Below are positions 1-13,400 of a DNA stretch of 13,400 nt, piece after piece. This stretch comes from a virus (lineage: Duplodnaviria; Heunggongvirae; Uroviricota; Caudoviricetes). The translations under genes and the position numbers were made by a program. How positions within the stretch are numbered: the stretch's first letter is position 1; each line of letters starts with the position of its first letter. The notes below the pieces were generated by a model. The model was not told the origin of the DNA. It did not search any database and was given only the letters and a program-made list of their open reading frames with translations. The DNA is taken from the IMG/VR virus record IMGVR_UViG_2565956633_000006; one strand, written 5' to 3'.

Positions 1-1284
1 TTACAGACTTCTGGAAGGTTGCGCAGCTCTTACAACACGCGGTTGATCTTCCGCGGCGTCTTCCAGCGCACTTAAATCACGGTCTTTCACTTCTGGCATT
101 TTCAGCGCAGAGATTAAACCAATCACTGAATATGCCATGATCATAATGGCGATCGGATACCAGGATTCCGTCATGGTGCAGAAAATACCCGCCAGGATAG
201 GACCAAAACCGGAAGCGATAAGACCACCAATTTCTTTAGAAATAGCCATCCGGGTAAAGCGGTTTTTACAGCCGAACATTTCTGCCATGGTAATATTTTC
301 CAGAGCAAATAATCCCAGCACCGCACAGTTATGAATCACAATCAGTGCAACCATAATGGTGCTCGGGGCATAGCTTTTATCTACGATGATAGAAAGCATT
401 GGCCATGCCAGCACAATCGCGGAGGTATTCATAATAATATACGGGATCCGGCGACCAATTTTATCGGATAACCAACCAAGGAACGGAATGGTCATAAAGC
501 CGAGAATCGAACTGATCATCAATGCATCTGTTGGAATTGCTTTGTTAAACAATAACGTCTGCACTAAATAGCCCGCAAGGAAAGTCTGAATTAAACCTGA
601 GTTACCCGCCTGACCAAAACGCAGCCCTGTTGCCAGCCAGAAGGATTTGCTCTGGAACATGCTACCAGCAGGTGCAGGTTTTGCTGTCGGTTGGTTGCTG
701 TCGTTAACCTTCTCAAAAACCGGGCTTTCTTTCAGATTCATACGCAACCAGATAGCAAAGACCATCACGACAACGCTCGCCAGGAACGGTATACGCCATC
801 CCCACGCCAGCAGTTCCTCTTTACTGAGAATGAAGAACATAAAGGCCCAGATTGCCGTTGCGCTTAAAGTTCCGCAGTTAGTTCCCATAGCCACAAATGA
901 GGAGATAATTCCGCGCTTACCTTTTGGCGCATATTCCGCCAGCATCGTACCGGCACCGGAAATTTCCGCACCTGCACCCAATCCCTGAATAATACGCAGC
1001 GTCACCAGCAAGATAGGGGCAAAAACACCAATCTGTGCATAGGTCGGTAACACACCAATTAAGGTGGTACAGATCCCCATCATGGTGATGGTAATAAAGA
1101 GCACTTTTTTACGCCCTATTCTGTCGCCCATTTTGCCGAAAATAAATGCTCCGACAATACGCGCCACATAACCTGCACCGTAGGTTCCCATTGCCAGAAT
1201 TAACGCCATTGCCGTTGATGATTCAGGAAAAAATATTTCATGAAACACTATCGCTGCGCCGAGCGAATATAACTGGAAATCCAT
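1..1284 (-). CDS. ydfJ: MFS (metabolite:H+ symporter family) transporter, N-terminally truncated at the prophage junction
   Basis: 427-aa ORF with many hydrophobic helices and GRK/R motifs typical of MFS. The product starts at MDFQLYSLG, aligning with the conserved (W)YDF..YG motif of MHS transporters, so about 25 N-terminal residues are missing. ATG at 1282-1284 has no convincing Shine-Dalgarno upstream. Stop at 1-3. Confidence 0.8.
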   Translation of the reverse strand: MDFQLYSLGAAIVFHEIFFPESSTAMALILAMGTYGAGYVARIVGAFIFGKMGDRIGRKKVLFITITMMGICTTLIGVLPTYAQIGVFAPILLVTLRIIQGLGAGAEISGAGTMLAEYAPKGKRGIISSFVAMGTNCGTLSATAIWAFMFFILSKEELLAWGWRIPFLASVVVMVFAIWLRMNLKESPVFEKVNDSNQPTAKPAPAGSMFQSKSFWLATGLRFGQAGNSGLIQTFLAGYLVQTLLFNKAIPTDALMISSILGFMTIPFLGWLSDKIGRRIPYIIMNTSAIVLAWPMLSIIVDKSYAPSTIMVALIVIHNCAVLGLFALENITMAEMFGCKNRFTRMAISKEIGGLIASGFGPILAGIFCTMTESWYPIAIMIMAYSVIGLISALKMPEVKDRDLSALEDAAEDQPRVVRAAQPSRSL

Positions 1285-1888
1285 AATTCACAGGTGTTTT
1301 TTCCCATCCTGTGGTTTCCTTGGCGTTTTCTAGGTTTTTTCAGATAGTTGCATTTTTTAAAAAGCATCCTAAGTTCGATCTCAGTGTCTATCTGGGGCCT
1401 ATTTCTGTCCCATATATGCCCCAAAAAAAACTCCCCAACAGATAAGTAGTTTTTTCATGGATTTATGCGTAAAATCAAGAACGGCTGGAAATCATTCAAT
1501 ACTCACACTATCGAAAAATTTACCAGCCAACCGCAGCACGTTCTTGCATAAGGCGTGTCTGCGGTTTTTCAACTATTCAGATACATCACTCCCATCACAT
1601 TCATTCCTCCGCATCAAAGGCATATAGGCTATATCACCTTGATATTTTTATTTTTCAGATAAAAACTGTTATCTATGTATACTTTTAAACCCAATCCGTG
1701 TAGAGTCTCTGCATAAGATAGTTTGCAGTTGCCGCTTCAGCTTGCGCCATAAACCGCCTGATTTTTGCTGCCACCTGTTAGCATTCCTGTATACCTGAAA
1801 CGACAATGTTTATCTACGAACTTTAAGAACACCCAAGATAAAAATTGTCAACTATATCATATATAACACATTACTAATTCGAGGCTAT

Positions 1889-2002
1889 ATGAACAGCATA
1901 CTGATAATCACATCTCTCCTTATCATATTCAGCATTTTTAGTCATGCCCTAATAAAATTAGGGATTGGCATATCCAATAACCCAGACAAAACCGATGTAT
2001 AA
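1889..2002 (+). CDS. Hypothetical 37-aa hydrophobic small protein ([37 protein letters not shown])
   Basis: ATG at 1889 preceded by GAGG at 1881-1884; single predicted transmembrane helix followed by a polar tail; stop TAA at 2000-2002. Below the ORF-track length cutoff; found by reading the DNA. Confidence 0.25.
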
Positions 2003-2070
2003 GTCAACATATCCTGAATCAGACATACAATATCGCAATGAAAATCAATAATATTTTAAGGAATATCTTC

Positions 2071-2304
2071 ATGAAATCAAAAGACACCCTAAAGTGGTTC
2101 CCTGCGCAGCTTCCTGAAGTAAGAATTATCCTAGGGGATGCTGTAGTGGAAGTAGCAAAACAGGGAAGACCTATCAATACCAGAACATTGCTTGATTACA
2201 TTGAAGGAAACATAAAGAAAAAATCATGGCTGGATAACAAAGAATTATTACAAACAGCGATATCAGTTCTTAAAGACAACCAAAATTTAAATGGTAAAAT
2301 GTAA
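2071..2304 (+). CDS. ydfK: Small prophage protein YdfK (YnaE paralog, cold-shock associated), 77 aa
   Basis: ORF 2038..2304; internal ATG at 2071 (MKSKDTLKWF...) has AAGGA 7 nt upstream, so 2071 is the likely start. Confidence 0.75.
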   Translation: MKSKDTLKWFPAQLPEVRIILGDAVVEVAKQGRPINTRTLLDYIEGNIKKKSWLDNKELLQTAISVLKDNQNLNGKM

Positions 2305-2620
2305 TATAATAAACTTACTTTTTTATCATTTTTCCACTTTAACAACATTTTGCTCCACTTTTCCACGACCAAACAACTTGAAATCTGGTTAAAATAACAC
2401 GCAACACTATTCTTCTTCCTTGAGTCCGCCCGGAACTCGAAAAACAAACCGAGTTAAAGCCATTTTTCACAAAATCGATTTTGGGTCTCACCAAAATTAC
2501 GGGGTTGCATACGCATTCGTTTATTTTCGAACGTGTACATACAAATATGCACAAAAATAATCAAAATTATTTTCTGAGATGCATTATGATATGAACACCA
2601 ATTTCGTATAGAGTCTCACT

Positions 2621-3211
2621 ATGTCTCGAATTTTTGCTTACTGTCGGATATCAACGCTGGATCAGACCACCGAAAATCAACGCCGGGAAATCGAAAGTGC
2701 AGGTTTTAAAATCAAACCTCAGCAAATAATCGAAGAACACATTAGCGGCTCAGCAGCAACCAGTGAGCGTCCTGGTTTTAACCGGTTGCTTGCTCGCCTG
2801 AAATGTGGTGATCAATTGATTGTGACAAAACTGGATCGCCTTGGTTGTAATGCAATGGATATCAGGAAAACAGTGGAACAACTGACCGAAACAGGTATCA
2901 GAGTGCATTGCTTAGCATTGGGGGGCATTGACCTGACCAGTCCAACAGGAAAAATGATGATGCAAGTAATTTCAGCAGTCGCTGAATTTGAACGAGACCT
3001 TTTACTTGAACGCACTCATTCCGGGATAGTAAGAGCCCGGGGCGCAGGGAAACGTTTTGGTCGACCACCTGTGTTAAATGAAGAACAGAAACAGGTGGTA
3101 TTCGAACGAATTAAGTCAGGTGTAAGTATAAGTGCCATTGCCCGGGAATTCAAAACCTCGCGGCAAACCATTTTAAGAGCCAAAGCAAAACTTCAGACAC
3201 CTGACATATAA
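2621..3211 (+). CDS. pinQ: Serine recombinase / DNA invertase (Gin/Hin/Pin family), 196 aa
   Basis: N-terminal [20 protein letters not shown] catalytic-serine motif and C-terminal helix-turn-helix ([23 protein letters not shown]), typical of Pin/Gin/Hin invertases. Confidence 0.95.
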
Positions 3212-3308
3212 AAAATAATCTCGGTGTGAGATGCTTTACGTCTTCCAAGCCACCTTCCTTGCCGTAAATGGAAAGATACATCTAATTATAGAATTTATAT
3301 GTTTTACC

Positions 3309-3884
3309 CTACGGCAGTGCTGGCCATTCAATATCCTGTGCAGTTGACGTATCAACACGGTTCAGCAATACCCGATACTTTTTCCATGCTTCCAGCAACG
3401 AGATTTCTTCCTCCGTTGCAATTTCCAGATCTGCAGCATCCTGAAGCGGCGCAATATGCTCACTGGCTACCTGCATCAGGCTGTTTTTTGTTTCTTCCGC
3501 CTCCCGGATCCGGAACAGTTTTTCTGCTTCCGTATCCTTCACCCAGGCTGTGCCGTTCCACTTCTGATATTCCCCTCCCGGCGATAACCAGGTAACATTT
3601 TCCGGTAACGGACCGAGTTCAGAAATAAATAACGCGTCGCCAGAAGCCACGTCATAAACCGTTTTACCCCGATGATCTTCAACGAGATGCCACGATGCCT
3701 CATCACTGTTGAAAACAGCCACGAAGCCTGCCGGAATATCTGGCGGTGCAATATCGATACTGTTTGCTGGCAGACCTGTATGAGGCGGAATATATGCGTC
3801 ACCTTCACCAATAAATTCATTAGTTCCGGCCAGCAGATTATAAATTTTTATGGTCCGTGGTTGTTCACTCATTCTGAATGCCAT
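3309..3884 (-). CDS. tfaQ: Tail fibre assembly protein (lambda Tfa-like), 191 aa
   Basis: Tfa-family product; start ATG overlaps the stf stop as TAATG at 3882-3886, indicating translational coupling. Confidence 0.9.
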
Positions 3885-4801
3885 TATGCAAGCCTCACAA
3901 TATAGTTAAATGCGATGTTTTTGACGGTGTTTTCCGCGTTACCAGCAGCGTTAACGGTGATGGTATGTCCATGTGAACCAATCGCAACGGAGTGCGTATG
4001 AGCACCAATACCGACAGTATGTGCGTGTGCACCTGCGCTTGCAGCAGTACCCGATACAGAGTGCGTATGAGCGCCTGCAGAAGAAGTGTTAACACTGTAT
4101 TTAGAATAATCAGGTGATCCACTTCCCGGAGCACCACTGGAACCACCTGAAACAAATGTCATCGAATGGGTATGTGCACCGGCTGAAGCAGCCGTACCGC
4201 TAACACTATGGGTATGCGCACCAGTGTTATTCGTGGATTTAGTGCCGTAATCAAACGACGATGTGGTTTTCGTCCCCAAATCCGTACTGGATACGCTGGC
4301 GCTGTGGGTGTGTGATTTAATGCCGTCCTGTTCCTGAGACAATACGGCTCGATCACTGGCGGGCTTGCCCTTAATCGTCCAGCCACGCATATCAGGGATC
4401 ACGCCTGACGGATAAGCGGCTGCAAGTTTCGGGTAAGCAGATTTGTCAAAAGTCTGCCCCTGCATCAGGGCATAACCAGACGGAACGGTATCTGATGGCC
4501 ACGGGATTGGTGCACCGACTGGATAAAACTCTGCAGGAGGATGAGCCGAGGTGTAAAGCTGCGCCCACGGCGACCAGTTTGCGTCGGTCGTATCCCGTCG
4601 TGAACGAATAAATGCCGGAGCATGAGCACCGCTTGTACCACTCCAGCCGATGAGTAACTCACCTTCGCCAACGGCTGTCATCCCTTTCAGGTGAATGATA
4701 TTTCCATACGCTGTTGGATATCCGTTGTTATACACCTCGTATAACTCAAGACCTGTTGCCCCCTGCGTATTGTCTGTCAGCGCGGTTACCCGCGTATCGT
4801 T
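3884..4801 (-). pseudogene. stfQ: Side tail fibre protein, C-terminal fragment (lambda Stf-like)
   Basis: Open frame from the stop at 4802-4804 down to the stop at 3884-3886, with no ATG near the 5' end (first start-like codon is GTG at 4733-4735, without an SD). Product carries repeated GAHTHS...[10 protein letters not shown] His-rich motifs and ends ...[11 protein letters not shown] as in lambda Stf. Confidence 0.85.
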
Positions 4802-4851
4802 TCATCGGCGCGGGCAATGGCAGCATCGAACAGGTTATCGGAATCAGCCAC
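4786..4851 (-). pseudogene. Remnant of lambda FII-like head-tail joining gene (first 21 codons only)
   Basis: GGGAGG followed by GTG GCT GAT TCC GAT AAC CTG TTC GAT GCT GCC ATT GCC CGC GCC GAT GAA ACG ATA CGC GGG TAA, i.e. [21 protein letters not shown], matching the lambda FII N-terminus ([21 protein letters not shown]) as I recall it. Start is GTG here, and the frame stops where the stf-derived sequence begins. Confidence 0.6.
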
Positions 4852-4862
4852 AGCGCCTCCCG

Positions 4863-5258
4863 TTATTGCATTCTGGCCAGGCCATGTTCTGTCATTTCGG
4901 CTGCCACACCGGCAGAGACACGAAACGCCGTTCCCGGCAGCACAAATGCCACAGGCTCATCCCGCGTGGCGTGAAGTGCATCAGTATGCAGCGTCACCAG
5001 TGCCACGACCGTGACCAGAGCAGCCGTATCAATCACGGTATCCGGCTGCGCTGATACCACCTCATTTTCATGTCCGGTCAGCGCATTTTCCGGGCTGACA
5101 GATGTGTCCTGACCGGCAGCGTCATCCGTGTCATCAAGCTCCTCTTCCAGCTCTGCCACACGGAGCACCAGTTCTTCTTTCGTCCCCGTCAGGCTGACAT
5201 CACGGTTCAGTTGCTCACCCAGCACCTGAAGACGGGCAATCAGTTCATCTTTCGTCAT
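4863..5258 (-). CDS. Lambda FI-like DNA packaging protein, 131 aa
   Basis: Product from the internal ATG at 5256-5258 (MTKDELIARLQVLGEQLNRDVSLTGTKEEL...) matches lambda gpFI; strong SD (GGAGGAG) upstream. The longer ORF-track start at 5297 lacks an SD. Confidence 0.85.
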   Translation of the reverse strand: MTKDELIARLQVLGEQLNRDVSLTGTKEELVLRVAELEEELDDTDDAAGQDTSVSPENALTGHENEVVSAQPDTVIDTAALVTVVALVTLHTDALHATRDEPVAFVLPGTAFRVSAGVAAEMTEHGLARMQ

Positions 5259-5279
5259 GGACTCCTCCACAGAGAGAAA

Positions 5280-5297
5280 ATGGCCCCGAAGGGCCAT
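5280..5297 (-). terminator. GC-rich hairpin between the E remnant and FI (ATGGCCC-TTCG-GGGCCAT on the minus strand, then TTTCTCTCT)
   Basis: Perfect 7-bp stem with a 4-nt loop, followed by a U-rich tract on the coding (minus) strand; could act as attenuator or mRNA stabiliser. Confidence 0.35.
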
Positions 5298-5299
5298 GA

Positions 5300-5866
5300 T
5301 TACGCCAGTTGTACGGACACGAACGCATCAGGATCAGCCAGCAGCATCAGCGGTGCTGACTGAATCATGGTGAACTCACGCGCCGGATCGCCGGTGGTCA
5401 CCCAGTTTTTCGGGTAGCGGGCAGAGGCGTTAATACCTTCGCGCTGTGCGTCCGCATCCTGAATGCAGCCATAGGTGCGCAGACCGCGTGCCTGAGTGTT
5501 CCCCAGCACCATCGTGTTGTCCGGCAGGAAGTTCTTTTTGACGTCGTTTTCCACGTACTGTCCGGAATACACGACGATCGCCGTATCGCCATACATCCCC
5601 TTATAGGACACCGCTTCGCCCAGGTCTTTTACCGCTGTCTCCAGCTCGGAATTAGAGCCGCGACGGGTATCCAGCTTCTCCTTGACGGCTTTGAAGGAAC
5701 GGAACAGCGCCCAGCCTTTCGGATCAAACACGATGATATTCACCACGCCGCTGGCGTTCAGCGCGTAGGCTTCGATATCGTCGGTCGGGTCATACGTGGA
5801 CTTGTCACGCTTGCTCCACTCCGTGCCGCCGGACTGCGTGATGTTGTTCGCCGCACTGCGGCCCAT
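5300..5866 (-). pseudogene. Major capsid protein (lambda gpE-like), C-terminal remnant of about 188 codons
   Basis: Product ends ...NTMVLGNTQARGLRTYGCIQDADAQREGINASARYPKNWVTTGDPAREFTMIQSAPLMLLADPDAFVSVQLA, matching the C-terminus of lambda E; the 5' half is absent and replaced by the Nu1-like gene. Confidence 0.85.
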
Positions 5867-6372
5867 ATCAGTTCATCCAGCGCGGCTGCTTTGTTCATGG
5901 CTTTGATGATATCCCGTTTCAGGAAATCAACATGTCGGTTTTCCAGTTCCGGAAAACGCCGCTGCACCGACAGGGGGATCCCGTCGAGAATACTGGCAAT
6001 TTCACCTGCGATCCGCGACAGCACGAAAGTACAGAATGCGGTTTCCACCACTTCAGCGGAGTCTCTGGCATTTTTCAGCTCCTGTGCGTCGGCCTGCGCA
6101 CGCGTAAGTCGATGGCGTTCGTACTCAATAGTCCCTGGCTGGAGATCTGTCTCGCTGGCCTGCCGCAGTTCTTCAACTTCCCGGCGCAGCTTTTCGTTCT
6201 CAATTTCAGCATCCCTTTCGGCATACCATCTTATAACGGCGGCAGAGTCATAAAGCACCTCATTACCCTTGCCACCGCCTCGCAGAACGGGCATTCCCTG
6301 TTCCTGCCAGTTCTGAATGGTACGGATACTCGCACCGAAAATGTCAGCCAGCTGCTTTTTGTTGACTTCCAT
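5758..6372 (-). CDS. nohA: Terminase small subunit Nu1 homolog with altered C-terminus (fusion to out-of-frame capsid-gene sequence)
   Basis: First ~168 aa (MEVNKKQLADIFGASIRTIQNWQEQGMPVLRGGGKGNEVLYDSAAV...) match lambda Nu1 nearly residue for residue; the tail (..WAAVRRTTSRSPAARSGASVTSPRMTRPTISKPTR) is read from E-derived DNA in another frame. Confidence 0.85.
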   Translation of the reverse strand: MEVNKKQLADIFGASIRTIQNWQEQGMPVLRGGGKGNEVLYDSAAVIRWYAERDAEIENEKLRREVEELRQASETDLQPGTIEYERHRLTRAQADAQELKNARDSAEVVETAFCTFVLSRIAGEIASILDGIPLSVQRRFPELENRHVDFLKRDIIKAMNKAAALDELIWAAVRRTTSRSPAARSGASVTSPRMTRPTISKPTR

Positions 6373-6620
6373 TGTTCATTCCACGGCCAAAAACAGAGAA
6401 AGGAAACGACAGAGGCCCAAAAGCTCGTTTTCAGCACCTGTCGTTTCCTTTCTTTTCAGGGGGTATTTTAAATAAAAACATTAAGTTACGACGAAGAAGA
6501 ACGGAAATGCCTTAAACCGGAAAATTTTCATAAATAGCGAAAACCCGCGAGGTCGCCGCCCCGTAACCTGTCGGATCGCCGGAAAGGACCCGCAAAATGA
6601 TAATAATTATCATCTGCATG
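6373..6620 (-). other. Lambda-type cos packaging site (cosN 12-nt cohesive end at 6550..6561, with cosB toward nohA and cosQ on the other side)
   Basis: Reverse complement of 6481-6563 reads GGGGCGGCGACCTCGCGGGTTTTCGCTATTTATGAAAATTTTCCGGTTTAAGGCATTTCCGTTCTTCTTCGTCGTAACTTAA, nearly identical to the lambda left end as I recall it, including cohesive end GGGCGGCGACCT. Confidence 0.8.
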
Positions 6621-6760
6621 TCACAACGTGCATCTACGCCATCAAACCACGTCAAATAATCAATTATGACGCAGATATCGTATTAATTGATCTGCATCAA
6701 CTTAACGTAAAAACAACTTCAGACAATACAAATCAGCGACACTGAATACGGGACAACCTC

Positions 6761-6994
6761 ATGTCAACGAAGAACAGAACCCGCAGAACAACAACCCGCA
6801 ACATCCGCTTTCCTAACCAAATGATTGAACAAATTAACATCGCTCTTGAGCAAAAAGGGTCCGGGAATTTCTCAGCCTGGGTCATTGAAGCCTGCCGCCG
6901 GAGACTGTGCTCAGAAAAAAGAGTTTCTTCTGAAGCAAACAAAGAAAAGAGTGACATTACTGAATTGCTCAGAAAACAGGTCAGACCAGATTGA
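6761..6994 (+). CDS. ynfO: Small ribbon-helix-helix-like protein, 77 aa (lambda right-end ORF homolog)
   Basis: Basic N-terminus (MSTKNRTRRTTTRN) followed by IRFPNQMIEQINIALEQKGSGNFSAWVIEACRRRL, which has the beta-strand/helix/helix pattern of RHH (Arc/CopG) DNA-binding domains; sits beside cos as in lambda. Confidence 0.75.
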   Translation: MSTKNRTRRTTTRNIRFPNQMIEQINIALEQKGSGNFSAWVIEACRRRLCSEKRVSSEANKEKSDITELLRKQVRPD

Positions 6995-7051
6995 AGCAAT
7001 TTAGATAATCGTGCAGACTACGCCCCCTCATATCACATGGAAGGTTTATCT

Positions 7052-7462
7052 ATGGATCAGGTAGTCATTTTTAAACAAATATTTGATAAAGTTCGAAACG
7101 ATTTAAACTATCAATGGTTTTATTCTGAGCTAAAACGTCACAATGTCTCACATTACATTTACTATTTAGCCACAGAGAATGTTCATATTGTATTAAAAAA
7201 TGATAATACAGTGTTATTAAAGGGCCTAAAAAACATTGTGTCTGTCAAATTTTCAAAGGATAGGCATCTTATAGAAACGACCTCTAATAAGCTGAAATCC
7301 AGAGAGATCACATTTCAGGAATACAGAAGAAACCTTGCTAAAGCAGGAGTTTTTCGGTGGGTTACAAATATCCACGAACAAAAAAGATATTACTATACCT
7401 TTGATAATTCATTACTATTTACTGAAAGCATCCAGAAAACTACACAGATCTTACCACGCTAA
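7052..7462 (+). CDS. ydfO: DUF1398-family protein (YbcV/YdfO family), 136 aa
   Basis: ORF 7037..7462; second ATG at 7052 ([14 protein letters not shown]...) has GGAAGG 7 nt upstream and is the likely start. Confidence 0.8.
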
Positions 7463-7470
7463 ACCATAAC

Positions 7471-7499
7471 GTCCGGCTTCTCTCACTCCTGAGCCGGAC
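7471..7499 (+). terminator. Hairpin downstream of ydfO (GTCCGGCT ... AGCCGGAC)
   Basis: 8-bp GC-rich inverted repeat with a 13-nt loop, 9 nt after the ydfO stop; no clean U-tract, so function uncertain. Confidence 0.3.
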
Positions 7500-7613
7500 T
7501 GCATTGGTTTAATAAAAACCATCAACAATTGTGATTTAGATATTCGGAACCATTCAAATATAACAAAACCCCGTAAAAACGAGGTTTATGGATAAATTTT
7601 ATTATTGAATACA

Positions 7614-7787
7614 TCAGATTAAATTAATCTTGACATCATAGCTTTCAAGACCCGTCATTTTTTCCCGTGCGGTAAACTGAATACTGGTAACTTCTTTCCC
7701 GGTCTTTTTCTTAAGTTCAATAATTTTTTTTGTTATATATTCAGAAATATCTGCTTCTGCTTTTGTTTTTAAGTTTTCAATATTCAT
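7614..7787 (-). CDS. gnsB: GnsB-like small protein, 57 aa (MNIENLKTKAEADISEYITKKIIELKKKTGKEVTSIQFTAREKMTGLESYDVKINLI)
   Basis: Absent from the ORF track (under 60 aa); translated by hand from the minus strand. ATG at 7785-7787 with GAGGAA upstream; product resembles GnsA/GnsB. Confidence 0.8.
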   Translation of the reverse strand: MNIENLKTKAEADISEYITKKIIELKKKTGKEVTSIQFTAREKMTGLESYDVKINLI

Positions 7788-7958
7788 CATTTCCTCTTTT
7801 AGTCTGTTATGACTTTCCAGTTACACAGTAAGTCGATTATATGGTGCAAACGTGTAAAAGATAAGATGAAACATCGCAATAATCAACATACGATAGTCTA
7901 AATTTTACACAAACAGACAAAGAAAATTTTCCTGAATTATCAATACAATAGCATCAAA

Positions 7959-8114
7959 TCAACTCAAGAGCCTTATTGCTGCTTCCAGAATTTCTTCTGA
8001 AGTAACATGTCGATCCGCGGCTACATAAATGACTTTATGATCTCCGGTCAGAGATGGAAACCCTGCGGCCATTACAGTAAGGTGTGTTTTTTCGCCATTT
8101 GGATATTCACGCAT
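7959..8114 (-). CDS. ynfN: Small prophage protein YnfN-like (51 aa from ATG 8112-8114); start uncertain
   Basis: ORF track gives 7959..8231 (90 aa, TTG start). In-frame ATGs lie at 8189 and 8114; the 8114 start has GGAG about 11 nt upstream. A strong minus-strand terminator at 8233-8253 sits immediately upstream of the longest form. Confidence 0.5.
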   Translation of the reverse strand: MREYPNGEKTHLTVMAAGFPSLTGDHKVIYVAADRHVTSEEILEAAIRLLS

Positions 8115-8232
8115 GATGGTGTTAACTCCAGTCATCGCTGGCACTACCACTGCAGGTTCAGAGTTAAAAAAAACTATGATTTTTTTCATGATGTTACCGT
8201 AGTATGTGAGTATCCATCGAATAGATACCAAG

Positions 8233-8253
8233 CAAAAAAGCTCCCGAAGGAGC
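8233..8253 (-). terminator. Rho-independent terminator (GCTCC-TTCG-GGAGC followed by TTTTTT on the minus strand)
   Basis: Perfect 5-bp GC stem, tetraloop, then six U residues on the minus-strand transcript; about 205 nt downstream of the cspI stop. Confidence 0.6.
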
Positions 8254-8460
8254 CTTCATTTTCACTTTTTTAAATCCAACGACAGACGGCTGGCATTTAA
8301 GTATTGTGAAATATTATCAAATGTAATCATCATTGATTTACAAAAGATACATTTTGCCCCGAAAGGATTCATGTCAGAAACATCAAAAGATGATGTTCTA
8401 TACTGGGAACCATGACAACACGGGCATCTAAAGTGAATATGGTTTGTAATATTGTCTACC

Positions 8461-8673
8461 TCAAAGCGCCACTACATGAACAGCGGCAGGACCTTTAGGT
8501 CCGTTCTCAATACCAAATTCAACTTCCTGATTCTCAGTTAATGTTTTGAAATCGTTGCTCTGAATTGCTGAGAAATGGACAAACACATCTTTGCTGCCAT
8601 CTTTCGGCGTGATGAAACCAAAACCTTTTTCAGGGTTAAACCATTTCACTAAACCAGTCATTTTGTTAGACAT
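8461..8673 (-). CDS. cspI: Cold-shock protein CspI (CspA family), 70 aa
   Basis: [38 protein letters not shown]... with RNP1 (KGFGFI) and RNP2 (VFVHF) motifs; long leader region upstream. Confidence 0.95.
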
Positions 8674-9037
8674 AATTATTACCTTTTGAAGAAATTAGCC
8701 CTTGGGCAGAATGGTCCGAAAAAAAAATATCAGAGAGAAAAACCAACAAGGAAATCTCAAGAGGTACAAATAATAAAATTATAACAATGACTGCTTCAGA
8801 TAAATTTGTAACAAACCAGAACACCATTAACGCATGATTAACCACCCATAGCAAGGATTACTTTTGTAAAGAAAAACACAGCAATGAAAGAATAGCTTTA
8901 TTTATTAATAATAACGTGTCATTCTGATTAAGACCTTTTATCTTACCCTTAAGATTTCAGGAATTTTGGCTCATGGAAGAGTCCTTTTTATTTAAATTTT
9001 ACATTCCGCGATGTAAATGTTCCGATTTAATATTACC

Positions 9038-10061
<1,024 letters not shown>

Positions 10062-10065
<4 letters not shown>

Positions 10066-10373
10066 ATATATTTATGATGAGGACGCTCGTGCTTATTGGC
10101 AGGATTTTCAATCTTAAAGGAGTACTGATGCTGCAGATAAGACTCAACTTTTTCTGACAATTTTTCTGCTACTTCCAGGAAGACTTGCCGGACGCTCCTT
10201 CTGGCTGCTGCCTCATAAAACTCCAGCGCAGCTCCTTCAACACGGTCCATGGCGACATCCAGGTCAAAAATTTCACCGTCAAAGCGTTCTTTGTCCTGTA
10301 AGGCTACAGTTACCGTAACTTTATTCTCAAAATTACGGACTCCTTTCACAACCAGTTCATAGTCTTGAGTCAT
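10062..10373 (-). CDS. ydfR: Uncharacterised protein inserted between holin and endolysin (DUF1327 family), 103 aa
   Basis: Intact ORF, 4 nt after the holin stop and overlapping the endolysin start (ATGA); acidic, predicted soluble. Confidence 0.8.
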
Positions 10374-10377
10374 TGGA

Positions 10378-10593
10378 TTACTCTCCTCTCGCAGCCTTAC
10401 GCCTGTCTTCTTTAATCTTGAAATAAAGATTTGTCAGATACGTCAGCAGGCCAAAAACCAGGCTACCCAGCACACCGATTGCAGCCCACTGTGACGGAGT
10501 TACTTTATCGAGTAACTGCAATGCCCAGAAACCAGCATTACCCGCCGATGTGCCATAGGCAACACCTGTTGTTAACTTATCCATTGATTTCAT
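10378..10593 (-). CDS. essQ: Class II holin / pinholin (phage 21 S-like), 71 aa with dual-start motif
   Basis: [71 protein letters not shown] resembles S21; Met1-Lys-Ser-Met4 dual start; GAGG SD upstream of the ATG at 10591-10593. The longer track ORF (to 10668) is upstream read-through. Confidence 0.9.
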
Positions 10594-10812
10594 ATCCTCA
10601 CCCCGATGTACACGGATGGTGCAATATGTTTGAAAAGATCGGAGTCTACGGGGTAGTTTTGACAGCACACGTTGTTCTCAACGGCGCTAAAAAAACATAC
10701 ACATTAAAAATGTGGGTAATTATTTTGAAAGAAAGTCATATATAAAATAATAATACGAGAAATGTTTTCATATTTAGTGTACTGTATACGGCCATTTATA
10801 CAGGAAAAGCCT

Positions 10813-10983
10813 ATGTCAGAACGTAAAAACTCAAAATCACGCCGTAATTATCTCGTTAAATGTTCCTGCCCAAACTGCACCCAAGAGTCAGAACACAGTT
10901 TTTCAAGAGTACAAAAAGGTGCCCTTTTGATCTGCCCTCATTGCAACAAAGTATTCCAGACAAATCTTAAAGCTGTAGCCTGA
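10813..10983 (+). CDS. ynfU: Small zinc-ribbon protein, 56 aa (MSERKNSKSRRNYLVKCSCPNCTQESEHSFSRVQKGALLICPHCNKVFQTNLKAVA); possibly ynfU
   Basis: ATG at 10813 with AGGA 7 nt upstream; two Cys pairs (C-x-C-P-x-C and C-P-x2-C) form a putative zinc ribbon; basic N-terminus. Symbol assigned from memory of a Qin small zinc-binding protein, not verified. Confidence 0.5.
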   Translation: MSERKNSKSRRNYLVKCSCPNCTQESEHSFSRVQKGALLICPHCNKVFQTNLKAVA

Positions 10984-11040
10984 TTGATTTTATTAGTAAC
11001 AAGTATTTTTTATATTTTAATAATATATTTAAAGCAGATA

Positions 11041-11065
11041 ATAAAAAACCCGCCTGAGCGGGTTT
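11041..11065 (-). terminator. Rho-independent terminator (AACCCGC-TCAG-GCGGGTT followed by TTTTTTAT on the minus strand); weakly bidirectional
   Basis: 7-bp GC-rich stem with tetraloop and a U-tract on the minus-strand transcript; downstream of cspB and convergent with the zinc-ribbon ORF. Confidence 0.6.
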
Positions 11066-11346
11066 GAGATTGTGGTGCTTTTTGTGGGAGTCATCCACTT
11101 ACGCACTTTGTTTTGCCATGCCAGCAGTTAGCTTCTGCTGTAAAACTATTCATGCAGCAAACCTGCACTTCACCACAATGGTTAGCATACTTTTCCTGAT
11201 TAAGATTTTGCCAAATATGCTAGCCATTGTTTCATGTATTGGACCTCCTTACTTTTTATTAAAGAGATCCAATATTCACTACTCTGTCCGTATCTCTACT
11301 CAGGCATCAGCCTTCTTCGTTATCGTATACAGACGAGCGATGAATT

Positions 11347-11562
11347 TTAATCAGTAATGATGACATTTGCTGCTGCAGGACCTTTAGCACCACTCTCTAT
11401 AGAGAAGGTAACCTTTTGACCTTCAAATAAGGTTCGATAATTATCATTCTGAATCGCAGAAAAATGCACAAACACATCTTTACTACCATCAACAGGAGAA
11501 ATAAAGCCGAAACCTTTATCAGCGTTAAACCATTTTACTAAACCAGTCATTTTATTTGACAT
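11347..11562 (-). CDS. cspB: Cold-shock protein CspB (CspA family), 71 aa
   Basis: [38 protein letters not shown]...; AAGGA SD 7 nt upstream of the ATG at 11560-11562. Confidence 0.95.
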
Positions 11563-11862
11563 TCTACATTCCTTAACTTGAGCCTTTCGGCATAAATGGT
11601 TTGCATAACAGAAACGACTTCGTACTTAATTGGAGAGACTCAAAGAAGGAATAAGTGAATAACACCTGAAATGAGAACTGCTTTAGTAAACTACTTCGTA
11701 TATCGTCTGTTCTTCAAACCGACGCAATCATTAACGCATAGTTGAACATATGAAGCAATGTTTATTTTAGACATCCAGCCATCTTCAACCCCATCAAAAA
11801 ACTATAGCTTTCTTCAGGAACGTGTGTATAGTGCGCCAAGTTATCAGTATTAAGGAATTTTT
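11563..11862. promoter_or_regulatory. Divergent cspB/cspF control region (promoters and long 5' leaders)
   Basis: 300-bp AT-rich spacer between divergently oriented csp genes; contains a repeated ACTTCGTA motif (11615-11626 and 11691-11705) in the expected cspB leader. CspA-family genes are known to carry long regulatory 5' UTRs. Confidence 0.5.
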
Positions 11863-12075
11863 TTGTCCCGTAAAATGACAGGAATTGTCAAAACCTTTGA
11901 CGGCAAAAGCGGCAAGGGTCTTATCACCCCATCCGATGGTCGTATCGATGTCCAGCTTCATGTCTCAGCGCTCAATCTCCGCGATGCAGAAGAAATTACC
12001 ACCGGATTACGCGTGGAATTTTGCCGGATAAATGGTCTGCGTGGCCCTTCAGCTGCCAATGTTTACCTTTCATGA
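11863..12075 (+). CDS. cspF: CspA-family paralog CspF, 70 aa, with degenerate nucleic-acid-binding motifs; probable TTG start
   Basis: [38 protein letters not shown]...; start codon at 11863 is TTG with AAGGA 6 nt upstream; RNP1/RNP2 aromatic residues are replaced (KGKGLI, VQLHV). Confidence 0.9.
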
Positions 12076-12361
12076 GCTATATTAAAGCTTTAATTTCAGG
12101 CCCCATCGGATCACACATGGAGAGTTTTTATGAATAACCCCGTCTGTCTTGATGACTGGTTGATTGGCTTTAAAAGCTTATGCTGTACTTTGGCCGTAAT
12201 AGCTCTGCTAATAATATAATAAGCAGACTCATTGTGTTTAGGGACATTGTACTGGAAGAAAACATTTTAAACATCAGGCAAATAACCAAGTCACCAGCTA
12301 AATAATAAGTTAACAGACATGAGTCCCGGGATGAGATTCAACATTACCATTGCCCCATTTA

Positions 12362-12400
12362 AAGCACAAAACCCGCTCATCAGCGGGTTTTCTACTTTTT
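12362..12400. terminator. Bidirectional rho-independent terminator (AAACCCGCT-CATC-AGCGGGTTT with T-rich flanks on both strands); candidate tR'
   Basis: 9-bp stem; the plus strand continues TCTACTTTTT and the minus-strand transcript continues TTTTGTGCTTT. Confidence 0.6.
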
Positions 12401-12436
12401 CTTAACGTCGGGTATACAAAGCCCATCGTTGAAAAA

Positions 12437-12465
12437 ATTTTATCCATATTTTTTGAAAAATGCAA
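12437..12465 (-). promoter_or_regulatory. Candidate sigma70 late promoter (pR'-like): -35 TTGCAT, 17-bp spacer, -10 TAAAAT, on the minus strand
   Basis: Hexamers read from the minus strand just downstream of the quuQ stop; a terminator hairpin lies about 40-60 nt downstream, as in lambdoid pR'/tR' units. Confidence 0.35.
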
Positions 12466-12496
12466 ACATCATGTCGCCATCTTCAGCAAAAATCAT

Positions 12497-13249
12497 TTAT
12501 CTCGTCACCTTCCTCAATTGCGCTTCCGCGTATGCTTCTTCCTGCCAGCACTTTGTTACCAGTTTACCAATGACGTCCGCATACCCCTTATACCACTGAT
12601 AATCGGTCAGGTCTGGTACCAGCTTCTGGACATGACGTCGTGCCAGCGTGGTCGGTAAACGACTAAACCGGTTTCCATTACAACGCCCACAAATCTTATA
12701 TACCGGTACGCCATGAAACCGGGTTCTTTTTTCATCCAGAACAATCCCTTTACCCTTACACCCTCTGCACGCTGTGCTGGCTTCGCCCTTACCATGGCAA
12801 TGCTGACATAGTTCCTTCACCCATTCTTCCTTGATTACAGATTCCCCGCGTCTGTAGTGTTTCACCACTTCGCGCAATACATTATAAAATCCCGTACCTG
12901 AACAATGCTCACAGCGAGCCTTACTTGCCGCAGACCTGGAGTAATCAGCAAAGGCAAAACTCACGAGGTAAGGAATAATCTGTAACCGGATTTCTTCACT
13001 CAATTTGTTCAATGTCGGGTTATCCAGTGCCATCGCGTAATTTAGCAGGCCTTCAATCGCAAACTGAGGGTCCTGAACACCAACTTTTGCCAGAAATAAG
13101 GCCAACCCAAGTGGTGCTTTCGACTGCACCATCCCCTGCGCTGCCATTACATCCGTAATTGTTAAACAACCGGTGCCTGTCGCTGGAGCGTCATCGCTCA
13201 ATTTTGGAGATTTTGGGGAGTAATATTTTGGTAAGGCTTCAAGGTTCAT
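12497..13249 (-). CDS. quuQ: Late-gene antiterminator Q-like protein, 250 aa
   Basis: Cys-rich zinc-binding region (CEHCSGTG...CQHCHGKG...CRGCKGKG...CGRCNG) typical of phage Q antiterminators; ATG at 13247-13249 has GGAG 7 nt upstream. The track start at 13279 is TTG with no SD. Confidence 0.9.
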   Translation of the reverse strand: MNLEALPKYYSPKSPKLSDDAPATGTGCLTITDVMAAQGMVQSKAPLGLALFLAKVGVQDPQFAIEGLLNYAMALDNPTLNKLSEEIRLQIIPYLVSFAFADYSRSAASKARCEHCSGTGFYNVLREVVKHYRRGESVIKEEWVKELCQHCHGKGEASTACRGCKGKGIVLDEKRTRFHGVPVYKICGRCNGNRFSRLPTTLARRHVQKLVPDLTDYQWYKGYADVIGKLVTKCWQEEAYAEAQLRKVTR

Positions 13250-13262
13250 GCTCGTTCTCCAC

Positions 13263-13400
13263 TTACGCCAGTACGCCAATTGCCAGCGCGCGATCGATAA
13301 AACGAAATATCAGCTCCAGTTGGGAGCCATACTTATCTTCAAATGCCACTGTATCCGTATGCAGCTCGTTGTGATGCTTTCTGCACAAAGGCAACACAAA
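13263..13400 (-). CDS. ydfU: 3' end of a ydfU-like prophage gene (partial; 5' end beyond window)
   Basis: Open minus-strand frame to the window edge ending ...FVLPLCRKHHNELHTDTVAFEDKYGSQLELIFRFIDRALAIGVLA with stop at 13263-13265, 13 nt upstream of the quuQ start. The C-x2-HH-x3-H pattern is HNH-like. Confidence 0.6.
   Translation of the reverse strand, partial: FVLPLCRKHHNELHTDTVAFEDKYGSQLELIFRFIDRALAIGVLA

Follow-up and report, generated by a model that had tools for sequence, protein, structure and literature searches.

The window, by which we mean the whole 13,400-nucleotide stretch of DNA analysed here, begins with part of the transporter gene ydfJ and continues as a cryptic prophage (Table 1). 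The transporter part is a single open reading frame of 427 codons, designated ydfJ', which opens with MDFQLYSLGAA... and ends with a stop codon at positions 3 to 1 of the minus strand. Both the gene order from ynfT to ydfT and the near-identity from the ydfJ junction inward place the remainder among Qin-type prophages. When the whole window was compared with annotated Qin regions, 91 to 97% of it was covered at 99% identity or more, with agreeing annotations. The full 13.4 kb was found in one piece in no complete RefSeq E. coli genome, the best match covering 97% in three to four pieces. Inverted repeats of at least 14 nt, as would delimit an invertible segment served by pinQ, were absent from positions 2300 to 5400.

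Table 1. Features of the window and the evidence by which each was assigned.
Feature	Position	Strand	Basis
ydfJ' (MHS-family MFS transporter, codons 29-455 plus stop, frame open)	1..1284	minus	ORF list and translation
att core (overlap region) TTATGGATTTC, 11 bp exact	1276-1286	minus	four-way alignment; imperfect identity ~1273-1290
Native ATG of ydfJ codon 29 (Met29), earliest start available to the remnant	1282..1284	minus	inside the core common to attB and both junctions
In-frame TGA from prophage DNA, two codons 5' of Met29	1288..1290	minus	frame translation ...GKKHL*IMDFQLY
Prophage arm adjoining the core	1287..1424		conserved in three otherwise different lambdoid prophages at the ydfJ site
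Qin-type cryptic lambdoid prophage, runs off the window	1287..13400		99% identity and synteny with annotated Qin regions
ynfT	1889-2002	plus	Qin gene order
ydfK	2071-2304	plus	Qin gene order
pinQ	2621-3211	plus	Qin gene order
tfaQ	3309-3884	minus	Qin gene order
Tail-fibre remnant, nohA, ynfO/ydfO, gnsB, cspI, lysis genes, cspB/cspF	after tfaQ		Qin gene order
ydfT (Q antiterminator)	12497-13279	minus	Qin gene order

The remnant and its full-length counterpart

An uninterrupted ydfJ is found in strain PapRG-06-5 (L001 4001-5368), where rspA, rspB, ydfJ and ydfI are contiguous and the gene encodes 455 amino acids. The N-terminus of this intact protein reads MTIEKHERSTKDLVKAAVSGWLGTALEF-MDFQLY..., with ...WLGTALEF preceding Met29, and the reading frame in the window is shorter by exactly 28 N-terminal residues. 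Over the part that remains, ydfJ' is 98.8% identical to the uninterrupted gene and its product carries a single amino acid difference, L40I. The first-pass annotation had proposed a prophage/host junction at about 1285 within a transporter gene of the MHS family, leaving an N-terminally truncated product, and both proposals are borne out. Ungapped identity with the uninterrupted allele stops at 1286, which sets the host/prophage boundary at 1286/1287, and a 1-nt indel, GAATT(T)ATGG, stretches the similarity to 1290, so that no uninterrupted alignment crosses the boundary. A figure legend in an earlier study describes the insertion of Qin into the 5' end of ydfJ and the loss of both the promoter and the 28 N-terminal codons (PMC6379469), and RefSeq labels the same 1284-nt interval a pseudogene, 'incomplete... 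missing N-terminus', in a K-12-like genome and in other prophage-bearing genomes. Of the genomes whose match with the window ends at 1290, all nine that were sampled (PapRG-06-5 and eight more, each with an empty site) had an intact 1,368-nt ydfJ of 455 codons for amino acids, located directly beside rspB or annotated as full length.

Profile searches assigned the 427-aa product to the TIGR00883 subfamily with 453 bits, above the curated cutoff of 443.45; the intact 455-aa YdfJ scored 462.9 bits and covered profile positions 1 to 400. The window product scored 130 bits against Pfam MFS_1, and far under the cutoffs of ShiA, ProP and all other equivalog-type models. As had been noticed at first reading, the truncated frame begins at a conserved family motif: MDFQLY opens at the D-F of E-[WF]-x-D-F, and the profiles start earlier. 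Residue 2 of the window protein aligned with profile position 37 in ShiA, 40 in ProP, 37 in PRK10406 and 7 in TIGR00883, and the ShiA, ProP and PRK10406 models begin 36 to 39 residues ahead of the truncation point. The segment that precedes the motif in the family is therefore absent from the window product.

Intact YdfJ, searched by sequence against the PDB, gave zero matches at E<=1e-10, so the limits of the first transmembrane helix (TM1) were set by profiles and hydropathy. The hydropathy of intact YdfJ, taken to mark TM1, climbs from about residue 14 to 17, and the truncated product starts at residue 29. The lost 28 residues would thus comprise a cytoplasmic tail and the first half, approximately, of TM1.

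Expression and allelic variation of the remnant

We examined the region 5' of the remnant for signals that could support its expression. The DNA beyond the boundary is AT-richer, as the first-pass annotation had remarked, with a GC content that changes from 46.8% (1-1284) to 37.4% (1287-2037), or to 40.4% in the stretch next to the junction (1287-1400). The absence of a Shine-Dalgarno motif, also pointed out there, was confirmed: AGGA, GGAG and GAGG are all missing from the 20 nt 5' of the ATG (GGAAAAAACACCUGUGAAUU). On the 5' side of the AUG, a small hairpin, CACAGG...CCUGUG, stops 4 nt short of it. A consensus scan found no sigma-70-like site on the minus strand from 1285 to about 2050 (about 770 nt); the totals of the promoter and terminator scan were near chance expectation, and a scan of this kind cannot exclude a promoter. 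At the uninterrupted locus, rspB and ydfJ are separated by a gap of 57 bp that has neither a promoter-like nor a terminator-like site, which suggests co-transcription of rspAB and ydfJ. Intact ydfJ thus probably depends on the rspAB promoter. With the rspAB-side upstream DNA lost and both the Shine-Dalgarno motif and a promoter-like site absent, poor expression of the remnant is plausible.

Whether the remnant is decaying was assessed by comparing 17 prophage-bearing, and hence truncated, alleles with 9 intact ydfJ alleles. Sixteen of the 17 truncated alleles retain an open frame, and many encode proteins that match the intact allele exactly, so that decay is not visible at this level. Pairwise pN/pS among truncated alleles ranged from 0 to 0.08, with the exception of the window against strain S1, where a value of 0.31 comes from only two differences. 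Variants private to truncated alleles numbered 28 synonymous and 12 nonsynonymous, well under the approximately 76% nonsynonymous expected of private variants under neutrality. In addition, an RNA-seq study of K-12 counts ydfJ among its differentially expressed genes (bioRxiv 2024.09.21.614188), so some transcript exists, and the phage late genes and ydfJ' have the same orientation. All of these observations would suit a 427-aa product that is still made, whether its message starts at an unrecognised promoter within the AT-rich arm or arises by read-through from the late genes of the phage, and that is useful enough to keep the remnant under selection. We nevertheless hold this explanation to be improbable.

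The comparison of coding and non-coding divergence speaks against it. In the same strain pairs, the junction-side non-coding prophage DNA differs by 0.2 to 0.8%, whereas the synonymous sites of ydfJ' differ by about 5%; the adjacent prophage DNA is thus 6 to 25 times less diverged. The two main allele groups differ only at window positions 55 to 1018 and are nearly identical from 1019 inward. Low divergence of the prophage alongside high divergence of ydfJ' means that most of the allelic divergence arose before the attached prophage copy or independently of it, and the low pN/pS is therefore uninformative on selection after truncation. Recombinational spread or independent integrations could lie behind the gap between allele and prophage divergence.

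The distribution of variants also leans toward relaxed constraint. Singletons on truncated alleles comprised 14 synonymous and 11 nonsynonymous changes, against 49 synonymous and 1 nonsynonymous among variants shared between the truncated and intact groups, and the EC6563 allele carries an extra frameshift. Variants private to intact alleles (6 synonymous, 3 nonsynonymous) did not differ significantly in ratio from those private to truncated alleles. The counts are compatible with relaxed constraint. A useful product would, moreover, have to do without half of TM1, including the residues before the conserved E-x-x-D-F motif, and be made from a message that has neither the Shine-Dalgarno motif nor the promoter-like site looked for above.

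We see equally slight prospects for ydfJ' being alive in either of two other ways, as a Met29-started 11-helix MFS fragment kept for some function, or, in strains whose PPydfJ phages (the prophages that reside in ydfJ) are competent for excision, through a reversible excision that would switch the rspAB-ydfJ sugar-acid locus on and off. The open frames and the small number of nonsynonymous private variants are explained more simply by a prophage spread that was recent or recombinational. In K-12, intQ is inactive and excision of Qin was not detected (PMC3105296), so the split of the gene is effectively permanent in that strain.

The attachment core and the origin of the truncation

The boundary coincides with a short sequence, TTATGGATTTC, that is identical in attB, at the window junction and at the integrase-side junction of a K-12-like prophage, and that occurs once in the window against a chance expectation of 0.01. 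Read in the orientation of ydfJ, attB is ...GCGCTTGAATT TATGGATTTC CAGTTATATT..., the integrase end is ...GCGCTTGAATT TATGGATTTC AAGAGTCATG..., and the window end is ...CACCTGTGAAT TATGGATTTC CAGTTATATT.... A search of the 13.4-kb window found neither a second copy of the core nor the 5' fragment of ydfJ. As the first-pass annotation had anticipated, both lie at the other prophage end, and we located them beside rspB in the K-12-like genome. In that genome, rspB is followed by the native 57-bp spacer, by codons 1 to 31 of ydfJ, and then by phage DNA and a pseudogene of a tyrosine-type integrase; the 5' fragment would encode MTIEK...LEFMDFKSHAC*. In strain S1, the far end has an excisionase gene followed by an integrase gene cut by IS1, and this integrase end has been rearranged by the IS1. 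The window itself contains one end of the prophage, and for the second copy of the core and for the integrase the evidence accordingly comes from related genomes only.

The extent of the core was also estimated with a 300-bp attB probe. In thousands of genomes the two halves of the probe overlap, at probe positions 137/140 to 155, by 16 to 19 bp. This overlap indicates that the host sequence is intact, with none of it lost, and its length agrees with the 18-19 bp att defined for PPydfJ prophages (PMC8112680). The same study sequenced attP of PPydfJ-R, from O26:H11 strain 11368, from a PCR product (PMC8112680).

The core bears directly on the start codon of the remnant. It carries ATG-GAT-TTC, which encodes Met29-Asp30-Phe31 of intact ydfJ. 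The first-pass annotation had held that a new ATG arose when phage and host recombined at the junction, the start of the frame being a by-product of their fusion. The position of the codon gives this idea some appeal, as no more than 3 nt separate it from the last base common with the uninterrupted allele, and the frame cannot be extended further upstream. However, ATG-GAT-TTC is already present in the uninterrupted gene, and the ATG lies inside the 11-bp core common to attB and both junctions; the proposal is refuted, and we regard any version of it as very unlikely. In the prophage DNA, a TGA stands in frame where the uninterrupted allele has TTG-GAA-TTT (L-E-F). Met29 is therefore the earliest possible start, and a replacement N-terminus encoded by the phage is ruled out.

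To find how widely the junction is distributed, positions 1 to 2400 of the window were compared with a collection of 5,426 complete E. coli genomes. The transporter part was matched in every one of the 5,426 and is annotated as 'MHS family MFS transporter YdfJ'. The entire 2.4 kb (ydfJ, ynfT and ydfK), that is, the Qin-type end, was present at 99% identity in 1986 of the 5426 (~37%). Other classes of match end at 1564, 1550 or 1423, and a large class ends at 1290. The uninterrupted attachment site, recognised by the 300-bp probe matching in one piece, was found in 2009 of the 5426 genomes (~37%).

At least three distinct lambdoid prophages interrupt ydfJ at the same base: the Qin-type element, that of O157:H7 ATCC 43889, whose cargo includes a DinI-like gene and three DUF1076 (NleG-type) genes, and that of the avian strain GPEC1354, in which the tail-fibre region is complete. 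An alignment of the window, K-12-like, ATCC 43889 and GPEC1354 junctions shows that the initial ~138 bp of phage sequence (1287-1424) are conserved in all three elements, which diverge beyond this point. By lambda convention this segment would be the P arm of attR; the lambda attP arm on the tail/b-region side is about 160 bp. A search for integrase arm-type repeats between 1240 and 1900 yielded only two-copy families of 9 to 20 nt, such as TTTTTCAGATA at 1336 and 1651, which are probably due to chance.

An origin of the truncation by deletion or IS-mediated rearrangement would fit the frequency of IS elements and rearrangements in these prophages (IS1 at the integrase end of S1, IS2 beside the K-12-like integrase pseudogene), but it is refuted, and hardly conceivable, given a breakpoint base identical across prophages with different cargo, a short core duplicated at both ends with the complementary 5' fragment kept, a host sequence left complete as judged from the overlapping probe halves, and a junction free of IS elements.

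The arrangement fits ordinary site-specific recombination by a tyrosine integrase, in which attP of the phage pairs with an attB located in ydfJ. The crossover would fall inside the core, 11 bp exact and about 16-19 bp when imperfect identity is included, across ydfJ codons 28 to 31. It would split the gene such that codons 1 to 28 and a copy of the core stay at the far end of the prophage, next to rspB and the integrase, and the side represented in the window keeps the core and codons 29 to 455. The native Met29 codon lies in the core, and for this reason the 3' fragment remains readable as a frame of 427 codons with an ATG start. The remnant lacks the N-terminal 28 residues and would also have lost its natural upstream DNA and its own ribosome-binding region, and the phage contributes no substitute end: its only share is the in-frame TGA, with upstream DNA that is unrelated and richer in AT. 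These three losses, without a substitute from the phage, make a non-functional pseudogene the most likely state of the remnant. We therefore consider, with a probability of roughly 0.93, that positions 1250-1330 contain an attR-type junction, on the tail-fibre side, where a cryptic lambdoid prophage of the Qin type entered the 5' end of ydfJ by tyrosine-integrase recombination, and that ydfJ' is most likely a remnant pseudogene.

Relation to other prophages and integration sites

The junction and the truncation have already been published and annotated in RefSeq, and are a known property of the Qin/PPydfJ integration site; ydfJ is listed as an integration site of Qin and other lambdoid phages (PMC3032704; PMC2608844). 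In K-12, and in about 60% of complete E. coli genomes, the junction accounts for the pseudogene status of ydfJ. It further marks ydfJ as a much-used hotspot of lambdoid integration, at which STEC acquire type III effector genes. What the present analysis corrects is the origin of the remnant's ATG, a native Met29 codon preserved by the att core. Because the core preserves it, gene callers go on predicting a plausible-looking "transporter" of 427 aa, in reality a truncated fragment, and the chief relevance of the ydfJ junction, with little beyond, lies in correct annotation.

Among transporters, YdfJ resembles the ShiA, ProP and KgtP-type MHS proteins (TC 2.A.1.6), in that it scores above the TIGR00883 cutoff and the E-[WF]-x-D-F of TM1 aligns; unlike them, the window product has nothing before the D-F of this motif. 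Among integration events, those of e14 and phage 21 in icd, of integrators into tRNA genes and of Rac in ttcA are likewise site-specific with a short duplicated core (PMC6379469; PMC3105296). These elements bring a substitute gene end, which leaves the target functional or with a variant terminus, whereas the phage side of the window offers only an in-frame stop. Restoration of the e14/icd type is thus precluded at ydfJ, where the TGA stands in frame and an upstream start is impossible.

The closest relative is the K-12 Qin prophage with its ydfJ pseudogene. It has the same junction base, core and gene order (ydfI-ydfJ' / ynfT-ydfK-pinQ-tfaQ...), is 99.0% identical over positions 1 to 2400, and its published loss of 28 codons and the promoter (PMC6379469) fits the window. 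In contrast to K-12, the ydfJ' allele of the window differs at 17 of 1284 nt, with L40I as a private change, and the remnant of the head/tail deletion between tfaQ and nohA is longer. The PPydfJ prophages of STEC and EPEC (O157:H7, O26, O111, O177) also have attB inside ydfJ (PMC8112680) and share the conserved ~140-bp arm adjoining the core. They differ in cargo: PPydfJ phages carry type III effector genes (nleG/DUF1076, nleC) and may form tandem clusters, whereas the window carries ynfT, ydfK and pinQ.

Two groups of ydfJ' alleles

We compared the transporter remnant ydfJ' between prophage-bearing strains. The alleles of the window and of strain S1 differ from those of K-12 and EC26 at 15-17 sites, and these differences are synonymous throughout, except for one change at window position 1251 that is private to the window. 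Fixed differences between the two groups are confined to window 55-1018. The junction-proximal 270 bp of ydfJ' and the following 2 kb of prophage (window 1019-3400) diverge by only 0-0.8% between the groups. This near-identity, together with the restriction of the fixed differences to 55-1018, suggests a recombination breakpoint near window 1018-1054, and the pattern also suggests that the prophage end and the adjoining segment of ydfJ' spread as one piece.

The substitution at 1251 (plus-strand A to T) was found in none of the other alleles among the 26 compared. It replaces Leu40 with Ile, which is the sole amino-acid difference between the window remnant and the commonest YdfJ sequence. The ydfJ' of strain EC6563 (NZ_CP095856.1; positions 11-1293 of locus L014) is frameshifted as well as truncated, having lost 1 nt close to its 3' end, at about gene position 1245. 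This was the only extra disruption in the 17 truncated alleles sampled.

Prophages at the ydfJ site in other strains

None of the complete RefSeq E. coli genomes gave a one-piece match to the whole window. The genome closest to window 1-2400 was that of S1 (NZ_CP010226.1), with 99.9% identity. Its prophage integrase is interrupted by IS1 (27923-29700 of the S1 locus, L003), and the integrase end joins a fimbrial region (fimA/usher, ydeR/ydeQ), not rspB. The interrupted integrase and the fimbrial genes in place of rspB indicate an IS1-mediated rearrangement at the far prophage end. In O157:H7 ATCC 43889, a prophage occupies the same ydfJ site as that of the window. Just inside its junction (7416-9820 of locus L005) lies a DinI-like gene, together with three DUF1076 (NleG-type effector) genes in tandem. 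This prophage illustrates virulence cargo delivered through the ydfJ att site.

Hairpins around ydfJ

An inverted repeat, CACAGG / CCTGTG (window 1289-1313), lies directly next to the 11-bp att core on the phage side. In ydfJ'-sense RNA the repeat is predicted to fold into a hairpin ending 4 nt 5' of the AUG (fold z-score -2.2). The repeat could be a site for a recombination protein or a chance occurrence.

At the uninterrupted ydfJ locus (L001), a strong terminator-like hairpin (3967-3994; 12-bp stem and T run) separates ydfJ from ydfI, just beyond window position 1. Given this hairpin, ydfI is probably not co-transcribed with ydfJ, and prophage insertion in ydfJ need not be polar on ydfI.

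pinQ, tail-fibre and cold-shock regions

The serine invertase gene pinQ (window 2621-3211) is intact. No inverted repeats of at least 14 nt were found flanking the adjacent tail-fibre genes when window 2300-5400 was searched, and pinQ is therefore without a local inversion substrate. According to a 2025 paper (PMC12529663), the P segment of prophage e14 is a target on which PinQ works in trans.

Features of the prophage in the window
Feature	Position	Strand	Remarks
IS009 (RF02111)	3343-3541	-	full-length Rfam match, 221 bits (gathering score 117)
Tail-fibre fragment	within 3884-5300		283 aa; in tfaQ-nohA remnant
ORF	4863-5297		144 aa; in tfaQ-nohA remnant
cspA-type thermoregulator 5'-UTR (RF01766)	8434-8820	-	112 bits; covers cspI
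cspA-type thermoregulator 5'-UTR (RF01766)	11331-11723	-	159 bits; covers cspB

The IS009 match sits within the tail-fibre-assembly gene tfaQ. Between tfaQ and nohA (window 3884-5300), the window has a longer head/tail deletion remnant than K-12, and related genomes vary in how much terminase, capsid, FI or portal sequence they retain as fragments in this interval.

Follow-up and report, generated by a model that had tools for sequence, protein, structure and literature searches.

The 37-codon frame that begins with the ATG at position 1889 of the window (the whole stretch of viral DNA that was analysed, 13,400 nucleotides of IMG/VR record IMGVR_UViG_2565956633_000006, Caudoviricetes, read 5' to 3') is, almost beyond doubt, the annotated and genuinely coding gene ynfT. 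It is very likely that this ORF specifies a translated, 37-residue protein of a narrow family carried by phages of the lambdoid type and by cryptic prophages derived from them, in this case Qin, and that it is the first gene of an accessory cassette, ynfT-ydfK. The original prediction was made in a region that would otherwise have been called non-coding, a description that did not hold, as the region contains ynfT (b4748), annotated as a YnaM/YnfT family gene. The gene is already known, with annotation in K-12 and RefSeq, curated family models and published evidence of translation; as a discovery it matters little, being a rediscovery. Of more general interest are that a true small gene was picked out of raw sequence by a reader without tools, that YnfT is a very widespread and strongly conserved phage-borne predicted membrane peptide, and that Ribo-seq and RNA-seq analyses relying on unique mapping are blind to ynfT and to its Rac twin, ynaM, around the start codon.

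Identity and anatomy of ynfT

Coordinate conversion places the RefSeq ynfT CDS of strain S1 exactly on the frame, and ynfT of E. coli K-12 MG1655 (b4748, 1632890–1633003), which lies inside the 'cryptic prophage Qin', falls on the same local coordinates. The DNA of the frame matches b4748 base for base, and its product is the protein that K-12 encodes twice, as YnfT (b4748) and as YnaM (b4744, the Rac twin), the two genes differing by three synonymous bases. Its location, too, is that of the K-12 gene: the left end of Qin, with ydfJ and ydfK as its neighbours. YnfT matches the Pfam family PF23676 'YnaM-like' over residues 1–37 of 37 (96.2 bits, cut-off 27) and the full 34-position profile of NCBIfam NF041477 over residues 2–34 (63.9 bits, cut-off 35); its match in PHROGs is phrog_35882 (E 3e-20), a family of unknown function.

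Over its first 4 kb the window is ~98.8% identical to K-12 MG1655. The stfQ/nohA region (4072–5866) contains ~1 kb that is extra or rearranged with respect to K-12, with alignment breaks at 4072–4191 and 4788–5866; because of this extra sequence, we assign the window to an E. coli strain other than K-12 whose Qin tail-fibre region has suffered less deletion.

The anatomy that was read from the letters, namely an ATG with GAGG 4 nt upstream that opens a 37-residue frame, a hydrophobic helix followed by a short polar tail, and a position between a transporter remnant and ydfK, is confirmed by the sequence, the ORF list and the annotation (Table 1). The Kyte-Doolittle 19-residue mean reaches its maximum of 2.52 over residues 4–22, and the AlphaFold2 model consists of one helix spanning residues 2–30, with a mean pLDDT of 88.7 and values of 89–97 across residues 1–30; from these models we infer that YnfT is inserted in the membrane. 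By simple helical-wheel geometry, T8, S15, H19 and K23 form a polar stripe on one face of the predicted helix. The charge pattern gives little guidance on the topology of YnfT, as the N-terminus is uncharged and the charges on the C-terminal side (K23, D33, K34 and D36) roughly cancel. When the interval 1285–2070 was shuffled with dinucleotides preserved, an ATG ORF of at least 30 residues with a Shine-Dalgarno-like motif and comparable hydrophobicity arose in only 2 of 2000 shuffles, and the frame is thus unlikely to be a chance product of AT-rich DNA.

Table 1. Features of ynfT and its surroundings (positions in the window)
Feature	Position	Strand	Basis or remark
Truncated ydfJ (MFS transporter gene)	1–1284	-	Annotation
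Block in common with the Rac prophage (ynaM-ynaE-pinR), ~99% identity	1527–3300	+	blastn, Qin versus Rac loci
Minimal two-gene cassette, ynfT + ydfK	1836–2308	+	AT-rich; exact extent of homology with Salmonella phage 118970_sal3
GAGG, Shine-Dalgarno-like	1881–1884	+	Spacer CTAT at 1885–1888 (4 nt), then start codon; read from sequence
ynfT CDS, 37 codons + TAA	1889–2002	+	ATG 1889–1891, TAA 2000–2002; YnaM/YnfT family small protein
Predicted transmembrane helix, codons 4–28	1898–1972	+	Kyte-Doolittle peak, AlphaFold2 helix
Polar tail SNNPDKTDV, codons 29–37	1973–1999	+	Alignment and translations of copies
ynfT-ydfK spacer, 68 nt	2003–2070	+	Highly conserved; promoter-like match and literature-predicted Fur site cluster
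ydfK, 77 aa, RefSeq 'cold shock protein YdfK', Pfam PF27475 YnaE	2071–2304	+	Annotation

Conservation and selection

The reading had been made to depend on conservation of the frame in related prophages, and here the comparison came out clearly in its favour. We aligned 15 homologous regions drawn from E. coli chromosomes, E. ruysiae, Shigella, the phages Turner and 2H10, and Salmonella phage 118970_sal3, and 14 of them keep the 37-codon frame with the same start, stop and GAGG spacing. The motif and its spacing persist in the Salmonella phage copy even where flanking bases differ, such that Shine-Dalgarno motif, start and stop are all conserved across ~21% DNA divergence. All other frames across the gene, on both strands, are interrupted by stops.

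The substitutions are those expected of a peptide whose sequence is under purifying selection, with dN/dS values of 0.04–0.08 between the homologous prophage and phage copies. Rac-type copies differ by 3–4 substitutions, all of them synonymous (in the K-12 Rac copy three, all at third codon positions), and the 2H10 type by six synonymous changes and one non-synonymous change (S18G). Against Salmonella phage 118970_sal3, which is the sole distant comparator for dN/dS, as the contig scan yielded only Escherichia and Shigella loci and three metagenome-bin contigs of E. coli DNA, there are 15 synonymous and 8 non-synonymous differences (dS 1.27, dN 0.10, dN/dS 0.08), and third codon positions hold 15 of the 23. 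Despite a dS of ~1.3, a block of 12 residues (25–36) is invariant in all intact copies examined, whether of E. coli, 2H10 type or Salmonella phage. Divergence from phage 2H10 amounts to 6.1% in ynfT, 12–15% in the non-coding DNA upstream and 2.9% in the ynfT-ydfK spacer.

One natural pseudogene was found, at the Qin position of E. coli ECGI0523 (L014, 4001–4110), where the frame is lost after codon 11 through the insertion of 1 nt and the deletion of 2 nt; this locus shows extra divergence upstream as well. Since a natural copy has been frameshifted, ynfT is dispensable and its loss is tolerated.

Published expression evidence and the missing ribosome peak

Absence of a translation signal at 1889 would have spoken against the original prediction, and published work has already supplied such a signal in the form of a tagged protein. 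VanOrsdel et al. 2018 (PMC6001520) tagged 80 short ORFs on the chromosome with SPA at their 3' ends, and Table 1 of that study ('SPs detected in this study') includes a peptide at K-12 1632890–1633003, between ydfJ and ydfK, printed as 'ynfQ' (now ynfT). The identical YnaM of the Rac prophage is in the same list; detection was by immunoblot, and both ynfT and ynaM were positive in an earlier tetracycline ribosome-profiling screen (PMC6001520). A 2024 review of the E. coli 'y-ome', based on EcoCyc, places ynfT among the uncharacterised Qin genes, and in one RNA-seq study ynfT mRNA was up 5.7-fold together with deaD and rhlE.

In the work of Weaver et al. (10.1101/511675), YnaM-SPA was more abundant in LB than most of their new small proteins, and YnaM showed no ribosome density at its start codon with either retapamulin or Onc112; reads were mapped 'uniquely', with two mismatches allowed. 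In K-12, Qin ynfT-ydfK-pinQ and Rac ynaM-ynaE-pinR have ~1.87 kb in common at 99.1% identity, and the two copies are identical over the 75 nt that correspond to 1837–1911, which span the ynfT/ynaM start codon. As a consequence of this identity, initiation footprints would map to both copies and be discarded under unique mapping, which probably explains why YnaM lacks a start peak despite its abundance. For the same reason, initiation profiling in K-12 would fail for these genes if reads that map to more than one place were dropped.

Distribution in E. coli and its phages

A megablast search with positions 1600–2400 (801 bp) as the query against 5426 complete E. coli genomes matched 2809 of them, where the segment is annotated as 'ynfT: YnaM/YnfT family protein' followed by 'ydfK: cold shock protein YdfK'. 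The gene itself is in 2807 of the 5426, at up to three copies per genome. Phage records with ynfT number 11 for Escherichia lambdoid phages (among them mEp460, 2H10, Tritos, Turner, Kati and HannyBb) and two for one Salmonella phage; plaque-forming lambdoid phages carry it as well (for example mEp460, 2H10, Tritos, Turner and Kati). The phage distribution was taken from a DNA search, as filtered tblastn of YnfT against phages used only the last 15 residues, the helix being masked as low-complexity. An exhaustive HMMER search of 1.84 billion cluster representatives (50% identity clusters) returned just four YnfT matches, all of them near-identical variants or fragments. Judging by these searches, the YnaM/YnfT family is narrow, limited to Escherichia, Shigella and Salmonella phage lineages, yet common.

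Three contigs from metagenome bins labelled Draconibacterium orientale, Caldithrix sp. and Alistipes sp. (L005, L006 and L008) carry the E. coli Qin segment at 99–100% identity, most likely through bin contamination in public records.

The type I toxin question

The architecture had been likened to both small membrane proteins and type I toxins. The first likeness stands, in that a genuine CDS encodes a single predicted helix; the second is not supported, as neither a family match nor an antitoxin RNA was found and the twin protein accumulates in LB. We consider it very unlikely that YnfT is a type I toxin, which would depolarise the inner membrane and be held off by an antisense or nearby small RNA. 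YnfT does qualify as a small hydrophobic peptide, its 37 residues, single predicted helix and Kyte-Doolittle value giving it an outline broadly like that of TisB, Ldr and Hok-type toxins; the gene lies in a prophage, and one transcriptome study clustered ynaM with ldrB and ldrC. Beyond this general shape, the resemblance is faint. The NCBIfam PepG1 model aligns to YnfT with E 0.055, at a score of 13.1 bits against a cut-off of 70, which is not a match, and no toxin family was found for YnfT in Pfam, so it does not belong to a known toxin family on that evidence. Tagged chromosomal YnaM was present at relatively high levels in LB (10.1101/511675), unlike a silenced toxin.

The search for a partner RNA gave a similar picture. 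A promoter-like match on the minus strand (2080–2053) would read antisense through ynfT, but the number of promoter-like matches is within chance and no terminator-like element was found on the minus strand. Neither the sense RNA (1836–2075; z -0.87) nor the antisense RNA (2060–1860; z -1.04) folds more stably than shuffled sequences, and the Shine-Dalgarno motif is unpaired in the minimum-free-energy structure of the former. No Rfam family reached threshold on either strand, and between ydfJ and pinQ no sRNA gene is annotated in K-12. The literature search on ynfT and ynaM found no report of toxicity upon overexpression.

A sub-threshold Rfam match to CssrB, a Shigella sRNA, covers the full model at 1532–1669 on the minus strand (24.4 bits, gathering score 76, E 0.019). 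The match is upstream of ynfT on the other strand with no ORF overlap, in conserved non-coding DNA, and was judged irrelevant.

An accessory cassette with ydfK

In every copy fetched, from E. coli, phage and Salmonella phage loci alike, ydfK follows ynfT directly on the same strand, 68 nt downstream. The cassette is located close to the prophage end, flanked on one side by the attachment-site side and on the other by the pin invertase and tail-fibre genes; in E. coli elements, ynfT-ydfK is followed by a pin-type invertase and then by tail-fibre assembly and tail-fibre genes on the opposite strand. Its upstream neighbours vary, and include truncated ydfJ, a DinI-like gene next to prfC, a SAM methyltransferase and a phage integrase. 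Homology among lambdoid elements starts at 1445–1527, whereas homology with Salmonella phage 118970_sal3 (78.7% identity) is confined to ynfT, ydfK and little else (Table 1). The GC content of the cassette block is 0.32–0.35, against 0.45–0.55 in the flanks; along the profile it drops to 0.32–0.36 in this neighbourhood, compared with 0.43–0.57 in coding DNA to either side (ydfJ, and pinQ onward). Morons are defined in PMC3594210, and ynfT-ydfK resembles that class in having a composition unlike that of its neighbours and differing neighbours in related phages, both of which characterise mobile accessory cassettes of the 'moron' type; expression from the cryptic prophage, in LB cultures, is documented in the literature.

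Control signals for the cassette, a moron being expected to bring its own promoter and terminator, were sought in several ways. Promoter-like matches were at chance level (7, against 5.1 ± 2.0 expected), such that no transcription start site could be assigned, and the terminator scan found no intrinsic terminator after ydfK. The sigma-70-like match in the spacer, at 2004–2031, is not above chance. A promoter motif reported for ydfK from genomic SELEX (TTCCCA-16-GATAAT) maps inside ydfJ at 882–909, 1 kb upstream, and the motif reported for ynaE is absent from the window; near pinQ, no repeat of note was found that would mark an invertible segment. For ydfK, at its old start, and likewise for ynaE, Chen et al. 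2007 had predicted a cluster of Fur sites (17.1 bits); converting between genome versions with an offset that we estimated ourselves puts it at ~2047, at the spacer sequence GAAAATCAATAATATTTT. Together, the conserved spacer and the predicted Fur cluster suggest that ydfK has its own control region.

The YdfK protein has been reported as detected (PMC5594050), and ydfK and ynaE are described in the literature as cold-shock genes. Its family (Pfam PF27475, phrog_2718) is somewhat wider than YnaM/YnfT. At 55–64% identity, YdfK has homologues in Enterobacter, Erwinia, Limnobaculum and certain contigs of E. coli and Salmonella, none of them with a ynfT-like ORF upstream, and unfiltered tblastn around ydfK homologues found YnfT in phage-type loci only. 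Given these distant homologues, ydfK does not need ynfT, and an obligate coupling of the two genes was rejected; on such sequence comparisons, ynfT appears to have been gained in the phage lineage specifically.

The distant ydfK homologues of Enterobacter, Erwinia and some E. coli and Salmonella adjoin a gene for a ~2860-residue GH94 glycoside hydrolase, or other neighbours. Small YnfU-like and GnsAB-like genes, relatives of small Qin genes, lie near distant ydfK homologues or the Limnobaculum homologue (L025), outside any obvious prophage.

Pfam places YdfK in the uncharacterised family PF27475 only. Its AlphaFold2 model has three helices (mean pLDDT 80.6), and the best match to this model among PDB entries, as found by Foldseek, is the small E. 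coli regulator YmgB/AriR (2oxl_A; target TM-score 0.81, rmsd 2.0 Å over 59 columns, E 0.045, 15% identity). This predicted fold hints that YdfK, despite its 'cold shock' name, could be a connector or regulator like AriR and not a protein of the Csp type.

The constant distance and orientation of the two genes, the unusual conservation of the spacer between them, the cold-shock description of ydfK and ynaE, and the joint rise of ynfT mRNA with deaD and rhlE in one dataset would all suit a cis-acting upstream ORF, in which the act of translating ynfT, and not the peptide, tunes cold-induced ydfK. We regard this as highly improbable: a pure upstream ORF has no need of the strong purifying selection that is seen on the amino acids of YnfT (including the invariant residues 25–36), the tagged peptide persists well enough for detection, a separate promoter-like site lies in the spacer, and an upstream ORF would be expected wherever ydfK occurs, whereas the 55–64% identical homologues are without one. 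That the frame is merely a chance ORF, as its shortness, the AT-rich region (whose codons favour Ile, Leu and Phe) and the one frameshifted strain might suggest, is effectively refuted by the shuffle test, the codon-position bias and dN/dS, the conserved start and stop signals, the curated family models and the immunoblot.

Proposed role and comparison with known systems

In the reading that we favour, ynfT would be expressed from the prophage as a moron-type gene that benefits the lysogen, and not as a killer toxin. YnfT would be made from the repressed or cryptic prophage and, as predicted, inserted in the inner membrane as a single-pass helix, where it would make helix-helix contact with a larger membrane component, as small membrane proteins and membrane morons do; its partner could be a protein of the host or the machinery through which the DNA of an incoming phage enters. 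On one side of the membrane, the invariant tail would be exposed as the surface for specific contacts. This particular mode of action, that of an accessory inner-membrane peptide that binds helix to helix, is suggested by anatomy and precedent, and we propose it tentatively, as possible rather than probable.

A bolder version, which we think unlikely, is that YnfT and YdfK form a mobile two-gene prophage module that reshapes the envelope or blocks incoming phage DNA, with YnfT as the membrane effector and YdfK, through its YmgB/AriR-like predicted fold, as a cytoplasmic regulator, perhaps mainly at low temperature. Neither YnfT nor YdfK matched a defence protein in PADLOC-DB at E ≤ 1. If such a module were real, it would be carried by half of all E. 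coli.

Among known systems, the type I toxins (Hok, Ldr, TisB and PepG1) resemble YnfT as short, hydrophobic, helical peptides that are often prophage-associated; YnfT differs in that no antitoxin RNA and no structured 5' region were found, its scores against toxin models are sub-threshold, and the protein is present in unstressed cells. AcrZ, MgrB, MgtS and CydX are single-pass small membrane regulators of E. coli, each of fewer than 50 residues with one helix and a short polar tail, and are encoded by core-genome genes with known partners. They were reportedly found by the same tagging strategy, and by the same group of laboratories, as YnfT. YnfT is like these proteins in its size, its one predicted helix and its polar tail, and unlike them in being phage-borne.

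The first moron to be described, HK97 gp15, is a small inner-membrane protein for superinfection exclusion that blocks DNA entry (PMC3594210). It has no sequence relation to YnfT, being related to YebO, and it is encoded inside the tail operon, whereas ynfT lies near the prophage end beside ydfK and pin and has no promoter or terminator of its own that we could find. Both are nonetheless small membrane-type proteins that are expressed from prophages and encoded by accessory DNA of lambdoid phages with a composition unlike that of its neighbours, and by this analogy HK97 gp15 may be considered the closest functional precedent for YnfT.

Follow-up and report, generated by a model that had tools for sequence, protein, structure and literature searches.

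Origin and layout of the pinQ region

The recombinase gene that lies beside tail-fibre genes in the stretch of DNA analysed here (the window, 13.4 kb) is pinQ of the E. coli Qin prophage, a locus that is already known. As judged from sequence comparisons, pinQ is probably a fossil tnpR, the surviving right end of a Tn3-family transposon, in a locus where nothing is inverted or resolved and where the adjacency to the tail-fibre genes would be coincidental. The region as a whole is best explained, and in our view likely correctly, as the end, near the attachment site, of a defective lambdoid prophage of the Qin type, comprising a truncated stf gene, tfa and then the accessory cassette ynfT-ydfK-pinQ (Table 1).

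tfaQ and the stf fragment are each present once in the window. An earlier note on this DNA had described pinQ as an orphan gene on the plus strand that converges on a tail-fibre module of single orientation, tfaQ and stf, on the minus strand, and this description was borne out in both respects. A verbatim copy of the window was not found in 5,426 complete E. coli genomes, where the best match had 97% coverage and 98.9-99.3% identity. The protein encoded in the window differs from K-12-type PinQ at two residues, and Cys76 is present in both.

Table 1. Features of the pinQ region (positions in the window)
Feature	Position	Strand	Basis or remark
ydfK (YnaE-family cold-shock gene)	2038..2304	+	Annotated start near 2071; annotation of near-identical loci
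Distal res dyad, right half-site, possible relic, CGTTCGAAA	2525..2533	-	7/9 against the consensus TGTMCGAAA
Middle res dyad (32 bp), relic, TGCACAAAA-N14-TTTCTGAGA	2548..2579		Each half-site 7/9 against TGTMCGAAA
Perfect palindrome, AAAATAAT-CAAA-ATTATTTT	2554..2573		Core of the middle res dyad, same symmetry axis
-10-like hexamer TATGAT, presumed pinQ/tnpR promoter	2585..2590	+	Conserved block ATGCATTATAAT; TATAAT in all transposon relatives
Proximal res dyad, relic, TGAAC-N9-GTATA (compare TGTAC-N9-GTACA)	2592..2610		Right half-site TATACGAAA, 8/9
pinQ, small serine recombinase, 196 aa; probably tnpR of a Tn3-family transposon by descent	2621..3211	+	Pfam Resolvase and HTH_7
Codon 76 of pinQ, TGT (Cys), motif KLDRLGC; in place of the catalytic Arg (Tn3/gamma-delta R71)	2846..2848	+	Alignments
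Decayed right terminal inverted repeat (IRR)	3220..3257		25/38 identical to CTTAGCGTGGGATATTTTCCGTTTTCCAAGCGGACCCC
tfaQ, tail-fibre assembly gene	3309..3884	-	Caudo_TAP domain
stf, C-terminal 305 codons (side tail fibre), pseudogene	3884..4798	-	Collar and Phage_fiber domains; translation

The gene ydfK is a member of the conserved phage accessory cassette and is not transposon-derived. Phages Tritos and HannyBb have the cassette with 99% identity, and an identical PinQ, including Cys76, is encoded in the same cassette by phages Tritos, HannyBb, mEp460, 2H10 and PhiR63_1. In deposited phage genomes the cassette lies between attP/int and differing fibre genes of a single orientation. The last ~37 codons of tfaQ (3309-3420) move with the pin cassette in other phages, the homology breakpoint relative to Tritos and HannyBb being located at ~3420.

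The two tail-fibre genes have the make-up of a lambdoid stf-tfa module: an Stf protein with Collar and fibre repeats, here N-terminally truncated, is followed by a Caudo_TAP assembly protein (Pfam). The stf frame stays open as far as about 4798 and lacks a start, its N-terminal part having been deleted; directly next to the fragment lie head-gene remnants (FI, a fragment of capsid E, and Nu1). The earlier note had ended the module at 4735; this position is only the GTG chosen by the ORF finder and could not be upheld. In relatives the fragment is annotated as an incomplete phage tail protein.

Similarity of the pinQ locus to the right end of a Tn3-family transposon

PinQ shares 78-85% amino acid identity with TnpR resolvases adjoining Tn3-family transposases, the value for the TnpR of the IncF plasmids being 85%. 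Its identity to the invertases Gin and PinE is 36% and 38%, respectively, whereas PinE and Gin are 79% identical to each other. No NCBIfam equivalog scored above the cut-off. The closest relatives of PinQ that carry Arg at the position of Cys76 are encoded divergently from a 994-995-aa DDE_Tnp_Tn3 transposase, with a spacer of ~160 bp between the two genes.

In blastn comparison, positions 2541-3250 of the window aligned over 712 bp, with 82.3% nucleotide identity, to positions 3097-3808 of the 3815-bp transposon, which comprise its res-tnpR-right end segment. This ~3.8-kb tnpA-res-tnpR element occurs in E. coli on IncF plasmids, and also in Klebsiella, Hafnia and Shewanella, one Shewanella strain having three copies; it is bounded by 38-bp terminal inverted repeats (IRs), which were defined in copies L006 and L018. 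In RefSeq a plasmid copy is annotated only as 'recombinase family protein', and is flanked by IS110-family elements. In the window the transposon homology stops at the IRR relic, directly after the stop codon of pinQ. The left IR is absent, and no tnpA remnant was detected in the window by tblastn or blastn. The presence of the same intact IR at both transposon ends makes the reverse route, in which the transposon acquired the 712-bp block and the IR from a phage, unlikely.

The pinQ locus has the same presumed promoter and 5′ UTR as the Tn3-family element, homologous but degraded middle and proximal res dyads, and a homologous, decayed copy of one terminal IR. It differs from the element by the lack of the transposase gene, of the tnpA-proximal dyad and of the second IR, and by its place in a phage accessory region. 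Compared with the transposon copies, the half-sites are down to 7-8 of 9 matching positions and the IR to 25 of 38, Cys76 has taken the place of the catalytic Arg, and purifying selection is relaxed 5-10-fold: dN/dS was 0.38 between two Cys-bearing prophage alleles as against 0.02-0.07 among transposon copies (Fisher P < 3e-4). The prophage value is still below 1 (P = 0.0015), and an intact pinQ ORF is present in thousands of genomes as well as in deposited phage genomes. An intact frame with dN/dS below 1 argues for some retained function over pure decay, and to this extent counts against regarding pinQ as a fossil.

The following course of events would account for the present state of the locus. 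Qin, Rac and mEp460-like phages would go back to an ancestor in which a ~3.8-kb Tn3-family transposon had inserted some 50 bp downstream of tfa. What survives of the transposon would be three pieces: a partial res site including a palindrome, the resolvase gene, and the decayed 38-bp terminal IR. Neither the transposase gene nor the res dyad next to tnpA would remain, nor would a partner site; the binding half-sites would have degraded, and Cys would have replaced the catalytic Arg. With the partner sites and the transposase gone, the half-sites degraded and Arg changed to Cys, nothing would be inverted or resolved here.

The res relics and the palindrome

Three dyads of TGTMCGAAA half-sites are conserved in the res regions of the transposon (four were aligned), despite near-saturated synonymous divergence among the copies. 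The middle dyad of the window can be aligned gap-free with TGTCCGAAAGTGAGTGAAATTAATTTCGTACA and with the variants of this sequence in Tn3-family relatives, and it overlaps the -35 region of the presumed pinQ promoter. Beyond the one possible half-site listed in Table 1 the distal dyad is unrecognisable, and BLAST-level homology begins only at 2541. Which of the dyads would be the crossover site can be assigned only from their order in Tn3. Over the whole window the TGTMCGAAA consensus was not enriched (75 observed, 74 expected) and had no exact copy; the half-site cluster at 2525-2610 is the only relevant one, and is explained by homology. A scan for exact TCCGAAA was uninformative. The TATGAT hexamer, which is presumed to be the -10 box of pinQ/tnpR, was not picked by a simple promoter scan.

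The earlier note had pointed to a perfect palindrome about 50 bp upstream of pinQ as a candidate protein-binding site. The palindrome is real and ends 47 bp before the ATG, while the coordinates given for it (2555-2574) were off by one. Its proposed role gains support from the alignments, which suggest that it is homologous to a conserved resolvase-binding dyad. The palindrome alone is not beyond chance in the AT-rich spacer: a perfect 8+8 inverted repeat whose arms are at most 8 nucleotides apart was found in 8% of the simulations for 2305-2620 and in 24% of those for 1285-2620, the null model being Markov-1 sequences with the same first-order base transitions. Only one copy of the palindrome was found. 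It is quite conceivable, if not the view that we favour, that the palindrome has no protein-binding role and arose by chance in an AT-rich promoter region, at a former res subsite. Besides the simulations, this possibility is favoured by the degradation of the half-sites that the HTH would read, at positions that are invariant in the transposon copies. It is favoured further by the recombinant prophage copy L021, from which the palindrome has been lost; its conservation elsewhere is uninformative, because the sequences retaining the palindrome all have flanks of about 99% identity. A binding role is favoured by the axis of the palindrome, which exactly matches that of the conserved 32-bp res dyad, the symmetry of the inner 20 bp having been kept or re-created while the outer bases diverged. 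It is favoured also by the -35 position, at which the resolvase autoregulates in elements of the Tn3 type. If PinQ binds DNA, the dyad at 2548-2579 would serve as an autoregulatory operator of the kind known from Tn3 and gamma-delta.

Replacement of a catalytic arginine in PinQ

Cys76 of PinQ aligns with R71 of gamma-delta resolvase and with the Arg of the KLDRLGR motif in Gin, and the alignment of KLDRLG(R/C) to the solved structures of Gin and gamma-delta is unambiguous. The equivalent position is occupied by Arg in 115 of 120 relatives; Cys is restricted, among these 120 representatives, to the PinQ/PinR clusters and P0009. PinQ has kept the remaining catalytic positions: Y7, R9, S11 and R73 correspond to Y6, R8, S10 and R68 in Tn3/gamma-delta numbering. 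PinQ thus lacks the complete catalytic set of DNA invertases, one position being changed. A catalytic-residue substitution, which the earlier note had named as an observation that would speak against its interpretation, was in this way found at the equivalent of Tn3 R71.

In Tn3 resolvase, replacement of R71 by Ala or Lys abolished recombination and lowered cleavage about 1000-fold, whereas binding was retained (PMC2794168). By analogy, Cys76 predicts a severe catalytic defect in PinQ, which would be catalytically crippled but may still bind DNA. Residual catalysis by PinQ is possible under strong over-expression, because the Tn3 R71 mutants were described as 'not inert' (PMC2794168).

Search for an invertible segment

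A tblastn search of the whole 13.4-kb window with TfaQ, the Stf fragment and four proteins of the e14 P segment revealed no second tfa/stf copy (all further matches had E > 0.1), in agreement with the absence of an alternative tfa′/stf′ copy stated in the earlier note. TfaE and StfE of e14 are homologous to TfaQ and the Stf fragment, with about 36-38% identity. The gix/hix/pix consensus (TTNTCNNAAACCNNGGTTTNNGANAA-like 26-bp crossover sites) had no match in the window with up to 3 mismatches; in the positive control the pattern recovered both pix sites of e14. General searches for inverted repeats (1300-6500 and 1900-3500) detected no pairs resembling recombinase sites. They yielded only short pairs of low identity inside coding regions, none of which bounds a plausible segment. 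The paired inverted crossover sites for which the earlier note had proposed to search were found in the window by neither approach.

Alternative interpretations of PinQ

The earlier note had interpreted pinQ as a Gin/Cin/Pin-type invertase whose adjacent invertible tail-fibre segment, with alternative tfa′/stf′ genes, had decayed; loss of the segment by deletion was considered along with it. The prophage is indeed heavily deleted, and pinQ resembles the gene of PinE at the e14 P segment (and those of Gin, Cin and Hin at the G segment of Mu, the C segment of P1 and the H segment of Salmonella) as a small serine recombinase gene beside stf/tfa-type prophage genes. We nevertheless consider this interpretation extremely improbable. 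In contrast to these systems, pinQ is accompanied neither by 26-bp crossover sites nor by an inverted alternative fibre cassette or remnants of one. In invertases of this class the gene adjoins the segment with its 5′ end and has a Fis-dependent enhancer in the 5′ coding part. The end of pinQ that points to tfa is the 3′ end, a layout opposite to that of gin, cin and pinE; in pinE it is the 5′ end that is turned to the P segment. Apart from its low identity to PinE and Gin, PinQ has a different recognition helix (SRQTILR, as opposed to VSTLYK in PinE) and Cys at the catalytic Arg. The gene is flanked by transposon res and IR relics, and intact phage genomes contain the identical pin cassette in the same single-orientation layout. 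In summary, kinship, transposon relics, gene orientation and the phage genomes do not support an invertase of the Mu, P1 or e14 kind with a decayed segment.

PinQ was treated as an active invertase acting on e14 by Kirigo et al. (Nucleic Acids Res 2025, PMC12529663), who reported its orphan status and, from a BLAST survey, no inversions in Qin or Rac. According to this model PinQ acts in trans on the e14 P segment, which is inverted on phage attack to produce the adsorption-blocking chimera StfE2; that its substrate lies in e14 would account for the lack of a local one. Upon over-production of PinQ the P segment was 88% inverted, compared with 26-30% in controls, and the effect required the pix repeats and e14; in a pinQ deletion inversion dropped slightly, to 22%, and the cells were sensitised to phage T2, which induced pinQ/pinR 14-fold. 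These data indicate that PinQ has some activity or effect in vivo, which counts against a mere fossil. Of the 9 positions of the PinQ-family half-site TGTCCGAAA, 7 are matched by the pix half-site TCTCCCAAA, an agreement equal to that of the relic sites beside pinQ, and weak binding of PinQ to pix may occur. Still, catalysis of the inversion by PinQ appears unlikely to us. In a pinE deletion the P segment was locked (1.5% inverted) despite the presence of intact pinQ and pinR, which fits PinE as the catalyst, and a ratio of 88:12 is not expected of a simple reversible invertase (over-produced PinE gave 49%) and points to bias or selection. The Cys at the catalytic position, the distance from PinE in identity and recognition helix, the transposon-resolvase descent, and the existence of pinQ-carrying phages without e14 all speak against it as well. 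Neither the Arg-to-Cys substitution nor a transposon ancestry was found mentioned in the parts of the paper used here, nor was an experiment with PinQ over-expressed in a strain deleted for pinE or with an active-site mutant. A pseudo-recombinase is also conceivable, although we think it rather improbable: PinQ would have lost catalysis through the change of Arg76 to Cys, and would be kept by lambdoid phages as a sequence-specific DNA-binding protein acting without cutting, for example by biasing PinE inversion at pix, or by blocking resolution or transposase expression at the res of incoming Tn3-family transposons or plasmids. If true, biasing of PinE by such a protein would explain why the published skew reached 88% and why the effect depends on pinE.

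Implications

With pinQ probably being a relic of a transposon resolvase gene, a recombinase beside tail fibres need not be a host-range switch; the analogy is tempting but wrong here. If PinQ lacks the catalytic Arg and inversion needs PinE, the mechanism of the 'recombinase-activated phage defence' proposed in 2025 needs re-examination. In Qin/Rac-type prophages, as in mEp460-like phages, a gene named 'Pin' is best taken as the relic of a transposon resolvase gene.

Arrangement of the pinQ locus

The window is the end of a Qin-type cryptic lambdoid prophage of E. coli. Verbatim it was not found in any complete E. coli genome of the collection searched, the best match covering 97% of it with ~99% identity. 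Around 4798-6372, every tail gene and the majority of the head genes have been lost, in a pattern unlike that of K-12 Qin or of the best database matches. The Stf fragment, which contains His-rich GAHTHS-type fibre repeats (3884-4735), exceeds by ~150 bp the length of the pseudogene (702 bp) annotated in K-12-like strains, probably owing to repeat-number variation. A 26-nt inverted repeat (6397-6453, 85% complementary, 5-nt loop) just 5′ of the Nu1 gene is possibly part of the cos/terminase-binding region. Perfect GC-rich hairpins (AAACCCGC...GCGGGTTT) in the late-region remnants, at 11046-11065 and 12368-12391, look like intrinsic terminators.

Genes of the window and relics of the res dyads upstream of pinQ
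Feature	Position	Strand	Remarks
ydfJ	1-1284	-	interrupted host gene
ynfT, ydfK	between ydfJ and pinQ		
distal dyad	2525-2533		position of a possible half-site, at most one of which is left in the window; dyad of 26 bp in transposon copies
middle dyad relic	2548-2579		32 bp in transposon copies, overlapping the -35 region; half-sites TGCACAAAA and TCTCAGAAA, 7/9 each
proximal dyad relic	2592-2610		19 bp in transposon copies, between -10 box and ribosome-binding site
pinQ	2621-3211	+	Resolvase and HTH_7 domains
tfaQ	3309-3884	-	
stf fragment	3884 to ~4798	-	N-terminally truncated; directly fused to remnants of head and packaging genes (next three rows)
FI	4863-5297		abuts the stf C-terminal fragment
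major capsid protein E	5300-5866		C-terminal fragment
Nu1	5758-6372		

An earlier note had described pinQ as an orphan serine invertase beside a single-orientation tail-fibre module, where any invertible segment looked decayed. The observation was essentially right: pinQ converges on tfaQ and stf, and a single cassette was all that tblastn detected when queried with TfaQ, the Stf fragment and the four proteins of the e14 P segment. The interpretation as a decayed invertible segment is wrong. There are no invertase crossover sites and no second tfa or stf copy, and the same orphan layout is normal in a group of phages. The gix/hix/pix consensus had no match in the window with up to three mismatches; as a positive control, both pix sites of e14 were recovered. 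General inverted-repeat searches over 1300-6500 and 1900-3500 yielded chance-level pairs only.

PinQ of the phages Tritos, HannyBb, mEp460, 2H10 and PhiR63_1 is 100% identical to that of the window, including Cys76. In Tritos and HannyBb the ynfT-ydfK-pin cassette (window ~1900-3420) is 99% identical, with the tail-fibre genes on one side and attP/int on the other. The fibre genes of these phages differ from those of the window and are also in a single orientation; the arrangement is therefore normal for this phage group and not a product of Qin decay. The cassette is uncoupled from any particular fibre module. The homology breaks within the last ~37 codons of tfa. This mosaic breakpoint is sharp, at ~3420 inside the tfaQ 3′ end and at ~7690-7800 in the comparison locus L003. 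Tritos and HannyBb retain the terminal ~110 bp of a tfa of Qin type, non-coding and attached to the pin cassette, their own fibre genes being unrelated. Fibre modules were evidently exchanged by recombination at this point.

Probable transposon origin of the pinQ cassette

PinQ shares 36% identity with Gin, 38% with PinE and 32% with gamma-delta resolvase, whereas PinE and Gin have 79% in common, which places PinQ outside the tight invertase cluster. Database search revealed thousands of relatives with 78-93% identity, many on plasmids. Their context was uniform (E. coli IncF plasmid, Klebsiella, Hafnia, Shewanella): a Tn3-family transposase of 994-995 aa adjoins the recombinase gene, divergently oriented across a ~160-bp spacer. 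The transposon is 3815 bp long and ends in perfect 38-bp terminal inverted repeats (GGGGTCCGCTTGGAAAACGGAAAATATCCCACGCTAAG). One Shewanella strain carries three copies (chromosome and a plasmid), showing that the element is mobile. In the APEC plasmid pEND_Eco 16002 a tnpR of the transposon type is flanked by two transposase genes of the IS110 family (L020, 3472-6746), one unnamed, the other IS4321. The targets of IS4321 are terminal repeats of the Tn21 type, and the terminal repeat identified here would agree with this.

Transposon positions 3097-3808 align with window 2541-3250 at 82.3% identity (blastn); no tnpA remnant is left in the window. Directly 3′ of the pinQ stop codon, 25 of 38 positions (3220-3257) match the right terminal repeat, and the homology ends exactly at the outer end of this relic. 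A phylogenetic footprint from the alignment of four diverged transposon copies revealed three dyads upstream of tnpR with the half-site TGTMCGAAA. By analogy with the dyad order of Tn3, the crossover site would be the lost distal dyad.

The palindrome AAAATAAT-CAAA-ATTATTTT noticed earlier is present in a single copy, one base to the left of its reported position, at 2554-2573, and ends 47 bp 5′ of the pinQ ATG. Taken alone, it does not stand out in this 34%-GC spacer: perfect 8+8 inverted repeats occurred in 8% (2305-2620) and 24% (1285-2620) of composition-matched simulated sequences. Since it makes up the central 20 bp of the middle dyad, about the same symmetry axis, the most suitable reading is that of a core left from a relic resolvase-binding site on pinQ's own promoter. 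In Tn3 and gamma-delta, res-bound TnpR represses tnpR; by analogy, this site would serve as an autoregulatory operator, provided that PinQ still binds it. AAAAATAATC and TGAGATGC are found in identical order 5′ (2553-2562/2575-2582, spacing 12 nt) and 3′ (3211-3220/3227-3234, 6 nt) of pinQ, the downstream pair overlapping the relic terminal repeat in its inner portion. These pairs may be due to chance or represent a further candidate binding site.

Active site and selection

PinQ has the motif KLDRLGC in place of the invariant KLDRLGR. Cys76 (codon 2846-2848), a catalytic-residue substitution of the kind the earlier note had named as evidence against its reading, lines up with R71 of gamma-delta/Tn3 resolvase and with the Arg that Gin has at this place. 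Among the best 120 cluster representatives Arg occupied this position in 115, and Cys was confined to the PinQ/PinR clusters and a single prophage allele of 85% identity. The other catalytic positions (Y7, R9, S11, Q15, Q20, R50, D72, R73) are intact. In Tn3 resolvase R71A and R71K abolished recombination and lowered cleavage ~1000-fold, and did not abolish binding (PMC2794168).

Between two Cys-bearing prophage alleles dN/dS was 0.38, still below 1 (P = 0.0015); among transposon copies it was lower, 0.02-0.07 (P < 3e-4). This relaxed selection is consistent with loss or change of function. At the Qin locus of another E. coli (L008, 6001-6591), with flanks ~99% identical to the window, pin is an unusually divergent allele in conserved context: it keeps Cys76, yet 54 substitutions are spread over 190 codons, 31 of them non-synonymous (~90% nt, ~85% aa identity). 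In an E. coli prophage integrated elsewhere (L021, 4780-5710), the pin copy encodes Arg at position 76. This copy has flanks of prophage type and has lost the palindrome, but beginning with the right half of the middle res dyad and over most of the coding sequence it is identical in type to the IncF-plasmid transposon. It looks as if a transposon copy had patched the prophage relic by gene conversion.

The reported effect on e14

Kirigo et al. (NAR 2025, PMC12529663) concluded that PinQ is an active invertase acting in trans, as with over-produced PinQ 88% of the e14 P segment was inverted, against 26-30% in controls. Inversion was 22% in the pinQ deletion strain (supplementary table) and 1.5% ("locked") in the pinE deletion strain, with pinQ and pinR intact. 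The authors also found no Qin or Rac inversions across E. coli genomes. Neither a PinQ active-site mutant nor PinQ over-expression in a pinE deletion strain was found in the paper. The per-replicate "inversion %" in the pinE deletion row of Table S4, 98.4/98.6 against a mean of 1.5 +/- 0.2, evidently gives non-inverted percentages. Over-produced PinE yielded 49% (PMC12529663), which is the expected equilibrium, and the 88% with PinQ suggests bias or selection. The pix half-site TCTCCCAAA matches TGTCCGAAA at 7/9 positions; judged from sequence, PinQ may bind pix sites weakly, and residual catalysis may occur under strong over-expression.

The already known gene pinQ is most probably the fossil of a Tn3-family resolvase cassette, its active site crippled. 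In the effect reported for e14 its product may keep a role, either non-catalytic or residual, which is directly testable.

Follow-up and report, generated by a model that had tools for sequence, protein, structure and literature searches.

Why should a cryptic prophage that has lost nearly all of its tail genes keep an open reading frame for the receptor-binding end of a tail fibre, directly beside an intact fibre-assembly gene? The question is raised by a 13,400-nucleotide stretch of DNA (hereafter the window) from the virus record IMGVR_UViG_2565956633_000006. An earlier note, made from the letters alone, placed the distal receptor-binding end of a lambdoid side tail fibre (stf) and its Tfa chaperone in a decayed prophage and proposed that both may have been retained as a recombination reservoir for host-range switching. 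The identity call was correct: the locus is the stf remnant (stfQ') and tfaQ of the Escherichia coli Qin cryptic prophage. This is a well-known object, and Qin stfQ'/tfaQ, the gp37-like needle with its HxH motifs and the exchange of fibre genes between lambda and Qin have each been documented already. The feature is very probably an untranslated 3' remnant of stf with an intact tfaQ, formed by a microhomology deletion and acting as a passive substrate for exchange. The original finding adds little; the one result worth following is the repeated use of the same deletion endpoints.

The Qin locus and its neighbouring genes

Over its full length the window matches the Qin cryptic prophage region of E. 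coli chromosomes at 98-100%, with gene names taken from the RefSeq annotation of strain 1303 and of a K-12-like strain. From the window start, the order is ydfJ' (1-1284, minus strand), ynfT, ydfK, pinQ (2621-3211, plus strand) and tfaQ (3309-3884, minus strand), followed by the stf remnant, head-gene remnants, nohA, ynfO, ydfO, gnsB, cspI, rzpQ and rrrQ, with ydfR, essD, cspB, cspF and ydfT at the far end. The exact arrangement of the window is absent from 5426 complete E. coli genomes, as is its junction between the head gene FII and stf. The nearest genome is that of strain 81, with 100% identity on either side of a 1078-bp block that only the window has. In comparison to K-12, the chromosomal locus, gene order and stf-side breakpoint are the same, with 96-99% DNA identity outside the tip of the fibre. 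However, K-12 joins stf' straight to nohA at a different nohA breakpoint, while the window retains the 1078-bp block E'-FI-FII' (4788-5865), and the tip cassette has 30 amino acids in the window and 47 in K-12.

The annotated pinQ gene encodes a serine invertase (Pfam Resolvase, E=2.5e-36, and HTH_7) and is convergent with tfaQ. The intact tfaQ gene, annotated as such in related genomes, encodes a tail-fibre assembly chaperone of 191 amino acids. Both its position directly after the fibre gene and a PF02413 domain (aa 72-191, E=9.8e-43, about 1e-42) place TfaQ in the Caudo_TAP family, and its C-terminal third resembles the Tfa protein (gpU) of phage Mu (PDB 5YVQ chain B, E=1.4e-8). Beyond the stf remnant, all on the minus strand, lie an apparently intact gene for DNA-packaging protein FI (4863-5261), collinear with the annotated FI of strain 1303; E', a 3' remnant of the major capsid gene (5303-5865) that is 88 nt longer than the remnant in strain 1303; and nohA' (5870-6372), which encodes a Nu1-type small terminase subunit without its 3' end.

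Organization of the stfQ' remnant

On the minus strand, 305 codons from 4801 to 3887 can be read without a stop or a frameshift, either of which within 3884-4735 would have spoken against the earlier note. Though the note gave the feature as 3884-4801, only the part up to 4786 is certainly stf; positions 4787-4792 are the microhomology of a deletion junction, and 4793-4801 are out-of-frame FII DNA. The remnant itself (3884-4786, minus strand) comprises 300 stf codons and a TAA stop at 3886-3884. In tblastn searches, Stf of phages PhiR29_1/2 matched 99% of the frame at 92% amino acid identity, and the remnant is in frame with codons 666-966 of the PhiR29_1 gene. Homology to Stf starts at about codon 666 (PhiR29_1) or 710 (PhiR26_1), with FII DNA upstream, and the equivalents in K-12 and related strains carry the RefSeq label 'phage tail protein, missing N-terminus'. 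The N-terminal tail-attachment domain, shaft and own start codon of a functional lambdoid Stf are absent.

Set against the full-length Stf and Tfa of PhiR29_1, PhiR26_1 and the Qin prophage of strain 1303, the window has a collinear tfa and the last 300 stf codons in collinear order, at 83-92% amino acid identity, but lacks the roughly 665-710 codons for the N-terminal domain, the Ala/Ser-rich shaft and the pre-anchor domains. A stf/tfa overlap of the TAATG type is common to these three and the window, where the TAA at 3886-3884 shares one base with the ATG of tfaQ at 3884-3882, as the earlier note had read it. The coupling inferred from this overlap fared less well: the 1-nt overlap is real, but a GAGG lies 8 nt upstream of the tfaQ ATG, so tfaQ need not rely on translation of stf'.

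Five modules can be distinguished within the remnant, all on the minus strand. The pre-collar module (aa 6-91, 4529-4786) is homologous to the PhiR26/R29 and K-12 alleles and is swapped for an unrelated module in the Stf of strain 1303, with the mosaic boundary at window position 4557, the collar start. The collar domain follows (4364-4528; PF07484 Collar at aa 96-143, E=1.6e-12) and aligns to the start of the T4 gp37 structure 2XGF. The ascending half of the needle, with HxH motifs 1-3 (4166-4312), aligns residue by residue to 2XGF. Next is the variable tip, or head-domain, cassette (aa 213-242, 4076-4165), which is unalignable to K-12 and the most divergent part in relation to T4, and last the descending half of the needle with HxH motifs 4-7 and a conserved C-terminus (3887-4075).

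Homology to the T4 gp37 needle

A search with phmmer against the PDB matched aa 92-305 of stfQ' to residues 28-242 of 2xgf_A with E=2.3e-87, and the Pfam matches in the remnant are Collar and the Phage_fiber repeat. With the collar and both needle halves homologous and all seven HxH motifs in register with T4 gp37, three before the tip and four after it, the remnant encodes a receptor-binding tip of the T4 gp37 type. The motifs lie at aa 164, 196, 210, 245, 259, 268 and 277, corresponding to window positions 4312-4304, 4216-4208, 4174-4166, 4069-4061, 4027-4019, 4000-3992 and 3973-3965.

The earlier note had described tandem His-rich repeats visible in both protein and DNA. Repeated protein units bearing HxH are indeed present, including one 17-residue unit that occurs twice (aa 194-210 and aa 243-259), but tandem repeats in the DNA are not: Tandem Repeats Finder returned 0 rows even at a score of 30. 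The two identical 17-residue units flank the tip 147 nt apart and are encoded by DNA that is only 65% identical (39/60), and a repeat search yielded only families of 15-20 nt at the HxH codons, 75-93% alike. The spacings between HxH motifs are irregular (27, 42, 69, 105 and 147 nt). Given this spacing and the blank Tandem Repeats Finder result, a tandem array was rejected; the His-rich units are structural metal-binding motifs.

The T4 gp37 needle holds seven irons, each bound by one HxH motif from three chains; H929 and H931 are essential, and the receptor-contact residues of the tip are I933-Y949 (PMC6957217). H929 and H931 align to H210 and H212 of the window remnant. By homology to 2XGF, the Qin tip would likewise bind iron and fold as a trimer. 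A complete fibre would thus have a homotrimeric collar, needle and tip resembling those of T4 gp37, in which the chain would climb the needle (HxH 1-3), build the receptor-binding tip (aa 213-242) and descend again (HxH 4-7), with each HxH from three chains binding one iron ion and Tfa helping in folding. The hairpin path of the chain through the needle explains why a divergent centre has similar His-rich units on both sides.

The collar-needle-head order, the register of the seven HxH motifs and the near-identical C-terminal 40 residues are shared with T4. In place of I933-Y949, however, the window has an unrelated, shorter loop; since aa 213-242 replaces the residues that contact the T4 receptor, specificity is expected to differ from that of T4. 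In addition, and unlike T4 gp37, the window holds a fragment of a lambdoid stf with a Tfa-type chaperone rather than gp38, and it presumably forms no part of an expressed fibre.

Deletion junctions in the window

The remnant is bounded upstream by a junction that joins codon 21 of FII to about codon 710 of stf. Native FII reads GATACGCGGGTA before the joint and CATGGG after it, and native stf reads AAGGTCGGGTA before the joint and ACCGCG after it. As both carry CGGGTA at this point (4787-4792, minus strand), the deletion used a 6-nt microhomology. Lost with it were Z, U, V, G, T, H, M, L, K, I, J, lom and about 2.1 kb of stf, which bears out the earlier statement that nearly all other tail genes are deleted: everything between FII and the distal third of stf is missing. 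On the head side, the junction leaves FII' (4786-4851, minus strand), a head-tail joining stub of 21 codons with a GTG start at 4851 and a GGGAGG ribosome-binding site, which corresponds to the head-tail joining protein annotated in strain 1303. The stub ends at a TAA (4788-4786) made by the junction itself, and its frame differs from that of stf'. A second junction joins nohA' to E' at a GATA microhomology (5866-5869, minus strand), where native nohA reads CTGATA followed by CCGGGG and native E reads GGTGGATA followed by TGGGCC. The proposed origin of the remnant is that a deletion mediated by CGGGTA took out FII codon 22 through about stf codon 709; what survives is the distal 300 codons, which lack a promoter-like site, a ribosome-binding site and an in-frame start where the two genes meet, so that stfQ' is almost certainly dead as a protein-coding gene.

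Expression and maintenance of the open frame

The earlier note had suggested looking for a promoter or a translation start of the remnant. A promoter scan of the minus strand found no promoter-like site between 3200 and 6600. The first in-frame starts are GTG at 4735, with a GAG immediately adjacent, and ATG at 4681, with an abutting AAAGGG; neither has a properly spaced Shine-Dalgarno sequence, so that no start with a ribosome-binding site was seen. The remnant is almost certainly not expressed, and is probably left untranslated.

Related loci were collected from 61 metagenomic loci and 2 loci of species-representative genomes, chosen by an exact 25-mer just inside the remnant, and from about 17 further loci found as BLAST hits. 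In about 50 loci native stf lies upstream, mostly as full-length genes, and many of these are in a Qin context, with pinQ, ydfK and ydfJ downstream. Full-length Qin stf is also carried by strain ATCC 8739. The remnant in the window has 0 differences in 900 nt from one such full-length Qin allele (L049), and other truncated copies differ by 0-9 nt from the nearest full-length copy. Because the remnant is identical to a full-length allele, its open frame needs no selection; either recent truncation or gene conversion, in which homologous fibre genes overwrite the copy, may account for it. Three of the 8 junction types checked are in frame (those with NohA, portal and tape measure), which matches the chance expectation, and one divergent lineage (L008) already has a premature stop. 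Other strains have kept the whole gene or lost far more of it (endpoints at +395 and +780, and only about 165 nt left). Retention of the remnant needs no adaptive explanation.

Three observations run against this account. The complete frame is kept in 21 of 22 readable truncated copies, which could also mean purifying selection. Similarly, dN/dS among truncated copies is low (0.09-0.27), a value derived from very few substitutions. Finally, certain strains have in-frame fusions of the remnant to NohA, portal or tape-measure protein, in which it could be translated.

Probable exchange of tip cassettes with phages

Across 70 related loci, at least six unrelated tip cassettes of 30-48 amino acids occur between HxH motifs 3 and 4, and the flanking needle is conserved. 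Fibre ends 83-92% identical to that of the window are present in active lambdoid phages, the absence of which would have counted against the earlier note, and the ends of T4-like phages are about 70% identical. Mosaic boundaries were also found, one being the 4557 boundary in comparison to strain 1303 and the other the only stretch that cannot be aligned to K-12 (window 4076-4172, against 148 nt in K-12). Conserved motifs coding for a His box were reportedly proposed by Tetart, Desplats and Krisch (1998) as crossover points for adhesin swapping in T-even phages, and the cassette boundaries here fit that proposal. The swapped unit would be the tip cassette, bounded by the conserved stretches that code for HxH.

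Three different tips occur behind the K-12-type truncation junction and two behind that of strain 81. One junction with different tips suggests that the distal part was replaced after truncation, repeated origin of the junction being less likely, and this pattern supports exchange, with gene conversion as the probable route of replacement. Recombinants between lambda and Qin in stf-tfa arise at about 2e-6 per phage and are mostly dependent on Red-beta (De Paepe 2014, PMC3945230). To lambdoid and T4-like fibre genes, the remnant would passively offer matching sequence with which to recombine. That truncated prophage copies appear to keep gaining new cassettes bears on the traffic of host-range determinants between dead prophages and live phages.

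Alternative explanations

The recombination reservoir of the earlier note combines two claims that fared differently: exchange with phages has been shown experimentally for K-12 Qin, but retention for that use is unsupported. The remnant is a demonstrated recombination substrate, and nothing points to its having been kept for that purpose. A reservoir in the strict sense would mean that selection keeps the remnant and tfaQ as a store of receptor-binding tips, from which infecting or induced lambdoid phages pick up new ones, to the advantage of the strain or of its resident phages. This is improbable, even though lambda does recombine with the locus (PMC3945230), active phages have homologous ends, cassettes seem to have been exchanged after truncation, and the stf-side 45-mer is found in 2828 of 5426 complete E. 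coli genomes. A change in phage host range gives the host no obvious benefit, identity to full-length alleles makes selection unnecessary, deletions in other strains reach 42-780 nt or more into the remnant, and in-frame fusions are not in excess. A product made from the remnant is harder still to credit. Starting at GTG 4735 or ATG 4681, a truncated Stf could fold with TfaQ into a free trimeric needle serving the host, for example by shielding a receptor from superinfecting phages; the frame is intact, as is tfaQ with its own ribosome-binding site, and the retained part covers the entire crystallised T4 gp37 fragment (2XGF, residues 785-1026). However, both starts lack a Shine-Dalgarno sequence, no promoter-like site was found, the junction partners of most strains are out of frame, and such a product is described nowhere in the literature searched, making this reading very unlikely.

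Least probable of all is that stf'-tfaQ forms one arm of a Pin-driven invertible host-range switch, as in the Mu G/Gin, P1 C/Cin and e14 P/Pin systems, a possibility that has already been largely refuted. The likeness lies in a Pin-family invertase beside the C-terminus of a tail fibre and tfa: PinQ is the adjacent serine invertase expected of a Din-type invertible segment, pinQ is 97 bp from tfaQ, and upstream of pinQ, at about 2446, there is a gix-like half-site (AAACCGAG). Unlike those systems, the window has no alternative cassette (no second tfa'/stf'), no paired crossover sites, and an incompatible gene orientation, pinQ being convergent with tfaQ. No Din-type 26-bp crossover site (..AAACC NN GGTTT..) was found in 2000-5400 with up to 3 mismatches, the half-like relic at about 2446 being the only trace; no inverted gix/hix-like pair is present, flanking inverted repeats are lacking, and the segment is flipped in 0 of about 80 loci. 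An untranslated remnant that arose by deletion and passively takes part in exchange remains the preferred explanation.

Reused deletion endpoints

One nucleotide, the stf-side breakpoint ^ACCGCGCTG (...TA^ACCGCGCTGACAG on the coding strand, window 4786), is shared by at least 11 different upstream partners in different strains, many of which apparently arrived at it independently: three nohA sites, gpA, portal B, FII, Z, U, tape-measure H, J and the lom end. Immediately before ^ACCGCG, FII in the window reads CGCGGGTA, and nohA reads GAATATA in K-12 and CTGATA in strain 81, the third nohA type (L064) being a K-12-like variant with a small internal deletion. The gpA junction (S3) reads GTCGGTTA, a 7/8 match to native GTCGGGTA, and the Z junction (L033) reads CCATTA where native Z has TAACCGCG, an 8-nt match. 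The others are portal B with GCGCATA (L013), U with CAGGTG (NCCP12480), tape measure H with CAGTGTA (L026), J with GCCAGTA (AHB21) and the lom stop codon with TGATTA (L059). The remaining stf endpoints (-35, +42, +63, +395 and +780) were each seen once, and 5 of the 12 truncated variants that came from BLAST instead of the 25-mer end at the shared stf nucleotide.

Reuse extends to endpoints outside stf. What follows the nohA end ...CTGATA^ is E in the window, a 603-bp fragment of J in AHB21 and stf itself in strain 81, such that strain 81 corresponds to the window minus block 4788-5865 and equally to AHB21 minus its J block. The Z end ...CCATTA^ has five right-hand partners, namely the lom-stf spacer (strain 1303), the shared stf breakpoint, and stf at +42, +395 and +780; Z is also joined to gpA, at ^ACCGCGTTG, in NCCP12480. 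Two left-hand partners are seen for E ^TGGGCC, among them gpA in PCP06173, and two right-hand partners for FII ...GGGTA^, among them stf +63 in W137. In most of roughly 20 distinct junctions the crossover is at TA, the clear exceptions being U to stf (CAGGTG), FI to stf (GAAG) and gpA to Z. Of the seven junctions in which neither the shared stf breakpoint nor Z takes part, six cross a TA.

Several candidate causes of the shared stf breakpoint were considered and rejected. A site for Pin does not fit, as no gix/hix-like site is present and the breakpoint region has no counterpart near pinQ; moreover, deletions at this breakpoint also occur where no pinQ follows (L015, L033 and L059). A mobile unit with its terminal inverted repeat at the breakpoint is not supported, as the repeat has no second copy in the window, and no resident IS is found at the breakpoint in about 80 loci, the IS3-family element of strain 19KM2326N lying elsewhere. 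The IS30 lambda hot spot (LHS) is at lambda 33244-33498, outside stf. Native stf has an AAG PAM, with the break after protospacer position 8 and deletions extending toward the PAM side; self-targeting by Type I-E CRISPR was set aside, as no array in the 5426 complete genomes holds a matching spacer. DNA secondary structure at the breakpoint does not differ from that of shuffled sequences (z-scores -0.25 and -0.81), and only the U junction fits ligation of GGTNACC restriction sites. TA[AC]CCGCG fits the stf, Z and FII ends and is not a sufficient signal, given that copies in J and elsewhere were not seen as junctions. A trough of diversity as a boundary marker spans -150 to +300 around the breakpoint and stems largely from choosing loci by an exact 25-mer.

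The endpoints are strikingly non-random. A cut-and-join activity would be expected to leave half-sites that are used again with a fixed 2-bp crossover, and it is conceivable, though somewhat doubtful, that the decay of Qin has been shaped by such a directed activity rather than by random deletions. Candidate activities include an IS transposase with IEE-type excision and adjacent deletion, events like those of IS30 at a 2-bp target, a guided nuclease, and a serine recombinase or TA-specific transposase that uses pseudo-sites. IEE-dependent excision produces IS-free deletions from a former IS site with microhomology joints, up to 40 kb in size, and IEE is reported from >30% of E. coli assemblies (PMC9943667). 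IS30 duplicates 2 bp of its target, and deletions can form in which the element eliminates itself (PMC9333248). No direct evidence for the action of IEE or IS30 was found at these junctions. If one specific enzyme were responsible, the modelling of prophage decay would change, and the endpoints would provide a sequence-level marker of its activity in E. coli genomes.

Deletion junctions of the stf remnant

At least 11 distinct upstream partners are joined to one identical nucleotide of stf, ^ACCGCGCTGACAG (where ^ marks the deletion joint), across the window (4786-4792) and the compared loci drawn from metagenomes, genomes and BLAST matches (L002-L004, L013, L026, L033, L059, L064, L077 and L078). 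These partners are nohA, found three times, gpA, B, FII, Z, U, H, J and the end of lom, and in every one of these junctions except that of U, the dinucleotide TA immediately precedes the stf endpoint.

Half-junctions other than the stf endpoint also recur with differing partners, in the Z gene (L001, L033, L072, L073, L075 and L078), the E gene (L073) and FII (L071). The left half-junction of Z, ..CCATTA^, has five right-hand partners and that of FII, ..GGGTA^, has two, while E ^TGGGCC has two left-hand partners and Z ^ACCGCGTTG is joined to gpA. In addition, the 8-mer TAACCGCG is common to Z and stf at the break.

On the nohA side, the breakpoint CTGATA^ is common to the window, strain 81 (L003) and AHB21 (L004), with the window sites lying at 5866-5869 and, on the stf side, 4787-4792. 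The content between this breakpoint and that of stf varies by strain, consisting of no sequence at all, of a 1078-bp E'-FI-FII' block (in the window), or of a 603-bp J fragment, and TA is present at both edges of each block.

Tip cassettes and stf remnants in other lineages

The stretch between the third and fourth HxH motifs of the fibre, window 4076-4165 and its equivalent across 70 loci, holds at least six tip cassettes of 30-48 aa that are unrelated to one another, and loci that share a truncation junction can carry differing cassettes.

In E. coli ECGI0523 (L008), a divergent lineage about 93% identical, the K-12 type junction joining nohA directly to stf is present and the stf remnant carries a premature stop (203 aa); this junction is therefore old. 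In strain 81 (L003), L013 and L026, the stf remnant forms an in-frame fusion, whose partner is NohA (170+300 aa), the portal protein or the tape-measure protein. Strain W137 (L071) carries a near-identical FII'-stf'-tfa remnant whose stf side is 63 nt shorter, and which adjoins an Avs2 defence gene rather than pinQ, and thus lies in a different genomic context.

pinQ and RNA-family matches

Upstream of pinQ, at about 2440-2466 (+), lies a gix-like half-site, CAAACC GA GTTAAAG, which shares AAACCGAG with Mu gix. This half-site suggests that the original invertible segment of pinQ was situated towards ydfK rather than towards tfaQ. Wholly within the tfaQ coding sequence, 3343-3541 (-) matches the Rfam family IS009 (RF02111) at full length with 221 bits. 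Two cspA-type thermoregulator leaders (RF01766) were also found, at 8434-8820 (-) and 11331-11723 (-), upstream of cspI and cspB.

Follow-up and report, generated by a model that had tools for sequence, protein, structure and literature searches.

A deletion scar joining FII to stf in a Qin cryptic prophage of Escherichia coli and its relation to recurrent breakpoints at TA dinucleotides

Introduction

A 13,400-nucleotide stretch of DNA recorded as a virus of the Caudoviricetes (IMG/VR record IMGVR_UViG_2565956633_000006; hereafter the window) contains an intact FI gene, followed by no more than the first codons of a gene similar to FII of phage lambda and then by sequence derived from the side tail fibre gene stf. 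How did FII and stf come to lie next to each other, and does their joint reflect an ordinary accident of recombination or a process that prefers particular sites? The original prediction, made from the sequence of the window, was that one deletion had taken what remained of FII together with every tail gene and had also cost stf its 5' part. Here, we compared the window with an intact relative, examined the joint to the base, surveyed its distribution in public genomes and located the joints of other degraded prophages on the same intact reference.

The locus and its parent prophage

The window corresponds to the right arm of the E. coli cryptic prophage Qin, which is inserted in ydfJ. A fragment of this host gene (ydfJ'; 1..1284, minus strand) marks the integration site, and the Qin gene order could be recognized on both sides, the flanking genes in common being ydfK, pinQ, tfaQ, nohA, ynfO, ydfO, gnsB, cspI, rzpQ, rrrQ, essQ, cspB, cspF and ydfT. 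Depending on the strain, Qin measures between 11 and 97 kb (PMC6379469). Its FI and FII alleles also diverge by up to 6% between strains.

A near-complete Qin was found at ydfJ in E. coli ATCC 8739 (locus L006), in which no head or tail gene is missing from nohA through to stf and Z alone is annotated as frameshifted. A blastn comparison of the window with L006 gave three collinear blocks and no others: window 1-4792 with L006 34860-30069 (99.9%, 5 mismatches), window 4787-5869 with L006 15915-14833 (100% over 1,083 bp) and window 5866-13400 with L006 8939-1407 (99.7%). The window is collinear with the ATCC 8739 prophage at 99.7-100% identity except for two clean deletions, designated D1 and D2, which shows that the ancestor was essentially identical to ATCC 8739 Qin. 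The Qin prophages of strains 1303 and EC26 were rejected as direct ancestors, since the FI/FII flank is just 93.8% identical and the stf allele differs upstream of 4522.

D1 is the loss of L006 15916-30074, a stretch of 14,159 bp that begins at FII codon 22 and ends at stf codon 706/707, with zero filler bases. Between the flanks of the scar, ATCC 8739 has the rest of FII, Z, U, V, G, T, H, M, L, K, I, J, lom and stf codons 1-705, in agreement with the single deletion that had been predicted. Both flanks are collinear with one intact reference in the same orientation and nothing has been inserted; the genes around the scar are on the minus strand throughout. Thus, the comparison supports a simple deletion.

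It might also be considered that the scar did not arise in this prophage and was imported by homologous recombination from another lambdoid prophage that was already scarred. Lambdoid prophages do exchange segments, the Qin FI/FII alleles of different strains are as divergent as noted above, and similar scars occur elsewhere (in W137 beside avs2 and in PCP06171 at the lambda attachment site). However, apart from the deletions the whole window agrees with ATCC 8739 Qin, the divergence does not change near the joint, and the nearest other FII-stf scar differs in both its stf endpoint and its FI allele, which makes an imported scar very unlikely.

The D2 deletion

A second, separate deletion, D2, lies 1 kb from D1. 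Its joint consists of GATA (5866..5869, minus strand), where the 3' end of nohA (bases 508-511) coincides with bases 457-460 of the major capsid gene E. The loss amounts to 5,897 bp and comprises the end of nohA, A, W, B, C, D and the 5' part of E, which shows that D2 took most head genes. What is left of E is a 3' fragment (E'; 5300..5869, minus strand) from base 457 to the stop, window 5869 being L006 14833 and E+457. The joint created a nohA'-E' fusion ORF of 204 aa (5758..6372, minus strand) that contains NohA residues 1-170 followed by an out-of-frame reading through E'; this exact fusion protein was present in 14 public contigs.

Structure of the D1 joint

Alignment to FII and stf, together with a check for microhomology at the breakpoint, placed the joint at 4787..4792 (minus strand), where the 6-bp sequence CGGGTA is common to FII (bases 60-65) and stf (bases 2116-2121) and the crossover lies inside it. 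At the FII site the hexamer is embedded in GAAACGATACG CGGGTA CATGGGAACG, at the stf site in TCAAAAGGT CGGGTA ACCGCGCTGAC and at the joint in the window in GAAACGATACG CGGGTA ACCGCGCTGAC. The identity is exactly 6 bp, the adjoining bases being mismatched on both sides; the probability of a junctional identity of at least 6 bp is about 0.0013, so that the short identity is beyond chance. A continuous match to a single lambda gene across 4775-4862, which would have spoken against a scar, could not be found.

The order read earlier in the window, from the FI stop through the first 21 codons of FII to a TAA followed by stf in another frame, was confirmed at its coordinates. In FII the hexamer begins with the third base of codon 20 and runs through codon 21 to the second base of codon 22, but in stf it makes up codons 706-707, hence the frame shift; the offset between the two frames is one base. 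The reading frame does terminate at a TAA where it changes to that of stf, as had been suggested. The stop itself is a product of the joint: it combines the TA of FII Tyr22 (TAC) or of stf Val707 (GTA) with the A of stf Thr708 (ACC) and pre-exists in neither parent. Selection for an immediate stop codon was rejected as a general explanation, since it holds for D1 only and not for the W137, Z or nohA joints described below.

The joint also created a new palindrome, CGCGG-GTAA-CCGCG (4781..4794, minus strand), whose left half CGCGGGTA came from FII and whose right half TAACCGCG came from stf, the two being near mirror images. As single-stranded DNA it is predicted to form a hairpin of -7 kcal/mol (z = -3.4), and no fold was obtained for the parental sites. 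A search for a promoter or terminator at the D1 joint found none.

Two conventional routes to a deletion of this size could be set aside. Homologous recombination of the RecA type would need direct repeats of tens of bases, and the endpoints share 6 bp. A deletion mediated by an insertion sequence is contradicted by a joint that carries no extra DNA, and no IS was observed at the hot-spot junctions in any fetched locus.

Remnants and intact genes around the scar

On the FI side, homology to lambda covers E' and FI without a break and ends exactly at base 65 of FII (window 5869-4787 corresponds to lambda 6591-7676, 95.8%). The parent is Qin and not lambda proper. FI, a DNA packaging protein of 131 aa, is intact (4863..5258, minus strand; Packaging_FI 2.1e-50) and ends with TAA at 4865-4863. 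Its exact protein occurs in 22,322 blocks of public assemblies, and intact head and tail genes adjoined it in all 10 of the places listed.

The FII remnant (FII'; ORF 4786..4851, minus strand) starts with GTG at 4851-4849, 11 nt past the FI stop, and has 21 sense codons before the joint-made TAA at 4788-4786. The native ribosome-binding site GGGAGG (4856..4861, minus strand) is retained and is identical in lambda. The suggestion that GTG stands in place of ATG proved wrong, because the lambda FII reference record itself starts with GTG; the same GTG is annotated by RefSeq as the FII start in intact prophages. The peptide shares 20 of its 21 residues with lambda FII and all 21 with the ATCC 8739 protein, the sole difference from lambda (F4S) being inherited, as it is present in the intact ATCC 8739 gene. 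Its N-terminal sequence, ribosome-binding site and start codon directly downstream of FI are those of FII. The complete Phage_attach domain (PF05354, ∼99 positions), which matches residues 8-105 of an intact homologue, is absent from the 21 remaining codons. Lambda gpFII, the head-tail joining protein, has 117 codons, whereas FII' retains just 21 of them. FII' is a remnant, not a gene.

On the other side, stf' (3884..4792, minus strand) represents codons 706-1007 of a side tail fibre gene of 1007 codons, which has lost its own start and is out of frame with FII'. The longest ORF extends from an internal GTG over 3884-4735, with its stop at 3886-3884. The C-terminal Collar domain (Pfam, 1.6e-12) and fibre repeats (Phage_fiber, 4.4e-07) of an stf gene are present and are followed by a tfa assembly gene; the gene's own start and the N-terminal phage_tail_N domain, found at residues 1-134 of the intact 1007-aa product, are missing. 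From 4516 downward, stf' and tfa are 86-94% identical to lambda orf-314/tfa of the lambda stf locus (orf-401/orf-314), whereas the segment adjacent to the joint is a non-lambda allele: window 4517-4786 had no nucleotide match to lambda stf and is 100% identical to the Qin/mEp460-type stf allele, which is carried by ATCC 8739 and many other prophages, so that lambda homology resumes only at window 4516 (lambda 21245, orf-314). The tail fibre assembly gene tfaQ (3309..3884, minus strand; 191 aa, Caudo_TAP 9.8e-43) is intact and has one base, 3884, in common with the stf stop. The serine invertase gene pinQ (2621..3211, plus strand; 196 aa, Resolvase and HTH_7) is intact as well.

After D1, FII' keeps its ribosome-binding site and GTG, the remaining 302 stf codons are out of frame and startless, and FI, tfaQ and pinQ are untouched. 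With all tail genes lost, the prophage is unable to make tails. The scar probably has no function of its own, and both the 21-codon 'gene' and the 'tail fibre' ORFs of 283-298 aa are remnants.

Distribution of the scar

Because the presence of several lambdoid prophages makes a genome prone to misassembly, an artefact of assembly or sequencing joining distant prophage parts had to be considered. Nevertheless, the exact joint was found in four NCBI assemblies (GCA_018185155.1, GCA_000485735.1, GCA_054724625.1 and GCA_048087345.1) and also in run ERR3832102 as assembled independently by Logan, so that at least five independent assemblies or read sets have the exact D1 scar, and a 6-bp overlap is far below the k-mer sizes used by assemblers. 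An artefact is therefore extremely improbable. The window was 100% identical to GCA_000485735.1 over 13,400 bp and 99.97-99.99% identical to three other sources, one of them an independent read-set assembly, and all five fusion-protein loci that reach the D1 site had the exact 41-mer across the joint.

The exact joint was absent from one genome per species (GTDB representatives). Among 5,426 complete E. coli genomes, none had the exact D1 joint, and neither D1 alone nor D2 alone could be found. Taken together, the scar is real, inherited and confined to a small lineage, and the two joints, shared by a small set of assemblies and absent from those complete genomes, could be used as a lineage marker.

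The result also bears on a stepwise origin of the scar, for example by a deletion from Z+90 to stf+2122 (8-bp identity TAACCGCG; positions are given as gene plus base) and then the loss of 0.4 kb between FII+65 and that first joint. A single final joint would be compatible with earlier nested deletions in the lost interval. Such a route would lead to an identical final sequence, Z+90 to stf+2122 scars do exist (L004, L133), and re-use of a joint would be expected if half-sites remain active after a first event. On the other hand, no intermediate with the alleles of the window was found, the known Z-stf scars being 4-5% different on the FI/FII flank; the second step would have only 2 bp of identity compared with 6 bp for the direct route; and the complete genomes offer neither deletion on its own. 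We consider nested steps unlikely.

Recurrent breakpoints at TA dinucleotides

When the joints of other decayed prophages were mapped onto intact Qin, the same breakpoints were observed with different partners. FII+65 (broken after CGGGTA) was joined to at least three partners: stf+2122 in the window, stf+2186 in W137 and a third stf allele in the IMG/VR contig L035. At least seven partners were found for stf+2122 (TA followed by ACCGCGCTGAC), namely A+245, E+187, E+854, FII+65, Z+90 and two unmapped sequences, and at least nine right-hand partners for nohA+511 (after CTGATA), the left end of D2, namely A+1779, E+457, J+1802 (the K-12 Qin joint), Z+90, lom+356 and four other tail-fibre or J alleles. 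The partners of Z+90 (after CCATTA), again at least seven, were the end of lom, stf+2122, stf+2164, L+10, an inverted stf segment, an inverted prophage early region and one unmapped sequence. It should be noted that several of the hot-spot scans were anchored on TA-ending sequences and detect junctions at those sites only, that the loci are mostly from one species with related prophages recombining with each other, and that some of the recurrent junctions may be sequential derivatives rather than independent events. In this respect, the W137 scar (FII+65 to stf+2186) could possibly be a 64-bp secondary deletion of the window scar; however, it lies at another chromosomal locus and has a different FI allele, of the 1303/PCP06171 type and not that of the window.

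About 20 junctions crossed in a shared TA within a context resembling CGG-N-TA-N-CCG, and TA was present at the breakpoint in every intact partner that could be read. Where the neighbours of the TA differed between the partners, the product had the base of the left partner, TA and the base of the right partner (for example, GTAT in W137 and TTAT in the Z/L+10 joint of L030), and such hybrid flanks indicate that the exchange was confined to the dinucleotide.

Could such sharing of breakpoints arise without any site preference? A generic microhomology deletion, by replication slippage or alternative end joining at CGGGTA, would leave a perfect 6-bp identity without filler as its classical signature; an identity of this length suffices and a single event needs no special enzyme, and the shared breakpoints could then be put down to chance, ascertainment and common descent. 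Some observations agree with this: ∼15 junctions of the same prophages had ordinary identities (GAAG, CAGC, CTG, TCCC, ACCG or none), and the initial set of top BLAST matches came from a ranking by coverage, in which junctions near those of the window itself are at an advantage. In samples that were not chosen on the junction, however, TA joints were about ten-fold over-represented. Within the 23-kb late region, TA occurred in just 1.4-8% of identical 2-6 bp k-mer pairs (∼3-8% for 3-6 bp), whereas 7 of the 15 joints in loci fetched by means of the NohA protein, with no selection for joints, crossed in a shared TA (p ∼3e-4 even at an expectation of 10%). A second sample, fetched with an stf anchor placed 26 bp downstream of the site, consisted of 49 contigs, 40 of which were collinear for at least 600 bp upstream and nine broken; six of the nine breaks fell at stf+2119-2129, a cluster within 10 bp, four of them exactly at the TA.

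The sequence around the used sites points in the same direction. Of 23 distinct TA sites used, 12 had GGNTA, with GG three and four bases before TA, compared with 88 of all 703 TAs of the region (p = 5e-6). On the other side, CC occupied positions two and three past TA at 7/23 compared with 66/703 (p = 0.004), and a C two bases past TA was present at 14 of the 23. The consensus of the used sites was C-G-G-(A/T/G)-T-A-(T/A/C)-C-(G/C)-G, and of the 12 perfect GGNTANCC sites that the 23-kb late region contains, 5 had been used. In right-hand partners the GG is on the side lost from the product, so that identity with the left partner cannot explain it, and inversions occurred at the same sites. 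In view of these data, we regard a generic microhomology deletion as doubtful, although it still has to be reckoned with.

Origin and significance of the scar

On the basis of these results, the scar is very probably a deletion in the Qin cryptic prophage by illegitimate recombination and one of a class of TA-crossing junctions. The Qin ancestor lost 14,159 bp by a break-and-join event between FII bases 60-65 and stf bases 2116-2121, probably in a RecA-independent illegitimate recombination. Its joint would belong with those of other lambdoid prophage remnants whose partners were exchanged within a TA present in both, the base before TA being contributed by the left partner and that after TA by the right one, at recurrent partner sites that appear to resemble CGG-N-TA-N-CCG. 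This looks like a site-preferring cut-and-rejoin reaction with a 2-bp stagger rather than random slippage.

A stronger proposal, which we put forward tentatively, is that the FII'-stf' joint might be the product of an undescribed site-preferring process that deletes and inverts lambdoid DNA inside a shared TA with CGG-N and N-CCG half-sites. Its reused sites would be nohA+511, A+245, E+186, FII+65, Z+90, L+10 and stf+2122, and it might be a main route by which E. coli loses the head and tail genes of its prophages while the lysis, cold-shock, tfa and pin modules stay, the nohA/J joint of K-12 Qin being another product. A search of the literature on TA-specific illegitimate recombination in prophages found no description of such a process.

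The finding is one of ordinary prophage decay, a new allele left by an event of a familiar type, in which the recurrent TA-core breakpoints are the sole surprise. A single scar is of little importance in itself, and it documents one more decay state of Qin. If decay runs largely via a few TA sites, domestication would be channelled by a specific DNA-breaking or recombining activity and not by random erosion; such an activity could be sought genetically, and the deletion history of cryptic prophages (Qin, probably also DLP12 and Rac) would become predictable.

Comparison with known systems

The closest comparison is with other alleles of Qin. K-12 Qin (Kim) has the same integration site in ydfJ and the same flanking genes as the window, and it has lost the nohA-to-J and J-to-stf regions with joints at nohA+511/J+1802 and J+2104/stf+2723. 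Unlike K-12, the window allele retains E', FI and FII', and its joints are nohA+511/E+457 and FII+65/stf+2122. Besides the K-12 type (nohA to J, J to stf), other Qin scars run from Z' to the end of lom in strain 1303, from Z' to stf in PSJ-16 and from FI' to stf in EC26.

The 2-bp palindromic core, near-symmetric flanks, recurrent sites, occurrence of both deletions and inversions and clean joints suggest a putative dimeric enzyme that cuts with a 2-nt stagger and rejoins the ends (similar to a serine recombinase, or a nuclease combined with ligation of TA ends), and not slippage. The palindromic nature of the TA core accounts for the occurrence of both deletions and inversions. Serine recombinases (PinQ and others) and IS30 resemble the TA junctions in having a 2-bp core or stagger and roughly symmetric recurrent sites, a likeness in the way of working and not in membership. 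The canonical Pin site is TTCTCCCAAACC AA GGTTT... and the pix repeat of e14 is CCTTCTCCCAAACCAA (PMC12529663). An invertase of the Pin/Gin/Hin/Cin type was rejected, as a 26-bp site with inverted ...AAACC NN GGTTT... half-sites could not be recognized and the parental sites, GATACGCGGG TA CATGGG and AAGGTCGGG TA ACCGCG, are dissimilar; window 2400-5000, around stf'/tfaQ/pinQ, had no matching Pin-type inverted repeat. IS30 makes a 2-bp duplication at near-palindromic hot spots (PMC9333248), and it was rejected because its lambda hot spot (33.29 kb) and the K-12 IS30C target (CT duplication, unrelated context) are unlike CGGNTANCCG and because no locus contained IS30; the hot spots of ∼130 loci were also examined for insertions flanked by a duplicated TA, and none was found. 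Rpn nucleases, which are reported to be without sequence specificity, were set aside as well. For subunit-exchange recombination by a type II topoisomerase (gyrase), the comparison covered the stagger: the 4 bp of this enzyme would fit poorly with the hybrid TA flanks, which argue for a 2-bp core.

Finally, short-homology illegitimate recombination has been studied with the Spi- and bio transducing phages of lambda. D1 resembles it in a joint with an identity of a few bases, the absence of filler, a RecA-independent kind of event and a large deletion. No preference of this pathway for TA or for a palindromic context is known. Illegitimate recombination that depends on short homology has been described in E. 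coli (PMC3375238, PMC11372144), and the joints of the window and its relatives differ from it in their recurrent partners and their common CGG-N-TA-N-CCG-like context.

Structure of the deletion joints in the window

The main joint, D1 (FII to stf), created a 14-nt palindrome, CGCGGGTAACCGCG, at window 4781-4794 that is present in neither parent and is predicted to fold into a DNA hairpin of -7 kcal/mol (z = -3.4). Adjoining it, a stretch of the truncated stf (window 4517-4786) gave no nucleotide match with lambda stf, and was 100% identical to stf of the near-complete Qin prophage of E. coli ATCC 8739 and to phage mEp460-type genes. When this stretch was compared with the allele of strain 1303, a mosaic boundary could be placed near 4522-4557. 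A second, clean deletion (D2) was located at window 5866-5869, where nohA base 511 is joined to E base 457 via GATA with the loss of 5,897 bp. It produced a NohA'-E' read-through ORF of 204 aa on the minus strand (window 5758-6372), which gene callers label as a Phage_Nu1 protein.

Parent prophage and retained genes

Since Z is frameshifted according to the annotation of the ATCC 8739 Qin (positions 16216-16792 of this reference, L006), although that prophage is called 'complete', tail assembly was probably defective in the parent-type Qin already. Next to the truncated fibre gene, pinQ is intact (window 2621-3211). It has been reported that PinQ inverts the e14 P segment and thereby blocks phage T2 adsorption (PMC12529663), and this action may be a reason why the tfa/pin end of Qin was kept while the tail genes were lost. 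FI (window 4863-5258) was also intact, both here and in other heavily deleted prophages (1303, PSJ-16, PCP06171 and W137).

Recurrent breakpoints at shared TA dinucleotides

Around 20 distinct joints in decayed lambdoid prophages, either deletions or inversions, had their crossover within a TA common to both partners, in a context resembling CGG-N-TA-N-CCG. This set came from loci L001-L005, L016, L028-L050 and L071-L139, mapped on the sites of L006, among which nohA+511, A+245, E+186, FII+65, Z+90, L+10, stf+2122 and stf+2186 (gene and base position) were used repeatedly. Inverted DNA was joined to the Z+90 breakpoint in two IMG/VR contigs: at position 7597 of L028 the partner was a reversed stf-to-Z segment, and at position 1724 of L029 it was a reversed prophage early region (Ash, CII and a CI-like repressor). 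Therefore, the deletion sites serve inversions too. A different decayed lambdoid prophage in E. coli W137 (3741408-3754343, L001), which adjoins an Avs2 defence gene, had its FII break at the identical base to that of the window, entered stf 64 bp deeper, and also carried an A'|E' deletion of its own. The nohA|J joint of the E. coli K-12 Qin likewise belongs to the shared-TA joints.

Follow-up and report, generated by a model that had tools for sequence, protein, structure and literature searches.

Why does the gene for a phage terminase small subunit run, close to its end, into the gene for the major capsid protein, and were the two points at which these genes were joined arrived at by chance? 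The fusion lies in a 13,400 nt stretch of DNA (hereafter the window, meaning the whole of the stretch analysed), which is 100% identical to KI522548.1 of assembly GCA_000485735.1 and was identified as a Qin-type cryptic lambdoid prophage of E. coli inserted in ydfJ. The best explanation of the whole, which we hold with good confidence, is that the window carries a Qin-type deletion scar, that the fusion is probably a pseudogene and that the ends of the deletion fall at recurrent, preferred break sites.

Both the Qin gene order and the insertion in ydfJ are found in the window. The order ydfK, pinQ, tfaQ, stfQ, noh, ynfO, ydfO, gnsB, cspI, lysis genes, cspB, cspF and ydfT is common to the window and to Qin of E. 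coli K-12, with 99.7% identity over 7.5 kb and 98.8% over 4 kb; by segment, the shared DNA is 96-99.7% identical, and from cos-Nu1 to ydfT the figure is 99.7%. Beside pinQ there is a Din-type site (...CAAACC GA GTT..., at about 2441-2466). K-12 Qin, likewise inserted in ydfJ, also has a C-terminally truncated Nu1 homologue beside an intact cos, nohA (b1548; NohA, 189 aa). However, the window does not have the deletion structure of K-12 nohA::stfQ: in K-12 the break in Nu1 is 22 nt further 3' (lambda 719, residue 176), Nu1 is joined directly to stf, and the 1,083 bp block of E', FI and FII' found in the window is missing, whilst the stf-side end point is shared by the two alleles to the nucleotide. 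As K-12 has more of Nu1 but is without E'-FI-FII', no deletion can turn either allele into the other, and K-12 Qin was rejected as either parent or descendant. The window is a sister allele of K-12 Qin, with nohA being a different truncation of Nu1. A near-complete Qin prophage in strain PCP06021 (L002) provided the undeleted reference. The features of the window are listed in Table 1.

Table 1. Positions of the prophage remnants, scars and cos elements in the window
Feature	Position (nt)	Strand	Details
Truncated ydfJ	1-1284		
pinQ	2621-3211	+	2.6 kb from the junction
tfaQ	3309-3884	-	
stf' remnant	3884..4792	-	C-terminal part of the side tail fibre
First scar	4787..4792	-	FII' (lambda 7676) to internal stf site; 6-bp overlap CGGGTA
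FII' remnant	4787..4851	-	First 65 nt of FII
Complete FI gene	4863..5258	-	131 codons; between both scars
E-derived DNA	5300..5869	-	Lambda 6591-7160
Nu1-like fusion ORF	5758-6372	-	204 aa
Out-of-frame tail	5758..5865	-	35 codons plus stop, from E-derived DNA
Deletion junction	5866..5869	-	4-bp overlap GATA; lambda 694-697 (Nu1) and 6591-6594 (E)
Nu1-derived coding DNA	5866..6372	-	Codons 1-169: wHTH DNA-binding domain (DBD), oligomerisation region, 28 of the last 40 residues
cosB region, then Nu1 ribosome-binding region	6373..6549	-	
cosB elements	R3-like near 6509, R2 near 6448, R1 near 6408	-	
cosN cohesive end	6550..6561	-	GGGCGGCGACCT (lambda nt 1-12), exact 12-mer

The first 169 residues encoded by the fusion ORF align with lambda Nu1 without a gap (166/169 identical, 98%; E=8e-127), and residues 170-204 give no alignment to it. 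The Phage_Nu1 profile (PF07471) is matched over positions 1-164 of 164 (E=3.5e-101, 336 bits against a cut-off of 30), and the Nu1 DBD structures 1J9I and 6HN7, the latter of which includes the lambda-type TerS DBD, match residues 1-68 and 1-98 (E=3.9e-39 and 1.8e-58, respectively). Residues 1-47 are identical to those of lambda; the recognition helix (residues 17-24) and wing (residues 31-39), as assigned in Nu1 (PMC9026076), show no difference. On the capsid side, the ORF at 5300-5866 of the minus strand encodes 188 aa corresponding to lambda E residues 154-341 (182/188 identical) and matching positions 147-328 of the 329 in profile PF03864; no promoter or ribosome-binding site of its own was identified for it. 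The initial annotation, made from the sequence, had called 5758-5870 a second deletion scar at which Nu1 is fused to E with an out-of-frame tail, and these alignments, much too strong to be due to chance, confirm the fusion. That interval corresponds to the tail plus the junction, and it is a second scar in that a separate FII'::stf' junction is present. The proposed origins of both halves therefore stand, with the suggested lengths of about 168 Nu1 residues and about 183 capsid residues becoming exactly 169 and 188.

Aligning the DNA against lambda Nu1 and E, as had been suggested, placed the breakpoint at lambda nt 697, in Nu1 codon 169, joined to nt 6591, in E codon 153, across the GATA overlap, with the 2-nt core TA of the junction at 5866-5867 of the window. 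Positions 5866-6561 correspond to lambda 697-1 (97.8% identity), and 4787-5869 to lambda 7676-6591 (95.8%). In PCP06021, the sequences flanking the junction are 99.6% and 100% identical to those of the window, collinear, and 5,897 bp apart, with the same 4-bp overlap; in lambda, too, they are collinear and separated; no IS or other mobile-element DNA was found at the junction in the window. Collinear flanks that are separated in an undeleted relative, together with a short overlap, are the marks of an illegitimate (microhomology) deletion, and a single such event, removing 5,897 bp, made the Nu1::E scar. Its content, as read from lambda and the PCP06021 Qin prophage, comprised Nu1 codons 170-181, A, W, B, C/Nu3, D and E codons 1-153. 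The predicted loss of the terminase large subunit (TerL), portal, protease/scaffold and decoration genes was thus borne out, lambda 698-6594 being absent; with these and the N terminus of the capsid protein gone, the element can therefore neither package DNA nor assemble heads. As a scar it is an ordinary case of gene decay.

A cognate cos, consisting of cosN and the R elements of cosB, lies directly upstream of the Nu1 part: lambda 1-200 is represented with a mean identity of 98%, the right-end sequence of lambda, with its cosQ region, runs on at 6562-6600, and the sole change from lambda in cosN and the R elements is a G-to-A substitution beside R3, shared by K-12 Qin and PCP06021. The window thus has in common with lambda gpNu1 (TerS) and its cosB site residues 1-169 of the protein, the full Phage_Nu1 match, the wHTH DBD, cosN and the R3-R2-R1 layout; it differs in that residues 170-181 are absent and 35 unrelated ones stand in their place. 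TerL binding has been assigned to the last ~40 residues of Nu1, of which the removal of 30 impairs it (PMC9026076). The alignment ends at residue 169 of 181, such that 12 of these ~40 C-terminal residues are missing from the fusion protein and the TerL-binding segment is not intact. No TerL (A) gene adjoins Nu1 or overlaps its end, and no A-derived DNA was found anywhere in the window; lacking a downstream TerL gene, the protein cannot form a terminase. It had also been proposed that the DBD is preserved, and indeed the breakpoint at codon 169 is far from it. If expressed, the N-terminal domain would still be predicted to bind cosB. The fusion ORF is probably a by-product of the deletion, and a pseudogene.

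The position of the break in Nu1 recurs in other prophages, being the left end of at least 30 other junctions with differing partners. Protein searches centred on Nu1, with the site comparison limited to Nu1-bearing fusions, gave 120 Nu1-like proteins, including dozens of fusions in which the Nu1 part ends at residue 169 and the tails differ; eight Nu1-169 fusions, plus two more, were checked at the DNA level. Fusions reading ...ELM are present in this set of 120 proteins, and an intact Nu1 with ELM is not (0 cases). The tails after residue 169 are arbitrary, some in frame and others out of frame. About 30 Nu1-169 junctions could be mapped to their partners, which were A, B (portal), C, E, FI, Z/U, V, I, J, lom, stf, tfa and the host gene ydfJ, the partner sites mostly being read from reference genomes (lambda, PCP06021 and mEp460) rather than from the undeleted ancestor of each strain. 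At the DLP12 locus of one strain (L017), the same Nu1 site is joined to lambda 6681. A sample spread over the complete genomes gave truncated copies of cos-Nu1-A that break off at lambda 697, 699 and 701, the partner being J or a tail fibre; across E-FI-FII-Z, the same kind of sample gave mostly mosaic boundaries and few deletions, leaving only three usable loci or ends.

The partner sites are also used more than once. The E site, GGTGGA[TA]TGGG, recurs in other strains and in both orientations (L029, L031), and re-use elsewhere is seen for each of the sites in FII, Z and stf. Candidate preferred sites are at lambda nt 696/697, 6593/94, 6683, 7044/45, 7675/76 and 8063/64, together with CGGGTAACCG in stf. 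Other decayed lambdoid prophages, namely the DLP12 nohD/A' remnant and Qin of strains 1303, EC26, W137, GDSC2227PM and MEI1O2-23, resemble the window in having deletions from Nu1 or A to E or later with short overlaps, and in keeping cos and the lysis genes. Their ends differ from those of the window, lying at lambda 904, 1018, 1944, 2268 and others, except that GDSC2227PM has exactly the same Nu1 end point, joined to lambda 6681. Nothing specific was found in the literature on nohA/Nu1 breakpoints or on hot spots of prophage deletion.

Across the junctions studied, the exchange is confined to a 2-nt core in fixed register, usually TA. The Nu1 site is CTGA[TA]CCGG (lambda 692-701), and the products retain Nu1 as far as lambda 695 and the partner from +1, so that the ambiguity is limited to the 2 nt; where the partner has the core TG instead of TA, the product may carry the core of either parent. 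The sites tend toward the dyad pattern C-N-G-N-[TA]-N-C-N-G, and those of the partners have conserved bases also on the flank left unpaired with the retained Nu1 end. Relative to 1,225 background TA sites, there is enrichment of G at -4 (p=0.003), C at +2 (p=0.002) and G at +4 (p=0.00025), at motif positions that were chosen after 23 sites had been viewed. Sixteen sites outside the derivation of the motif have a mean score of 2.44, compared to 1.23 for the background (P=1.2e-5), and five of the seven independent ends fall at TA, where 9.6% would be expected (P=1.5e-4); some of the sites termed independent had been inspected beforehand. Junctions not at TA do exist, such as GATG and ATGACC in L029 and GCTGG in P0070, and homology ends without TA at lambda 427, 1488 and 7316.

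The fixed 2-nt core and its dyad context suggest breakage and rejoining with a preference for particular sites. The scar of the window would then not be a random slip, both of its ends being sites at which breaks are recurrently made. The simplest reading is that the DNA would be cleaved and rejoined with a 2-nt stagger at such sites; alternatively, breaks at preferred sites may have been mended by end joining on TA. A replication pause or a fixed DNA end, together with microhomology annealing, could also give rise to the pattern. On a broader scale it is possible, if on balance doubtful, that lambda-like prophages decay, in E. coli as probably in other Enterobacteriaceae, largely through a putative break-and-join activity having a 2-nt stagger, TA (or T-N) cores and the context C-N-G-N-TA-N-C-N-G. 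On that reading Nu1 codon 169 would be a near-perfect site, which would explain why in many cryptic prophages the packaging module stops exactly there, with cos and a truncated Nu1 being kept.

Illegitimate recombination in lambda and E. coli, whether at short homologies or through gyrase, is known for junctions that look RecA-independent, with overlaps of 0-8 bp, for hot spots and for prophage deletions, and the classical account of it in lambda is the gyrase model. It is unlikely that the present junctions arose through DNA gyrase (or topoisomerase IV) cutting at its preferred sites, with subunits then exchanged or ends joined; they differ from those known cases in their fixed 2-nt core and dyad flanks and in not fitting a 4-nt stagger. 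The E. coli gyrase consensus (supplement of PMC6379681) has the centre GGCGGTAT|GGGG|ATACCGCC, so that in each arm a TA is bordered by GG/CC. With its ATACCG, the Nu1 site reaches a score of 14/28, which places it among the best 1% of positions, and a second cluster of Nu1 breakpoints falls on CGGATCGC; GATC is the favoured 4-bp cleavage core of the pneumococcal gyrase (PMC12630141). However, by a crude consensus-match score, computed with no position weight matrix, the 16 junction sites were not above background TA sites (P=0.23), and a 4-nt stagger does not reproduce products in which the ambiguous core is 2 nt. With the test on the set negative and the products incompatible, gyrase is not supported, and stays a weak rival.

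Had the deletion fallen at a random position, wherever a 4-bp repeat happened to allow replication slippage or end joining, the shared ends would be a coincidence or an artefact of the search. The 4-bp overlap is typical of illegitimate deletions, other Qin alleles (1303, EC26 and K-12) bear quite different deletions, and some junctions at related loci are plain microhomologies without TA. Against this, a single nucleotide position in Nu1 is used with at least 30 partners, the E, FII, Z and stf sites are re-used, some of them in both orientations, and bases are conserved on the partner flank that does not pair with the kept Nu1 end; with around 700 TA sites in the left arm of lambda, repeated exact coincidence is not expected, and we regard this account as improbable.

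Much the same judgement applies to a site-specific recombinase or transposase acting on pseudo-sites with a 2-bp crossover, such as a serine recombinase like Pin or an IS630/mariner-like enzyme, which we also think quite unlikely. Such an enzyme would be in keeping with the fixed 2-nt core, the preference for identical cores with either being inherited when they are mixed, the dyad symmetry of the flanks and the use of sites in both orientations, and pinQ is 2.6 kb away. Yet no IS or recombinase gene is consistently found beside the junctions, and enzymes of the invertase and resolvase type normally tolerate very little variation in their sites. Judged by what is known of gix and hix, the Din-type site by pinQ, with its AAACC-GA-G centre, differs in both centre and arms from C-N-G-N-TA-N-C-N-G, and a pseudo-site of the Pin invertase was rejected on account of the different centre.

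Several further candidates were discarded or set aside. A Chi-like sequence, GCTGGATG, lies 8 nt upstream of the Nu1 site; it has two mismatches in its core, and nothing comparable is seen at the partner sites. Neither a hairpin nor a pause structure fits at the Nu1 site: lambda 640-800 folded as DNA gave z=0.44, and no inverted repeat flanks lambda nt 697. Adjacent deletion mediated by an IS was set aside, with no IS at or near the junctions in the 18 loci examined. The in vivo motif of E. coli topoisomerase I is C(-4)-N-T-T|A (PMC9352719), relative to which the conserved C of the junction sites is one nucleotide out of register and the remaining positions are mismatched. None of the tested mechanisms (hairpin, Pin invertase, topoisomerase I and gyrase) fits.

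A selective explanation is very unlikely. In this case the truncated Nu1 would have been domesticated as a cosB-binding decoy against incoming lambda-like phages, and kept by selection, with deletions for that reason stopping at its very end. An intact DBD and oligomerisation region, with a TerL-binding tail that is partly lost, might suggest as much. The Rpp proteins of PICIs, which redirect packaging, are small HTH proteins with a role akin to that of TerS and no C-terminal TerL-binding segment (PMC9026076), and they show that TerS-like proteins lacking this tail can block the packaging of a helper (PMC6739421, PMC9026076); the Nu1/cos region of the cryptic prophage DLP12 proved functional once recombined into lambda (PMC3945230). 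However, Rpp comes from a conserved gene dedicated to it on a mobile island, and its function has been demonstrated, whereas the protein of the window is truncated and its tail is arbitrary. Precision to a single nucleotide is more than selection can give, many alleles retain an intact Nu1 or break inside A, and the similarity to lambda reflects recent phage ancestry; with the tails beyond residue 169 arbitrary, some continuing the frame and others leaving it, the idea that selection for a working truncated Nu1 had caused the shared end point was rejected.

That the junction is an artefact of sequencing or assembly, a contig chimeric between two prophage copies, has a negligible probability: E. 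coli genomes do hold several lambdoid prophages whose near-identical cos-Nu1 regions can confuse assemblers, and the junction was found in none of 5,426 complete genomes, but its 76-nt sequence is present exactly in eight loci, each in the same Qin setting, from NCBI assemblies and Logan runs that were made independently, its 4-bp overlap is far below the k-mer of any assembler, and complete genomes do contain comparable junctions at this position of Nu1. The artefact that the initial annotation had asked about is thereby refuted as far as the data allow.

The scar itself contributes just one further allele to the Qin and lambdoid remnants already known, and shows that the nohA::stfQ junction of K-12 has a sister form in which E'-FI-FII' is retained. 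Deletions that arose independently, in many strains and at more than one prophage locus, have the same end nucleotides, a 2-nt core and a dyad flank motif. Should these reflect a specific activity, the grounding of prophages would be channelled by defined sites rather than being a random erosion. This would help to predict which modules survive, such as cos, the lysis genes and the tail fibres, and would provide a sequence signature by which such events may be recognised in other genomes.

Comparison of the open reading frames (ORFs), together with megablast searches against complete E. coli genomes, identifies the whole window as a Qin-type cryptic lambdoid prophage. Assembly GCA_000485735.1 includes a contig with 100% identity to it, and E. 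coli K-12 MG1655 has an element with the same gene order at the same locus, annotated as 'cryptic prophage Qin'; this aligns with the window in three blocks, at 98.8%, 96.1% and 99.7% DNA identity, but lacks the DNA at 4789-5865. Three paralogous cold shock protein genes, cspI, cspB and cspF (8461-8673, 11347-11562 and 11863-12075), lie within the prophage, the first two sharing 73% DNA identity.

Features of the Qin-type prophage, in window coordinates
Feature	Position	Strand	Basis
truncated ydfJ	1-1284	-	ORF list, megablast
ydfK	between ydfJ and pinQ		ORF list
pinQ	2621-3211	+	ORF list
tfaQ	3309-3884	-	ORF list
tail fibre (stf) remnant	3884-4792	-	ORF list
FII'	4787-4851	-	
FI	4863-5258	-	
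E'	5300-5869	-	
Nu1-like ORF, then cos	5758-6372	-	
ynfO, ydfO, gnsB, cspI, lysis genes, cspB, cspF, Q-like ydfT	beyond cos, in this order		

The stf remnant is just 96% identical to K-12 stfQ (4173-4788 against 4726-5341 of the K-12 Qin locus, L001), whereas identity reaches 99-99.7% in the Qin DNA on either side; the 5' part of the remnant (4558-4786) is a 99-100% match to fibres of the phage mEp460 type, rather than to the stf genes of strains PCP06021 or 1303. These identities indicate an exchange of tail fibre modules inside the Qin lineage. Upstream of pinQ, at approximately 2441-2466, the sequence ...CAAACC GA GTTAAAG... is similar to a crossover half-site of the Din family (gix/hix-like). 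A search of the stf remnant revealed no matching inverted partner, hence the pinQ inversion system looks non-functional in the window.

The initial annotation read 5758-5870 as a deletion scar fusing Nu1 to the capsid gene E; this interval corresponds to the out-of-frame tail of the fusion plus the junction. Where the similarity to lambda Nu1 had been put at about 168 residues, the 204 aa product of the Nu1-like ORF aligns without gaps to residues 1-169 (166/169 identical), and to none beyond, whilst the E frame, credited with the last 183 or so residues of the capsid protein, encodes 188 (5300-5866, complementary strand; lambda E residues 154-341, 182/188 identical). The Pfam match to Phage_Nu1 is complete, and Phage_cap_E is matched in its C terminal half. 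In lambda coordinates, window 5866-6561 corresponds to nt 697-1 and window 4787-5869 to nt 7676-6591; the two matches overlap by GATA, the Nu1 side reading ...GAACTGATA/CCGG and the E side ...GGTGGATA/TGGG. The undeleted reference was the much less decayed Qin of strain PCP06021 (L002), which retains nohA, A, W, B, C, D, E, FI, FII, Z, U and V, and in which the flanks of the scar (99.6% and 100% identical) are separated by 5,897 bp. Hence Nu1 codons 170-181, A, W, B, C/Nu3, D and E codons 1-153 have been deleted, with gene content assigned from the lambda map; this bears out the proposed loss of the terminase large subunit, portal, protease/scaffold and decoration genes.

At least 14 contigs encode the exact 204 aa protein, and the 76 nt junction is found unchanged in eight loci, from independent NCBI assemblies and Logan runs, so it is not a sequencing artefact. 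A second scar, FII'::stf', accompanies it in every contig long enough to reach that point. This particular Nu1::E junction was found contiguous in none of 5,426 complete E. coli genomes, and it is therefore a rare allele, but nonetheless a real one.

Elsewhere, A is joined to E in strains 1303 and EC26 (lambda 1944 to 6683), W137 (2268 to 6542) and MEI1O2-23 (904 to 6317), whereas at the DLP12 locus of GDSC2227PM it is Nu1 (697) that is joined to E (6681), and in K-12 Nu1 (719) runs straight into stf. As the Nu1 remnant is 22 nt longer in K-12, whilst E'-FI-FII' is kept in the window, neither allele can be derived from the other. The far fuller Qin of PCP06021 (L002 501-26543), located at ydfJ, extends from nohA through V and carries an IS3-family insertion and a remnant of J, ahead of lom, a complete stf and tfa. 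Comparison with it shows the K-12 Qin and the window as late stages in the decay of a single locus. The scar was correctly read: it is an ordinary deletion in a known kind of element, and a new Qin allele.

Conservation in the window is 98% for the 12 nt cohesive-end sequence, the right-end sequence of lambda and lambda nt 1-200, and R3, R2 and R1 of cosB are all recognisable. A lone G-to-A change relative to lambda lies beside R3 (window 6509, lambda nt 54), and is common to the K-12 and PCP06021 Qin prophages; it falls just outside the bp 55-63 segment of reported TerS contact. In TerS-lambda, an N terminal wHTH DNA-binding domain (DBD), with its recognition helix at residues 17-24 and its wing at 31-39, is followed by an oligomerisation domain in the centre and a C terminus that binds TerL; the last 40 residues are protease-sensitive, loss of 30 impairing TerL binding (PMC9026076). 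The breakpoint, at residue 169, is outside the wHTH DBD, and the DBD structures solved as 1J9I and 6HN7 are matched by residues 1-68 and 1-98 respectively, in agreement with the suggestion that this domain had been preserved. The fusion thus keeps the DBD, the oligomerisation domain and 28 of the last 40 residues, then has 35 unrelated residues; it is excluded from packaging by its own element because the TerL gene, the portal and the capsid N terminus are all missing. Tails beyond residue 169 vary between strains, in or out of frame, and the analysis gave no sign that the 204 aa fusion or the E' ORF is used; their close similarity to lambda is a mark of recent descent from phage. Infecting lambda can acquire the cos-Nu1 regions of cryptic prophages, those of DLP12 being functional there (PMC3945230), hence the cos-Nu1(1-169) block is, at the least, a reservoir for recombination. 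It is also conceivable, on the model of the PICI Rpp proteins (PMC9026076), that the fusion acts as a decoy, binding cosB without recruiting TerL, although nothing in the analysis supports this.

The stf site, ...GGTCGGG(TA)ACCGCGCTG, forms the right end of three different junctions: FII'::stf' in the window (4787-4792), with the 6 bp overlap CGGGTA; Nu1(lambda 719)::stf in the K-12 Qin (L001 5341-5362), with the overlap TA and at the identical stf nucleotide; and Z'::stf', with the 8 bp overlap TAACCGCG, in a prophage of PCP06171 at the lambda attachment locus (L015, ~4541-4551). PCP06171 is a sister strain of PCP06021. Given this coincidence, deletion end points were considered more widely. 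A protein search with the fusion sequence returned 120 Nu1-like proteins, dozens of which are fusions with the Nu1 part ending ...AAALDELI (residue 169) ahead of unrelated tails; a few, K-12 NohA among them, break at residues 173-176. In the DNA of eight fusions, 8/8 read ...GAACTGAT before entering partner DNA, namely E, lom (two positions), the Z/U boundary, tfa, the portal gene, FI and host ydfJ. When the tails were mapped against lambda, PCP06021 and phage mEp460, around 30 distinct partner positions emerged, located in A, B, C, E, FI, Z, V, I, J, lom, stf, tfa and ydfJ. Complete genomes taken as a spread sample contained truncated cos-Nu1-A copies ending at lambda 697, 699 and 701, where the partner is J or a tail fibre, and others ending at 427, 956, 1018, 1488, 1758 and 2194.

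In the fusion protein P0120 (L026, GCA_022972485.1), Nu1 residue 169 is in frame with the host transporter gene ydfJ (...ELI/SDKIGRRIPY...), the deletion running from the same Nu1 site to the chromosomal flank with loss of the entire Qin structural arm. A second cluster of Nu1 breaks, at residues 120/121 on CGGATCGC, has at least 14 different tails (P0121-P0187), mainly in the 82-84% identical Nu1 genes of other Enterobacteriaceae. Lambda Nu1 here reads TCG CGG ATC GCA (codons 120-121; DNA C-G-G-A-(TC)-G-C-A-G), having the flank pattern seen at residue 169 but a TC core, and containing GATC.

In 23 mapped junctions, a TA in the partner aligned exactly with the Nu1 TA (lambda 696-697); the remaining partner cores were TG in six cases and TC, TT and CA in one each. 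Some TA x TG products keep TA and others TG, the latter encoding ...ELM, with DNA confirming Nu1 ...CTGA followed by TG and the partner; no intact Nu1 in the protein set has ELM. Therefore the Nu1 share ends between nt 695 and 697, and that of the partner starts between its core and +1. A 2 nt staggered exchange with a heteroduplex core would yield such products, and so would repair of a fixed DNA end using its two terminal bases.

Relative to 1,225 TA sites of the same genomes, the 23 partner sites, in contexts mostly from reference genomes and at positions picked post hoc, are enriched for C(-6) (12/23, p=0.018), G(-4) (15/23, p=0.003), C(+2) (14/23, p=0.002) and G(+4) (15/23, p=0.00025), which constitute the dyad C-N-G-N-TA-N-C-N-G. 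A perfect fit to it is seen at the Nu1 site (CTGATACCGG) and at the palindrome-like stf site (CGGGTAACCG). Perfect sites number just 14 in the first 23 kb of lambda, and another two of these, 7044 and 15276, are used in other junctions. Pairing with the Nu1 end that is kept cannot account for the enrichment in the flank that the partner retains. Sixteen junction sites outside the motif derivation, some of them seen beforehand, had a mean score of 2.44 against a background of 1.23 (P=1.2e-5), and TA was present at 5/7 independent ends from complete genomes, with 9.6% expected (P=1.5e-4). Several junctions are plain non-TA microhomologies.

The other sites are also re-used. A 38 bp E fragment in strain PI24 (L029) stops at the window's E site, joined to tfa at lambda 22102, a position that partners the Nu1 site in another strain, and locus L031 has this E site linked to a stretch further along E itself. 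The window's FII site is the end of the W137 FII'::stf junction, marks where the FII fragment of strain E8 (L028) begins, and is the partner in P0028, a fusion at the Nu1 stop codon. This use in both orientations favours a property of the site over a travelling process. The PI24 locus (L029 2380-2560) is a patchwork of A (to lambda 1951), 105 bp of C/Nu3 (5243-5347), E (6558-6595) and tfa, the first two junctions being ordinary microhomologies (GATG and ATGACC) and the third a TA core between two recurrent sites.

None of the tested mechanisms explains this pattern, and the Nu1 site coincides with neither a hairpin nor an inverted repeat. The gyrase consensus has in its centre (GGCGGTAT/GGGG/ATACCGCC; PMC6379681) a similar GG-TA / TA-CC flavour, and the Nu1 site is within the top 1% of consensus scores; however, an origin in breaks made by gyrase is not supported, the junction sites as a set scoring no better than background by consensus matching (P=0.23) and a 4 nt stagger failing to reproduce the observed products. 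GATC, the preferred gyrase core in pneumococcus (PMC12630141), is also present at the Nu1 120/121 site. The in vivo cleavage of topoisomerase I at a TA four nt 3' of a conserved C (PMC9352719) offers a suggestive parallel, but at the junctions the C is out of register by one nt and other positions are unlike. The prophage's serine invertase, Pin, was rejected, as the centre of its Din-type site is unlike the junction sites.

The literature searched held no description of a recurrent break-site pattern with a 2 nt core. Each end of the scar is a recurrent break site, defined by its sequence and having such a core, and it is the presence of these sites on both sides of an ordinary deletion that makes this scar worth a second look.

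Follow-up and report, generated by a model that had tools for sequence, protein, structure and literature searches.

A lambda-type cos site beside truncated nohA in the Qin prophage of Escherichia coli, compared with lambda and with the deposited phage PhiR42_1

Packaging in situ from the cos of a prophage that has not excised was reportedly described by Sternberg and Weisberg in 1975, as lambda 'doc' particles. When cos-type packaging is initiated, the terminase small subunit (TerS) binds cosB, the large subunit (TerL) nicks cosN, and the terminase stays on the cosB end, from which translocation proceeds (PMC4669245, where the role of cosQ in packaging is also described). The I2 segment is essential for initiation and sets the critical cosN-cosB spacing, and the cosQ-side end that is left after cutting is nuclease-exposed (PMC4856287). 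For cos-type terminases to finish, a second, downstream cos is needed (PMC8575938; also PMC4669245). What follows when a prophage cos has the specificity of an infecting phage has already been discussed in print (PMC4669245): a phage with the packaging specificity of the prophage initiates at the prophage cos and packages the adjacent bacterial DNA (Feiss et al. 2015), the predicted outcome being a head-full stall and a tailless, non-infectious particle or, where a downstream crossover with the lytic phage occurs, a recombinant phage.

PICIs excise and replicate on helper growth and carry a helper-like cosQ/cosN without R repeats; the PICI gene rpp adjoins cos, and its product, Rpp, retargets the helper TerS (PMC9026076). 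In DLP12, a sister prophage of Qin with nohD and cos, the cos-nohD region recombines into lambda and works there: lambda gains markers of DLP12 at approximately 100 times the frequency of those of Qin or Rac, 10 of the 19 sequenced lambda x DLP12 junctions adjoin cos, and lambda hybrids carrying DLP12 nu1 are viable (PMC3945230). The nohA-cos region of Qin is itself already known and is a textbook feature of E. coli K-12. The classical paper on lambda qin111 is said to concern lambda hybrids with the Qin late region.

By its sequence, the window (the whole stretch of DNA analyzed, 13,400 nucleotides) comes from Escherichia coli, where the defective lambdoid prophage Qin occupies ydfJ, and it comprises the late half of that prophage. 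Its insertion site and gene order are those of Qin in E. coli K-12, where nohA, ynfO and ydfO are annotated alike. The genes follow one another as ydfJ', ynfT, ydfK, pinQ, tfaQ, a tail-fibre remnant, nohA, ynfO, ydfO, gnsB, ynfN, cspI, rzpQ, rrrQ, ydfR, essQ/essD, cspB, cspF, quuQ (ydfT) and ydfU. With the deletion region excepted, the window was colinear (at least 99%) with the annotated Qin loci of the K-12-like PD007 and of EC26, and the strain-to-strain difference at the Qin locus was confined to the stretch between the tail-fibre remnant and nohA.

The reverse complement of 6923..5866 was colinear with lambda (NC_001416) 48141-48502 joined to 1-697, with no rearrangement and with 33 differences in 1059 alignment columns. 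Within this alignment, 6373-6620 (minus strand) corresponded to lambda 48444-48502 plus 1-190, the complete cosQ-cosN-I2-cosB cassette, and nearly coincided with the 238-bp fragment (lambda 48446-182) that served as the complete cos cassette in Feiss laboratory work (PMC4856287). The neighboring gene on the cosQ side and the subsites of cos were located as follows (window coordinates, strand, feature).

6761..6994, plus strand: ynfO (DUF3950), the cosQ-side neighbor of cos, as at the lambda right end and in phage PhiR42_1
6585..6591, minus strand: cosQ, GGGTCCT, the packaging-termination subsite, 7/7 identical to lambda (lambda 48473-48479 in the Feiss-laboratory literature)
6545..6566, minus strand: cosN nicking site, TTACGGGGCGGCGACCTCGCGG, 22/22 exact
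6550-6561, minus strand: 12-nt cohesive-end sequence, GGGCGGCGACCT, within cosN
6512..6544, minus strand: I2 (lambda bp 18-50), AT-rich and bent, linking cosN to cosB, unchanged
6497..6512, minus strand: R3 of cosB (lambda bp 50-65), the critical TerS binding site, with its core at 6498-6509, one change
6454..6496, minus strand: R3-R2 interval (IHF site I1 in lambda; position of the IHF site approximate), substitutions bp73 A>G and bp102 T>C
6442..6453, plus strand: R2 core of cosB, CGTTTCCTTTCT, exact, inverted relative to R3 and R1
6397..6408, minus strand: R1 core of cosB, CGTTTCCTTTCT, exact

Over the 248 bp of 6373-6620, 13 differences from lambda were counted (12 substitutions and one 1-bp deletion), an identity of approximately 94.8%. 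The preliminary description had called cosN, cosQ and cosB near-identical to lambda, and this was borne out by the complete matches in cosN and cosQ; the wording is acceptable, if on the generous side, given that the coding part of nohA next to cos lies nearer to lambda (8 differences in 507 bp). The cosN match was unique in the window at up to 3 mismatches (0 expected, shuffles). No difference was present from lambda bp 13 to bp 53, the cosN-R3 spacing was that of lambda, and the cosQ-cosN spacer was free of indels, with one substitution (lambda 48486) common to all six deposited phages aligned. Indels were likewise absent from cosN to R2, the lone 1-bp deletion lying between R2 and R1, and the R3-I1-R2(inverted)-R1 layout and its spacing were kept, with R2 in the inverted orientation given for complex cosB sites (PMC4669245). 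The sole change in R3 was bp54 G>A, at window position 6508. The contacts of TerS on R3 have been placed at bp 55-63 by NMR, and the known packaging mutations in R3 are at bp 56, 58 and 59 (PMC9026076); in the window the contact core, bp 55-63, was 9/9 identical to lambda, and bp 56, 58 and 59 were all the lambda bases. The claim of an apparently intact site was confirmed: no mismatch was found in cosN or in the R2 and R1 cores, the one in R3 (bp54) is outside the contact core, and all the subsites of genetically demonstrated importance are intact. The subsites, their order, orientation and spacing are those of the lambda cos, as are the recognition helix and wing encoded by the adjacent terS; unlike the lambda site, this one is chromosomal, and the prophage around it has lost the terminase large subunit along with most of the genes for head and tail.

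To place the changed bases, deposited phage genomes were searched (95 records with the nohA-cos region), and the cos sequences of six deposited phages, lambda and three Qin alleles were aligned. The changes at bp54, bp73, bp102 and bp48486 and the R2-R1 1-bp deletion might have inactivated cos for lambda terminase, a reading favored by the number of differences from lambda over the cassette, by a G at bp54 in all three lambda R repeats, and by R3 being the most sensitive repeat (PMC9026076). Each non-lambda base of the window cos was, however, present in at least one of the deposited phages aligned, complete phages with a closely related Nu1 region: the R2-R1 deletion in 6/6, bp73 G in 5/6, and bp102 C in 4/6. 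Bp54 A was found in PhiR42_1 only among the phages sampled, and also in K-12 Qin, and the 5' side of R3 is variable among lambda-like phages (bp53 is T in 2H10 and PhiR29_1). The complete set of variants occurs in Escherichia phage PhiR42_1 (PV340562), the cos of which is identical to 6373-6620 (100%), as is its Nu1 to NohA over the retained part of nohA (507 bp, also 100%). With the R3 contact core and the cosN-R3 spacing unchanged as well, inactivation of the site is judged very unlikely. The window cos is, from these sequence comparisons, very probably a working cos of lambda specificity, cleavable by a terminase of that specificity; because of the intact subsites, the identity with PhiR42_1 and the DNA-binding domain of NohA, a helper with lambda packaging specificity should recognize and cut it.

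PhiR42_1 is recorded (PV340562.1, 1-48668) as a 48.7 kb complete genome with a named propagation host, ECOR13. No publication on PhiR42_1 or on the PhiR phage series was found in a literature search, so that its viability rests on the GenBank record. Gene for gene, it is an intact Qin, a full int-to-pin lambdoid genome, with int, xis, exoVIII, ydfD/C/B, dicA/dicC-type repressors, O, flxA, ydfV, relBE, a hokD-like gene and rem; ydfU, Q, cspF, cspB, S, ydfR, R, rzpQ, cspI, ynfN, gnsB, ydfO, ynfO and cos; Nu1, A, W, B, C/Nu3, D, E, FI, FII, Z, U, V, G, T and H; and M, L, K, I, J, lom, stf, tfa, pin and ydfK. As such it is the complete counterpart of the 'cryptic' Qin and carries all the cargo genes of K-12 Qin. 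The cargo genes between its lysis genes and cos are those of the window, and window positions 5866-13400 matched it at 99.8% identity, whereas the 20.1 kb of packaging, head and tail genes that the window has lost are present in PhiR42_1. Relative to PhiR42_1, two segments were absent. The first (24195-30087, approximately 5.9 kb) held the last 12 Nu1 codons, A, W, B, C/Nu3 and D, along with the 5' half of E; the second (31174-45348, approximately 14.2 kb) began within FII, most of which is lost, and continued through J and lom into stf, taking its N-terminal part. Where the retained pieces meet, neighboring BLAST segments shared 4 and 6 bases, which fits microhomology-mediated deletion and suggests, on sequence grounds, that the deletions arose in that way. 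What they left beside cos were the following two features.

5758..6372, minus strand: nohA, truncated terminase small subunit, by BLASTP; Pfam Phage_Nu1 positions 1-164 of 164, E=3.5e-101
4787..5865, minus strand: head-gene remnant island, made up of the C-terminal 188 aa of E, all of the FI ORF and ~65 bp from the start of FII

NohA consists of Nu1 residues 1-169 (166/169 identical to lambda, 98%) followed by 35 out-of-frame residues from E, and the homology with lambda ends at bp 697, window position 5866. Since residues 1-169 are retained, the winged-helix DNA-binding domain and the central region are intact. Lambda Nu1 is matched without change at residues 1-47, which take in the recognition helix (17-24) as well as the wing (31-39), in agreement with the Nu1 DNA-binding domain that had been noted next to cos. 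The last 12 residues of Nu1, part of the TerL-binding end, are missing; in the literature, a TerS without its last 30 residues is described as binding TerL poorly. In the island, Pfam matches covered positions 147-328 of 329 of the Phage_cap_E profile and 1-131 of 131 of Packaging_FI, and the stf C-terminus and tfa were kept as further remnants. That the prophage lacks the terminase large subunit and structural genes, as first described, is right in substance, with E', FI, the stf C-terminus and tfa persisting as remnants. The island matched PhiR42_1 30088-31173 at 95.7%; set against 99.8% to the right of the deletion, this indicates that the head-gene remnant (4787-5869) is of another lineage than the late block. 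The E'-FI part common to EC26 (window 5144-5777) had only 93.7% identity with EC26.

The preliminary description had also taken an intact cos amid extensive decay as a meaningful sign, and this did not hold up. Decay of Qin is here, as read from the sequence, by deletion, without point-mutation erosion. The surviving block, which runs Q - cspF/cspB - lysis genes - cspI - gnsB - ydfO - ynfO - cos - nohA, is 99.7% identical to PhiR42_1 throughout: 11 differences were counted over 5866-9802 (3,937 bp, 99.72% identity). At that rate approximately 0.7 differences would be expected in the 248-bp cos interval and 0 were observed, and the absence of differences in cos is unremarkable given the identity across the surviving 3.9-kb block. 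Special conservation of cos was rejected on this count and because, relative to lambda, cos is more diverged than nohA. Intactness beside decay is thus a product of deletion-driven prophage erosion, for which selection is not needed, and cos is probably a passive relic in a block that deletion has yet to remove. A lambda-type cos is common in the species, having been found in 4,591 of 5,426 complete E. coli genomes (85%), the median copy number being two.

At least four independent deletion alleles of the Qin locus were observed, described here by their joints.

Window allele: Nu1 codon 169 joined to E, with the E'-FI island kept
K-12 allele: Nu1 approximately codon 176 joined to stf
EC26 allele: mid-A joined to E
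W5-6 allele: 3' end of A joined to tfaQ

K-12 Qin lacks the deletion allele of the window, which is peculiar to the window strain: the E'/nohA junction had no single-piece match in the 5,426 complete E. coli genomes and no exact match among GTDB species representatives. The unique allele is a strain detail only. All four alleles keep cos and at least 169 nohA codons. Retention of cos across deletion alleles was considered as evidence of selection and set aside, as the loci were retrieved with cos-containing queries and the allele sample is biased for that reason.

These alleles bear on a reading in which the chromosomal cos and the tail-truncated TerS, NohA, are kept to misdirect or titrate the terminase of an invading phage of lambda packaging specificity and so lower its burst. 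NohA, switched on by the late-gene activation of the invader, would occupy cosB or poison TerS oligomers, and terminase and proheads would be diverted to the chromosomal cos for dead-end packaging. Several features could be accommodated by such a module: NohA keeps its DNA-binding and oligomerization parts while lacking the last 12 residues of Nu1, four independent deletion alleles keep cos together with nohA, nohA stands last in a late operon with a Q antiterminator of its own, and a cost of such initiation to the invader was noted by the Feiss laboratory. The retention counts for little, however, in an ascertainment-biased sample, and the conservation of cos is that of the neighboring DNA and matches the neutral expectation. 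Other Qin alleles retain full-length Nu1, or Nu1 and most of A, so that no truncated form is favored, and one chromosomal cos set against the hundreds of cos sites in phage concatemers would be a weak decoy. A role in interference is judged very unlikely, and the particular route through NohA and dead-end packaging very doubtful.

On the favored reading, that of a passive relic, the trigger for cutting would be lytic growth in the same cell of a phage of lambda specificity (lambda, 434, phi80 or a Qin-like phage). The helper TerS dimer, together with IHF, would bind R3/I1/R2, and TerL would nick cosN; the terminase would then be held on the cosB/nohA end and feed DNA into a prohead. With nohA lying left of cosN and read from the minus strand, packaging should proceed toward decreasing coordinates, along nohA, E', FI, stf', tfaQ, pinQ, ydfK and ydfJ and into the host chromosome. 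Approximately 5.3 kb of prophage remnant would be packaged first, followed by ydfJ, ydfI and beyond, with the bulk of Qin left behind. No second cosN was found within the 13.4-kb window. Where no cosQ-cosN lies downstream, the motor would stall at head-full and leave a tailless, non-infectious particle, and the unprotected cosQ-side end would be open to nucleases and recombination. The sole productive outcome would be recombination with the helper through the homologous stretches on either side of cos, namely nohA and, beyond cosQ, ynfO with the late region, giving hybrid phages with the Qin cos module; the element itself would not be mobilized, and NohA would be dispensable for the whole process. 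From the sequence, it is likely that the relic cos is cut by a helper in this way, with abortive packaging or recombinant phages as the result. The lambda 'doc' particles are said to be alike in having a single chromosomal cos, directional packaging into adjacent host DNA, a stall, and tailless particles; they differ in using the terminase of the prophage itself, whereas for the window cos a helper must supply it. A single Chi (GCTGGTGG) was present in rrrQ (9640-9647, minus strand), 3.1 kb from cos. It is so oriented that it should act on RecBCD coming in from the unprotected cosQ-side end of a cos cut; a single Chi in 13.4 kb is no more than chance would give (one or more in 46 of 200 shuffles).

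It had further been proposed that the element could be packaged in trans by a helper, behaving like a cos-satellite. The part of this proposal that concerns recognition was upheld, the cos looking competent for a lambda-type helper; satellite behavior was not supported, given the direction of packaging, the single cos in the window and the absence of PICI hallmarks there. A satellite in the full sense would require that a lambda-cos helper package the degraded prophage in trans and pass it on whole, in the manner of a PICI. An intact cos with the specificity of the helper speaks for it, as does the fact that cos-type satellites of lambda and phi80 are known in E. coli; the early region, if intact as in PhiR42_1 (int, xis, O), could in principle allow excision and replication. 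The cos-type PICIs (EcCICFT073 / PICI-A) share with the window a chromosomal location, an incomplete morphogenesis set, and a cosQ-cosN like that of lambda-type helpers. They have their own cosB without R repeats, whereas the cosB of the window is of the helper type, with R3, R2 and R1; and rpp lies next to the PICI cos, whereas the neighbor here is a truncated terS (Phage_Nu1, 98% identical to lambda Nu1). The window held no rpp and no PICI-type cosB, nor were int, alpA or pri-rep/ori-type genes found within its 13.4 kb, which is the late half of the prophage (the early region lies outside the window). Packaging would exit the element after approximately 5.3 kb, the rest of Qin being upstream of cosQ, and the second cos that is required was absent from the window.

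Length is a further difficulty for transfer as a unit. PhiR42_1 less the 20.1 kb leaves approximately 28.6 kb, of which a monomer is 59% and a dimer 117% of the parental genome. The packaging limits of lambda are roughly 75-105% of genome length. Neither monomer nor dimer should be packaged, as both fall outside these limits, assuming that the remainder of the prophage is as in PhiR42_1. The length dependence of cos cleavage is credited to Feiss and Siegele (1979) in a passage of PMC8575938. In addition, K-12 Qin showed no excision during lambda infection (PMC3945230). A cos-satellite is on these grounds considered very unlikely.

Footprints of recombination were found at cos in the Qin alleles. 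On the cosQ side of cosN, K-12-like and EC26 Qin were identical to lambda (130/130); on the cosB side they were non-lambda, with most of the window variants in common (all of them in K-12). The window cos is of the PhiR42_1 type on both sides, in contrast to the lambda-identical cosQ side of K-12 Qin. Since K-12 and EC26 are lambda-like on the cosQ side only, a recombination joint is placed within ~70 bp of cosN. In E. coli genomes, homology over nohA-cos-ynfO frequently broke off at cos or next to it (positions 656, 684 and 747 of the query), and in some prophages only the ~95-bp cosQ-cosN-I2 core (window 6517-6612) was in common, beside a different terS. Judged by sequence, this fits a role of cos as a module boundary in lambdoid mosaics.

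The value of the locus is modest: it illustrates how cryptic prophages store functional packaging modules on which phage mosaicism can draw. In carrier strains, a terminase-made double-strand break at cos would be predicted whenever a phage of lambda specificity grows, and such breaks can bias recombination and sequencing-coverage patterns near ydfJ.

A promoter/terminator scan of 6200-6900 gave chance-level hits only, and in an Rfam scan no RNA family overlapped cos. The serine invertase gene pinQ is intact in the window. No inverted repeats of at least 20 bp flanking the stf'/tfaQ segment were found in window 2300-5000, and the usual invertible tail-fibre cassette appears incomplete for that reason. 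A match to Rfam IS009 (221 bits, above the gathering score) was present at 3343-3541 (minus strand), within the tfaQ coding region. Two cspA-type thermoregulator leaders (Rfam, above the gathering score) were identified at 8434-8820 and 11331-11723 (both minus strand), upstream of cspI and cspB.

Follow-up and report, generated by a model that had tools for sequence, protein, structure and literature searches.

Close to the cohesive-end site of a lambda-type prophage, a short gene for a protein with a basic N-terminus lies just upstream of a larger gene on the same strand. Do two such neighbours form a functional couple, as a toxin-antitoxin (TA) or autoregulated module would, or are they separable accessory genes that have come to lie side by side? 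A sequence-only reading of this DNA had proposed a two-gene cassette of the former kind, headed by a ribbon-helix-helix (RHH) protein of the Arc/CopG type. The question is taken up here for the window, by which we mean the whole stretch of 13,400 nucleotides that was analysed.

The locus and its two genes

The stretch covers the right-hand end of a lambda-type prophage, which is connected via cos to a head region that has been deleted. The genes and sites that frame the locus, with neighbours identified from the ORF listing and Pfam scans, are as follows.

4863-5297: FI, from the Pfam scan
5300-5866: major capsid protein E, C-terminal part, in an ORF overlapped by the Nu1/nohA ORF
5758-6372, minus strand: Nu1/nohA, from the ORF listing and Pfam, opposite to ynfO and ydfO
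6550-6561, minus strand: 12-nt lambda cohesive end of cosN, GGGCGGCGACCT, the prophage's joined cos (one exact match, 0 expected by chance)
6761-6994, plus strand: ynfO coding sequence, 77 aa, YlcI/YnfO family (DUF3950)
7039-7044, plus strand: Shine-Dalgarno GGAAGG of ydfO, read from the sequence, kept in lambda and lying 7 nt 5' of the ATG at 7052
7052-7462, plus strand: ydfO coding sequence, 136 aa, DUF1398, GC 30-33%
7614-7790, minus strand: gnsB, to the right of ydfO and convergent with it

The cosN region can be aligned with the right end of lambda and, given the single cohesive end at 6550-6561, the distance from cosN to the ynfO start is 200 bp. At about 6585-6591 there is a cosQ-like GGGTCCT (reverse complement), and the order further to the right is gnsB, cspI, the lysis genes, cspB/cspF and an antiterminator.

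A 1.2-kb query over both genes finds 100% matches in many E. coli chromosomes, where RefSeq assigns them to the Qin prophage and names them ynfO (product 'YlcI/YnfO family protein') and ydfO ('DUF1398 domain-containing protein'). Both are already annotated Qin prophage genes, and there is nothing new in their identity. YnfO scores 75.6 bits against Pfam DUF3950 (PF13132; cutoff 25, E 2.7e-21) and 36.6 bits against NCBIfam NF041551 (cutoff 30), and it matches PHROG 949 at E 6e-34. YdfO scores 157.7 bits against Pfam DUF1398 (PF07166; cutoff 22), and 135 of its 136 residues are the same as in PDB 2HH8, an NMR entry labelled 'ydfO'. Nei-Gojobori estimates of dN/dS are 0.05-0.14 for ynfO codons 1-52, compared with two Stx-type prophage homologues, and 0.18 for ydfO, compared with lambda p78. 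Both are real genes under purifying selection and not chance ORFs.

The N-terminus of YnfO, MSTKNRTRRTTTRN, is basic. A spacer of 57 nt (6995-7051) separates the genes, and use of an in-frame ATG at 7037, 5' of the ydfO start at 7052, would make a protein of 141 aa. In its description of the layout the sequence-only reading was correct throughout: the ORFs of 77 and 136 aa, the gap of 57 nt, the separate Shine-Dalgarno sequence and the basic arm are all present, and the pair does run opposite to the packaging genes, with Nu1/nohA on the minus strand and the pair on the plus strand. What it says of equivalents at the lambda right end also holds, lambdap78 and the YlcI ORF both being opposite to Nu1.

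The fold of YnfO

Relatives of YnfO were collected by a search of 1.84 billion cluster representatives, and the alignment was used for AF2. The search recovered 120 relatives, of which many come from lambda control DNA and are frameshifted; some 20, at 30-57% identity, are true homologues that have diverged, and these have in common K-x-I-R-F-P-h-x-L-I-E-x-I ... N-F-S-A-W-V-x-[ED]-A-C. In the AF2 model, residues 14-18 are extended, a helix covers residues 19-32 and, following a four-residue loop, a second helix sets in at residue 37. This topology agrees with a strand-helix-helix of about 45 residues, the pLDDT being 76-87 over residues 11-50 with a mean of 72 overall. DSSP gives no strand in the monomer model, as expected if the strand pairs only in a dimer. 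The part of the gene concerned is

6794-6910, plus strand: RHH-like core of YnfO (aa 12-50), with the TRNIRFP strand, helix 19-32, the GSGN loop and the helix from 37

When the model is compared with the PDB by Foldseek, RHH proteins make up most of the top 50 matches, every one at an E-value above 1, and include ParD, KacA/TacA, a CopG-family protein, RHH-type MazE, Arc, NikR, CopA, YiiF and MatP, with cores superposed at 1.3-3 A. Foldseek E-values are usually not significant for a domain of 45 residues. Pairwise hhalign comparison with Arc, Mnt and CopG, their sequences entered by hand, places NIRFP of YnfO in register with NLRWP of Arc, NFRMP of Mnt and ITLS of CopG; with these hand-entered sequences the E-values are only 0.002-0.36 overall and 0.002-0.014 for Arc alone, at a probability of 3-14%. 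With NIRFP aligned on NLRWP, N14 and R16 of YnfO fall at the positions of Arc N11 and R13, which are base-contacting residues in Arc. Searched against PDB sequences, the full-length DUF3950 profile finds a CopG-family protein (9kkd) at E 0.82, which is not significant, and the trimmed profile matches no RHH protein. Pfam RHH_6 reaches E 0.092, with one DUF3950 member only.

The guess of an RHH protein in the sequence-only reading is supported by the predicted topology, with Foldseek neighbours that point the same way at non-significant E-values, while the sequence and profile statistics also fall short of significance. Judged from the predicted model, YnfO is likely, though not proven, to take the RHH fold of the Arc/CopG type. 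A by-product is structural support for an Arc/CopG-type DNA-binding fold in the YlcI/YnfO (DUF3950) family, and the DUF3950 protein becomes a candidate regulator 200 bp from cos in lambda itself.

The junction between ynfO and ydfO

Qin and lambda DNA are 94-97% identical from cosQ through about codon 50 of ynfO, and the DNA of the YnfO core (6794-6910), which comes along with the cos-Nu1 block, matches lambda at 96.7%. Some 620 bp that follow the junction in lambda (the p79 region) are absent from Qin. Homology resumes at GGTCAGACCAGATTGAA, 60 nt 5' of the DUF1398 start, and stands at 85% across the gene. The remainder of ynfO, as delimited by the Qin-lambda DNA alignment, is

6911-6994, plus strand: variable C-terminal tail of YnfO (aa 51-77), a region in which homologues also differ

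As the ynfO frame crosses the junction, its 27-aa tail is unlike that of YlcI, and it is non-homologous to the 14-aa tail found in lambda and DLP12. The ynfO stop codon lies inside the conserved upstream region of the DUF1398 gene. GC content falls from about 44% in ynfO (43-46% with cos) to about 31% in ydfO, with 55-60% in Nu1.

The two proteins also vary independently among phages. YnfO is 96-97% identical in PhiR49_1 and Kati, where DUF1398 is only 75% identical. The tight layout is found with DUF1398 alleles of 100%, 96% and 75% identity next to YnfO of 96-100%, in the viable phages PhiR42_1, PhiR70_1, PhiR49_1 and Kati; its occurrence with diverged alleles and in viable phages makes it a stable alternative architecture and not a one-off decay product. 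The 5' half of ynfO and the DUF1398 gene nevertheless have different histories, the one in the cos-Nu1 block and the other as exchangeable cargo.

Distribution and alternative architectures

Among 50,697 phage records searched by tblastn, relatives of YnfO occur in 155 and relatives of YdfO in 43, and IMG/VR holds at least 600 matches to DUF3950 against 373 to DUF1398. In 5,426 complete E. coli genomes, the 5' half of ynfO is found at 9,861 places in 4,184 genomes and ydfO-like DNA at 8,903 places in 5,376 genomes; O157:H7 TR01, for one, carries seven DUF3950 copies and one DUF1398 copy. Co-occurrence counts of 75/80 and 76/77 were obtained for the best-scoring 80 loci in IMG/VR, all of them near-identical and of the Qin type, for which reason they are uninformative. 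A DUF1398 pattern scan of genome contigs, with strict patterns that stop short of distant relatives, mostly picked up lambda control DNA that contaminates the sequences of unrelated taxa.

Lambda itself shows how differently the genes may be arranged.

48109-48303 of lambda, minus strand: YlcI ORF, 64 aa, intact, carrying no annotation in RefSeq NC_001416
47045-47452 of lambda, minus strand: lambdap78, a conserved DUF1398 ORF

The order there is the YlcI ORF, lambdap79 (ybcW-like, on the opposite strand), lambdap78 and bor, and DLP12-type loci are alike. Phage 434 has bor directly after the DUF3950 gene, with DUF1398 absent. The Stx-type prophage YYZ-2008 keeps DUF3950 alone between HNH and Rz, its packaging module consisting of HNH, TerS and TerL. 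Two further loci (L075 and L199) have no DUF3950; there, a DUF1398 gene whose product shows 78-96% identity to YdfO comes after a p79-like gene and a small terminase of a different kind. In lambda-type cos phages, a DUF3950 gene nearly always lies upstream of the DUF1398 gene. The cassette proposal was to count as refuted if the pair did not recur in related phages, and this is where it gives way: the genes are split in lambda and DLP12, DUF3950 is found by itself or with bor, and DUF1398 is found in loci that lack DUF3950.

Control elements around ynfO and ydfO

How the two genes might be expressed was judged from the following elements.

6594-6760, plus strand: ynfO upstream region, about 94% identical to lambda, the expected location of the promoter
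6975-6991, no strand assigned: putative PdhR box AACAGGTCAGACCAGAT, a GGTC-A-GACC palindrome also present 5' of the DUF1398 gene in lambda
7471-7499, plus strand: 9-bp GC-rich hairpin just after the ydfO stop, with no U-tract (RNA fold of 7455-7610, z-score -3.1)
7566-7587, no strand assigned: terminator-like hairpin between the convergent ydfO and gnsB, called on the minus strand by the scan and folding also on the plus strand

The promoter scan finds no sigma-70 consensus site on the plus strand 5' of ynfO or ydfO. Short inverted repeats 5' of ynfO were considered as an operator and rejected, the best of them being equalled in 28 of 500 dinucleotide shuffles and so not above chance, and a repeat search detects no repeated operator near ydfO or 5' of ynfO. 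The terminator scan finds none in the 57-nt spacer; co-transcription of the two genes, and control of ydfO by YnfO, could for this reason occur.

The PdhR box identified by SELEX, AAcaGGTcagACCAgaT (PMC7660256), corresponds to positions 6975-6991. A related PdhR box precedes ybcV, the mRNA of which is down 10-fold in a pdhR mutant (PMC7660256). A possible -10 element, GATAAT, lies at 7004-7009, 3' of the box, and the two together may constitute a ydfO promoter.

Published data on YdfO and its relatives

In K-12, the mRNA of ydfO rises after ionic-liquid shock, 12-fold by microarray and 117-fold by qPCR (PMC4077768), and ybcV is raised in a sabinene-tolerant strain. Such published regulation of ydfO and ybcV, by a PdhR box and by stress, points to a control that is separate from YnfO. 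Few Tn5 insertions were recovered in ydfO in a TraDIS study (PMC5821084), and the Keio collection does not list the gene as essential; a bias from AT-richness or H-NS would explain the low insertion density equally well as an antitoxin-like role. In a 2025 survey, the function inferred for the paralogue ycgX was not consistent. Our literature search found no functional study of ynfO, ylcI, ydfO, ybcV or ycgX, and no experimental basis for the database labels 'head protein' (PHROG 413) and 'envelope protein' attached to DUF1398. In its variable presence among relatives, its place at a module boundary and a GC content unlike that of its flanks, ydfO is moron-like.

Distant DUF3950 genes in satellite islands

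Distant members of the DUF3950 family are found in satellite-type islands (L162 and L165-L167) that carry an integrase and a primase, with TerS in L165 and L166, and a small gene that we take to be AlpA-like. Here the DUF3950 genes are oriented against all other island genes; they begin next to int and diverge from the replication operon. The DUF3950 gene of a Klebsiella plasmid diverges from an icd-like gene. In L165-L167 there are two copies in tandem, and the second carries a fused Terminase_2-type HTH (E 1.6e-11). The -10 TATAAT of the first copy has a perfect 12-bp palindrome TGGTACGTACCA on either side, the two being 33 bp apart, and this gene has a terminator downstream. Four GTTTAACAC-like repeats lie 5' of the second copy. 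By its sequence features, this layout has the anatomy expected of an autoregulated repressor. Since the Qin locus yielded no consensus promoter and no above-chance repeats, autorepression by YnfO is there extrapolated from the family.

It could be that DUF3950 is an Arc-like repressor family common to lambdoid helper prophages and the satellites that use them, a thought that we hold to be a long shot. RHH proteins are obligate dimers, and on this account the phage copy could pair with satellite regulators in mixed dimers, or compete with them for operators. It would then serve as a signal from helper to satellite, or else the satellite proteins would be a means of interference directed at the cos/terminase region of the helper. 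The prophages have one copy at the lysis/packaging junction, and the satellites, which resemble capsid-forming PICIs or P4, have two in tandem in the position of a master regulator. The occurrence of YnfO homologues in such a regulator position provides a lead for research on helper-satellite interaction.

Two separable genes or a functional unit

The account that we consider rather probable takes the two as separable accessory genes whose adjacency marks a mosaic junction: ynfO would encode an Arc-like stand-alone regulator close to cos, and ydfO would be DUF1398 cargo that responds to stress. Both occupy the slot of variable content that lambda-type prophages have between lysis cassette and cos, and both run antisense to the late operon. 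YnfO would dimerise, insert its N-terminal beta-ribbon (N14, R16) into DNA and control transcription on its own, probably as a repressor of its own promoter; the first 50 codons of its gene, together with the upstream region, belong to the highly conserved cos-Nu1 block. The AT-rich ydfO, which has a ribosome-binding site to itself as well as a conserved upstream element (the PdhR-type box and GATAAT), would be cargo and would probably respond to host signals. The close spacing in Qin-type phages would come from the absence of the segment of about 620 bp that holds ybcW/p79 in lambda and DLP12, and any co-transcription in Qin would be incidental, with no TA coupling. The data themselves show the identity of the genes, purifying selection, independent distribution, the mosaic junction and the RHH-like model; DNA binding, autorepression and a separate ydfO promoter we infer. 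Several results weigh against this account: the profile statistics and the strandless monomer model of YnfO, the fruitless promoter and operator scans 5' of ynfO, the 57-nt spacer free of terminators, the stability of the tight layout, and the near-constant presence of DUF3950 upstream of DUF1398 in lambda-type cos phages.

The main rival keeps the two genes together as local regulator and cargo. YnfO/YlcI would be the dedicated regulator of the leftward accessory gene downstream (ydfO in Qin, p78 and bor in lambda, bor in 434), and the Qin pair a functional regulator-target operon that shows no TA behaviour. RHH regulators commonly stand at the head of small operons, the first leftward gene past cos or the packaging genes is in every case DUF3950, and no terminator interrupts the 57-nt spacer. 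We nevertheless find it unlikely: Stx-type prophages keep DUF3950 with no cargo downstream, the next gene being Rz on the opposite strand; a convergent p79/ybcW intervenes in lambda and DLP12; the DUF1398 gene has an upstream element and PdhR box of its own; and the repeat search revealed no repeated operator at either gene. The TA reading demands a still closer tie, with YnfO as RHH antitoxin and autorepressor and YdfO as toxin in a type II addiction module. It could draw on the placement of a small RHH-like protein 57 nt before a larger ORF on the same strand, and on the many RHH antitoxins (ParD, KacA/TacA, MazE) among the structural neighbours of YnfO. An RHH antitoxin binds its toxin through the C-terminal tail, yet the tails of YnfO and YlcI are not homologous though both genes lie 5' of DUF1398 genes, and one and the same YnfO (96-97%) is paired with DUF1398 proteins that have diverged by 25%. 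Nor do the two genes co-occur as a unit in phage records, IMG/VR, E. coli genomes or the architectures described above. PADLOC has no match for YnfO, YdfO, GnsB or YnfN, YdfO matches DUF1398 alone in Pfam and no toxin family, and the protein was made by itself in quantity for the NMR structure 2HH8, with no report of its toxicity found in the literature. Few transposon insertions in ydfO (PMC5821084) also sit poorly with its supposed role as toxin, intolerance of insertions being expected of the antitoxin gene instead. With no co-occurrence, toxin domain, conserved partner-binding tail or defence-model match to sustain it, the cassette proposed by the sequence-only reading is abandoned here; a TA module is very improbable, and ynfO-ydfO should not be counted as a TA candidate.

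Two further possibilities concern the place of the genes and their present worth. YlcI/YnfO could bind DNA near cos/terminase and serve packaging or the late operon, be it in cos cleavage, in roadblock or antisense control of late read-through, or in interference with packaging between helper and satellite. The constant position by cos/terminase in two unrelated modules (lambda Nu1/A and HNH-TerS-TerL), the inheritance of the N-terminal half with the cos-Nu1 block and the fusion of satellite homologues to a terminase-type HTH speak for such a role. We regard it as improbable, however, given that the gene runs against the packaging genes, that minimal lambda cos fragments function without the YlcI ORF, that the short segment of about 50 aa fused in the satellites is by our reading only the DNA-binding part of TerS, and that the linkage to cos may be simple hitch-hiking. 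It may also be asked whether the genes are decaying relics of a cryptic prophage that have no current function, considering that this copy is defective (Nu1 fused to a capsid fragment, head genes deleted) and that the literature offers no phenotype. Purifying selection on both genes, their intact conservation in lambda, 434, the PhiR series and other viable phages, and the regulation of ydfO and ybcV transcripts make this extremely improbable.

For the preferred account of two separable genes, the change to existing knowledge is small: both are catalogued genes of undescribed function in E. coli K-12 and lambdoid phages.

Comparison with known systems

The nearest relative of YnfO is YlcI of DLP12, encoded in lambda by the ORF at 48109-48303 on the minus strand. 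The two are 98% identical over the first 54 aa, and the YlcI gene likewise lies 200 bp from cosN and opposite to Nu1, with upstream DNA that is about 94% identical. They differ in length (64 against 77 aa) and in the non-homologous 27-aa tail of YnfO, and the gene next to ylcI is the convergent p79/ybcW and not a DUF1398 gene. Lambda p78 resembles YdfO in the same manner, with 79% identity, the same length and Shine-Dalgarno sequence and the upstream GGTCAGACC element, although its locus is unlike that of ydfO in having p79 before and bor after the gene. Among the DUF1398 members, which include YbcV of DLP12, lambdap78 and YcgX, YdfO is itself the protein of solved structure (PDB 2HH8).

Arc and Mnt of P22 and CopG are like YnfO in size, in the basic arm, in the strand-helix-helix order and in the N-x-R-aromatic-P motif (NIRFP, NLRWP, NFRMP), and Arc and Mnt are likewise small phage regulators in or beside the late region. 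In contrast to these proteins, to which it shows no significant sequence relation, YnfO has no ant-like target in Qin, and its helix 2 runs into a long tail. The RHH antitoxins (ParD, RelB, KacA/TacA and RHH-type MazE) share with it an RHH-like N-terminal domain and an extended C-terminus; unlike them, YnfO comes with no conserved partner gene, no recognisable toxin domain and no tail conserved along with a partner. Finally, while bor has a demonstrated lipoprotein product and confers serum resistance, and ynfO and ydfO have no comparable known phenotype, the lambda morons bor and lom resemble the two genes in occupying the slot between Rz and cos, in lying antisense to the late operon and in their variable presence, a likeness to which the AT-richness of ydfO and its response to host factors add.

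Genetic neighbourhood of ynfO and ydfO

Compared with the prophage of strain WAT, the prophage in the window is without the terminase A, portal, protease and decoration genes, and this copy is therefore defective. In what remains of its head and packaging region, the 204-aa Nu1/nohA ORF, covering positions 1-164 of the Nu1 profile, overlaps an ORF that encodes the C-terminal portion of capsid protein E (profile 147-328) and is followed by FI. Three Rfam matches above gathering scores were counted in the window.

Head and packaging remnant and Rfam elements in the window
3343-3541, (-) strand, IS009 (Rfam, 221 bits), within the tail-fibre assembly gene
4863-6372, Nu1/nohA, capsid E and FI region
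8434-8820, (-) strand, cspA thermoregulator 5' UTR (Rfam), preceding cspI
11331-11723, (-) strand, cspA thermoregulator 5' UTR (Rfam), preceding cspB

On the other side of ydfO, within 7614-8231, gnsB lies convergent to it, with ynfN upstream of gnsB. If this neighbourhood has any toxin-antitoxin-like pair, gnsB and ynfN would be the better candidates; gnsB carries the name 'GnsA/GnsB addiction module toxin' in Pfam and RefSeq, and PADLOC returned no match for gnsB or ynfN.

A TraDIS study places ydfO (7052-7462) among the K-12 genes in which transposon insertions are few, tabulated together with the antitoxins higA, hipB and relB (PMC5821084), and in the Keio collection the gene is not essential. 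A bias due to AT-richness or H-NS is one possible source of the low insertion count, and a real effect on fitness is another.

The right end of lambda

The reference lambda genome (NC_001416) carries an intact and conserved 64-aa YlcI/DUF3950 ORF at 48109-48303 on the (-) strand (2710-2904 of the right-end locus, L002). The distance to the right cohesive end is 200 bp. The RefSeq record leaves this ORF unannotated; newer lambda and 434 records include it. The DUF1398 gene lambdap78 (L002 1643-2176) is annotated as a 177-aa 'head protein' with a GTG start. The conserved DUF1398 ORF within it is 136 aa long and begins at ATG 47452, upstream of which the homology between Qin and lambda reaches only ~70 nt; the annotation probably starts too far upstream, with an unsupported product name.

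The lambda right end (YlcI, p79, p78 and bor) is also present on contigs L179-L210 and plasmid matches H124-H128, with lengths of ~3.5 kb or 48.5 kb, whose taxonomic assignments include, among others, Staphylococcus, Xanthomonas, Pedobacter, Kitasatospora and Bradyrhizobium. Their proteins are 100% identical to those of lambda or match the Qin queries identically to lambda's, and contamination of the assemblies by lambda control DNA is the most likely explanation. The same DNA is probably also the source of the frameshifted YlcI and YbcV variants, numerous in protein collections.

DUF3950 outside lambdoid prophages

A satellite-like island in E. coli CP027459 (locus L165, 6400-10800) comprises an integrase, a small AlpA-like gene, a D5-type primase, TerS, a capsid-like gene and two tandem DUF3950 genes, one of them fused to a Terminase_2 HTH; two perfect palindromes, TGGTACGTACCA, lie at the promoter of the first. 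The island directly adjoins the DUF3950, HNH and 61-aa TerS fragment of an Stx-type prophage, whose terS may be its integration site. Further afield, a diverged DUF3950 gene with a core 57% identical (locus L163, 6001-6180) is flanked by genes for cytochrome bd oxidase subunit II on one side and a small DUF2474 protein on the other. Given this non-phage context, the DUF3950 family is not strictly phage-bound.

Follow-up and report, generated by a model that had tools for sequence, protein, structure and literature searches.

Optional presence of ydfR in a hypervariable slot between holin and lysozyme genes of lambdoid coliphages and a possible association of its product with RNase E

The junction between the genes for the phage-21-type holin and the downstream lysozyme in lambdoid coliphages is a hypervariable site, a hot spot of recombination and insertion where protein modules are shuffled, and the ydfR gene of the cryptic prophage Qin is one of its optional occupants. 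Because ydfR is optional, the slot is variable and the conserved domain of the protein is apparently mobile, placement is a weak guide to the function of this gene. The reading that we tentatively favour, and that ranks above all three alternatives weighed below, is that ydfR is an optional accessory cargo gene, expressed late, with an RNase E/RNA-associated product, rather than a dedicated lysis part. Under this reading, ydfR would fill the hypervariable slot between the phage-21-type pinholin gene and the RrrQ-type SAR lysozyme gene, would be transcribed with the late operon and would be translated from a strong Shine-Dalgarno sequence in the 3' end of the holin gene. The product would be a small soluble cytoplasmic protein, with a 72-aa domain as its sole conserved part, and this domain would associate with the N-terminal catalytic half of RNase E, and with RNase G, directly or via RNA; late in infection, YdfR may modulate transcript processing or decay. 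In the compact arrangement of Qin and phage Tritos, ydfR would also have captured the ribosome-binding site that the lysozyme uses in direct holin-lysozyme cassettes, so that the amount of lysozyme made would depend on translation of ydfR, via reinitiation at an ATGA overlap. The anatomy of the cassette, the optional presence of ydfR, the variability of the slot, the mobility and predicted fold of the domain and the purifying selection come from the present analysis, and the association with RNase E and RNA comes from the literature; any influence on RNA decay and the coupling of lysozyme translation to ydfR are what we infer.

The stretch of DNA that was analysed, 13,400 nt long (hereafter, the window), is a K-12-like copy of Qin: the late region of MG1655 and the window are 99.7% identical over 7.1 kb, and the 1.7 kb around ydfR are 100% identical in many E. 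coli chromosomes. On the minus strand, the order is quuQ/ydfT, cspB, a terminator-like hairpin, essQ, ydfR, rrrQ and rzpQ with the embedded rzoQ, and the neighbours in K-12 Qin are the same (essQ, ydfR, rrrQ, rzpQ/rzoQ). The main features of this region are:

12497..13249, minus strand: quuQ/ydfT, Q-type late antiterminator at the head of the late operon (RefSeq annotation)
11046..11065, minus strand: hairpin resembling an intrinsic terminator, 3' of cspB and upstream of the lysis cassette
10378..10593, minus strand: essQ, phage-21-type (class II) holin of 71 aa with an MKSM dual start, predicted pinholin
10062..10373, minus strand: ydfR, ORF of 103 aa with an ATG start (PF07041 DUF1327)
9532..10065, minus strand: rrrQ, T4-type lysozyme of 177 aa, predicted SAR endolysin (PF00959, E=1e-23)
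9038..9535, minus strand: rzpQ, Rz-like i-spanin (PF10721 DUF2514, E=8e-39; phrog_312 'Rz-like spanin')
9088..9342, minus strand: rzoQ, o-spanin lipoprotein in another frame inside rzpQ (phrog_11621, E=2e-8)

Given the hairpin at 11046..11065, the lysis cassette would require Q-dependent read-through. Neither promoter-like nor terminator-like sites were found within 9000-10600, so that ydfR is embedded in the late lysis operon, in agreement with the preliminary description of this DNA, which placed it inside the lysis cassette; the Rfam search yielded no RNA family over the lysis cassette and only cspA thermoregulators and IS009 elsewhere in the window, and the GC content of ydfR is not unusual and carries no mark of foreign origin. 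The product of essQ (essD/essQ in RefSeq) matches PF04971 'Bacteriophage P21 holin S' (E=4e-34) and phrog_20/9876 'holin'; its hydropathy peak is only 1.58 (residues 37-55), with the second TM segment not resolved, and the two-TM topology and pinhole formation are predicted, from homology to the phage 21 S family. The rrrQ product aligns from residue 9 with the phage 21 endolysin (3hde) and RrrD (4zpu), and in the alignment its 16-residue N-terminal Gly/Ala/Ser-rich motif pairs with EGVSYIPYKDIVGVWT of R21 (3hde). This N-terminal segment of 16 residues (69% G/A/S/T) is predicted to be a SAR segment, and may alternatively be a signal peptide cleaved between AGA and S; Stx-phage lysozymes of the RrrQ kind have been predicted to be SAR endolysins by Pinto et al. 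(PMC8136144). The start of rzpQ overlaps the stop of rrrQ, and the K-12 annotation b4689 maps onto the window as rzoQ.

The junctions of ydfR with its two neighbours can be read directly from the sequence. The holin gene ends in AGA GGA GAG TAA (last codons, AGAGGAGAG TAA), which is followed by the 4-nt spacer TCCA and the ydfR ATG, and the 3' end of ydfR is AAA TAT ATA TGA. Two translation signals mark these junctions:

10383..10387, minus strand: AGGAG Shine-Dalgarno sequence inside the last holin codons, 9 nt 5' of the ydfR ATG (sequence reading)
10062..10065, minus strand: ATGA overlap of the ydfR stop (TGA, 10062-10064) and the rrrQ start (ATG, 10063-10065) (sequence reading)

The preliminary description had reported an extra 103-aa gene between holin and endolysin, located 4 nt after the holin stop, overlapping the endolysin start as ATGA and linked in translation to the lysis genes; the ORF at 10062-10373 on the minus strand with its DUF1327 match (E=1.1e-53), both junctions, the holin-borne Shine-Dalgarno sequence and the lack of one before rrrQ agree with this in full. 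The overlap is a probable site of termination-reinitiation; rrrQ being left without a Shine-Dalgarno sequence of its own, the lysozyme is probably translated by reinitiation. A Shine-Dalgarno sequence within 20 nt 5' of the lysozyme start is absent in every locus with an occupied slot, and in the VT2-Sakai-type cassettes, the equivalent Shine-Dalgarno sequence GGGGAGAG directly serves the lysozyme gene. The lysozyme leader has the form ATAAA[T/C]CCTGATAAATATCC-ATG in 60 ydfR loci and 6 slot loci without DUF1327, and the Qin-type form CCTCATCATAAATAT[A/C]T-ATG in 30 loci; the Qin-type leader contains no stop codons, so that the ydfR frame reads through to the ATGA. The last ydfR codons thus appear, from the comparison of leaders, to be derived from a conserved leader lacking a Shine-Dalgarno sequence that precedes the lysozyme gene in other phages.

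These signals raise the possibility that the YdfR protein is irrelevant, the ORF persisting either because it spaces or couples translation and so sets the dose of lysozyme, or as decaying filler of the hot spot. Such a role is consistent with the absence of a lysozyme Shine-Dalgarno sequence whenever the slot is occupied and with the ATGA overlap of the Qin type, as well as with the abundance of frameshifted and truncated ydfR copies in the databases and the near silence of the gene in the cryptic K-12 prophage under the conditions used by Göpel et al. (PMC13232886). We nevertheless consider it improbable because most phages have 50-1300 nt between ydfR and a lysozyme gene that is uncoupled from it, and because the selection on the conserved domain, its confidently predicted fold and its retention in quite different surroundings, the tail gene clusters (all described below), argue for a functional protein.

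The variability of the slot became apparent from a survey, sorted by tblastn, of 160 IMG/VR loci whose holins are of the phage 21 type, half of them (80) close to the holin of Qin and the other 80 close to that of BP-4795. Apart from 7 of the 160 that end before the lysozyme, the loci fall into the following arrangements:

97 loci: ydfR and RrrQ-type lysozyme
43 loci: R21/RrrD-type lysozyme overlapping the holin stop, without ydfR (phage 21 / DLP12 layout)
11 loci: RrrQ-type lysozyme without the DUF1327 domain
1 locus: ydfR present, lysozyme not detected
1 locus: no lysozyme match despite room after the holin

The 43 loci of the second arrangement corroborate the earlier statement that nothing stands between holin and endolysin in the phage 21 type. 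Phage 21 and DLP12 (S21, R21/RrrD, Rz/Rz1) share with Qin the PF04971 holin family (at least 94% identity in the DLP12-type loci), the overall gene order and a lysozyme, R21, that is homologous to RrrQ; unlike in Qin, the lysozyme start overlaps the holin stop, and R21 is only ~33% identical to RrrQ. The Stx2a phage VT2-Sakai has the same holin family, an RrrQ-type lysozyme that is 89% identical and the same 4-nt spacer; it differs in having no DUF1327 gene, and the lysozyme, which directly follows the spacer in the position of ydfR in Qin, uses the holin-embedded Shine-Dalgarno sequence. Phage 933W presumably has the same type of cassette as VT2-Sakai.

When ydfR is present, it starts 4 nt past the holin stop in 99 of 102 cases (3-4 nt in 100 of 102), and the distance from the holin stop to the lysozyme start takes 20 different values, from 311 to 1654 nt, among the 97 loci with ydfR and the RrrQ-type lysozyme. 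The slot ORFs vary from 72 to 296 aa in length and carry shuffled tail modules. One of the 11 RrrQ-type loci without DUF1327, L170, resembles VT2-Sakai, its lysozyme starting 4 nt past the holin; in the other 10, the slot holds an ORF of 158-213 aa, also 4 nt past the holin, that equals the C-terminal modules of long YdfR forms, namely, a coiled coil followed by an EWECNRPSF...GLTYLKGRI module. Unrelated reverse-strand ORFs are found in the slot of phages Evi, Stx2-86 and PhiR12_2. Unrelated insertions at the same site, which the preliminary description had held to count against its proposal of a lysis function, therefore do exist in part, as these reverse ORFs and as the gene without DUF1327 in 10 cassettes. 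On the whole, the survey upholds ydfR as an extra gene of the cassette and shows that, rather than being a fixed part of it, the gene is optional and its slot is variable.

The RrrQ-type lysozyme (at least 80% identity) is present in ~355 phage records, compared with 100 for ydfR, and ydfR is missing from most Stx2a phages, so there are phages with the same types of holin and endolysin that do without the gene (VT2-Sakai, L170 and most Stx2a phages). The exclusive pairing of ydfR with the RrrQ-type lysozyme was considered as a decisive functional tie and rejected, the lysozyme being far more common without ydfR. The loci with the type B holin encode YdfR of type A in 18 cases, YdfR of type B in 32 and no YdfR in 29; the two YdfR types are only 47% identical.

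The preliminary description took the position of ydfR to suggest a function in lysis timing or lysis inhibition. In its explicit form, this proposal makes YdfR a cytoplasmic regulator that delays or sharpens the triggering of lysis, either as a T4 RIII-like antiholin that might bind the basic tail at the C-terminus of the pinholin or as a restraint on the SAR lysozyme before its release. The start of ydfR 3-4 nt behind a holin of this family in 100 of the 102 loci of E. coli phages, its translation together with the lysis genes, its occurrence with the RrrQ-type and never with the R21-type lysozyme among the 160 loci and the pairing of an acidic N-terminal domain (pI 4.6) with a basic 13-residue holin tail are all compatible with such regulation. 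Against it stand the cassettes of VT2-Sakai and L170, in which a lysozyme of the same type directly follows a holin of the same type, the pairing of one holin type with two YdfR types that are 47% identical, with a slot protein lacking DUF1327 or with none, the lack of a membrane segment in YdfR and the tail clusters in which family members have no lysis gene nearby. A lysis-regulating role is therefore quite unlikely, and the inference from placement to lysis is not supported. That, in the E. coli lineage, ydfR is constantly found 4 nt after this holin and never with the R21-type lysozyme is also an observation that speaks against the cargo reading, as it could reflect a functional tie rather than linkage.

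The DUF1327 domain is not confined to lysis cassettes. A profile search with YdfR retrieved homologues of 72-76 aa that are 25-35% identical to YdfR and align with it without gaps. All four of those looked up (P0256, P0264, P0272 and P0278) belong to lambda-like tail gene clusters, the first three between the gpM and gpL genes and P0278 after a gpI-like gene; the loci in which the gpM/gpL junction is occupied are L091-L094. P0264 has a reciprocal match to E. coli YdfR (72/72 residues, E=4e-7) and is adjacent to a gpL gene whose product is 75% identical to phi80 gpL. P0256 has no relatives among the cultured-phage records, and two scans of genome contigs for divergent tail-cluster homologues gave no match. 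In phage Evi, a convergent ORF of 98 aa comes after a 72-aa ydfR; its counterpart beside P0264, identically placed, shares 61% identity with it, and Evi 2494-3156 is collinear with L092 442-1105 over ~660 bp that encompass ydfR and the convergent reverse ORF; the same two-gene unit is therefore found in the lysis cassette of one phage and in the tail cluster of the other. From these sequence comparisons, the DUF1327 domain appears to move between unrelated late-operon junctions.

It is conceivable, if unlikely, that this domain, often accompanied by the convergent small ORF, constitutes a mobile cassette of late-operon junctions that carries a late-expressed RNase E/RNA factor. Its insertion would be precise, at the holin/lysozyme and gpM/gpL junctions and after gpI, all in lambdoid late operons. 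In this view, the holin-lysozyme junction of phage-21-type cassettes would be a previously undescribed hypervariable accessory locus where domains are shuffled and the insert takes over the ribosome-binding site of the lysozyme. There is some resemblance to the phage morons (lambda bor/lom and HK97-type insertions): ydfR is likewise present or absent between otherwise adjacent genes, occurs at more than one late-operon junction and is dispensable for the flanking module. Unlike morons, ydfR lacks a promoter and a terminator of its own, has no unusual GC content, borrows a ribosome-binding site and depends on late-operon transcription; the convergent partner ORF in some phages resembles a classical moron more than ydfR does.

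The protein itself is well defined as a member of a family. RefSeq names the gene ydfR and the PGAP product name is 'YdfR family protein'; the protein encoded in the window is identical to K-12 YdfR (b1555, UniProt P76160) in 102 of 103 residues, the sole difference being I instead of L at residue 103, which corresponds to the AAATATAT versus AAATATCT variant at the ATGA junction. Phage Tritos encodes an identical YdfR in the same cassette arrangement, and therefore the Qin layout extends beyond a cryptic prophage to a deposited complete phage genome. The PF07041 DUF1327 match scores 179.9 bits (cut-off 25) and covers profile positions 1-93 of 93. The pI of the protein is 5.56 overall and 4.6 for residues 1-72, with a GRAVY of -0.61, and no TM segment was detected, the maximum of the 19-residue Kyte-Doolittle window being 0.67, so that the earlier characterization as acidic and soluble is accurate, the acidity being mild. 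YdfR thus lacks the membrane or periplasmic targeting by which a lysis-cassette component would be recognized.

Comparison of the family members divides the ORF into two parts:

10158..10373, minus strand: ydfR codons 1-72, the conserved DUF1327 domain (alignments and AlphaFold2 model)
10065..10157, minus strand: ydfR codons 73-103, a lineage-specific tail (tails differ between phages)

The conserved unit of the DUF1327 family consists of residues 1-72 only, and the tails vary in both length and content. Seventeen diverse members align over 72 residues without gaps, down to ~25% identity, with a conserved hydrophobic pattern throughout this core, an invariant Y53-E54 (17 of 17) and Phe or Tyr before it in 15 of 17. 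A structure prediction had been suggested in the preliminary description; the AlphaFold2 model of domain 1-72, built with a diverse alignment (pLDDT 88.5, pTM 0.73), has three strands (5-14, 18-27 and 34-43) and one helix that starts at residue 50. In the tail, the helix runs on to about residue 83 and the remainder is predicted to be disordered, with residues 84-103 of the full-length model at pLDDT <50.

The family is very small: there are 267-282 YdfR-family clusters at 90% identity among 5.8 billion sequences, all the source names that state an organism are Escherichia or Shigella, and the profile search of 1.84 billion representatives produced 89 matches. Neither a profile search of PDB sequences nor the BFVD search yielded a match (significant, in the latter case), and hence no similarity in fold or sequence of YdfR to any solved protein was detected. 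The PADLOC defence models match neither YdfR nor the long forms nor the reverse ORFs, and Pfam returned only a sub-threshold DUF1823 match for the C-terminal modules and reverse ORFs.

Of the 12 pairs for which dS is computable, 11 give a dN/dS ratio of 0.17-0.44 for the conserved domain, and therefore the domain encodes a real protein: ydfR is a genuine gene under purifying selection rather than a chance ORF. The exception is the close type B pair L005-L007 (1.14, with few substitutions). For the neighbouring genes, the ratios are 0.02-0.23 (holin) and 0.04-0.12 (lysozyme), that is, YdfR evolves several-fold faster than either, which speaks against a lysis regulator. A dN/dS clearly below 1 across deep divergence, together with the gapless alignment and the invariant Y53-E54, is evidence against a mere spacer or filler.

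Published data on the function of YdfR come from a single recent paper. Göpel et al. (RNA Biol 2026; PMC13232886) recovered ydfR codons 1-72 three times with RNase G as the two-hybrid bait; the signal of this fragment was stronger with RNase E constructs than with RNase G, and full-length YdfR gave a signal only with Rne1-597. In the same study, purification of Strep-YdfR brought down Rne1-598 along with nucleic acid that resisted DNase, few transcripts responded to overexpression, growth was not impaired, and YdfR was listed as cytoplasmic (PMC13232886). The two-hybrid fragment 1-72 is exactly the conserved domain defined here, and the K-12 protein used in that work is the same as YdfR of the window over residues 1-102. 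The RNase G screen returned 43 preys (PMC13232886), so that the specificity of the YdfR-RNase E contact is uncertain, and, as the lysate received no nuclease treatment, the contact may be bridged by RNA. The reading of an RNase E/RNA activity draws on this one study and on weak fold hints. The small number of changed transcripts and the unaffected growth count against the RNase E/RNA reading. Against a lysis function, the published ties of residues 1-72 are to RNase E and RNA, and no growth effect of overexpression was reported (PMC13232886).

YdfR might also be accessory cargo with a different target, in anti-defence, superinfection exclusion or host takeover, with the RNase E link being incidental to overexpression. 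The hypervariable slot, the shuffling of domains, the fast divergence, the host range restricted to Escherichia and Shigella, the frequent pairing with a convergent small ORF, the one close type B pair at dN/dS ~1.1 and the small number of transcripts that change on overexpression (PMC13232886) all fit such cargo. Two methods, however, report the association with RNase E (PMC13232886), no specific alternative target is positively indicated, and neither a PADLOC model nor a characterized family nor a solved structure is matched; a different target accordingly seems somewhat unlikely.

One genetic result bears on the envelope. The Keio ydfR mutant is among the CPRG-positive matches in the supplement of Paradis-Bleau et al. 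2014 (PMC3879167), the CPRG screen being one that detects envelope leakiness or lysis. By itself, this leakiness would favour a lysis regulator and, with respect to the cargo reading, could equally mean a role in restraining lysis. The Keio mutant design puts a kan cassette in place of ydfR, immediately 5' of the SAR lysozyme gene, and read-through from the kan promoter into rrrQ could explain the phenotype. The CPRG result was set aside as evidence of lysis inhibition, being confounded by this possible read-through. In reviews of the lysis cassettes of Stx phages, the pinholin and SAR endolysin are covered and a gene between them is not discussed.

To our knowledge, the only precedent for a cytoplasmic lysis inhibitor of the kind proposed for YdfR is T4 RIII, a small soluble phage protein that functions as a cytoplasmic antiholin. 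YdfR is similarly small, soluble and cytoplasmic, with no sequence relationship to RIII; unlike RIII, ydfR is missing from phages of the same lysis type and its product has homologues outside lysis cassettes. Phage-encoded modulators of RNase E include T4 Srd, T7 gp0.7 and phiKZ Dip, and the target of Srd is the N-terminal catalytic half of the enzyme. Like these, YdfR is small and phage-encoded, and an association with RNase E has been reported for it, with the N-terminal catalytic half as the target, as for Srd (PMC13232886); it differs from these modulators in being expressed late rather than early.

Existing annotation covers the ydfR gene, its family and its place in Qin, all of which are hence known, whereas the hypervariability of the slot, the tail-cluster homologues, the mobile two-gene unit and the capture of the ribosome-binding site appear to be absent from the literature searched. 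These new comparative points are modest and descriptive. They identify the pinholin-SAR endolysin junction as a hot spot for the swapping of small modular proteins in coliphages, including Stx1 and Stx2c phages. Should the RNase E link prove real, a modulator of host RNA decay, expressed late, would be encoded in these phages beside their toxin and lysis genes. The capture of the ribosome-binding site predicts that lysozyme dosage would differ between Stx phages with and without ydfR, and such a difference could bear on lysis and toxin release.

Whenever the slot between the holin and lysozyme genes is occupied, whatever the occupant, the lysozyme gene has no Shine-Dalgarno sequence, as seen upstream of the rrrQ start in the window (10066-10085), in the compared loci L002-L007 and in the classic Stx1 phage H-19B (L089). 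In its place, a comparison of the 60 nt 5' of the lysozyme gene in L002-L007 and L089, together with window positions 10066-10085, reveals a conserved A/T-rich leader, ...CCAGGGATTTGAAATCGATAAATCCTGATAAATATCC-ATG, that precedes the lysozyme gene in occupied slots and within which a CAGGG/CCCTG stem can form. In the Qin variant of the leader the stop codons have been lost, and as a result the ydfR reading frame runs into the ATGA overlap with the rrrQ start.

In H-19B (AF034975, 1606 to about 1950), S and R are separated by 400 bp that carry no annotation. This gap opens, 4 nt past the S stop, with a ydfR ORF of the second of the two YdfR types, type B, which encodes a protein that begins MKKKYELVVK. 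In the Qin-type IMG/VR locus L008 (about 4030-5480), the rrrQ-type lysozyme matches from residue 46 only, and this match lies ~1.4 kb downstream of ydfR, which suggests that the lysozyme gene is disrupted by an insertion.

Supplementary files 2 and 5 of PMC3879167 include the Keio ydfR mutant in their list of CPRG-positive mutants with leaky envelopes. Because the kan cassette that replaces ydfR in this mutant is located directly upstream of the SAR lysozyme gene, the result probably reflects a polar effect. Cold induction of the ydfR cluster has been noted in a published source as well, and this response may be simply due to the neighbouring cold-shock genes, paralogues of which lie on both sides of the lysis cassette among the following features of the window:

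8434-8820 and 11331-11723, minus strand: cspI and cspB, with cspA thermoregulator leaders (Rfam)
11863-12075, plus strand: cspF, a cold-shock paralogue on the opposite strand
10813-10983, plus strand: ynfU, a zinc-ribbon ORF (PF23499, E=6e-31)
10725-10754: promoter-like site in the gap between cspB and the holin gene
3343-3541, minus strand: IS009 match (Rfam, 221 bits) within the tfaQ region of the prophage

The ynfU gene is divergent from essQ and lies inside the same cspB-holin gap, which spans 630 bp.

Phage Evi (L004, 2494-3156) and a phi80-like contig (L092, 442-1105) share a collinear unit of ~660 bp that consists of a 72-aa DUF1327 gene and a convergent ORF of ~100 aa (phrog_25324; the ORF copies of Evi and the contig are 61% identical), located at the holin/lysozyme junction in Evi and at the junction of the tail genes M and L in the contig. 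In 10 loci (L103, L113, L130, L132, L147, L152, L160, L162, L165 and L172), the slot protein, of 158-213 aa, starts 4 nt 3' of the holin gene and lacks DUF1327. These proteins, for which comparison with Pfam and PADLOC yielded no match, are built from the coiled-coil and C-terminal modules that long forms of YdfR, Stx2-86 gp05 among them, have as tails. The slot between holin and lysozyme is a place of domain shuffling.

Follow-up and report, generated by a model that had tools for sequence, protein, structure and literature searches.

The window, i.e., the whole stretch of 13,400 nucleotides that was analyzed, carries on its + strand an open reading frame (ORF) that begins with an ATG at position 10813 and ends with a TGA at positions 10981-10983; its 56-residue product is MSERKNSKSRRNYLVKCSCPNCTQESEHSFSRVQKGALLICPHCNKVFQTNLKAVA. 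This ORF is ynfU, a gene already known, annotated and translated, and is not a discovery. The features of the locus are collected in Table 1.

Table 1. Features of the ynfU locus, with their positions in the window.
Feature	Position	Strand	Basis or remark
Holin gene, P21-type	10378-10593	-	PF04971
Alternative sigma-70-like promoter match, TTGAAA-18-AATAAT	10725-10754	+	Consensus scan, 10 of 12
Candidate promoter block	10757-10785	+	GAGAAA (10757-10762), 17-nt spacer, TACTGT (10780-10785)
Shine-Dalgarno sequence AGGA	10802-10805	+	7 nt before the ATG; AGGA/GGA kept in 20 genera-level sequences
ynfU CDS (56 aa + stop)	10813-10983	+	Basic N-terminal tail, CPNC and CPHC putative zinc knuckles, invariant SEHS
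GC-rich hairpin between ynfU and cspB	11046-11065		Terminator scan and RNA folding; 63 nt past the ynfU stop
cspA-type 5'UTR thermoregulator of cspB	11331-11723	-	Rfam RF01766, 158.8 bits
cspB, convergent with ynfU	11347-11562	-	PF00313 (CSD), 9.8e-32
cspF, second cold-shock-domain gene	11863-12075	+	PF00313, 5.6e-22
Q antiterminator gene	12497-13249	-	PF03589

Identity, translation and surroundings of ynfU

The identity of the gene is given by the following comparisons: (i) a stretch of 601 nucleotides around the ORF has 100% DNA identity with K-12 MG1655; (ii) at the corresponding coordinates the RefSeq K-12 annotation reads "ynfU: putative zinc-binding protein YnfU" (b4776), in the interval between the holin gene and cspB of the Qin prophage; (iii) the K-12 YnfU of Weaver et al. 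(2019) has the identical sequence of 56 residues, the same CPxC pair and the same position, essQ - ynfU - cspB. The product belongs to the YnfU family according to both family profiles, i.e., PF23499 (YnfU), matched at 107.3 bits (cut-off 27; E 3.5e-31) over profile positions 1-49 of 49, and the NCBIfam model NF038384 (YnfU family zinc-binding protein), matched at 79.4 bits (cut-off 36; E 1.1e-22) over positions 1-51 of 52. Annotated since 2019, ynfU has curated Pfam and NCBIfam families as well as a published translation.

Weaver et al. discovered the gene with Ribo-RET, which profiles ribosomes stalled in initiation complexes; in SPA-tag western blots of an uninduced K-12 culture, no other newly found small protein reached the level of YnfU (10.1101/511675). 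Its translation was detected independently by PIRT-seq (PMC12350097). The sequence-only reading of this DNA had proposed a small ORF of 56 residues with a good Shine-Dalgarno sequence and had left its translation to be checked; the published detections, the AGGA motif and the RefSeq coordinates, which are the same, all bear it out. Later papers cite ynfU merely as an example, or list b4776 among genes without literature, and a paper on silver nanoparticles reports a low-frequency polymorphism in the ynfU/cspB intergenic region and nothing more on ynfU. When the literature was searched for a function of ynfU or b4776, no biochemical or genetic study was found; a search for a cold-shock link or for cold-induction data on ynfU likewise gave nothing relevant.

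ORFs with the pattern CxxC-10..30-CxxC number 2 in the window vs. 0.02 per shuffled window, i.e., they are about a hundredfold rarer in the shuffles; the ynfU ORF is thus not a chance feature. The sole other ORF of the window with a CxxC...CxxC pattern is the Q antiterminator, which also contains a DnaJ-type CxxCxGxG domain (PF00684; 35.4 bits for a cut-off of 32.7). In a Klebsiella phage, the protein at the position corresponding to Q (upstream of the lysis genes) is annotated as "molecular chaperone".

Over positions 5866-13400 the window is 99.7% identical to the Qin prophage of MG1655; positions 4073-5865 (tail-fibre and nohA side) are divergent, with no or partial alignment to K-12 Qin. 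The gene itself is without any difference from K-12 ynfU, whereas the surrounding Qin-like prophage is not exactly that of MG1655. A full-length Rfam match to IS009 (RF02111, 221 bits) was found at 3343-3541 on the − strand, within the tail-fibre-assembly gene region according to the K-12 mapping. Of 5426 complete E. coli genomes, 1653 contain the 601-nt ynfU region, which IS1 or IS200 elements interrupt in some E. coli strains.

In the direction of the − strand, ynfU is preceded by the Q antiterminator gene and cspB and followed by the holin gene, a DUF1327 gene, the lysozyme gene and a DUF2514 gene, all of them on the − strand. Both the holin gene and cspB are encoded on the − strand and ynfU on the + strand; the claim that the gene runs opposite to the flanking lysis and csp genes is therefore correct. 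Another match to the cspA thermoregulator family of Rfam (111.9 bits; the gathering score is 78) is located at 8434-8820 on the − strand and comprises the 5'UTR and the start of a cspI-like gene. The spacer between ynfU and cspB measures approximately 360 nt in Escherichia and Citrobacter and approximately 90-250 nt in most other genera. Nothing recognizable was found in its part 11066-11346, and the Rfam matches at ynfU and in the spacer amounted to chance hits produced by the terminator hairpin.

Conservation of YnfU and its putative zinc ribbon

Homologues were collected from contigs of one genome per species, which gave 80 loci and 64 distinct proteins of 51-60 residues. The family is very small, with 49 clusters (90% identity) among 5.8 billion proteins of one collection and 41 representatives at 50% identity in a profile search of 1.84 billion proteins. 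Nearly all members come from Enterobacteriaceae, the few records from other taxa being metagenome-assembled genomes (MAGs) or short contigs. Four ynfU contigs (L016, L038, L048 and L050) are filed as genomes or MAGs of Veillonella, Vagococcus, Kocuria and Bacillota, and a csp gene adjoins ynfU in three of the four; these taxon labels probably reflect contamination or mis-binning with DNA of Enterobacteriaceae.

YnfU has five cysteines: C17, C19 and C22 in the motif CSCPNC, C41 and C44 in the motif CPHC. All 64 distinct proteins have in common the six residues C19, P20, C22, C41, P42 and C44, and in the same set R4, K5, N12, L14, S26-E27-H28-S29, R32, K35, G36 and L39 are invariant too. C17 is kept in 61 of the 64 and is missing in all nine full-length distant members that were retrieved; it is thus not a required ligand. 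CPxC...EHS...CPxC is kept in eight of these nine distant members, the exception being P0076, which has EQS and CTRC. Pairwise dN/dS between genera ranges from 0.05 to 0.3, with synonymous sites often saturated, and indicates that the YnfU protein is under purifying selection.

The whole protein contains 10 Lys plus Arg vs. 3 Asp plus Glu (pI 9.6; net charge of about +7), and its N-terminus is basic. On all these points the sequence-only reading was well founded: the two Cys pairs with the signature of a four-Cys zinc ribbon are present, their four cysteines are conserved in the homologues, and the N-terminus that it had called basic is so. The spacing of "about 23" residues between the pairs needs a correction, since the linker between C22 and C41 has 18 residues; a figure of 22-24 is obtained when counting from the first Cys of the motifs. 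The pattern of conservation suggests that C19, C22, C41 and C44 are most likely the zinc ligands, and that together they would bind a single zinc ion within a zinc ribbon. Weaver et al. had already remarked on the pair of CPxC zinc knuckles and, by threading, on a similarity to the PA0128 zinc domain (10.1101/511675).

An AlphaFold2 (AF2) model built from an alignment of 26 sequences has low confidence (mean pLDDT 57.9); its predicted strands (13-16, 27-32, 38-40 and 47-49) flank the knuckles. Foldseek comparison of this low-confidence model with the PDB gave no match at E <= 0.001, and the top entries, none of them significant, are zinc ribbons: PA0128, proteins of the eL42 and eL43 types, the regulatory chain of ATCase and the A12 subunit of RNA polymerase I. 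The model may be read as "zinc-ribbon-like" and at no finer level. A profile search of PDB sequences gave weak matches to Tim15 (DNL; E 0.012), L44e (E 0.028) and PA0128 (E 0.49).

The resemblances to known zinc ribbons are as follows: (i) the N-terminal zinc ribbon of PhnA/YjdM (PF08274; PA0128, PDB 2AKL) has in common with YnfU a CPxC...CPxC pattern of similar span, and Foldseek ranks PA0128 first (39% identity across 38 columns, at a non-significant E of 0.53); (ii) eL42/L44e and the archaeal zinc-finger proteins seen with ribosomes (PDB 9o17, 9fhl) are, like YnfU, small and very basic C4 ribbons, and L44e shares with it a CPxC-x-x-EHS stretch in a weak profile match, and many weak Foldseek matches are of this kind as well (E from 0.03 to 2.3 for the ribosomal-type matches as a whole, not significant); (iii) the DNL zinc finger (Tim15/Zim17/Hep1, PF05180) has the pattern C-x2-C...S-x-H-S...KG...CPHC in common with YnfU (E 0.012). 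YnfU differs from PhnA in that it stands alone, without the C-terminal domain of PhnA, and has SEHS and RVQKG motifs of its own; the D(N/H)L motif that follows the second knuckle in DNL proteins is absent from YnfU, which has CPHCNKVFQTNL there. The scores of YnfU, i.e., 22.4 bits for PF08274 (E 1.3e-4) and 13.5 bits for PF05180, lie below the respective cut-offs of 30.8 and 27 and are thus taken as a similarity in the class of fold, without membership in these families.

With five cysteines and one invariant histidine among its 56 residues, YnfU could also be a metal-handling or redox-sensing protein that buffers zinc or acts as a thiol switch, and not mainly a protein that binds nucleic acids or a partner. 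A preprint on hypomagnetic fields reports ynfU as up-regulated alongside suf genes and labels it an iron-metabolism gene, a label for which evidence is not supplied. This reading is very improbable: in all the neighbours found, a CPxC...CPxC pair set in a beta-hairpin serves as a structural zinc site, a polyanionic ligand is indicated by the net charge of about +7 and by the invariant basic residues R4, K5, R32 and K35, and no metal-homeostasis genes adjoin ynfU in the loci inspected.

Expression signals around ynfU

Approximately 80 nt upstream of the ynfU start are conserved across genera, and an A-rich patch lies further upstream. Across genera the −35-like hexamer reads (A/G)AGC(A/T)A, with an invariant G, and the −10-like hexamer reads TA(T/A/C)(G/T)GT, with invariant T, A, G and T. 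The indels between genera in this block are not multiples of three, i.e., the block is non-coding. A longer ORF of 73 residues from an ATG at 10762 was rejected on the strength of these indels and of the start at 10813 in both RefSeq and Ribo-RET. The conserved block would serve as a promoter whose −35 element is weak. The TTGAAA-18-AATAAT match further upstream (Table 1) is just a candidate, since sigma-70-like sites in the region are no commoner than in shuffles (3 found vs. 2.6 expected). RNAalifold gave no pairs on the conserved upstream block, hence no consensus RNA structure, and the idea of an RNA structure or thermosensor in the 5'UTR of ynfU was rejected for that reason.

The sequence-only reading had let ynfU end at a shared terminator, which holds only in part. 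A GC-rich hairpin is indeed located between the convergent genes; in the scan it counts as a terminator solely on the − strand, with a T-run that serves cspB. In RNA of the + strand the hairpin also forms and is followed by UUUGAGAUUG, with just three U after the stem. It is therefore a strong intrinsic terminator for cspB and, for ynfU, a weak one at best. Approximately 280 nt separate the stop codon of cspB from this strong terminator; another terminator-like site is found at 11168-11152 on the − strand.

With so weak a terminator, read-through of the ynfU transcript into the 3' region of cspB is conceivable, and the two genes are convergent in 40 of the 80 loci. The transcript rather than the protein might then be the functional product, by antisense pairing or by transcriptional interference with the late operon and cspB. 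This is extremely improbable in view of the strong purifying selection on the protein with its invariant residues, of an ORF length held at 51-60 codons, and of the detection of the YnfU protein itself (10.1101/511675); an RNA effect could accompany the protein and cannot be the main constraint.

Coming back to ynfU as a protein-coding gene, the abundance of YnfU in uninduced K-12 implies that its transcription is independent of the Q-dependent late operon. The gene would have a conserved promoter of its own and need no late phage transcription, which would make ynfU a cargo gene, i.e., a moron.

Genomic context and the cold-shock genes

A gene with a cold-shock domain (CSD) is found within 1.2 kb of ynfU in 58 of the 80 species-level loci (L014-L093), and 48 of these 58 csp-linked loci are without a Qin-type lysis gene or Q gene nearby. 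A convergent cspB-like gene is placed directly downstream of ynfU in half of the loci (40/80), followed in 26 of the 40 by a divergent cspF-like gene; of several arrangements the commonest is ynfU -> <- cspB cspF ->. By a rough estimate, an enterobacterial genome has about 9 csp genes in 4-5 Mb, and a random site would lie this near to one of them in well under 1% of cases. In the other 22 loci no CSD gene was found within 1.2 kb of ynfU. The chromosomal loci of the distant members P0061 and P0068 were examined and have no csp neighbour; the linkage is thus not universal. Since the species are related, much of it could be synteny inherited within one bacterial family rather than functional coupling. 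No description of the ynfU-csp linkage was found in the literature on ynfU.

Homologues of the Qin-type holin, lysozyme or Q are present within 5 kb of ynfU at only 10 of the 80 loci, and 70 are without them; phage genes were detected here only by homology to these three Qin proteins, so that phages of other types could escape. Loci of Enterobacter, Klebsiella and Lelliottia were inspected gene by gene and show ordinary chromosomal neighbours. In Enterobacter, ynfU has a tautomerase gene on one side and an HTH or EF-G-like gene on the other; in Klebsiella, the chromosomal ynfU has a CSD gene and a PTS operon downstream; in Lelliottia, a gene of the ydfK/ynaE (cold-shock) family is immediately upstream and a convergent CSD gene on the other side, near uvrC. 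Among phages, 2H10 has the gene order holin - ynfU - cspB - cspF - Q, the same as Qin. In a Klebsiella phage ynfU adjoins the holin gene and csp genes are absent; in phage PHB10 it adjoins two csp genes, in a region with an integrase and umuDC and no annotated lysis genes.

These distributions bear on the suggestion, made by the sequence-only reading for small zinc-ribbon proteins of prophages, that the product is a regulator or an anti-host factor. YnfU would then serve the phage, by acting on host transcription, superinfection exclusion or lysis timing. In E. coli the gene is indeed prophage-borne and accessory (it is present in less than a third of the complete genomes, as counted above) and occupies the Q-holin interval, a classic place for cargo; it is kept in the genomes of phages 2H10, Tritos, HannyBb, PhiR42_1 and a Klebsiella phage, and 241 relatives of YnfU are found in viral contigs of IMG/VR. 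A phage-serving role is nevertheless unlikely and finds little backing: Qin-type lysis or Q genes are rare around ynfU, the inspected loci of the three genera have housekeeping neighbours, and high levels of YnfU are seen without induction of its cryptic prophage (10.1101/511675). Moreover, no family of the PADLOC defence models matched YnfU at E <= 1, and the PHROG search gave no significant match. The mainly chromosomal location of the family and its near-confinement to Enterobacteriaceae argue against a phage-specific role.

In lambdoid phages, morons are cargo genes located between Q and the lysis cassette, e.g., stx in Stx phages. The gene ynfU occupies the same site, after Q and before the holin gene, and its dispensability can be read from the E. 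coli genomes that are without it and from the 70 loci without Qin-type genes. Like morons, it has AT-rich flanks, a candidate promoter of its own and expression in the uninduced lysogen (10.1101/511675). Unlike a typical moron, the cargo is here a three-gene cassette, two genes of which are read against the late transcript; and its counterparts in other genera are mostly chromosomal.

Taken together, the ORF is best explained as the known, translated YnfU of a Qin-type lambdoid prophage: a putative zinc ribbon, carried as self-transcribed cargo in a ynfU-cspB-cspF cassette. We give this reading as a whole a probability of about 0.9. The cassette, chromosomal in other Enterobacteriaceae, would have been acquired by Qin-type phages.

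What the protein does is a further question, to which the recurrent neighbourhood of csp genes offers a tentative answer. YnfU may be a partner of the adjoining cold-shock proteins: it would bind RNA or the ribosome and act with, or modulate, chaperones of the CspB/CspF type, the trio being a mobile stress cassette. We consider this possible but doubtful. The most speculative step is the binding itself, i.e., that the basic zinc ribbon would recognize RNA, the ribosome or a partner protein; it is likewise speculative that YnfU would work in the RNA-chaperone physiology of Csp proteins rather than in phage development. The residues to be addressed by mutagenesis are defined: the putative ligands C19, C22, C41 and C44 (not C17), the SEHS motif, R4, K5, R32, K35 and G36.

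The recurrent linkage of ynfU with csp genes is a small new lead beyond the existing annotation, and it provides a concrete, testable hypothesis. If it is true, Qin-type phages would carry the ynfU-cspB-cspF trio to the benefit of their lysogens.

Follow-up and report, generated by a model that had tools for sequence, protein, structure and literature searches.

A lambda-type late-gene control unit next to the Q gene of the Qin prophage

The Qin prophage carries a late-gene control unit of the lambda type, in which a promoter, a pause site and a terminator adjoin the Q gene. In the window, by which we mean the whole stretch of 13,400 nucleotides analyzed here, positions 12361-12465 of the minus strand very probably constitute the lambda-type late regulatory cassette of Qin, with QuuQ-driven read-through into the lysis genes (Table 1). 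We infer from homology only that this read-through would depend on QuuQ and that the unit would contain a Q-binding site. As class definition we used that of the lambdoid Q-dependent late regulatory cassette of the Q-lambda family (PMC9388147). Positions 12300-12520 of the window are identical to E. coli K-12, and therefore the published K-12 data apply. Together with the sequence homology, these in vivo data bear out the pR'/tR' layout that had been proposed in the initial annotation. The unit is an ordinary example of the textbook Q system, and the textbook model is unchanged by it. The Qin copy seems not to have been described before; our literature search found no paper on the Qin late promoter or on ydfT/quuQ transcription.

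Table 1. Features of the Qin late-gene region, in window positions
Feature	Position	Strand	Basis
Lysis genes essQ (10378-10593), ydfR, rrrQ, rzpQ, presumed targets of Q-dependent read-through	9038..10593	-	K-12 annotation
ynfU, cargo, zinc-ribbon protein, convergent with late transcription	10813..10983	+	K-12 annotation, Pfam PF23499
Second intrinsic terminator, bidirectional, inside the late leader	11046..11065	both	scan
cspB, cargo, own promoter and cold-shock 5' UTR, codirectional with late transcription	11347..11723	-	
cspF, cargo, convergent with late transcription	11863..12075	+	K-12 annotation, Pfam cold-shock domain
ynfS, cargo, convergent with late transcription	12130..12219	+	K-12 annotation, Pfam PF23697
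tR', hairpin 12391-12368 and U-rich tail UUUUGUGCUUU	12361..12391	-	folding, terminator scan
67-nt terminated pR' transcript, counterpart of lambda 6S RNA	12364..12430	-	mapped start and Term-seq 3' end
Candidate 27-nt 5' hairpin of the short RNA (AACG...CGUU)	12404..12430	-	predicted by folding
σ70-associated pauses at distances of 13, 16 and 17 nt	12413..12417	-	RNET-seq, σ70 pull-down (PMC7876045)
σ-dependent pause element AACGAT, -10-like repeat spanning +1 to +6, then GGG	12425..12430	-	
Transcription start, +1 = A	12430	-	dRNA-seq of Thomason 2015, listed in PMC7876045 Supplementary Data 1
-10 hexamer of pR', TAAAAT	12437..12442	-	read from sequence; promoter scan
17-bp spacer TTTTCAAAAAATATGGA, putative Q-binding element	12443..12459	-	spacer conservation
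-35 hexamer of pR', TTGCAT	12460..12465	-	read from sequence
quuQ (ydfT), 250-aa antiterminator, lambda-Q family	12497..13249	-	Pfam PF03589, E = 3.6e-54

Results

The late promoter and its pause element

Reading the minus strand confirmed that TTGCAT and TAAAAT stand 17 bp apart just past quuQ, as the initial annotation had stated; the quuQ stop codon lies 31 bp ahead of the -35 hexamer. The hexamers are not significant alone, because a promoter scan of positions 10200-13400 returned 10 promoter-like sites compared to 6.9 ± 3.0 in shuffled sequences. Six bases past the -10 hexamer follows AACGATGGG, which is identical in sequence and position (+1 to +9) to the σ70 pause element of lambda pR'. 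From what the homologues share, we derived the composite motif TTGCAW-N17-TARNAT-N6-AAYGAT, which occurs once in the window versus 0.03 expected occurrences. The AACGAT at +1 to +6 had been overlooked in the earlier reading of this DNA.

The elements of the promoter recur in related cassettes. Most QuuQ-type cassettes in the alignment have TTGCAT or TTGCAA as their -35 hexamer, the -10 hexamer of the homologues reads TAAGAT, TAGGAT, TAGTAT or TAAATT, and the pause element is AACGAT in most of them and AATGAT in three. The spacer is nearly invariant among cassettes whose Q proteins are at least 93% identical and changes stepwise as Q diverges (groups of 63-71% and 40% identity). It matches the lambda spacer at 11 of 17 positions, differing at the other 6. 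In lambda, going by the older literature, we take the Q-binding element to be placed between -35 and -10. It is a 13-bp site (PMC9388147). A -35-like TTGACT overlaps the -10 hexamer of lambda, whereas Qin has TTTTTC and thus no good counterpart at this place.

Published dRNA-seq data list a start site at NC_000913.2 1640446(-), which corresponds to NC_000913.3 1642422 and to window position 12430. This places the start 7 nt past the -10 hexamer. We checked the coordinate conversion with the cspB start, which falls on the 5' end of its Rfam hit at 11723. A minus-strand start near 12430 had been named beforehand as the decisive observation, and the mapped start lies exactly there. RNET-seq of greAB-deleted cells assigned scores of 1875, 5783 and 6881 to the pauses at 13, 16 and 17 nt, respectively. 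The last of these is found in row 12 of the genome-wide listing for greAB-deleted cells, and on the same sheet 12430 ranks sixth among the distinct start sites. The Qin pauses therefore rank among the strongest σ70 pauses of the genome in greAB-deleted cells. Lambda pR' pauses at 13, 16 and 17 nt as well, in the same pattern (PMC5001585). The start-site supplements of Cappable-seq and SMRT-Cappable-seq contained no coordinates matching the Qin unit.

The terminator tR' and the short transcript

Downstream of the start, the minus strand contains the hairpin AAAACCCGCU-GAUG-AGCGGGUUUU at 12391-12368, followed by GUGCUUU. Including three additional outer pairs, this 38-nt fold reaches -20.7 kcal/mol (z = -6.3), in agreement with the strong hairpin terminator that had been recognized past the promoter at the outset. 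An 'orphan' 3' end detected by Term-seq at NC_000913.3 1642356(-) corresponds to window position 12364 and lies on the U tract (PMC7815308, Supplementary file 1). It stands at two places in the Term-seq table, which we took as two growth conditions, with signals of 103591 and 55368. The start at 12430 and the 3' end at 12364 therefore define a terminated RNA of 67 nt, which is produced in ordinary growing, uninduced K-12. Another minus-strand 3' end was mapped by Term-seq at 12196, 168 nt past 12364. Together with the interruption of the U tract UUUUGUGCUUU, this suggests that tR' is leaky even in the absence of Q.

The terminator scan listed the same hairpin on the plus strand, facing ynfS and cspF, with the tail CTACTTTTTC, and the plus-strand fold is stable too (-14 kcal/mol, z = -6.3). 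The hairpin could thus merely terminate the plus-strand genes cspF and ynfS, with the hexamers having arisen by chance in AT-rich DNA between genes; promoter-like sites are indeed not enriched in the region. But the minus strand has both a start at 12430 with σ70 pauses and a 3' end at 12364, the composite motif is hardly expected by chance, and the hairpin accompanies Q in SfV, Ayreon, the Stx2k phage and sal3, all of which lack cspF and ynfS. We consider this explanation exceedingly improbable: a chance match is ruled out for the Qin promoter-terminator unit, and a plus-strand terminator as the sole explanation is contradicted by the minus-strand 5' and 3' ends. An additional role of the tR' hairpin as plus-strand terminator is likely. 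The bidirectionality of this hairpin, and of the one at 11046-11065, had been overlooked previously.

Folding of the 67-nt RNA predicted a 5' hairpin, an A-rich linker AAGAAAAAGUAGAAAA and the terminator with its U tail. Alone, the 5' hairpin is weak (-5.8 kcal/mol, z = -1.2). In an alignment of 14 cassettes, pairing is kept in 97.6% of the pair cells, and each change affects one side only, with no double-sided ones; the shuffle control of this covariation analysis is uninformative, because the pause element fixes the 5' arm. The predicted 5' stem, which is common to lambda 6S RNA and cassettes of more than 10 genera, might aid Q loading or RNA stability. The linker resembles an ARN-type Hfq motif.

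Possible regulatory function of the 67-nt RNA

These properties raise the question of whether the Qin unit is now mainly a small-RNA gene, with the 67-nt RNA acting as a trans regulator and antitermination being vestigial. This would be compatible with a lambda-type cassette. The high Term-seq signal in uninduced cells, the predicted fold with its A-rich linker and U tail, and an identity of at least 99% in 1253 E. coli genomes speak in favor of such a role, although the high identity may just mean a recent common ancestry of Qin. Moreover, there are two precedents among phage RNAs. StxS is a pR'-tR' by-product of Stx phages that regulates rpoS and stx1 (PMC7547250), and IsrK is located directly past the Q-like antQ in Gifsy-1 (PMC4825925).

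Like StxS of Stx1 and Stx2a phages (PMC7547250), which is constitutive in lysogens, the Qin RNA is a short RNA from a late promoter that ends at tR' and is present in uninduced cells, and in both systems cargo (stx in the Stx phages) lies between tR' and the lysis genes. In contrast, StxS derives from a 258-nt pR'-tR' interval that RNase E cuts to 74 nt, and Hfq binding and the targets rpoS and stx1B have been demonstrated for StxS. The similarity to IsrK (PMC4825925, RF01394) consists in a short terminated RNA directly past the Q-like gene. Some IsrK transcripts continue beyond the terminator and include cargo genes that precede the lysis genes; the dual role as small RNA and mRNA is a feature of IsrK, and the Qin RNA does not fit the isrK model. 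Its score of 16.6 bits, where the gathering score is 50, is no better than those of unrelated leader families, and we rejected it as a member of this family. None of 18 related loci reached the isrK threshold either. At gathering thresholds, Rfam returned only IS009 and two cspA thermoregulators for the window, and no family reached its threshold for the 67-nt RNA. Matches at permissive thresholds were rejected as homology because they are weak and driven by the terminator. The small-RNA reading is further weakened by the linker, the likeliest target-pairing part, being the least conserved part of the short RNA across cassettes. We therefore regard a unit that serves mainly as a small-RNA gene as rather unlikely. 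It is doubtful, though conceivable, that the 67-nt RNA is a real regulatory small RNA of K-12 and about one quarter of E. coli strains, with linker and U tail binding Hfq.

QuuQ and related cassettes

QuuQ is 33% identical to lambda Q from end to end, and both are members of PF03589. The alignment extends to the N-terminal part, from which lambda Q builds its RNA-exit nozzle (PMC9388147). A feature of QuuQ that distinguishes it from the lambda protein is a 48-aa insertion in the zinc-ribbon arm, carrying two extra CXXCXGXG motifs. Because of this insertion, the geometry of the QuuQ binding site may differ from that of lambda. Phage PhiR42_1 has a Q protein of 100% identity to QuuQ; for SfV, Ayreon and the Stx2k phage the figure is 93-94%.

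We found the -35 and -10 hexamers, AAYGAT, and a hairpin with T tract in 18 further cassettes from phages and more than 10 enterobacterial genera. The terminator stems differ in sequence among the homologues, but each has a hairpin and a T tract at this place, and the T tract of most further cassettes has its end within +54 to +71. In phages with unlike cargo, homology ends right past the T tract. SfV and Stx2 phages contain the same module of Q, promoter and terminator, as do prophages from over 10 enterobacterial genera. SfV, Ayreon, mEp460, Stx2c/Stx2k phages and the Salmonella phage 118970_sal3 share with Qin a Q protein of 93-94% identity, the promoter, the pause element and the position of the terminator. 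Their stems and linkers, however, are unlike those of Qin, and their terminators lack the upstream A tract, due to which the Qin hairpin is bidirectional.

Compared to lambda itself, the order of -35, 17 bp, -10, 6 nt and +1 is the same, an intrinsic terminator lies ahead of the lysis genes in both, and both RNAs are predicted to form a 5' stem AACG(A)/(U)CGUU. The terminated RNA has 67 nt in Qin as opposed to about 194 nt in lambda, and the leader to the holin gene extends over 1.9 kb with four cargo genes instead of 0.68 kb.

Cargo genes and the path to the lysis genes

A moron region of 1.77 kb separates tR' from essQ: cspB is transcribed from a start of its own (NC_000913.2 1639739, window 11723) and has strong 3' ends at 11232 and 11234 (Term-seq), and related phages carry other cargo at this place. 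The cspB leader matches the Rfam cspA thermoregulator at 11331-11723 with 158.8 bits. Both the distance of about 1.9 kb between Q and the lysis genes (quuQ stop at 12497, essQ start at 10593) and the cargo terminator, previously placed at 11041-11065 and found by our scan at 11046-11065, agree with the initial annotation. On the minus strand this second terminator folds with -12.8 kcal/mol (z = -5.1); a plus-strand 3' end at 11068 (Term-seq) belongs to ynfU. The first lysis gene, essQ, matches the P21 holin S family (PF04971).

The view of the cargo as an inserted oddity did not hold, since SfV, Ayreon and the Stx2k phage carry cargo there too. In SfV and Ayreon it consists of open reading frames of unassigned function and a methylase, in the Stx2k phage of tRNAs and stx2AB, and the gaps measure 1.7 kb, 2.4 kb and 4.4 kb (tRNAs and stx2), respectively. 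The SfV and Ayreon records annotate the same terminator after Q and more terminators ahead of the holin. The full layout with cspF, cspB, ynfU and both terminators is kept in PhiR42_1 (99.94% identical over 3.2 kb), 2H10 (94.7% identical) and HannyBb. Phages with ΦR names form part of a panel of temperate phages for plaquing assays (PMC13190303); the passages concerned do not mention PhiR42_1 itself. Because the same layout is found in deposited phage genomes, we interpret the cargo as normal moron design that is traversed and does not block late transcription. It had been suggested that late transcription would either traverse the cargo or be blocked by it; the first outcome is favored, and retention of the identical leader in phages argues against the second.

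Alternatively, the true late promoter might be located elsewhere, for example directly upstream of essQ, with the Qin unit being a dead relic blocked by terminators and convergent genes. The late leader does contain the strong terminator at 11046-11065 and the strong cspB 3' end, and DLP12 shows that a cassette can adjoin the holin gene. In this cryptic prophage, a start with top-ranked σ70-dependent pauses and a hairpin terminator lie 169 nt upstream of essD, which encodes a P21-type holin as in Qin. A DNA comparison revealed no similarity between the DLP12 unit and the Qin unit. QuuD of DLP12 is presumably a Q21-type protein, and, judging from the K-12 map, we assume that nmpC, a cargo gene, is situated between quuD, the Q gene, and the DLP12 promoter, not past the terminator. 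For Qin, the DNA upstream of essQ is dissimilar to the DLP12 cassette and contains no unit of promoter, hairpin and T tract, so that the late promoter directly upstream of essQ, which the initial annotation had offered as its alternative, found no late-promoter-like cassette to correspond to. In the 400 nt upstream of essQ no start site is listed in the table, which comprises σ70-pause-linked starts only. Furthermore, phage genomes retain an identical leader with both terminators, and Q-modified polymerase passes terminators for thousands of base pairs (PMC9388147). It is thus very unlikely that the Qin unit is a relic replaced by another late promoter.

Discussion

Taken together, our analysis suggests the following course of events at the lambda-type cassette of Qin. 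According to the published K-12 data, σ70 RNA polymerase initiates at A12430, retains σ70 and pauses 13-17 nt downstream. At the pause, region 2 of σ would re-bind the -10-like AACGAT at +1 to +6. Without Q, the transcript stops at tR' with its 3' end at 12364, as the K-12 data show, yielding the 67-nt RNA. By homology to lambda, QuuQ, once made, would bind its site in the spacer and load together with NusA onto the paused complex. The modified polymerase would become insensitive to terminators and pass tR', as Q-modified polymerase ignores terminators across thousands of base pairs (PMC9388147). Beyond tR', transcription would presumably cross ynfS and cspF in antisense, cspB in sense, then the terminator at 11046-11065 and, again in antisense, ynfU, before reaching essQ-ydfR-rrrQ-rzpQ and further genes. 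This model predicts that expression of QuuQ turns on cspB and the Qin lysis genes jointly and leads to antisense transcription over cspF, ynfS and ynfU.

Qin is a defective prophage in K-12. Among 5426 complete E. coli genomes, 1422 carry the unit; all 12 of the genome records listed leave it without annotation. Its recognition explains a K-12 transcription unit that lacked annotation and had been visible earlier in genome-wide data as a start, a pause and an 'orphan' 3' end. It also provides a natural chromosomal case of lambda-type σ-dependent pausing, which about 26% of complete E. coli genomes carry. Finally, the same Q module drives stx2 in Stx2c and Stx2k phages, and because stx2 phages share this module, findings on the Qin promoter should apply to toxin control.

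The late promoter of Qin and its pause element

The window corresponds to the left-hand portion of Qin, a cryptic prophage of E. coli. Positions 5866-13400 are 99.7% identical to K-12 MG1655, with no differences at 12300-12520, and adding 1629992 to a window position gives the NC_000913.3 coordinate. About 1 kb at 4788-5866 (nohA region) is absent from K-12; Rfam matches IS009 at 3343-3541 (-), and 8434-8820 (-) holds a second thermoregulator of the cspA type, which belongs to cspI. The features discussed here are listed in the table.

Features of the Qin late region and of the comparison locus in DLP12 (window coordinates unless indicated)
Feature	Position	Strand	Remark
quuQ/ydfT	12497-13249	minus	annotated gene
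ynfS	12130-12219	plus	annotated gene
cspF	11863-12075	plus	annotated gene
cspB	11347-11562	minus	annotated gene
ynfU	10813-10983	plus	annotated gene
essQ	10378-10593	minus	annotated gene
ydfU, ydfR, rrrQ, rzpQ		minus	annotated genes near the unit
QuuQ 48-aa insertion	12760-12905	minus	residues about 116-163, relative to lambda Q
-35 hexamer TTGCAT	12465-12460	minus	read from sequence
-10 hexamer TAAAAT	12442-12437	minus	17 bp after -35
tR' hairpin	12391-12368	minus	AAAACCCGCU-GAUG-AGCGGGUUUU, then GUGCUUU
DLP12 start-site region	L027:930-990; NC_000913.3 about 577229-577290	+	hairpin AAACCCGCCGTCGAGCGGGTTTTTCC after start

The initial annotation had recognized both hexamers and their 17-bp spacing, but missed the pause element after the -10. 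A scan found 10 promoter-like sites compared to 6.9 ± 3.0 in shuffled sequences; hexamer matches alone therefore carry little weight here. The composite motif TTGCAW-N17-TARNAT-N6-AAYGAT, in contrast to 0.03 expected occurrences, is found once in the window. AACGATGGG starts six bases past the -10, and the σ70 pause element of lambda pR' is identical and equally spaced (TAAATT-tgactc-AACGATGGG).

Start site, pausing, and a short RNA

In greAB-deleted cells, σ70-associated pauses were mapped to NC_000913.2 1640429, 1640430, and 1640433 (-), with scores of 6881, 5783, and 1875, and the nearest dRNA-seq start site, credited to Thomason 2015, is 1640446 (Sun et al. 2021, PMC7876045, Supplementary Data 1 and 2). 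The pauses are 17, 16, and 13 from this start site; 1640429 stands in row 12 of the genome-wide list, in which the start site is the sixth distinct one from the top. We took the shift to NC_000913.3 at the unit to be +1976, from IS1, 1-bp, and IS5 differences. It was tested independently with start site 1639739(-) of the same tables, which converts to window 11723, exactly where the cspA-thermoregulator match of Rfam on cspB has its 5' end. With this shift, 1640446 corresponds to window 12430, the initial A of AACGAT, 7 nt past the -10. A minus-strand start near 12430 was the observation on which the initial proposal had been made to depend, and the mapped site falls exactly there. At lambda pR', σ70 engages at transcript length 13, followed by a pause at +16 and, at +17, a species that is backtracked and sensitive to Gre (PMC5001585), the same behavior as the 13/16/17 of Qin. 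In Gre-lacking cells, the 17 species of Qin is the strongest, which fits the Gre-sensitive +17 species of lambda.

An "orphan" Term-seq 3' end is reported at NC_000913.3 1642356(-) (Adams et al. 2021, PMC7815308, Supplementary file 1), entered at two places, which we took as two growth conditions. It equals window 12364, where the RNA ends in ...GCGGGUUUUGUGC, so that start and end delimit a 67-nt RNA in uninduced cells. This RNA may have a trans-acting role, for which StxS (PMC7547250), a late-promoter RNA, and IsrK, encoded right after antQ in Gifsy-1 (PMC4825925), are precedents, but the isrK model gives no match to it. Another orphan 3' end, at 1642188(-) (window 12196), is antisense to ynfS and located 168 nt beyond tR'. 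It may stem from read-through to a length of about 235 nt, in which case tR' is leaky without Q.

Terminator hairpins and RNA folding

The 38-nt tR' fold, including three outer pairs, has a free energy of -20.7 kcal/mol (z = -6.3), in agreement with the strong terminator originally claimed and with the 3' end at 12364. Both this hairpin (12368-12391) and a second terminator at 11046-11065 are bidirectional and face convergent genes. The linker ahead of tR' (12392-12403, -) is A-rich (AAGAAAAAGUAGAAAA) and ARN-like. Its complement provides a T tract, and the hairpin (12368-12400, +) thus acts as a terminator for the plus strand, where it faces ynfS/cspF; the A tract is absent from SfV-type cassettes. 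A function only as cspF terminator is contradicted by the minus-strand RNA ends and by the hairpin accompanying Q in phages that have no cspF. At the 5' end of the RNA, a 27-nt stem-loop is predicted (AACG...CGUU; 12404-12430, -). It recurs in 14 cassettes, with all changes one-sided and pairing-compatible. Taken alone, this stem-loop is weak (-5.8 kcal/mol, z = -1.2), and the pause element constrains its 5' arm. Lambda 6S RNA has an equivalent stem, AACGA/UCGUU.

QuuQ and conservation of the module

QuuQ matches Pfam PF03589 (Q-lambda family, E = 3.6e-54). Its main difference from lambda Q is the insertion in the zinc-ribbon arm, which adds two CXXCXGXG motifs and thereby accounts for a DnaJ-type Pfam match. 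In lambda Q, the arm touches the far end of the Q-binding site; since it is enlarged in QuuQ, the geometry of the site may differ. The two proteins align over their full length (33% identity), including the N-terminal residues forming the RNA-exit nozzle of lambda Q (PMC9388147).

The 221 nt from the quuQ end through the unit have matches in 35 phage records. In phages whose Q is 93-94% identical to QuuQ (SfV, Ayreon, mEp460, Stx2c and Stx2k phages, Salmonella phage 118970_sal3), the shared sequence takes in the whole terminator hairpin, and divergence begins immediately past it; the SfV and Ayreon annotations place a terminator at the tR' spot. Scanning one genome per species yielded further Q relatives (40-71% identity) in Mangrovibacter, Kosakonia, Phytobacter, Atlantibacter, Scandinavium, Buttiauxella, Entomohabitans, and E. 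albertii. All except one show a -35, a spacer of about 17 bp, a -10, 6 nt, and AAYGATGGG, followed by a GC-rich hairpin and T tract. The stems vary (for example, CCCGCU/AGCGGG, CCUCGC/GCGGGG, GACCUCGCC/GGCGGGGUC), and in most of these cassettes the end of the T tract falls between +54 and +71. This joint conservation across phages and genera indicates that Q is inherited together with the promoter, pause element, and terminator as a single module.

Of 5426 complete E. coli genomes, 1422 contain the 121-nt unit (at least 99% identical in 1253), and none of the 12 records listed is annotated under it. In E. coli SCPM-O-B-8794 (L021:4028-4130), the pause element is AAAGAT rather than AACGAT and the Q match comprises residues 76-250 only, which fits decay of the unit after Q loss. 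A Q 99% identical to QuuQ on JAGZPX010000007.1, labelled a Veillonella parvula metagenome-assembled genome, most likely reflects a mis-binned E. coli prophage.

Cargo between the unit and the lysis genes

The separation of about 1.9 kb noted initially was confirmed: the Q stop and the essQ start are 1.9 kb apart. The corresponding distance is 0.68 kb in lambda, 0.55 kb in 118970_sal3, 1.7 kb in SfV, 2.4 kb in Ayreon, and 4.4 kb in the Stx2k phage, where it holds three tRNAs and stx2AB. Cargo behind related cassettes (loci L024, L026, L018, and L004) includes tRNA genes and members of the STnc100 small-RNA family (one or two copies); in the Stx2k phage, this place is taken by tRNAs and stx2AB. 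Since other phages carry varied cargo at the same place, cargo behind tR' is the normal moron arrangement.

A late promoter directly ahead of essQ, raised initially as an alternative, is unlikely: the DNA there contains no promoter-plus-terminator unit and has no similarity to the DLP12 unit, which is placed 169 nt upstream of essD. The latter follows the cargo gene nmpC and does not adjoin the Q gene quuD. The second-ranked σ70-dependent pauses in the RNET-seq table (PMC7876045) belong to start site NC_000913.2 576452 (+) in DLP12, a region that looks like its late cassette.

The Qin order (Q, unit, ynfS, cspF, cspB, second terminator, ynfU, holin) is also seen in deposited phage genomes. PhiR42_1 shows 99.94% identity across 10200-13400, with an identical Q protein, and for 2H10 the identity is 94.7%; HannyBb, Tritos, and PhiR63_1 also have the unit. 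Both hairpins are intact in all three phages inspected (PhiR42_1, 2H10, HannyBb). ΦR-named phages are part of a temperate phage panel for plaquing assays (PMC13190303); the sections of that source used here do not name PhiR42_1. HannyBb (L005:1830-1990, L005:3501-3721) and PhiR63_1 have two unit copies each. From its sequence, the copy directly after Q (-10 AAAGAG, pause element AATGATGAG) looks dead; the intact copy lies 1.7 kb downstream, before cspF, preceded by 57 nt of a Q gene 3' end.

The initial annotation had left open whether late transcription traverses the cargo or is blocked. The layout with hairpins kept in phage genomes argues for crossing, consistent with the known capacity of Q-modified polymerase to pass terminators for thousands of base pairs (PMC9388147). 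As to the cargo, its genes are autonomous, with a separate start site (11723) and strong 3' ends (11232/11234) for cspB and with ynfU transcripts that terminate at 11068 (+).

Conclusions

The pR'/tR' reading proved essentially right, given the Q family, the pause element, and both RNA ends. The Qin unit is real and a typical lambda-family late cassette: published data and sequence establish its promoter, start site, σ70 pause, terminator, and short RNA, as well as the Q family, module conservation, and cargo layout in phage genomes. A Q-binding site would lie in the promoter spacer, and QuuQ would load at the pause in a NusA-dependent manner and drive read-through into essQ. The Qin copy, previously neither annotated nor discussed, belongs to a known kind of cassette.
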